Part shown: one piece after another, positions 1-19,885 of the stretch | How positions within the stretch are numbered: the first letter of the stretch is position 1 | Layout of the letters: each line of letters opens with the position of its first letter | Assembly (NCBI RefSeq): GCF_006345805.1 | Contig: NW_021824108.1 | Span: 1 to 19,885 of the forward strand | Length of the DNA stretch: 19,885 nucleotides | Direction: 5' to 3' | Source: Octopus sinensis | Lineage: Eukaryota | Translations under genes and position numbers: made by a program | The notes under the pieces: model-generated | The model's input: only the letters and a program-made list of their open reading frames with translations | Told to the model about the DNA's origin: nothing | The model's database searches: none

Positions 1-120
1 TAAAATTGTCATACAGATGACCTATCAATTGGAAATGAGGAATGTAACTTGTTCTCATTCATTCTGACAAATAAAATAGATCAGGTGAAAGTAAAATATA
101 TAGAAATCAAATATACTCAC

Positions 121-192
121 CTATTTGCCACCAATCACGTCCTAACCTCTTAGCCACTCTCAGAAGATCTTTCTCCTTCAGAACTGGACTCT
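121..192 (-). CDS. Exon encoding the N-terminal helices of a death domain (ESPVLKEKDLLRVAKRLGRDWWQIG)
   Basis: atttcAG acceptor (194-193), GTGAGT donor (120-115), 72 nt, phase 1-1, open frame. The L-x2-VA-x2-LG-x-DW-x2-(I/L)G pattern is typical of death-domain helices 1-2. Confidence 0.8.
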
Positions 193-934
193 CTGAAATA
201 AATATTTCCAGCTTTTATAATTTATTGTAAAACTTATTTATCTCTATAAATATTCTGTAGTTTATTGTTGTGGGACATTGTTATCATCAGTGGTTGGCTG
301 GTAACCACTAGGGTTTTGCTCAGTATTTTTATACTTTCCATTGTGGGACCAGGTAATAGCTCAATATTTAGGCCCGCAACAAAATAGACTAACTTTCCGA
401 AACCTTGTTTCTCTTTAACAGAGACATCCTACATAATCTAACAATGTTGCAATTATTTCATTCAATTATCATTTCATAGTTCTCTCTCTCCTTTCATATA
501 TCTGTACCAAATCTATGACATGTGACTGTCCTCTGAACTCTACACTTCACTAACCACCATTCTCCTCATCTTCTGCTAAAGTCCAATATCATCCAATGTG
601 GTCTCCAAAGATCTCGTCAGAATTGCATGACACACCACTTCAAGTAAAATAAACGTAATACCTGTTCTCTTTGCTGTTGGAAATCTTGAATTTTATCATC
701 CCACATGCCAGTTCACCTGGTCATTATCTGGTGCAGGGAATATTTTAAGACTCCTTAATACAGGTGAGCAATGATCAGTTCTCCACAGATGAAACAAAAA
801 GTGATATCAGGTGTCCTAAAACACTGCACACTTGTACAAAACCCCATTCACTACATACAACTGGACATCTACACATTATTGCAGTGAAGACATCTGAAAT
901 GGTACAAAAGGACTGATACTCAAAAATATATAAG

Positions 935-1985
935 AAAGACGGGAATACAAAGTGCGAGCTCCAAATCTTTTATTTTCCAGAATGTTTGGCATATTTGTTT
1001 CTTTTAACCATCTTCGTTCTGTGACTTGATCTCAATGCCTTTACTCTTATTGCAAAATTAGGTAGTTTACCATCGTCGTAATAGTTTTTCAAGTTTCCCT
1101 TTAAACTTCATCAGGGTTTCTCCTGCTATTTTGACCTTCACTTGTTTCTGCTGACCTTTCACAAATGACGGGCTGCATTACCCATTTGCATTGAACCACA
1201 TTCTTCACCAAGTTCCTCAGTCTACTCAGTTAATCCAGAACTATTTGCATATCCTTTTATTTGTTGTTACTATTGTCATGTAATCCATTAATGTCTTCTC
1301 CAGTGTTTTCCTTTGAGCCATTTCTTATCAATCTGCTGATTTAAGTAACATCTCCATAAAAATCACAAACCAAATGACTGATTTTGTAGAAACTACAGCA
1401 ATTCCCGCTTCAAAATGATACCAGTCTACCGAGAAAGTTTTCCTCAAGAACTGCATATTGAAATTGTTATAGCAGCTCCTCATCAGATCCTTAATCTTTT
1501 CTCATATATAAAACAGGTCCACTGCTTCCATCAACAATTTGTTTGCTAGAGAACCATAAACCAGATCAAATCACACAACATTCAATCCCTTTTATTCTTC
1601 TTTCCGTCTTGTATCACATCCTAGATTTAAGACACATGTTCCACACAGCCTGGAATGCCAGAGGATTCCAGTCTTCAAGATACTTTTAGTCCCATATTCA
1701 TTATTCTGTAGATTTACAGTTGATCTCTTTGTGAATACAACCTTATAAATCTTGCCATCAATATTCAAGGTTGAAATTAGTCTGAACTAATCAATCGGTA
1801 TTTGATTGCTGGTTTCAATGGACATTTCAAACTGTCTATGAATGGGAATCATTGCTTTTGCTTTGGATCTCCTGCATATATCCATCCAGTTCATCTTTAT
1901 TGTATTTTAGCTTTCTGTTCTCAGTATCTGCAAACAGAATTTCCTTGTAGAAGTTAAAGAGGAGCGTTTAATTTTGTTGACGACA
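935..1985 (-). mobile_element. Degenerate non-LTR retrotransposon RT fragment, restriction-like-endonuclease group (Hero-like)
   Basis: Broken minus-strand frames read FRLISTLNIDGKIYKVVF, GIPGCVEH, DVIQDGKKNKRD, DWYHFEAGIAV and HSGK*KIWS. These match the FRTISLLNVEGK / GIPGCxEH / LPGKxKxW motifs of this RT group. Many stops and indels. Confidence 0.7.
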
Positions 1986-2009
1986 TGATCATTTTTCTAG
2001 GGCTTTTGG

Positions 2010-2200
2010 AGCAAAATTGTGCCCAAGGCCCTTTTTAAAGTGGTTGATGTTAGGAAAGGCACATCACCATAGAAAAGCCGGAATGTGTTCCTCATCCAAT
2101 CAAGGCGGACAGTATTTGTTAATAAGAACTGACATGGATAGGAATCATCCATCCAATCGATAGGAGCATAGACATCAGATGATAAATGATGAGGGTCATC
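2010..2200 (+). mobile_element. Old degenerate RTE-tail/SINE-like repeat
   Basis: gtggttgatgttaggaaaggc ... agcat ... atgatga resembles the 3' end of the RTE copies (gtggttggcgttaggaatggc ... gatgatg). Homologous to 4180-4390. Confidence 0.5.
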
Positions 2201-2696
2201 AGTGTCTATCTTGGAGAGAGAGGGAGAGAGAGAACAGTTGTCTCAACATCAAACCTAATGCTTTTACATGGATAAAGACAATGTTTAGGGGATGTAATGA
2301 TAAATTTATTATCAGTGAGAACAAAAGGCAGGGTGTTCACATACGGAACACATTTCATTGTAAATCTGTCATATTATGAGAGACATTTGCCTAAATAGCA
2401 ACAACAGCAATAACCTATCAGTAAACTTAGTAACTACATATTTTAGTCCTCCGTTTCAAAATACAGTATTAATTCTATTGTCTTCTAAATTATCCATTTT
2501 CCGAACCATGCCAACCCCGTTGGATATTTTGTGAAATTCCATTGATATCAAAATGTCTAATAGAATTATTATACAGCTAAAATTTCAGATGTAAATTAGG
2601 AATGGATCTTGTCCTCAGTCATTCTGATAAACTACAAATGCTCAGGTGAAGGTTAAAAATATAGAAATCCATGAGGTACTGTTATTTGCTTCTCAC

Positions 2697-2744
2697 AAAC
2701 TGGCTGTGATGTTGTCAAGGCATCCTTCACAGACGTTGGAGTGT
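2697..2744 (-). pseudogene. Dead linker exon copy (TPTSVKDALTTSQPV) with mutated acceptor
   Basis: 48 nt, phase 1-1, GTGAGA donor. The acceptor reads ttcAA instead of ttcAG. Flanks are homologous to those of the other linker exons. Confidence 0.65.
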
Positions 2745-3649
2745 TTGAAATGAATATTTTCAAGTTTTACGTTTTATAGTATAATTTCATTATAGTTATT
2801 GATAATCAACACTTTATTATTGTGGGAAGGGCATACATCTGTAAAAACTAGTTCGTAGGGATGTGGTTGTGTACCCATATAAAAGTTATGTTAACTTTGA
2901 GGGTAACAAGGTGTAAAATATCAGATGAGGGTACAAGATAATGCTATGAAACTTCCAGACAGACAAGTTTAAGAGAGTTAATGAATGATAGCTGATTAAT
3001 TATCATGTTAATGCGGCGTTTAAACACTAACTATCAATATAGATTGTATAAAATCTGTGTGAAGAACATGTGACATTTGTTACAATGAATATGGTTGTGT
3101 CTCAGCACAGTTGATATGATGGCAGTTCCATGAGAAACCATAGAAAAATGTAACCATTTCCAGTACCGAATACTAATGATGAATTCTTTTCTTGGTCAAA
3201 TAACAATGACCAGGTTCCATGATCTAATTTCAACATAACAATCAAGTCGGAAGTAAAACCAAAATGTGAAAGACTGAAAACAGTGACTCTCTTACAATTG
3301 AAACCATCTCAAAGCCAACAATTGTCAGTATAACGATGTCTATATGGACAGTAAACGTTATTGAAACATCGTAACAAGCGATAATTATATATATATAGTT
3401 AGAAAAGAGTTGTGAGTTCAAGTCACACAGGAATCTCTTACGTTCATTCCTTTCCATGTATTGCATATGTTAGCATCAATGTTTTGTTCAAATGTGAACA
3501 TATGTTCTCTGTTCAATATGAATGTTATCAAAATCACTGAATCGGTTTCCACAATCGATATTATTATACTGAGCTAATATGTTATACCAGACAGGAAACT
3601 ACTGTAACAATCTAAGACAAAGAATTATGATGAGTTACTGGAAGACATC

Positions 3650-3830
3650 ATCATCATCATCAACATTCAAAGTTTGTTTTCCATGCTGGAATGGGTTGGA
3701 AATCTTGACAGGATCTGACAAGCCAGACAACTGCACCAGGCCCCAGATGGTTTCTTTGGCATGGTTTTCTACGGTAGGATGTTCTTATTGATGCCAACCA
3801 CCTCACAGAGTGTACGTGGCCCCTTTGTGT
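3650..3830 (-). mobile_element. RTE 3' tail / RTE-tailed SINE remnant
   Basis: (CAT)n followed by ttttccatgctgg..gggttgga..gccaaccac, the reverse complement of the RTE 3' end seen at 5560-5732. Confidence 0.65.
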
Positions 3831-4179
3831 AACGCACAAGTACTGGAATATTTAGCCAAAAGACATGTAAGACAAAGACCCCACAGCCGGGAGAGGGGGT
3901 ATTGCAAATTTCTCTCCCCGCATCCTGATTCTTTTGTCATCACATTCCCTTCTCACCTCCTGAAAATGTCATCAGCTTCAGTGAAGCAAAACATCATAGA
4001 GTAGTGAGGACCGTCTAATTATATAGAATGTAGCACAACTTGATTACTACTTGTGCTATAATTAAATGCTCCCAGAACACACTAGGAAGTGGTTGTTGGA
4101 AACTAGGAAAGATGACACCACAAGTTTGAAAGGAACGTTTGATATTGTTGGGAAATTGATGATCATTTCTAATGCTTGT

Positions 4180-4390
4180 GCGACAATAAAATATACCCAG
4201 GACCTTTTATAAAGTGGTTGGGGTTAGAAAGGGTCTACCACCTTAGAAAAGCTGCAATGTTTAAGTGAGATGTTTTCCTCAACAAATGACGGTTGGCAGT
4301 AATTTCAGATACAACTGACTTGGACAGTGATGACCCACCTAGTGTATGGGAGCATGGAGAGCAGATGAGAAAGGATGAGGATGATATCAT
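4180..4390 (+). mobile_element. Old degenerate RTE-tail/SINE-like repeat (paralog of 2010-2200)
   Basis: aaagtggttggggttagaaagggt ... ttagaaaagc ... gggagcatggaga ... gatgaggatgat. Preceded by tgatcattt and followed by a GA-rich tract, as at 2010-2230. Confidence 0.5.
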
Positions 4391-4907
4391 TTATTGTATT
4401 GAAACTTTTAACCAGCATCTTTCTTGAAAAGACGGAGAGAAAGAGCATGAGTGAGAGAGAGAGAATGAATGAGTACAATGAGATGACAAACAGGGCGAAT
4501 ATTCTCCTTAACGGGAGAGAACCGTTTCAGGGTTTATATTTAATTTTTGTATCTTTCTTTCTGCGAGTGAATGAGTAACTGATGTTTGCATAAAGTACAT
4601 TTATTGGATATTTGTGTTGTTGTAGAAGAACAGAATTTCTTTATAGCTAAGCATTCAAATGAAATCTAGCATTGGAACCTGTTCTCGGTCATTATTAGAT
4701 ATCAATATAGATTGTATATAATCTGAGTAAAGAACATATAACCTTCATTACAATGAATATGATTGTGTCTCAGCACAGCTAATATTATGGTAGTTCCATG
4801 AGCAAACGAAGAAAGATATAACCAAGTCCACTGCCAAATACTAATGACTAATTCATTTCCCGGTCAAATAACAATGACTATATTCTATTAAATAATTTGA
4901 ACGCAAC

Positions 4908-5732
4908 GATGTCAGTGTGTACACAAGGCAGAGTGAAGAGGCCTGAGAGAAGTGTTAGACATAAGAAGCATCAGATGTGGTGTACAAGAGAGACAACTGC
5001 ACTGGTATGGTTATGGGTATGGATGAGGAGAATTGTGGGAAGAAGTGTTACACCCTCACAGTGGAAAGAACCCGTGCAAAGGGGTGACCCAGGAAGACAG
5101 GGGATGACGTGGTGAAACGACCTTCGAACGTTGGGCCTCACAGAGGTAATGGCAAGAGACAGAGACCACTGTAAATATGATGTGATTAAGAGGACTCGGC
5201 AAGTGAAGTGAGATCACAGCTGTAGCCTATACCAGTGGCGCATAACCAGCCCCTTTTAAAAGTACCCTTGAATCACAGAGTGATAAGTTGCGCTTGAGAA
5301 GAATTTCCGAGTCAAGTAAAACCAAAAACCAGAAATCACAAATCAAAATCAAATCAAGATCGAAATCAAAATGCAAATTGTAATTATGGCCAATGCCAGT
5401 GCCGCCTGGCTGGCACATAATAAGTACCATTCAAACATTGTTTGTTGCCAGTGCCGCCTGACTGGTTCCCTGTGCCGTTGGCACATAAAAAGTACCTTCC
5501 GAACGTGGACAATGCCAGCCCCAACTTCAACTGGCTCCTGTGTCGGTGGCACGTAAAAGGCACCCACCACACTCTCGAAGTGGTTGTCGTTAGGAATAGC
5601 ATACATATGTGGAAACCTTGCCAGATCACATTGCAGCCTGACGCAGCCTACTGCCTTGCCAGTGAAATCGTCCGACCCATGCCACCATAAGAAACGGATG
5701 TTAAATGATGATGATGATGATGATGATGATGA
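4908..5732 (+). mobile_element. 5'-truncated RTE-clade LINE, copy 1
   Basis: Degenerate ORF C-terminus (RSIRCGVQERQLHWYG ... G*PRKT ... RTLGLTEVMARDRD ... RTRQVK*) typical of RTE. The 3' UTR has repeated hairpin subunits and a (GAT)n tail. Confidence 0.88.
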
Positions 5733-5982
5733 GTTCTGTGACCAAATGACAAAATTAACTCTATTGTGTCTTCTAATTTGAACATTATTACCAACAGCAT
5801 TAACCTCAATGGGTATTTCATAAACTCACAGTAAATCGATATCTTTAATACAATTATTATAGAGATAATCGTTCAATTGGAAAATAGGAATGGAAGCTGT
5901 TTTCAGTTATTCTTTCGAGCACAATATACTCGGGGGAAGTAACCTTACAGAAATCAATTGGGAACTATTATTTTATACTCAC

Positions 5983-6060
5983 CAATTGCCTGAGATGTAG
6001 CCCCTAATTCCTGACATGTAGCCTCTGTTTGTACACACCTGTCCTCACAATTTGGAGCCC
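5983..6060 (-). CDS. Linker exon (GAPNCEDRCVQTEATCQELGATSQAI)
   Basis: tttcAG acceptor, GTGAGT donor, 78 nt, phase 1-1, open. Confidence 0.75.
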
Positions 6061-6284
6061 CTGAAATAAATATTTCCAAGTTTTACATTTAAAAATAAAC
6101 TTTCTTCATCTTTATTTATATTAAACTCTATCTTGTTATTGTGAGACATTCAATTTCTGTTGTTAATGGTCAAATGTTGACCATTATGGTTTTGGTCAAT
6201 ATTTCTGTACTTTCTACAGTGGTCCCATGTAATAGCCCAATATGAAACAATAAAACAGACTAACATTCTATATCCACCCTCTCC

Positions 6285-6317
<33 letters not shown>

Positions 6318-6984
6318 AAAAACATTAAATATTCTAACAATGTTGCAATTATCTCATTTAATTAACACTTGATAACAGTTTTCTCTTAGCATTGTCTTTC
6401 TTTTCTTATAACTGCGCCAAATCTATGGCATGGCACAGTCCTCTCATCTCTAGAATTCACTAATCAACATTCCTCTCTAATTAAGTAAAACTGAGCCCAT
6501 AAAGACATGTCCTTTACGTGCATACCCCCCACCCCGCACACAATCTGTCCCCTAAAAATCATCTCCACAAGCCAAATTCCATACACCCTTCCCCAACATG
6601 ATCCCTAACAAGGTGTAAAATGTTAGGTGAGGGTACACGAGGTCCCTATGACAAAATCAGTTTACATTTCAGACATACAAATGTAAGAGAGTTAATGAAT
6701 TATAGCTTATTAATTATCATGATAATTGGGTATATATGTGATACAATGGCACAGTGCTTGACGGTGCAATACTAGATATCAATATAGATTGTATATAATC
6801 TGAGTAAAGAACATATAGCCTTCATTACTATGAATATGATTGTGTCTCAGCACAGCTAATATTATGGTAGTTCCATGAGCAAACGAAGAAAGATATAACC
6901 AAGTCCACTGCCAAATACTAATGACTAATTCATTTCCCGGTCAAATAACAATGACTAACTTCCATTAAATAATTTGAATGCAAC

Positions 6985-7825
6985 GATGTCAGTGTGCACA
7001 CAAGGCAGAGTGAAGAGGCCTGAGAGAAGTGTTAGACATAAGAAGCATCAGATGTGGTGTACAAGAGAGACAATTGCACTGGTATGGTCATGTGTATGGA
7101 TGAGGAGTGCTGTGGGAAGAAGCGTTACACCCTAACAGTGGAAGGAACCCGTGGAAAGGGGTGACCCAGGAAGACAGGCATGACGTGGTGAAACGACCTT
7201 CGAACGTTGGCCCTCACAGAGGTAATGGCAAGAGACAGAGACCTCTGGAAATATGACGTGATTAAGAGGACTCGGCAAGTGAAGTGAGATCATGGCTGTA
7301 GCATATACCAGTGGCGCATAACCAGCCCTTTTTAAAAGTACCCTTGAATCACAGAGTGATAAGTTGCGCTTGAGAAGAATTTCCGAGTCAAGTAAAACCA
7401 AAAACCAGAAATCACAAATCAAAATCAAATTAAGATCGAAATCAAAATGGAAATTGTAGTTGTAACCGATGCCAGTGCCGCCTGGCTGGCACCTGTTCCT
7501 GTGTCACGTTATAAGTACCATAGAAGCATAGGTCCTTGTCACTGCCGCCTGACTAGTTCCCTGTGCCGTTGGCACATAAGAACACCATCCGAACGTGGTT
7601 GATGCCAGCACCCACCCCGACTGGCTCCTGTGTCGGTGGCACGTAAAAAGCACCCACCACACTCTCGGAGTGGTTGGCGTTAGGAATGGCATACATATGT
7701 GGAAACCTTGCCAGATCACATTGGAGCCTGGCGCAGCCTACTGCCTTGCCAGTGAAATCATCCAATCCATGCCACCATAAAAAACGGACGTTAAACGATG
7801 GTGATGTTGATGATGATGATGATGA
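6985..7825 (+). mobile_element. 5'-truncated RTE-clade LINE, copy 2
   Basis: Same 5' truncation point and (GAT)n tail as copy 1. Confidence 0.88.
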
Positions 7826-8075
7826 GTTCTGTGACCAAATGACAAAATTAACTCTTTTGTGTCTAAAATTTGAACATTATTACCAACAGCATTAACCTCA
7901 ATGGGTATTTCATAAACTCACAGTAAATCGATATCTTTAATTCAATTATTATACAGATAATCGTTCAATTGGAAAATAGGAATGGAATCTGTTTTCAGTT
8001 ATTCTTTCGAGCACAATATACTCGGGGGAAGAAAACCTTACAGAAATCAATTGGGAACTATTATTTTATACTCAC

Positions 8076-8153
8076 CAATTGCCTGAGATGTAGCCCCTAA
8101 TTCCTGACATGTAGCCTCTGTTTGTACACACCTGTCTTCAAACTTTGGAGCCT
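8076..8153 (-). CDS. Linker exon (EAPKFEDRCVQTEATCQELGATSQAI)
   Basis: tttcAG acceptor, GTGAGT donor, 78 nt, phase 1-1, open. Confidence 0.75.
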
Positions 8154-8370
8154 CTGAAATAAATATTTCCAAGTTTTACATTTAAAAATAAACTTTCTTC
8201 ATCTTATTTATATAAACTCTATCTTGTTATTGTGAGACATTCAATTTCTGTTGTTAATGGTCAAATGTTGACCATTATGGTTTTGGTCAATATTTCTGTA
8301 CTTTCTACAGTGGTCCCATGTAATAGCCCAATATGAAACAATAAAACAGACTAACATTTCTATATCCACC

Positions 8371-8404
<34 letters not shown>

Positions 8405-9080
8405 AAAAACACATTAAATATTCTAACAATGTACCAATTATCTCATTTAATTAACACTTGATAAGAGTTTTCTCTTAGCATTGTCTTTCTTTTCTTATAA
8501 CTGCGCCAAATCTATGGCATGGCACAGTCCTCTCATCTCTAGAATTCACTAATCAACATTCCTCTCTAATTAAGTAAAACTGCGCCCATAAAGACATGTC
8601 CTTTATGTGCATACCCCCCACCCCGCACACAATCTGTCCCCTAAAAATCATCTCCACAAGCCAAATTCCATACACCCTTCCCCACATGATCCCTAAATCC
8701 CTAACAAGGTGTAAAATGTTAAGTGAAGGTACACAAGGTCCCTATGACAAAATATGTTTACATTTCATACATACAAATGTAAGAGAGTTAATGAATTATA
8801 GCTTATTAATTATCATGATAATTGGGTATATATGTGATACAATGGCACAGTGCTTGACGGTGCAATACTAGATATCAATATAGATTGTATATAATCTGAG
8901 TAAAGAACATATAACCTTCATTACAATGAATATGATTGTGTCTCAGCACAGCTAATATTATGGTAGTTCCATGAGCAAACGAAGAAAGATATAACCAAGT
9001 CCACTGTCAAATACTAATGCTTAATTCATTTCCTGGTCAAATAACAATGACTAACTTCCATTAAATAATTTGAACGCAAC

Positions 9081-9909
9081 GATGTCAGTGTGCACACAAG
9101 GCAGAGTGAAGAGGCCTGAGAGAAGTGTTAGACATAAGAAGCATCAGATGTGGTGTACAAGAGAGACAACTGCACTGGTATGGTCATGTGTATGGATGAG
9201 GAGTGCTGTGGGAAGAAGCGTTACACCCTAACAGTGGAAGGAACCCGTGGAAAGGGGTGACCCAGGAAGACAGGCATGACGTGGTGAAACGACCTTCGAA
9301 CGTTGGCCCTCACAGAGGTAATGGCAAGAGACAGAGACCTCTGGAAATATGACGTGATTAAGAGGACTCGGCAAGTGAAGTGAGATCACAGCTGTAGCCT
9401 ATACCAGTGGCGCATAACCAGCCCCTTTTAAAAGTACCCTTGAATCACAGAGTGATAAGTTGCGCTTGAGAAGAATTTCCGAGTCAAGTAAAACCAAAAA
9501 CCAGAAATCACAAATCAAAATCAAATTAAAATCGAAATCAAAATGGAAATTGTAGTTGTGACCGATGCCAGTGCCGCCTGGCTGGCACCTGTTCCTGTGT
9601 CACGTTATAAGTACCATAGAAGCATAGGTCCTTGTCACTGACGCCTGACTAGTTCCCTGTGCCGTTGGCACATAAGAAACACCATCCGAACGTGGTTGAT
9701 GCCAGCACCCACCCCGACTGGCTCCTGTGTCGGTGGCACGTTAAAAGCACCCACCACACTCTCGGAGTGGTTGGCGTTAGGAATGGCATACATATGTGGA
9801 AACCTTGCCAGATCACATTGCAGCCTGACGCAGCCTACTGCCTTGCCAGTGAAATCGTCCGACCCATGCTACTATAAAAACGGACGTTAAACGATGATGA
9901 TGATGATGA
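9081..9909 (+). mobile_element. 5'-truncated RTE-clade LINE, copy 3
   Basis: Same 5' truncation point and (GAT)n tail as copies 1 and 2. Confidence 0.88.
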
Positions 9910-10159
9910 GTTCTTGACCAAATGACAAAATTAACTCTATTGTGTCTTCTAATTTGAACATTATTACCAACAGCATTAACCTCAATGGGTATTTCATAAA
10001 CTCTCAGTAAATCGATATCTTTAATTCAATTATTATACAGATAATCGTTCAATTGGAAAATAGGAATGGAATCTGTTTTCAGTTATTCTTTCAAGCACAA
10101 TATACTCGGGGGAAGAAAACCTTACAGAAATCAATTGGGAACTATTATTTTATACTCAC

Positions 10160-10237
10160 CAATTGCCTGAGATGCAGCCCCTATTTCCTGACATATAGCC
10201 TCTATTTGTACACACCTGTCTTCAAACTTTGGAGCCT
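10160..10237 (-). CDS. Linker exon (EAPKFEDRCVQIEAICQEIGAASQAI)
   Basis: tttcAG acceptor, GTGAGT donor, 78 nt, phase 1-1, open. Confidence 0.75.
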
Positions 10238-11915
10238 CTGAAATAAATATTTCCAAGTTTTACATTTAAAAATAAACTTTCTTCATCTTTATTTATATTA
10301 AACTCTATCTTGTTATTGTGAGACATTCAATTCTGTCGTTAATGGTCAAATGTTGACCATTATGGTTTTGGTCAATATTTCTGTACTTTCTACAGTGGTC
10401 CCATGTAATAACTCAATATGACCACAATAAAACAGACTAACATTTCTAATCCACCCTCTCCCTCTCTCTCTCTCTCTCTAAAAACACATTAAATATTCTA
10501 ACAATGTTGCAATTATCTCATTTAATTAACACTTGATGACAGTTTTCTCTTAGCATTGTCTTTCTTTTCTTATAACTGTGCCAAACCTATGGCATGGCAC
10601 AGTCCTCTCATCTCTAGAATTCACTAATCAACATTCCTCTCTAATTAAGTAAAACTGCGCCCATAAAGACATGTCCTTTATGTGCATACCCCCCACCCCG
10701 CACACAATCTGTCCCCTAAAAAACATCTCCACAAGCCAAATTCCATACACCCTTCCCCAACATGATCCCTAACAAGATATAACATGTAATGTGAGGGTAC
10801 AGGATGTTCCTATGACAAAATCAGTTTACATTTCAGACATACAAATGTAAGAGAGTTAATGAATTATAGCTTATTAATTATCATGATAATTGGGTATATA
10901 TGTGATACAATGGCACTGTGCTTGACGGTGCAATACTAGATATCAATATAGATTGTATATAATCTGAGTAAAGAACATATAGCCTTCATTACAATGAATA
11001 TGATTGTGTCTCAGCACAGCTAATATTATGGTAGTTCCATGAGCAAACGAAGAAAGATATAACCAAGTCCACTGCCAAATACTAATGATTAATTCATTTC
11101 CTGGTCAAATAACAATGATTATCTTTCATTAAATAATTTGAACGCAACAATCAAGACCAAAGGGTGAAACACTCAGAAAACTGTGCCTCTTTTAGCATTA
11201 ATATCATCTAAAATCTAACAAGAGTGAGAAAAAGAATGACTATATGGATGGTAAATGTTGTTCAAACAATGTAATAAGTGTATATTATATATAGCTACAA
11301 AGAAGGATTTGTGTATTCAAGTCATATTCAATTTCTGATCGTATATTTTGTATAAACACCAATAATTTGTTTAAATATAAACAGATATTCACGGTTCAAT
11401 ACTAAATTTAACATTTAATAAAATTAAGTTCATGATGAATATTCTTATACAGAGTTAATATTTAATTAGAATTTTCTAATTTGCAACAACAAAATGTATT
11501 CTAACCAGAGACATTCAGGGTACACAACCCCAGAAAATACAAAATATTACGACAGACATCTGGCTACATAACAACATCAAGAATAACCTATCAGAAAACT
11601 TACGAAAGATCTTAGTAGAAAAACAAACAACTATTTTATTAATTCACGAGTTTACACCTAAAATAATAAATTATAGTTCCATCTTCCAGAAGACAATATT
11701 AACTCTATTGTGGCTTTTAATTTATCCATTTTACCAAACACGTTAACCATGACTTTATGAAATTTCAGTAATATTTTTAATACAATTACTTTAGAGCTAA
11801 CCTTTCAAATGGAAATTAGAGATGGGATTTGTTCTCCACCATTCTAATACGCAAAATAGCTGAGGTGAATGTAAAATCCATAGAAATTAATTAAGATCTC
11901 TTATTTTAAACTCAT

Positions 11916-11966
11916 CAACTGTCTCTGCCACAGTCTGCACTCCCTTCTCTTCAAACTTTGGACTCT
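11916..11966 (-). pseudogene. Linker exon (ESPKFEEKGVQTVAETV) with mutated donor
   Basis: atttcAG acceptor intact, 51 nt, phase 1-1. The donor reads ATGAGT instead of GTGAGT. Confidence 0.65.
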
Positions 11967-13119
11967 CTGAAATATGTGTCTCCAAGTTTTATATTTATTT
12001 ATAGCACAAGTTCTTTATATTTATTAATAATCTATATTTTATTAATGAGAAACATTCATACCATCAATGGCCAACCGGCGATCATAATTGTTTTGGTCAA
12101 TATTTTTATACTTTCAACAGTGGACCCATGTAATAGCCAATATTTAGCTCCAAAACGAACTCTAGTTGATCTTTGTAAATTTCCTCTCTCTGTTAAGATA
12201 TCCTACATAATCTAACAATGCTGTAATTATATCACTTAATTATCACCTAATAACAGTTAATCTGTAGGTTTTGGTTTCCCTGCTTATATCTATGCCAAAT
12301 CTATTGCCTTTTCAAAACCCTGATCTTCACTAACAACCTGTTTGATTCCAGTGTCAACAAATTTATTCATCAAAGATATAACAACAAACACATGTCACAA
12401 CCACTTCAAGAAGGAGAAACATACACCTGATCTCTTTGTTAAACATTGTTGCTGATAATCCCTAATTTTAACTTCACAGTTCACCAGAATGTCATCTCAT
12501 TCAAGATATATTTGAAGGTTTCATGATCTGGTTGGAATGTGACACTCAAGTCAGAACCAAAACCTAAATTTGAGAGACGGACAAAACAGTGTCTCTGTTA
12601 GCCTTGATATCACCCAAAGACCAACACAGCAACATGGAGTTGCGTGTTGAAGTCTCAAAACAGGTGACACATACAATTTACTCCTTTAAAATATTCTACT
12701 AAATTTAATACTTTACCAAAGATGACACTGATGTCCTTGTAAGTACTGTTGTATTTAATTATCTTCTAATAACTCATAATTATCTTATAATAACTCATAA
12801 TTAATTATAGAGCTGATGGAGATTTATTGATACTTCAGTTACTCACTAATTATCTTGCAGAATCTTCCATTATTTTTATGTTGCAGACTACAACCCTCTT
12901 GAAGTGTGACATGTTTCCTACTTGGATAAGGTCAATGTTTGGTGGATGTAGTGTGAGAGATATACTATTACAGAGAACAGACACTAGGAACACCTTTTAT
13001 CATAAATCTGCCAGATTATGGCAGACCTCTGCCTACATAACAACATGAAGTATATTATTCTACACAATAAGGGCAGTGGGACAAGCAGGACAAACAGACA
13101 GATCAGCAAGATTTCTTAC

Positions 13120-13257
13120 CATCTCCAGTTCTGCTCGTTACAGGTTTCCCGCACTTCAAACATCGTTGAAGTGTAACGTTTGAACATCCCTTACATATTA
13201 CAAGGTGTCCACATGGATGAACTTTTGTTGTGGCCGCTTTTTCTGCACCACAAACAT
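13120..13257 (-). CDS. Mind bomb-type C3HC4 RING finger exon
   Basis: atccacAG acceptor, GTAAGA donor, 138 nt. Open in phase 1: VCGAEKAATTKVHPCGHLVICKGCSNVTLQRCLKCGKPVTSRTGD, containing PCGH-x3-C-x2-C-x8-C-x2-C and ending like MIB RING1 (VxSRT). The first ligand pair (CLWC) lies in another frame. Confidence 0.88.
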
Positions 13258-13653
13258 CTGTGGATAAAACAGAAATATCCAATCAATAACATTCATTTAT
13301 AACAAATATTATTTATTTACATGTTCGGAATAGAGAATATTATAAGATACATCAGTAACTACCAAGAGTAGAGCAGAAATCTTCTTTAAACATTACATAC
13401 ATACAGCATTTTGTGTAGTTAAATGACGCAGAAACACAACACACACACACATACATACACACACATGCATACATACATTGATAAATGTTTGTCTTGACCC
13501 TGATACATCATAGAAATTGGTTGACACACAGTGAACTGCATATCTTCCAGAAATATATTTCACTTCTAACATCGAACTCATTTCTTCTGAAGAAAATATC
13601 TACACAGGTTTCTTTATATACACATACTGTATTGTATACATTCCGTCAACACA

Positions 13654-13716
13654 GATTAGCAGATGAGGTTTCCAGCACTGCAGAGTGGCAGAAATTACCC
13701 GAAACTAGTACTGGTC
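13654..13716 (+). ncRNA. Type I hammerhead ribozyme motif (one core substitution), probably from a Penelope-like or retrozyme repeat
   Basis: GAUUAG-CAGAUGA-[hairpin 13667-13700]-GAAA-CUAG-UA-CUGGUC. Stem I has 6 bp with two G-U pairs, stem III is the palindrome ACUAGU and the triplet is GUA. The core reads CAGAUGA rather than CUGAUGA. Confidence 0.65.
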
Positions 13717-13883
13717 AGCTAGACACATCCCTAGAAGATGGTAGGGGTTCGCTCCCCTGCTGCAATTTATCGGATGCAGTTCCGCATTGTTAACCAACTG
13801 GAGGAGTTGTCTCTTGGGGTTCAAAATTCGCAGTGGAGTCCATTGGAACAGATAGTCACGCTGGCGTGGCCTACGAGTATTAC

Positions 13884-13932
13884 TTATATATATACATATA
13901 CATATACATATACAGAGAGAGAGAGTGAGAGA
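13884..13932. repeat. Compound microsatellite (TA)n(CATATA)n(GA)n
   Basis: Directly visible. Confidence 0.9.
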
Positions 13933-14112
13933 GGAATTCACGAAAAGAAAAAACAAGACGAAGACAAGTAGTGTAGACAACAAACATATGTATAAGTTTA
14001 ACGCTCGGGAAGTGAAAAAGTCTTTAAAGTTTCGAGCCTACACTCTTCAACAGGAAGGAATACAGAAGGAAACAAGGAGAGAAAATAAAGAATGTGTAGT
14101 GGCTAGCGATCT
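13933..14112 (-). mobile_element. Short interspersed repeat, possibly a Penelope-like terminal repeat with a degenerate hammerhead-like core
   Basis: Minus strand CUGUUGA-A-GAGU-GUAG-GCUC-GAAAC at 14053-14029. Flanked on both sides by TA/GA microsatellite. Stem I is not recoverable. Confidence 0.4.
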
Positions 14113-14135
14113 ATCATATATGTATATATATATAC

Positions 14136-15920
14136 ATATTCAATTCAATTCAATATTTTTTTCAATTCCTTTTTTTATTGGCTCAAAGGTTATGTAGGAG
14201 GATAGGGAGTTATGTACAGAGAGGGTGGTCATACAAAGAGTTCAGACCATTTCTGGTCAAGAGAGACTTTGAACCGAGCGGTCGTCGACATCTTCACTAT
14301 GTCGTCCGGCAGCTTATTCCACGGACCCGCAACCCGGACGGAGAAAGCCCCTCTCCTTCGATTGAGATGAAATTGTCGTAGATAGAGCTTTTCGGAATGA
14401 CCCCGCAGCCGACGCTCTGGAGCAGGAGTAAAGAACAGCTCTTTCGAGAGGTTACACTTTCTGCTTATGATGTTGTGAGCAAGAATGAGATCACCACGGC
14501 GTCGTCGTTTTTCTAGAGAATAAAGGTCGAGCGTCTTCAGCCTTTCTTCATAAGACAAATGCTTAAGACCAAGAACCATGCGGGTAGCCAGCTTCTGGAC
14601 TCTTTCGAGATGCTGTATGTCTTTGAGGAGATAAGGAGAAGAGGCTTGAATCCCATACTCCAATATGGGTCTCACCAGCATGACATAGAGTGGTAGGAAT
14701 ATGGCTGCTGTGAGCATTCCGAATGACCGTTGAATCAAGAACAGAATTCCGCGTGCTTTGTTGGCAGCATGGACGCACTGGGCCGAAGGCGAAAAGGAGG
14801 AATCCACCAAGATACCCAGGTGCTTTACCTGATCGGTCATCTCCAGCAGCAGACGACCCGGCTCGAAATCAAGTTGAGTTGCAGGAGGAGAGCCAACAGG
14901 CAGATGACCGCACTTTGACACGTTCAGACACAGGTCCCGTTTGTTTGACCACCTCCGAACTTGGTGGAGGCATCGACGAAGATCCTCTATATCACTGTGA
15001 GGAGCAACCAGTTTGACATCGTCGGCAAATAGAAGGGTGTGTTGCGTGAGGTCGTCGGGCAAGTCATTTACGAAGACTAAAAATAATAACGGCCCAAGCA
15101 CTGAACATTGAGGCACGCCACTGCTCACACTGGAGACGTCGGACCGCGAACCATTAAATTGGACTTGGAAGGAGCGATCTGAGAGGAAGGCACCAACCCA
15201 TCGTACAATATCCGGATGGAAACTATATGCTTGAAGCTTGACAAGTAATAGGCGGTGGTTAACCGAGTCAAAAGCATTGGCAAAGTCCAATAAAACGATG
15301 TCAACAGCATCACCATCATCCAGGATACGCGCCACCAATTCTTCCATTACCAGAAAGCTGGTCAAGCATGATCTCTTCAGCACGAAGCCGTGTTGGGAAT
15401 CAGAGATAGAGGCTGTGTTTTGGAGGTGGAGCAACATACTTTTCTTAAGGATGGTTTCGAATATCTTGCTGAATATTGAAGTAAGGGAAACCGGTTGGTA
15501 GTTAAGTGGGTCTTTGCGGCACCCTTTCTTGAAAATAGGGCAGATTATCGCTGTTCTCTAGTCCGCAGGTACAACACCCGTCGCTAATGACATATTGAAT
15601 AGAAGTGTTAAAGGTTGGCAGATGACCGGAGCCAACGCTTTGATAACCTGTGGGTGTATGCCATCAGGGCCGTGACCCTTGTTGATATCGAGGCCTTGAA
15701 TAACGCGTTCGACTTCGTCCCGAGTGATGACCAATCTAGGCATTGGAGGTACCCATCTATCAAATGGAGGGGGTTCACGACCATCATCTTGTTTGAAAAT
15801 TGTCGAAAAAGCCTCGGCAAATAACTAACTCTGCTGATAAGGGTCCTCAATCGATACACCTGTTGATTATGTGTCACGATGCTTCCCCTTTATTGATGGC
15901 GTCGTATATTTGTTCCTTAA
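14136..15920 (-). mobile_element. Young 5'-truncated CR1-clade LINE (reverse transcriptase)
   Basis: 402-aa ORF 14229-15437 with QHGF, LDFANAFDSV, GVPQCSVLGP, FADD, LGILVD and RRRRGDLI. The upstream in-frame part (GPDGIHP, PAD*RTAIICPIFKKG) is interrupted by one stop. The 3' UTR has AATAAA (14179-14174) and an (AATTG)n tail. The 5' boundary is approximate. Confidence 0.93.
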
Positions 15921-15984
15921 ATGTGACATCTTCTTTTCTACTACATTAAATTTTTCTCCTCTTCTAATTTGGCTGACTACAAAA

Positions 15985-16880
15985 CTATGGAAAATTGCCA
16001 CTGTCATTTCCTTATCCAAGAAGAGTATTAAAAAGGTGACCCCTTAATAACTACCAATTATTGTCCAATCATTTTCATTAGCTGCCTCATCAAATTTATG
16101 GTGTTCTGTGACAGAGAGAGATACTTTGAAGAATCTGGAATTCACATAACCTTATTCCATCCTCACAATTTGGATTTTTCCCTAATTCTAGCTGCTGTAA
16201 CCAACTCACAGAATTTCTTCAAGACAATCACCTAAATAACATATTGTGGCTTTTGGGTAGATGTTATTTACCTCGACTTCACCAAAGCCTTTAATTCTCT
16301 GCCACACAAACGAATTATGTTGAAGCTGTCTGATTTTGGGTGAGGATTAATTTACTTAAATCTCTGATGTCGTTCATTCTTGCTTAACAAGAAGTAGTCA
16401 CAGTGTAATGATACTATAGAATCACACCTGAAGATTGGTAGGATCTGTTTTAGTCCATTGTTGTTCTGGAAATGTATTAATTTAATTGATGCCAAACTGA
16501 AGCAGGTTACTCTACGCTACAGATCATTGCTTCAGCCTCATCTGGACATTTGCAGCAAGGTGCTGTCTAAATCAAGCTAGTTGTAGATAGGTGCACCACT
16601 ATACATTATGGAAGGTAAACTCAGAATTTACCAATTTCCTCCACAACACCCAACTTCAGAAGTCTACTGGTGAACTGGACCTCGGGATTAATGTCAAGAA
16701 GGACATTTGACGGATGATTCCCATTCCTAAAGTCATCAAAAAGATCGAAAGTATCTTAGCATCTCTCTGAAAACGCTTTGTCTTGCACTTTGTCAAGTTG
16801 TCTGTTTAAAGTTACGTATGGGAAATGGTATGTCCAAACTTACGGTATTCACCTCCAATCTGGAACCCCATCCTGTCTAG
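15985..16880 (+). mobile_element. Old, heavily degenerate CR1/L2-type LINE RT remnant
   Basis: Broken plus-strand frames read WKIATVI, SQFGFFPNSSCCNQL, DVIYLDFTKAFNSLPH, DLGINV and NLRYSPPIWNP. Confidence 0.8.
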
Positions 16881-16920
16881 AATATTACGTACAGCTAGGC
16901 AAATACACTCTGTCACTCAC

Positions 16921-17081
16921 CATATCTTGAATGTATTGTTTCTCTCGGTATCATCTGAGTACATTAAAATTTGGATGTCTAACAGCTGACTCAGTGGAAT
17001 CCCACAAGAATATCCATCATCTTCCCAACAACAACTTTGGTAATCGTTTTGAAAGCAATTTCTCCAACACCAGCAGACATG
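16921..17081 (-). CDS. Cys-rich spacer exon between ankyrin and RING exons
   Basis: Pyrimidine tract ttttctctttgttctaAG, GTGAGT donor, 161 nt. Only the phase-0 frame is open (HVCWCWRNCFQNDYQSCCWEDDGYSCGIPLSQLLDIQILMYSDDTERNNTFKI). Confidence 0.6.
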
Positions 17082-17552
17082 CTTAGAACAAAGAGAAAAG
17101 CAGTGCAGCACCCATGACTTTCAGAAATATTTTTCGCTGTTCAGAATTTTTGAAGCATGAAATAAACTGATATCTCTTGTTAGATATCAGGACACTGCAT
17201 TCTTCAAAACTTCCATATTTCCTGAAATTCCCTAACACTCTTCCTGATGTACCTATGTCTTCTTTCTTTGATATAACTCTTTTACTGTTTCCCTCCTTTC
17301 GGGTTGTTTTATTATATGTATCGTGCATCTACTTCTAGCTTCCATTGCTGCCTTTCTTTGACTAATTGCAGTTTTCTGTCCCCTATTTGCCCCTTTCCAG
17401 TAACTTCAGCTGCGCTCTATAGACATTATATTATTATTACAACATTCACATAAACGATCATTTGTAAAGTAGAGAAAATCTTCTGAGGCTTGTCAATTGA
17501 AGAAAACAGATCTATATTTATGCAGACCAAAAATCAATATCTCTGAACAATA

Positions 17553-17710
17553 GGCGCAGGAGTAGATGTGGTAAGTAGCTTGCTTACCAACCACATGGTT
17601 CTGGGTTCAGTCCCACTGCGTGGCACTTTCGGCAAGTGACTTTACTATAGCTTCGGACTGACCAATGCTTTTTGAGTGGATTTGGTAGAGGGAAACTGAA
17701 AGAAGCCCAT

Positions 17711-17776
<66 letters not shown>

Positions 17777-17976
17777 GTGGTTGTGTAAATTGTCTGTCTG
17801 TGTTTGTCCCTCCACCATCGCTTCACAACCAATGTTGGTGTGTTTACGTTCCCGTAATCTAGCGTTTCAGCAAATAAGTACTAGGCTTACACAGAATAAG
17901 ATCTGGGGTCGAATTTTTCGACTAAAGGCAGTGCTCCAGCATGGCCGCAGTCAAATGACTGAAACAAGTAAAAGAG
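17553..17976 (+). mobile_element. tRNA-derived SINE with internal (TA)n/(TG)n expansion (octopus-type)
   Basis: tRNA-like head with A-box-like tgtggtaagtag and B-box-like ggttcagtccc. (TA)n at 17714-17765. Tail ccagcatggccgcagtcaaatgactgaaacaagtaaaaga, which I recognise from octopus SINEs but have not searched. Confidence 0.85.
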
Positions 17977-18690
17977 TGATATTTAAATTTCAACAGACAA
18001 AGAAAGTTTTGTATATTCACTGAGGGGGAAATGTGTCTGCTTCTTAAGTAGCTCATACAGAGAGATGTATGGCAACGAAATTGCCAAACCTTATAAAATA
18101 CGGGAGTGAAAGGCGACTAAAACACCTAGTAATGGTATATGTGTTACTTGAATTATTTACGTTTCCTGGCAGGTTTTTTTCTCTATGAAGATATGTGGCA
18201 ATATTCCATCAGTATTTGCAGAAATATAATATATACACAGTTGGTGTGTGTTTGTAGGTTATTTTTCTATGAAATCATTCTTAATATTGACTGATTCGGA
18301 CATAGAAGAGTGAGAAAAAGATGTTGGTAGACAGATAAATTCCACTTAATTCTAAGTAACAGTTTCAAAATGGAATTCATTCACTTCATTATTTAGATCT
18401 ATATTTTCGTATTGATCACAAATCTTTAAAATAGGGAACGAAGAGGGGTAGGTGGTGATGGACAGTGAAGTATAACTGGCAACACTACGAATCATGTGAA
18501 TGTAATCTAAATCGTGTTCTTTCTTTGATCTCCTGACAACTGCATATTGTTTATTGTGTGGCCTTTGACAAAAACACTAGCGACAGTATAATGTATGGGT
18601 AGAATTAAAACGAAATAAACATATAAACATGATTATATACAAAATAGAAAATGTACTGGTTTATCTGTTCCATTGCCAGGAAATACTTAC

Positions 18691-18862
18691 TGTGGTGGTA
18701 AAAATGCTTCTAATTTTTCTCAAATTTGGGTCCTTAATGAGGTCAAATGGTGTGTTATATTTGTTGTTTTTATGGTGAAAGTCCGCTCCCTGGCTGGCGA
18801 GATATCTACCTACCACTACACCAGAGAGCATTTCATCCTCTTCAGGTAAGGGAAGTGCAGCA
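18691..18862 (-). CDS. Exon with the last ankyrin repeat of a Mind bomb-like protein
   Basis: atttgtAG acceptor, GTAAGT donor, 172 nt. AALPLPEEDEMLSGVVVGRYLASQGADFHHKNNKYNTPFDLIKDPNLRK matches the MIB1/MIB2 pattern FLA-x2-GAD-x4-N-x-K-x2-SPLDL-x2-DPNL. Confidence 0.88.
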
Positions 18863-19444
18863 CTACAAATGATGAATAAATAAAAATTATGACAATATTA
18901 CACAAATATTCAAAACAAATGCCCCTAATTACACAAAAGTTCATCTAAATTTACTCATAGCTTGTTTATCCACTAATTAAAGCAATTACAAAGTATTGAG
19001 TTCCTACATAATCTTTAATTGAGTCCATTTCCCATTTTCATGTTTTTACTTTATTTTAACACTGAGACACCTCTAAATATTGTCATTACATTGAGCAGGA
19101 GAAAACCGTATTGATTAACATCAAGCTTATTTATTAATGAGTAAATATTTACTTGTCAATATTCAATAGAAAGTCAAATTTAGGAAGAACAAACCAACAA
19201 GAACCTATCTATATAATTGGCTTGATAAAGGCGAGCATGTGGCCATAAGAAAGAGTATTGTATATATAAATATAACACAACATGAGAAGAAAGAACATAA
19301 GTTATATCAGAAACAAAAACACCTATAACATAACAAAGTCAATCCCACACAGATATGACCACATATCAATAATGTTTCCATAATTAAGCAAGAAGCATCT
19401 TTGAATGATGACGGTAAAGTAAAGGAAGCAGGAATTAGTGTCAA

Positions 19445-19650
19445 GTCAGAAAAGTAATGGAGGAGTATTTTTAATCACGGACAAGTGAATTTTGGAAGAG
19501 GCGACTTGCAAGTCTACCAGATAGATGGAAGAGCATTGTAGAAAATGAAGGAGAATATGTTTTAGATTAACAGAAAAAAGTACTTTGTTTATCTTAATTT
19601 TGAAAAATATAAGGATTATAAAAAACTGCTTCATTTATGAGATGACAGCA
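19445..19650 (+). mobile_element. Mariner/Tc1 transposon 3' fragment
   Basis: VRKVMEEYF*SRTSEFWKRRLASLPDRWKSIVENEGEYVLD* (19445-19570) is the typical mariner transposase C-terminus (LPxRWxxxVENxGEY). A probable TIR remnant follows. Confidence 0.8.
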
Positions 19651-19764
19651 AAAAGTCCAGAAGTATTGAAGTCTATATTGTTGATGACATCAGATAGCCG
19701 AATACAGTGAACGGGCTTTAAACAGCATTTTACAAGATATATACTCAAACTTAAAATCACTACT

Positions 19765-19795
19765 TGTGTGTGTTTGTCTGTGTGAGTGTGTGTGT

Positions 19796-19857
<62 letters not shown>

Positions 19858-19870
19858 TTGTGTGTGTGTG
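19765..19870. repeat. (TG)n microsatellite
   Basis: Directly visible. Confidence 0.95.
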
Positions 19871-19885
19871 CCTAAGTACAGAACT

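Follow-up and report, generated by a model that had tools for sequence, protein, structure and literature searches.

A probable Octopus-specific family joining Mind bomb-type ankyrin repeats and a RING to a death domain, with a frame-broken copy in Octopus sinensis

Gene structure at the locus and its Octopus relatives

The window analysed here (the whole 19,885-nt stretch of O. sinensis contig NW_021824108.1) contains the 3' two-thirds of one member of a gene family, running from the last ankyrin-repeat (ANK) exon to the first death-domain (DD) exon; the 5' end of the gene lies outside it. As the sequence-only reading had proposed, a Mind bomb (MIB)-like ANK exon, a RING exon and a DD exon are all present on one strand, the minus strand, and AG/GT borders delimit every exon element. 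The last ANK exon (18691-18862, minus strand), recognised by sequence and splice sites and matched by tblastn with the proteins P0023 and P0004, measures 172 nt versus 176 nt in the ortholog and encodes ...EDEMLSGVVVGRYLASQGADFHHKNNKYNTPFDLIKDPNLRK, after which the frame shifts. The RING exon (13120-13257, minus strand; 138 nt versus 140 nt in the ortholog) specifies a RING1-like finger with 30.4 bits to Pfam zf-C3HC4_3 (cut-off 27). Three linker cassette exons follow, each of 78 nt, phase 1/1 and on the minus strand: c3 (10160-10237; (E)APKFEDRCVQIEAICQEIGAASQAI), c2 (8076-8153; (E)APKFEDRCVQTEATCQELGATSQAI) and c1 (5983-6060; (G)APNCEDRCVQTEATCQELGATSQAI). DD exon 1 (121-192, minus strand; 72 nt, phase 1/1; (E)SPVLKEKDLLRVAKRLGRDWWQI) encodes helix 1 of the death domain, and its 24 residues are all of the DD that the window holds, DD exon 2 being located ~1.5 kb beyond the window end. 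The RING exon, the three 78-nt exons and DD exon 1 form a 444-nt open frame with phase 1 at every junction.

The closest locus, O. sinensis L005 (97.0% identity over 11.9 kb), encodes P0023 (XP_036355759.1), a 346-aa protein composed of ANK, RING, three linker exons and DD. Its isoforms X1-X8 differ in linker exons, and P0060 is an isoform of equal length from the same locus. RefSeq models of L005 splice together the same exons as those found in the window, including the join between the RING exon and the exon at 121-192 on which the sequence-only reading depended. Window exons are 92-100% identical to P0023, with 100% identity over its residues 140-179 (RING). Among the other loci considered as ortholog, O. 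vulgaris L001 was rejected (94.6% identity in the 3' part only, 65-74% in RING and ANK), and O. sinensis L003 and L004 are paralogs (90-95% identity). The ANK-RING intron contains a LINE-type reverse-transcriptase fragment (14232-15824, minus strand) that is outside the gene product and consists of a 442-aa open RVT_1 frame at 14232-15557 (E=4.5e-27) and an upstream piece; it is common to the window and L005 and absent from L003.

Three Octopus species, O. sinensis, O. vulgaris and O. bimaculoides, have annotated proteins with the ANK-RING-linker-DD architecture. RING and DD occur together in at least 25 protein clusters, and all 17 that were looked up belong to Octopus, the representation of other cephalopods in the searched libraries being uncertain. 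The expected architecture thus exists in annotated proteomes and the family appears lineage-specific as claimed, but "cephalopod" was wider than the evidence, which covers the genus Octopus only. Family proteins range from 130 to 560 aa, one O. sinensis gene carries isoform labels up to X22, and the automatic NCBI names include MIB1-like, MIB2-like, ankyrin-3-like (some isoforms) and uncharacterized. No description of the family was found in the literature; the octopus mucus proteome literature mentions death-domain proteins only generically.

Mind bomb homology and death-domain assignment

Residues 1-177 of P0023 are colinear with residues 464-649 of P0164 (E=1e-17, 29% identity), a genuine Mind bomb reference with SH3 repeats, ANK and three RINGs (partial, 801 aa; it scores SH3_15). 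The aligned part corresponds to the last ANK repeats and RING1, the ANK block being followed directly by the RING as in MIB, which bears out the proposed Mind bomb derivation. Since Pfam returned no match for the ANK exon alone (57 aa), its homology was shown by alignment to paralogs and to the true Mind bomb. In P0023 and in P0071, which at 545 aa is the longest of the members scanned, Pfam detected only Ank and zf-C3HC4_3; the MIB/HERC2, ZZ and Mind bomb SH3-repeat domains were absent from both. MIB orthologs have two or three RINGs; every family member read has one, followed by linker and DD.

For the C-terminal domain, Pfam Death was the top match, covering profile positions 5-80 of 86, with single sequences scoring 15-20 bits against a cut-off of 22.6; in precomputed annotation several paralogs pass Death (e.g., P0011, P0021 and P0045-52). 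An Octopus-only profile matched the DDs of PIDD (4.4e-4) and RIPK1 (8e-3), and 90 of 113 profile relatives were Pfam Death. A wider profile reached the RIPK1 DD at 4e-17, and 43 of its 43 PDB matches were DDs. A first AF2 model (RING and DD, 10 sequences; pLDDT 58.8) was set aside and replaced using a deeper alignment; the resulting model of paralog P0011 (pLDDT 77, core 80-90) shows the six-helix death fold, of which the window itself holds helix 1 only. In a Foldseek search of the PDB with this model, the top 23 matches were all DDs, with the RIPK1 DD at TM 0.73/0.83 and rmsd 2.1 A. Profile matches and modelled fold together support the assignment of a true death domain to the family, and the death-domain claim, including the expectation that DD exon 1 with the next exon would score as such, agrees with both. 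In many family members the annotation misses the DD at the Pfam cut-off.

Duplicated linker exons and frame lesions

The linker exons lie in a tandem array (4524-11230, unstranded) of 3-4 copies of a ~2.08-2.10-kb unit with 95-98% identity, one 78-nt exon per ~2.1-kb unit; more diverged units reach ~12307 and, downward, position 1. The array also has remnants: c0 (11916-11966, minus strand; 51 nt, ESPKFEEKGVQTVAETV) is a dead linker-type exon whose donor GT is mutated to AT, in the same state in L003 and L005, and a decayed copy of the linker-exon unit at 2656-2766 (minus strand) has its acceptor CAG mutated to CAA. The linker exons and DD exon 1 remain homologous for 400-600 nt of intron on either side (BLAST E 4e-44 to 4e-50); the acceptor-tract 3' end tatttatttcag is identical in all four copies, and the donor GTGAGTAT is common to all. 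Judged by this homology, the linker is three tandem duplicates of DD exon 1, the parent type. The three 78-nt exons described earlier are present and in frame, but they are not an independent linker. Rfam and tRNA scans of the window gave no matches, so the repeat unit shows no obvious derivation from an RNA. Because all cassette exons are phase 1/1, any number can be spliced in, and annotation of the ortholog and of intact paralogs lists many isoforms differing in linker exons; cassette-exon use in mRNA is predicted from RefSeq models of other loci. The locus illustrates cleanly how new cassette exons arise when an exon is tandemly duplicated with its intron flanks.

Compared with L005, the window carries four deletions, three in the ANK exon at ~18847 (-1), ~18843 (-1) and ~18718 (-2), and one in the RING exon at ~13241 (-2). 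Translation of the ANK exon in phase 0, the phase used by the ortholog, gives CCTSLT* with the stop at codon 7. The ANK frame of the window ends in phase 0 and the RING exon requires phase 1, with the direct join leading to a stop within the RING exon; the splice phases proposed as compatible are so from RING to DD exon 1 but not from ANK to RING. Owing to the 2-nt deletion at ~13241, the first RING CxxC (CLWC) is out of frame with the remaining RING, AATTKVHPCGHLVICKGCSNVTLQRCLKCGKPV, and the 444-nt frame therefore encodes an incomplete RING. No single frame of the window contains the complete eight-ligand C3HC4 set, and in the open frame the Pfam match begins no earlier than profile position 7-8, whereas P0023 has the full set (C-x2-C-x11-C-x-H-x3-C-x2-C-x7-C-x2-C). 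The window thus shows the pattern of an unprocessed pseudogene, with a frame disrupted in comparison with a close, intact ortholog and an exon-intron structure that is kept, although these lesions may be assembly errors. Read as assembled, the window copy is unable to make an ANK-RING-linker-DD protein; it is a null allele or young pseudogene, unless its indels are assembly errors.

Alternative readings, proposed origin and related architectures

The window gene could instead be intact and functional, the four deletions having been introduced in error by assembly or polishing of a multi-copy, A-rich region and its product resembling the three-linker XP_036355759.1, a reading to which we give a substantial chance, somewhat short of even. 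The alignment of the window with L005 has 85 gap openings and 207 mismatches; many indels, and most of the small ones, lie in short base runs, and in our judgement the indel share is above expectation from real divergence alone. Together the deletions remove 6 nt, which leaves the distal RING in the frame of the ortholog, and outside them the exons share 98-100% protein identity with the intact ortholog. Weighing against errors, two of the four deletions are 2-nt and not pure homopolymer length changes (AG/GA, AT/TA), and exons, with 4 indels in 310 nt, have at least the indel density of introns (7.2 per kb). Moreover, paralog L003 (P0004) is frame-broken independently, and P0032 is also frame-broken, at different sites and in another assembly. 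As the sequence stands broken as assembled, a read check is needed before use.

It is quite unlikely that the three 78-nt segments are non-coding pseudo-exons, neutral by-products of the tandem repeat, with the real mRNA joining RING directly to DD exon 1. Identical acceptor and donor motifs and an open phase-1 frame in all nine 78-nt copies compared argue against this, as do RefSeq and O. vulgaris models that include one to four segments (P0005, P0006, P0023, P0028, P0032 and P0033) and 17-aa versions of the same exon in the older members P0071 and P0048. It is favoured by the rates: linker exons evolve no slower than their own introns, and most pairs differ more in the exon than in the flank (4/78 versus 11/379 between c3 and c2 of the window; the pooled flank mean of 0.094 is inflated by copy L005_28992, whose flank runs off the alignment), while the distinct exon variants show nine nonsynonymous and three synonymous changes. 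L003 also holds a 77-nt copy with a stop, and both one-linker short isoforms and members without a linker (e.g., P0022 and P0007) exist. That the RING-DD part came from an IAP-type gene and not from Mind bomb is highly improbable. In mollusc IAPs a zf-C3HC4_3 RING occurs together with BIR and a death-fold domain, oyster IAPs with DD and RING architectures are described (PMC8917759), and this RING type is common to IAPs and Mind bomb. Yet no BIR domain occurs in any family member scanned and the RING stands before the DD, not after it, grounds on which this origin was rejected; in addition, the colinearity of ANK tail and RING with Mind bomb includes the DLxxDPNL and RING1 RCLKC motifs.

We regard as likely, taken as a whole, an account in which the family is Octopus-specific and Mind bomb-derived, with a duplicated-exon linker, a broken window copy and docking through the DD. 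A partial Mind bomb copy, comprising the last ankyrin repeats and RING1, would have fused to a death domain; a ~2.1-kb unit containing the first DD exon would then have been tandemly duplicated, giving cassette exons between RING and DD. The family would be clustered and confined to Octopus, with the window copy presumably interrupted by the four small deletions in its ANK and RING exons. Through homotypic DD-DD contacts the DD may dock the protein onto assemblies of death domains, where ANK and RING might work as a ubiquitin ligase; were the RING1-type finger inactive, as it is in MIB1, they might instead serve as a non-catalytic adaptor or decoy. Mouse/human MIB1 ANK-RING1-2 without RING3 shows no autoubiquitination in vitro (bioRxiv 10.1101/2024.03.01.582834). 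By analogy this argues against a simple E3 activity; as the family finger is RING1-like, such activity cannot be assumed, and to call the protein an E3 ligase is to assume it. Rather unlikely, in our estimate, is the fuller proposal of at least ~25 ANK-RING1-DD proteins, their spacer diversified via combinatorial splicing of DD-exon-1 copies, that would form a lineage-specific, splice-diversified set of death-domain adaptors or ligases controlling cell death or innate immunity, with the duplicated helix-1 cassettes as potential tunable spacers or competitive DD-interface mimics. Should the family prove functional, a conserved Notch-pathway ligase would have been shuffled into a death-domain protein, confined to and amplified in the genus Octopus on present evidence, and the RING/ANK module would be physically linked to death-domain signalling complexes. 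According to two reports (PMC5912950, PMC7815719), vertebrate MIB2, which has no DD itself, reaches RIPK1 and cFLIP.

The family shares with MIB1/MIB2 the last ankyrin repeats, among them a long interrupted repeat, the motif GAD...N...PLDL..DPNL, and a zf-C3HC4_3 RING immediately after ANK with RCLKC as in RING1, but its DD replaces RING2, the coiled coil and the catalytic RING3. The DD itself resembles those of PIDD1, RIPK1, CRADD/RAIDD and ankyrin-G as a ~85-aa helical domain (TM 0.63-0.73, rmsd ~2 A) with the typical helix-1 motif L..VA..LG..W. It differs from them in its 20-27% identity in structure alignments, in falling singly below the Pfam cut-off and in its attachment to a RING in place of a kinase, ZU5-UPA or CARD. 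Ankyrins, ANKDD1 and DAPK1 likewise have N-terminal ankyrin repeats and a C-terminal death domain; however, the Octopus repeats are of Mind bomb type, and a RING and duplicated-exon linker take the place of ZU5-UPA or kinase.

Vertebrate cIAPs have a CARD-RING arrangement. Like cIAP1/2 and mollusc IAPs (PMC8917759 for the latter, whose death-fold domain and RING serve cell-death or immune signalling), the Octopus proteins unite a zf-C3HC4_3 RING and a death-fold domain in one polypeptide. Unlike them, they have an ANK N-terminus without BIR or UBA, the RING precedes the DD, and the death fold belongs to the DD subfamily, not to CARD as in cIAPs.

Exon structure, relatives and C-terminal domain

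The exons recognized in the window lie on the minus strand with AG/GT borders: an ankyrin repeat (ANK) exon at 18862-18691 (172 nt), coding for ...EDEMLSGVVVGRYLASQGADFHHKNNKYNTPFDLIKDPNLRK...; a RING exon at 13257-13120 (138 nt), coding for ...AATTKVHPCGHLVICKGCSNVTLQRCLKCGKPVTSRTGD; three 78-nt exons at 10237-10160, 8153-8076 and 6060-5983; and the first exon of a death domain (DD exon 1) at 192-121 (72 nt), coding for (E)SPVLKEKDLLRVAKRLGRDWWQI. The RING exon product matched Pfam zf-C3HC4_3 with 30.4 bits (cut-off 27). A phase-1 cassette structure is established: each of the five exons from the RING exon to the 72-nt exon is in phase 1/1, and spliced translation of the window joined them into one 444-nt open frame, as the sequence-only reading had claimed. 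The ANK-RING intron contains a LINE-type reverse-transcriptase fragment on the gene strand (minus, 14232-15824) with a 442-aa open RVT_1 frame, which is also present in the closest O. sinensis locus (L005) and absent from the O. sinensis paralog L003. Simple repeats in the window include (TG)53 at its edge (19765-19870), (AT)26 (17714-17765), (CT)n tracts at 6279-6317 and 8371-8404, each in a different ~2.1-kb repeat unit, and (ATG)9 (5705-5732), a run of His codons on the minus strand.

Protein searches established that the ANK-RING-linker-DD architecture is real, being present in related annotated Octopus genes. All proteins matched by the joined exon translations were from Octopus, including the O. 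vulgaris models P0005 and P0006 (RING, two or three 26-aa repeats and the C-terminal domain) and the small O. sinensis proteins P0007-P0010 (RING and C-terminal domain). A second query, an ANK-RING member, retrieved dozens of 'MIB1-like' or 'MIB2-like' models of 200-370 aa. One of these, P0023 (XP_036355759.1, 346 aa), the product of L005, consists of ANK repeats, CLWCRNKAATTKVHPCGHLVICKGCSNVTLQRCLKCGKPVTSRTGD, three 26-aa repeats and then the C-terminal domain. Because L005 (contig VCDQ01005714.1) matches window 19856-8048 with 97.0% identity in a single 11.9-kb alignment, and the remainder of the window with 95.5-96.1%, it is the ortholog of the window gene or a very recent duplicate. The L005 gene has isoforms X1 to X8, which vary in the linker exons used, and another O. 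sinensis gene carries isoform labels up to X22. Exon 2 of the C-terminal domain sits 1.54 kb downstream of exon 1 in both L005 and the O. vulgaris locus L001; therefore, the second exon of this domain lies beyond the window.

The C-terminal domain is a death domain, of which the window holds the first helix only. Single family sequences gave Pfam Death as top match over nearly the full profile, with 15-20 bits, under the 22.6-bit cut-off. The best PDB matches of an Octopus-only profile were the DDs of PIDD (4.4e-4) and RIPK1 (8e-3), followed by those of Fas, FADD and ankyrin; its matches were mostly DDs, with a few weak non-DD ones. A full HMMER scan of 1.84 billion representatives returned 124 proteins, and Pfam Death was matched in 90 of the 113 relatives scanned from this set. 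A wider profile, partly circular since non-Octopus DD proteins were included in building it, reached the RIPK1 DD at 4e-17, with death domains accounting for 43 of 43 PDB matches. The AlphaFold2 model of P0011, a family paralog, had a mean pLDDT of 77 (core 80-90), and its 23 best Foldseek matches in the PDB were all death domains, led by the RIPK1 DD (TM 0.73/0.83, rmsd 2.1 A).

The broken frame of the window copy

Compatible splice phases had been claimed for the whole exon series; they hold from the RING exon onward but not from ANK to RING. The ANK-motif frame leaves its exon in phase 0, whereas the RING exon requires phase 1, and a direct ANK-RING join runs into a stop within the RING exon. 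Read in the ortholog's phase 0, the window ANK exon gives CCTSLT-stop. The first zinc-ligand pair, CLWC, is out of frame with the remaining RING, and the RING of the 444-nt frame is without its first Cys pair. Alignment of the window to L005 revealed 1-nt deletions at about 18847 (TTAACC to TTACC) and about 18843 (GAAAGAGG to GAAGAGG), and 2-nt deletions at about 18718 (GAGAAGAAAATT to GAGAAAAATT) and about 13241 (CAGAAATAAAGC to CAGAAAAAGC). The break itself is established, and with its frame disrupted in the assembly the window copy is less valuable than the family.

We lean slightly towards real decay as the source of these deletions, with an assembly artefact as a sizeable possibility. The alignment of window 8048-19856 with L005 17504-29300 contains 85 gap openings and 207 mismatches, a share of indels that we judge to be above that expected from divergence alone, and many of these indels fall in short base runs. 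Since the share of small indels seems high and they lie mostly in such runs, residual indel errors may well be present in the assembly of the window, of L005 or of both. However, two of the four deletions are 2-nt losses rather than plain homopolymer changes, other family copies (L003/P0004 and P0032) are broken at different sites, and indel density is not lower in exons than in introns, all of which speaks for real decay. L003 (6254-6479 and 8824-9025 of contig VCDQ01008168.1), a paralog with the same order as the window, has a frame broken independently of the window copy, by 1-nt deletions at other sites; its RefSeq model is a truncated 124-aa protein (XP_036371419.1).

The linker array and the distribution of the family

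The 'linker' between RING and DD is built from copies of DD exon 1. Its three exons lie in a tandem array that repeats every 2.08-2.10 kb or so, and the units are 95-98% identical and hold one 78-nt exon each. The region of the 192-121 exon is homologous to the array units over 400-600 nt, both intron flanks included (BLAST E 4e-44 to 4e-50, 66-70% identity). All four copies end their acceptor tract with tatttatttcag and carry the donor GTGAGTAT, and kinship at the protein level is seen in SPVLKEKDLLRVAKRLG versus APKFEDRCVQTEATCQELG and SPKFEEKGVQTVAE. Two dead copies lie on the same strand (minus), one (c0) at 11966-11916 with its donor changed from GT to AT and a further one near 2766-2656 with its acceptor changed from CAG to CAA.

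Nine copies of the 78-nt exon, some in the window and the others at two related loci, were compared with their flanks. Exon divergence exceeded flanking-intron divergence in most pairs; between the window exons at 10237-10160 (c3) and 8153-8076 (c2), 4 of 78 exon sites and 11 of 379 flank sites differ. One copy, L005_28992, has a flank that extends past its alignment, and this inflates the pooled flank mean (0.094). Among the distinct variants, nine are nonsynonymous and three synonymous; all nine copies nevertheless retain the same splice motifs and an uninterrupted frame. Such a pattern would be expected of a spacer under little sequence constraint. Linker units number four in L005 (26909-34171) and three in the window (5983-10237). 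The fourth linker exon of L005 is 75 nt long, with an internally compensated frameshift (CVKKSYMSGLG in place of CVQTEATCQELG), and is still included in RefSeq isoform X1. At L003 ~14306-14382, inside the copy at 14106-14581, one linker exon is 77 nt long and contains a stop.

Both RING and DD are present in no fewer than 25 representative clusters (50% identity), and the source, where readable, was O. sinensis, O. vulgaris or O. bimaculoides (17 of 17 clusters). Several members sit together on a single small chromosome or scaffold in each of two species: P0073, P0075 and P0088 on CM046630.1 (10.08 Mb) of O. bimaculoides, and P0002, P0005, P0006, P0078, P0112 and others on CATOCA020000001.1 (12.0 Mb) of O. 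vulgaris. This indicates that the family is clustered and expanding in tandem. Paralogs are mosaic: loci that share 94-96% identity in the linker array and DD exon have RING exons with an identity of only about 65%. Window 1-11436 and L001 16552-28039 share 94.6% identity over the linker array and DD exon, and window 12897-13623 and L001 15745-16440 about 65% over the RING exon region. This mosaic suggests that unequal crossing-over or gene conversion has acted on the 3' module within the family. An adhesion-GPCR-like protein of O. bimaculoides (P0097 / P0205, 1283-1535 aa) carries a C-terminal DD closely related to the family DD (domain E=5e-21 against the family DD profile); therefore, the same DD type is joined to other Octopus proteins. 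P0069 (278 aa) has one RING and two family-type DD segments with a leucine-rich-repeat-like stretch between them; either a merging of gene models or another shuffled architecture may explain it.

Proposed function and relation to Mind bomb and IAPs

Full-text literature searches found no published description of the Octopus ANK-RING-DD family; its proteins already have automatically named entries in RefSeq and UniProt. The DD would bring the protein to death-domain assemblies by homotypic contacts, and the ANK repeats would bind a target. The reading as a Mind bomb-derived E3 ligase with a death domain is partly confirmed in its observation and partly supported in its interpretation.

Combinations of RING and death fold are known from IAPs (PMC8917759) and are shared by the Octopus family, but the IAP domain order is opposite and no BIR domain was found in the family members scanned, which makes an IAP origin unlikely. 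The origin of the ANK and RING parts is established by comparison with P0164, a genuine Mind bomb from the same HMMER scan with Mind bomb SH3 repeats, ANK repeats and three zf-C3HC4_3 RINGs. P0023 is colinear with P0164 residues 464-649 (E=1e-17), a stretch comprising the last ANK repeats, including a long interrupted one, GAD...PLDL..D.NL, and RING1 with RCLKC. Because the family, unlike Mind bomb, has neither the N-terminal Mind bomb domains nor RING2 and RING3, it is a derived partial Mind bomb copy rather than a Mind bomb ortholog. In MIB1, activity 'relies solely on RING3', and ANK-RING1-2 without RING3 shows no autoubiquitination (bioRxiv 10.1101/2024.03.01.582834); by analogy, a non-catalytic adaptor or decoy role would be as likely as ligase activity for the RING of the Octopus family.

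Follow-up and report, generated by a model that had tools for sequence, protein, structure and literature searches.

The linker exons of an octopus ubiquitin-ligase gene family, whose proteins join ankyrin (ANK) repeats, a RING finger, a linker and a death domain (DD), are very probably diverged tandem copies of DD exon 1 together with the adjoining intron sequence. These copies appear to have been turned into spacer cassettes, and then multiplied and exchanged, while some of them died. The window, as we call the whole stretch of DNA analysed, comprises 19,885 nucleotides of Octopus sinensis (contig NW_021824108.1) with a minus-strand gene of this family; its content is the 3' half of one member of the Octopus-restricted ANK–RING–linker–DD family. 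NCBI names proteins of this family "MIB1/MIB2-like". The initial annotation had proposed that the linker exons are DD exon 1 duplicates, flanks included. This is supported by homology of exon-plus-flank units, by genes without linkers, by intermediate exons and by a match of linker and DD consensus peptides (z = 4.9).

The following exons of the host gene were recognized in the window:

18691..18862, minus strand: last ankyrin-repeat exon, frame broken by deletions of 1, 1 and 2 nt relative to a paralog

13120..13257, minus strand: RING-finger exon, with a 2-nt deletion relative to a paralog (Pfam zf-C3HC4_3 in the paralog proteins)

121..192, minus strand: DD exon 1, 72 nt, phase 1-1 (cag/.../gtgagt), peptide (E)SPVLKEKDLLRVAKRLGRDWWQI(G)

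The RING exon ends in phase 1 (…GAT G/gtaag) and therefore feeds phase 1-1 cassettes. Phase 1 applies to all junctions from the RING exon through DD exon 2, which permits gain, loss or swapping of units among paralogs. In the window, segments similar to locus L003 and segments similar to locus L001 form a mosaic. Other dispersed repeats are also present in it. An ARAGORN tRNA scan of the SINE-like repeat gave no match.

Six co-oriented units, 65-78% identical, were observed in the part of the window left of the RING exon, and one of them holds DD exon 1. In each, a single phase 1-1 mini-exon is preceded by about 450 nt of intron and followed by about 130 nt. A search with the unit profile (nhmmer) returned six full copies, all on the minus strand, with E values of 1e-115 to 1e-175. 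These copies and the elements associated with them are as follows:

16..631, minus strand: DD exon 1 unit (nhmmer E = 1e-143), the exon with about 440 nt of intron upstream and about 105 nt downstream, homologous to all linker units

2576..3202, minus strand: decayed linker unit; the exon-equivalent 2697-2744 reads SNTPTSVKDALTTSQPV, acceptor CAA instead of CAG

5864..6514, minus strand: full unit copy

5983..6060, minus strand: 78-nt linker exon, copy 3, canonical AG/GT, phase 1-1, peptide (G)APNCEDRCVQTEATCQELGATSQAI

7956..8603, minus strand: full unit copy

8076..8153, minus strand: 78-nt linker exon, copy 2, peptide (E)APKFEDRCVQTEATCQELGATSQAI

10040..10678, minus strand: full unit copy

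10160..10237, minus strand: 78-nt linker exon, copy 1, peptide (E)APKFEDRCVQIEAICQEIGAASQAI

11796..12396, minus strand: unit with the 51-nt segment (nhmmer E = 3.5e-139)

11916..11966, minus strand: 51-nt linker-type segment, peptide (E)SPKFEEKGVQTVAETV, acceptor intact, donor ATGAGT instead of GTGAGT

4686..11151, minus strand: young tandem array, period about 2.09 kb, 3.1 copies, 93-98% identical, each copy with one 78-nt linker exon and repeat-derived filler

The self-comparison proposed in the initial annotation recovered the six units by self-BLASTN as well as by nhmmer. Self-BLASTN paired 4-562 with 10028-10636 (66%, 620 nt), 12-471 with 11792-12245 (70%, 467 nt) and 2454-2822 with 11684-12047 (68%), while 5742-6429, 7835-8518 and 9918-10593 each paired with 11686-12307 (66-67%). 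The homology of the units was continuous through the exon on both sides. The phase 1-1 character initially ascribed to the exons held for every unit. An upstream-flank match had been placed at 193-760 and 11967-12530; BLAST showed it over about 280 nt, and profile or MAFFT alignment over about 440-470 nt, ending at approximately 631-661 and 12396-12426, short of 760 and 12530. The same flanks were indeed found as full nhmmer copies around 2697, 5983, 8076 and 10160, although the 2697 unit has no AG acceptor. The exons at 5983, 8076 and 10160 are to be corrected to 78 nt, inside the young 2.09-kb array. The stretch 11916-11966, first described as a 51-nt exon, has an intact acceptor but a non-canonical donor.

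Two of the six "exons" of the window thus have no splice site on one side, and both the 51-nt segment and the 2697 unit look inactivated. The L003 counterpart of the 2697 unit (15280-15964) is 97% identical and has no annotated exon; an exon related to it is in use in O. bimaculoides P0029 ('ETPMCVKEVLTTSQQI'). The counterpart of the 51-nt unit in L001 (14628-15229) has the same AT donor and again no annotated exon. We regard the 51-nt segment as a probable dead cassette; should it be included, it would probably act as a terminal read-through exon (…TVDEFKIRDLN, stop). Isoform P0022 reads through this exon type and then terminates. Annotated octopus isoforms contain 1-4 copies of the 78-nt exon type.

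The linkers are predicted to be disordered. In the AlphaFold model of P0012, linker residues 159-209 had pLDDT 27-35 and no secondary structure, and the DD helix began at residue 214. In five copies of the 78-nt exon we counted 14 non-synonymous changes and 1 synonymous change (random expectation 79% non-synonymous), and judging by these counts the substitutions look neutral.

Such neutral-looking substitutions, together with the two cassettes that miss a splice site, would also fit a window that codes for nothing, that is, a dead gene copy whose open cassette frames are left over from recent duplication. Four frame-breaking deletions relative to L001 in the ANK and RING exons point the same way, since with these frameshifts the exons of the window may not yield protein. 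However, all four deletions lie inside A-runs, so assembly error is possible. Moreover, open frames and canonical splice sites are kept in all three 78-nt exons and in DD exon 1, and near-identical cassettes occur within annotated proteins of O. sinensis and O. vulgaris. We therefore regard a dead copy as possible but unlikely, and the conclusion about the family would stand even if this copy were dead.

The window does not contain a complete DD, only exon 1 (24 residues, 121-192), which codes for DD helix 1 and the conserved Trp; this stretch was aligned to the RIPK1 DD by means of a profile of the family's DD. The DD unit of the window is 96% identical to that of L003, in which exon 2 comes 512 bp later, and judged from L003 DD exon 2 should lie about 0.5 kb past the left edge of the window. 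The profile of eight family DDs matched the RIPK1 DD (E = 1.6e-8, profile positions 3-85), and also the death domains of PIDD, ankyrin (ankyrin-3), CRADD, Fas and FADD. Pfam Death (PF00531) scored 27.7 bits in P0021 (cut-off 22.6) and 20.5 bits in P0048; P0003, which carries the DD type of the window, gave no Pfam Death match at E <= 0.01. The AlphaFold model of P0012 has helices in the DD region at 214-235, 251-265, 273-282 and 286-296 (pLDDT approximately 62-86). By the profile comparisons the C-terminal domain of the family is a RIPK1/PIDD-like death domain.

The gapless alignment of the 51-nt segment (11916-11966) with the first 51 nt of DD exon 121-192, reported in the initial annotation, was reproduced: 30 of 51 nt and 7 of 17 amino acids were identical (shuffle p ~0.002-0.009). 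Exon-only nucleotide tests of the window DD exon were significant against this segment and against unit 5 of L002 (p ~0.002-0.009). Most other DD-versus-linker pairs, and one pair of true DD exons, were not significant in these tests; exon similarity by itself is therefore insufficient for the claim. The consensus of 18 different 17-residue linkers matched the consensus of 19 DD exon 1 peptides in register (z = 4.9, p < 1e-5). The residues best kept in both, E-S-P-K-x-E-E-K, stand ahead of helix 1 proper; the homology reaches the helix-1 residues V13, A14 and L/V17, and in the 72-78-nt exons it runs on to L-G and the 3' end of the exon. The 72-nt linker exon of L004 shared 12 of 24 amino acids (p < 1e-5) and 44 of 72 nt with a true DD exon 1, the latter value being inside the range among true DD exons. 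On this similarity we consider it a degenerate full-length copy of DD exon 1, that is, an intermediate. The P0073 linker 'KNPNFEEKQRETMAKRV', which retains the DD motif AKR[VL], was also counted as an intermediate. A first MAFFT alignment set the 3' end of the window DD exon against linker intron, as if the DD donor had shifted. This was rejected: donor-to-'ATTGATTTC' spacing is normal in the DD units of O. bimaculoides, L001 and L004, 15 intron nt are deleted from the window DD unit, and the 72- and 78-nt linker exons align collinearly with DD exons.

Units of this kind, the DD exon 1 unit included, were homologous in the window and in seven further loci of O. sinensis and O. bimaculoides. 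In 225 kb we obtained 49 matches to the unit profile, 46 of them between the RING exon and DD exon 2 (45 in gene orientation). Within the sampled DNA the flanks thus do not form a generally dispersed repeat, which speaks against the objection, raised with the initial annotation, that they might be an unrelated one. On either side of L003 (10-kb flanks), and in the remaining introns, the profile search found no unit copies. Beyond the O. bimaculoides gene, 5 kb from its 3' end, there were three unit fragments of mixed orientation; they represent some dispersal or neighbouring relics. The family is clustered, with a DD gene adjoining L006 on the opposite strand, so stray fragments can be relics of neighbouring members.

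These three fragments, the repeat-rich octopus genomes and the further repeats of the window could be taken to mean that the shared flanks are a dispersed mobile element (SINE or MITE) carrying splice sites. The linkers would then be independent exonisations, and the presence of the element at DD exon 1 a coincidence or an insertion. We consider this extremely improbable, as the copies in the 225 kb sampled concentrate in the RING-to-DD interval, co-oriented and with the exon in the same place and phase, their homology is unbroken through the exon, and the exon peptides are related in register.

Genes without linkers were found among the paralogs, as were genes with many, in line with the comparison of zero, one and many linkers suggested initially. 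L006 (RING 8803-8931, DD exon 1 9295-9369) and L007 (RING 18414-18554, DD exon 1 19072-19146) each have one unit only, that of the DD. Cassette use was read from NCBI gene models; annotated isoforms carry from 0 to 6 or more cassettes in series, and it is presumed that each cassette is really spliced in and has a function. P0003, P0005, P0012 and P0079 have no genomic locus on record. Further arrays were observed in L002 (about 2 kb) and L004 (166 bp). Linker units of different loci were 93-95% identical, while the DD units of the same loci were 65-78% identical, which indicates active sequence exchange.

Neighbour-joining trees of the units with bootstrap (18, then 14 units), also suggested at the outset, resolved recent clades only. 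The flank tree was star-shaped, with deep nodes at 3-50% and DD-unit monophyly in 0.3% of bootstraps. As the deep nodes are weak, the trees give no order or number of founding duplications, and any number of founding events would be a supposition. The initial annotation had DD exon 1 duplicated repeatedly with its flanks; unit homology agrees with duplication, but repeated copying from the DD exon is not shown by it. The expansions that can be seen went from linker to linker, and duplication of this kind makes up most of the growth, for example the 2.09-kb array.

We infer that the direction was from DD exon to linker. Weak deep nodes, exchange among linker units and best-kept residues that precede helix 1 would also suit a reversed or mixed direction, in which a pre-existing linker exon was the source, and gene conversion from a linker unit overwrote DD exon 1 in its N-terminal part, together with the flanks. 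This is very unlikely in our view: zero-linker genes have the same flanks around DD exon 1, the homology extends into helix 1 and, in the longer exons, to the 3' end, and DD exon 1, which matches helix 1 of the RIPK1 DD in the alignment, is needed for the fold.

In the simplest members of the family, the RING exon, ending in phase 1, leads straight to DD exon 1 (72 nt, phase 1-1), with DD exon 2 next. According to the DD-to-linker origin that we prefer, a stretch of some 0.6-1 kb that contains DD exon 1 and adjoining intron on both sides would have been tandemly duplicated. The phase 1 symmetry of the exon would let extra upstream copies be spliced in with frame and domain intact. Freed from the constraint of the fold, the copies would lose the Trp and the hydrophobic residues that form the helix, some of them at full length (72-78 nt) and others as 51-nt exons after an in-frame loss of 21 nt, and become acidic, disordered spacer cassettes. 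These would multiply further by unequal crossing-over (the 2.09-kb array and those of L002 and L004) and be exchanged among paralogs, and some would die by loss of a splice site (the 11916 and 2697 units). The array might even be a regulated generator of diversity, in which cassettes of fast turnover, exchanged among paralogs, are combined by alternative splicing under the control of unusually conserved intron blocks and set the distance from the RING to the DD platform, in a family possibly tied to cell death or immunity. We find this speculative and rather improbable. For conserved RNA pairing between the intron blocks, RNAalifold on 12 units predicted no pairs.

Tandem exon duplication was reportedly treated by Kondrashov and Koonin in 2001 and by Letunic et al. 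in 2002. It occurs in animal genes, where two homologous exons that are used in a mutually exclusive way are the classic result (PMC9741552). The octopus units resemble it in that adjacent exons and flanks are homologous and in the same phase, recombination is local and unequal, and copy number varies among paralogs. However, the octopus copies are additive in gene models, stand upstream of a retained original and code for a disordered spacer, not for the same structural slot or domain element. Arrays of short symmetric exons that code for disordered or repetitive segments are known from titin (PEVK exons) and collagen (54-bp exons). The octopus exons are likewise short, in phase and in tandem, with variable inclusion, hence variable length, and little constraint on the peptide; unlike those, they have a founding exon whose source is traceable, a piece of a globular domain (DD helix 1) that is still present and used at the end of the array. 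Patthy's rule describes exon shuffling of phase 1-1 modules, whereas the octopus unit is one third of a domain and takes a linker role only.

We also assessed how far the family extends. When 1.84 billion representatives were searched exhaustively with phmmer, only 58 matched; among ten checked by name, nine were from Octopus and one was a DD-only protein of Argonauta. A word-indexed profile search found no relatives outside Octopus. Hmmscan of P0003 and P0021 detected Ank, zf-C3HC4_3 and Death only, and the Pfam lists of 48 matches held the same set; MIB/HERC2, ZZ and REP domains were absent from both. Full-text literature searches returned no description of the ANK–RING–DD family or its linker exons. 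As in the C-terminal half of MIB1/MIB2, ankyrin repeats are followed by a C-terminal C3HC4 RING, but in the octopus family MIB/HERC2, ZZ and REP are not detected and a death domain, closest to that of RIPK1, is fused to the ligase. Mammalian MIB2 is described in PMC5912950 as binding and ubiquitylating RIPK1. The octopus proteins combine, in a single chain, a MIB-like ligase module with a RIPK1-like DD, whose counterparts are partners in vertebrate TNF signalling.

In summary, the family preserves the stages of this process: the presumably ancestral zero-linker layout, a degenerate full-length copy, shortened spacer exons, young arrays and dead cassettes. Tandem duplication of phase 1-1 exons is textbook, and this is therefore a well-documented example and not a new principle. 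As an instance of new coding sequence derived from part of an older domain it is clear, though not revolutionary. A phase-symmetric exon of a folded domain may be duplicated in place, escape from the fold and become a disordered linker of adjustable length.

We identified six co-oriented units in the window by self-BLASTN and with an nhmmer profile. In each, a mini-exon is flanked by upstream intron (about 450 nt) and downstream intron (about 130 nt), and the multiple alignment of the units was unambiguous. The upstream flank …AAAACTTGGAAATATTTATTTCAG was found in all of them, including the unit of the death-domain (DD) exon, and the downstream flank GGTGAGTATAAAATAA…ATTGATTTCTNTAAATTTTAC was likewise common to the units. 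The elements of the gene were as follows.

18691-18862, minus strand: ankyrin exon, first in gene order
13120-13257, minus strand: RING exon, after the ankyrin exon, ending in phase 1
16-631, 2576-3202, 5864-6514, 7956-8603, 10040-10678 and 11796-12396, minus strand: exon-plus-flank units, after the RING exon in gene order, the one at 16-631 containing DD exon 1
4686-11151, minus strand: tandem array of 2.09-kb copies, 93-98% identical, holding three 78-nt exons
121-192, minus strand: DD exon 1, encoding (E)SPVLKEKDLLRVAKRLGRDWWQI(G)

The initial annotation had proposed that the linker exons, the mini-exons between the RING exon and DD exon 1, are duplicates of the latter. It relied on a gapless match of the 51-nt segment (11916-11966) to the start of the DD exon, which we confirmed (30/51 nt, 7/17 residues, shuffle p ~0.002-0.009). 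The register of this alignment was correct, the match between consensus sequences was stronger than that of the single pair, and all units were phase 1-1, as had been stated for these two exons. Homologous exon-plus-flank units are thus a real observation, with four corrections. The unit flanks are homologous, DD unit included, but the upstream similarity reaches about 440-470 nt and not about 565 nt. The 51-nt segment aligns to the DD exon, but its donor position reads ATGAGT, not GT. The exon at 2697 lies in a unit with the same flanks, but has CAA instead of the acceptor CAG. The exons at 5983, 8076 and 10160 also carry these flanks, but belong to the young 2.09-kb array.

We compared these damaged cassettes with their relatives (L001-L007 denote comparison octopus loci, P numbers proteins of the family). 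The AT "donor" of the 51-nt segment was also present in the L001 counterpart, which lies outside the P0021 gene model, and isoform P0022 reads through the 51-nt exon type into the intron and then meets a stop. P0012, P0016 and P0051 include a functional relative, 'ARPIFEDK[EV]VQTVEEPR', among their cassettes. The acceptor of the 2697 unit is lost; the CAG-to-CAA change is common to the L003 counterpart, which is unannotated, and a related exon is in use in O. bimaculoides (P0029). Compared with the annotated paralog L001, three deletions (1, 1 and 2 nt) were present in the ankyrin exon and one (2 nt) in the RING exon. All four, at about 18845, 18839, 18715 and 13240, lie within A-runs and break the frame, and the ankyrin exon read from its acceptor gives an immediate TGA. 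This copy of the gene is either a pseudogene or affected by homopolymer assembly errors. The ankyrin-RING intron holds a retrotransposon reverse-transcriptase gene fragment (14232-15824, minus strand; Pfam RVT_1, E = 4.5e-27), broken by a stop at ~15558. Microsatellites were found at 17714-17765, (AT)26, and 19765-19870, (TG)53.

The window DNA is AT-rich and eukaryotic. We joined the translations of its minus-strand exons and used them as a protein search query, which matched Octopus proteins only (O. sinensis, O. vulgaris, O. bimaculoides). These are named "E3 ubiquitin-protein ligase MIB1/MIB2-like" at NCBI, and for them ankyrin repeats, a single C3HC4 RING and, in part of the set, Death are listed as precomputed domains. 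We detected no MIB/HERC2, ZZ or REP domains in the family proteins and therefore consider them not to be true Mind bomb orthologues. A search of 1.84 billion representatives gave 58 matches. Ten of them were checked by name: nine were from Octopus, and the other was an Argonauta DD-only protein. The family seems to be restricted to Octopus, and a full-text literature search found no description of it.

We assign the exon at 121-192 as DD exon 1 from sequence comparison. In annotated paralogs a second exon, encoding about 68 residues, continues the exon-1 peptide; here that exon falls off the left edge of the window. A profile of eight family C-terminal domains matched the RIPK1 death domain (E = 1.6e-8, profile positions 3-85), and also those of PIDD, ankyrin, CRADD, Fas and FADD. 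Pfam Death was above threshold in P0021, and the exon-1 peptide aligns with the first helix and the conserved Trp of the death domain. The same DD type is also found at the end of a protein of 1283 residues that has leucine-rich repeats and a seven-pass membrane region (P0093 and P0080 set), and in a second protein of this set it is preceded by 'PSTSQHE' repeats. Therefore the DD cassette has been shuffled into other gene architectures.

For the gene family as a whole, descent of linker exons from DD exon 1 was supported. The DD-exon-1 unit had its flanks in common with the linker units at all loci examined from the two species. The 17-residue linker consensus (E-x-P-K-F-E-D-K-E-V-Q-T-V-A-E-P-V) agreed position by position with the DD exon-1 consensus (E-S-P-K-L-E-E-K-D-L-L-R-V-A-K-K-L), giving z = 4.9 against column permutations, a value reached by 0/100,000. 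We also found intermediates. The 72-nt exon of L004, (E)SLNLEENRAHSTSKKVAVKQQQV, precedes the real DD exon 1 and is coding in the P0079 annotation. Its identity to DD exon 1 of L007 is 12/24 residues (p < 1e-5) and 44/72 nt, on a par with true DD exons compared with one another, and it is without the Trp and the helix hydrophobic residues. The P0073 peptide 'KNPNFEEKQRETMAKRV' keeps the DD motif AKR[VL], and, save for a 6-nt insertion, exons of the 78-nt type and the entire DD exon are collinear; the 78-nt type also keeps L-G. Cassette number in annotated isoforms was 0, 1, 2, 3, 4 or at least 6. In the zero-linker locus L006, 363 bp separate the RING exon (8803-8931) from DD exon 1 (9295-9369), and there is a single unit; L007 has the same layout.

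We asked whether the unit flanks are a dispersed repeat, and scanned all 225 kb of non-N sequence of the window and seven loci (L001-L004 and L007 from O. sinensis, L005 and L006 from O. bimaculoides) with the unit profile. The interval from the RING exon to DD exon 2 accounted for 46/49 matches, in gene orientation apart from a single inverted fragment (L003). The remaining three matches, which speak for a dispersed repeat, were fragments located 5 kb beyond the O. bimaculoides gene on its 3' side (L005 66401-67797, mixed orientation, no intact exon). They may be relics of a neighbouring family gene, since the family occurs in clusters and L006 has a DD gene next to it on the opposite strand. 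A dispersed repeat is therefore unlikely; within the 225 kb of family loci sampled, this objection was not borne out. A dispersed repeat unrelated to the units lies at 17537-17725 (79% match to L003 4799-4609, upstream of that gene). It is SINE-like in look, and ARAGORN found no tRNA in it.

Duplication is supported, but it cannot be said that the DD exon was the repeated template, because the flank trees resolve recent events only. The tree of exon-plus-flank units did not resolve the deep ones (DD-unit monophyly 0.3% bootstrap), and unit types were 65-78% identical among themselves and to DD units. The visible multiplications were linker-to-linker: the 2.09-kb array in the window, a ~2-kb array in L002 and a 166-bp array in L004. 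The last (12407-13290) holds five or six 51-nt exons (VCPKSE[DE]KAVQAVVESV), each with about 115 bp of intron, and one of the copies shows an internal deletion together with donor damage. The L004 72-nt exon suggests one or more separate DD-to-linker events. Between loci whose DD units were only 65-78% identical, linker units reached 93-95% identity. The window, too, has a mosaic structure: its DD-proximal 4.7 kb (1-4693) is like L003 (96%), while the RING/51-nt/78-nt part (9692-13893) and the ankyrin part (17986-19838) are like L001 (91% and 94%). Given this linker identity and the mosaic, paralogs have evidently swapped cassettes through unequal recombination or gene conversion. The mosaic junction (~4686-4697) is the 3' edge of the 2.09-kb array and points to recombination between paralogs or an assembly chimera.

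We ran AlphaFold on P0012 with a 24-sequence alignment. Residues 159-209, comprising the RING tail, one 26-residue and one 17-residue cassette, had pLDDT 27-35 and no secondary structure; the death domain began at residue 214 as a confident helix. Among five available copies of the 78-nt exon, all with open frames (5/5), there were 14 non-synonymous changes and 1 synonymous change. Since random expectation is 79% non-synonymous, this peptide is not under purifying selection. The best reading is that the cassettes would separate the E3 RING from the DD by a disordered spacer whose length can be adjusted. Between unit types, the intron flanks were better conserved than the exon (mean pairwise identity 0.86 just before the acceptor, 0.75-0.81 in the block 240-287 nt upstream and 0.76 after the donor, versus 0.39-0.51 inside the exon). 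Such conserved intron blocks recur across all units; examples in the window are 432-479 (240-287 nt upstream of the DD exon) and ~40-60 (after the donor). They may be splicing elements or a product of gene conversion; conserved RNA pairing in the units was not found by RNAalifold.

Tandem duplication of symmetric phase-1 exons is a known process. In the classic cases the copies are mutually exclusive alternatives, whereas the octopus cassettes are added in series, and a fragment of a folded domain gave rise to a disordered linker while the original exon is still in use. By analogy, the cassette array may work like the mini-exon arrays of titin PEVK or collagen. The advance is modest, as the mechanism is known; it differs in the serial copies and in the conversion of a domain fragment into a linker.
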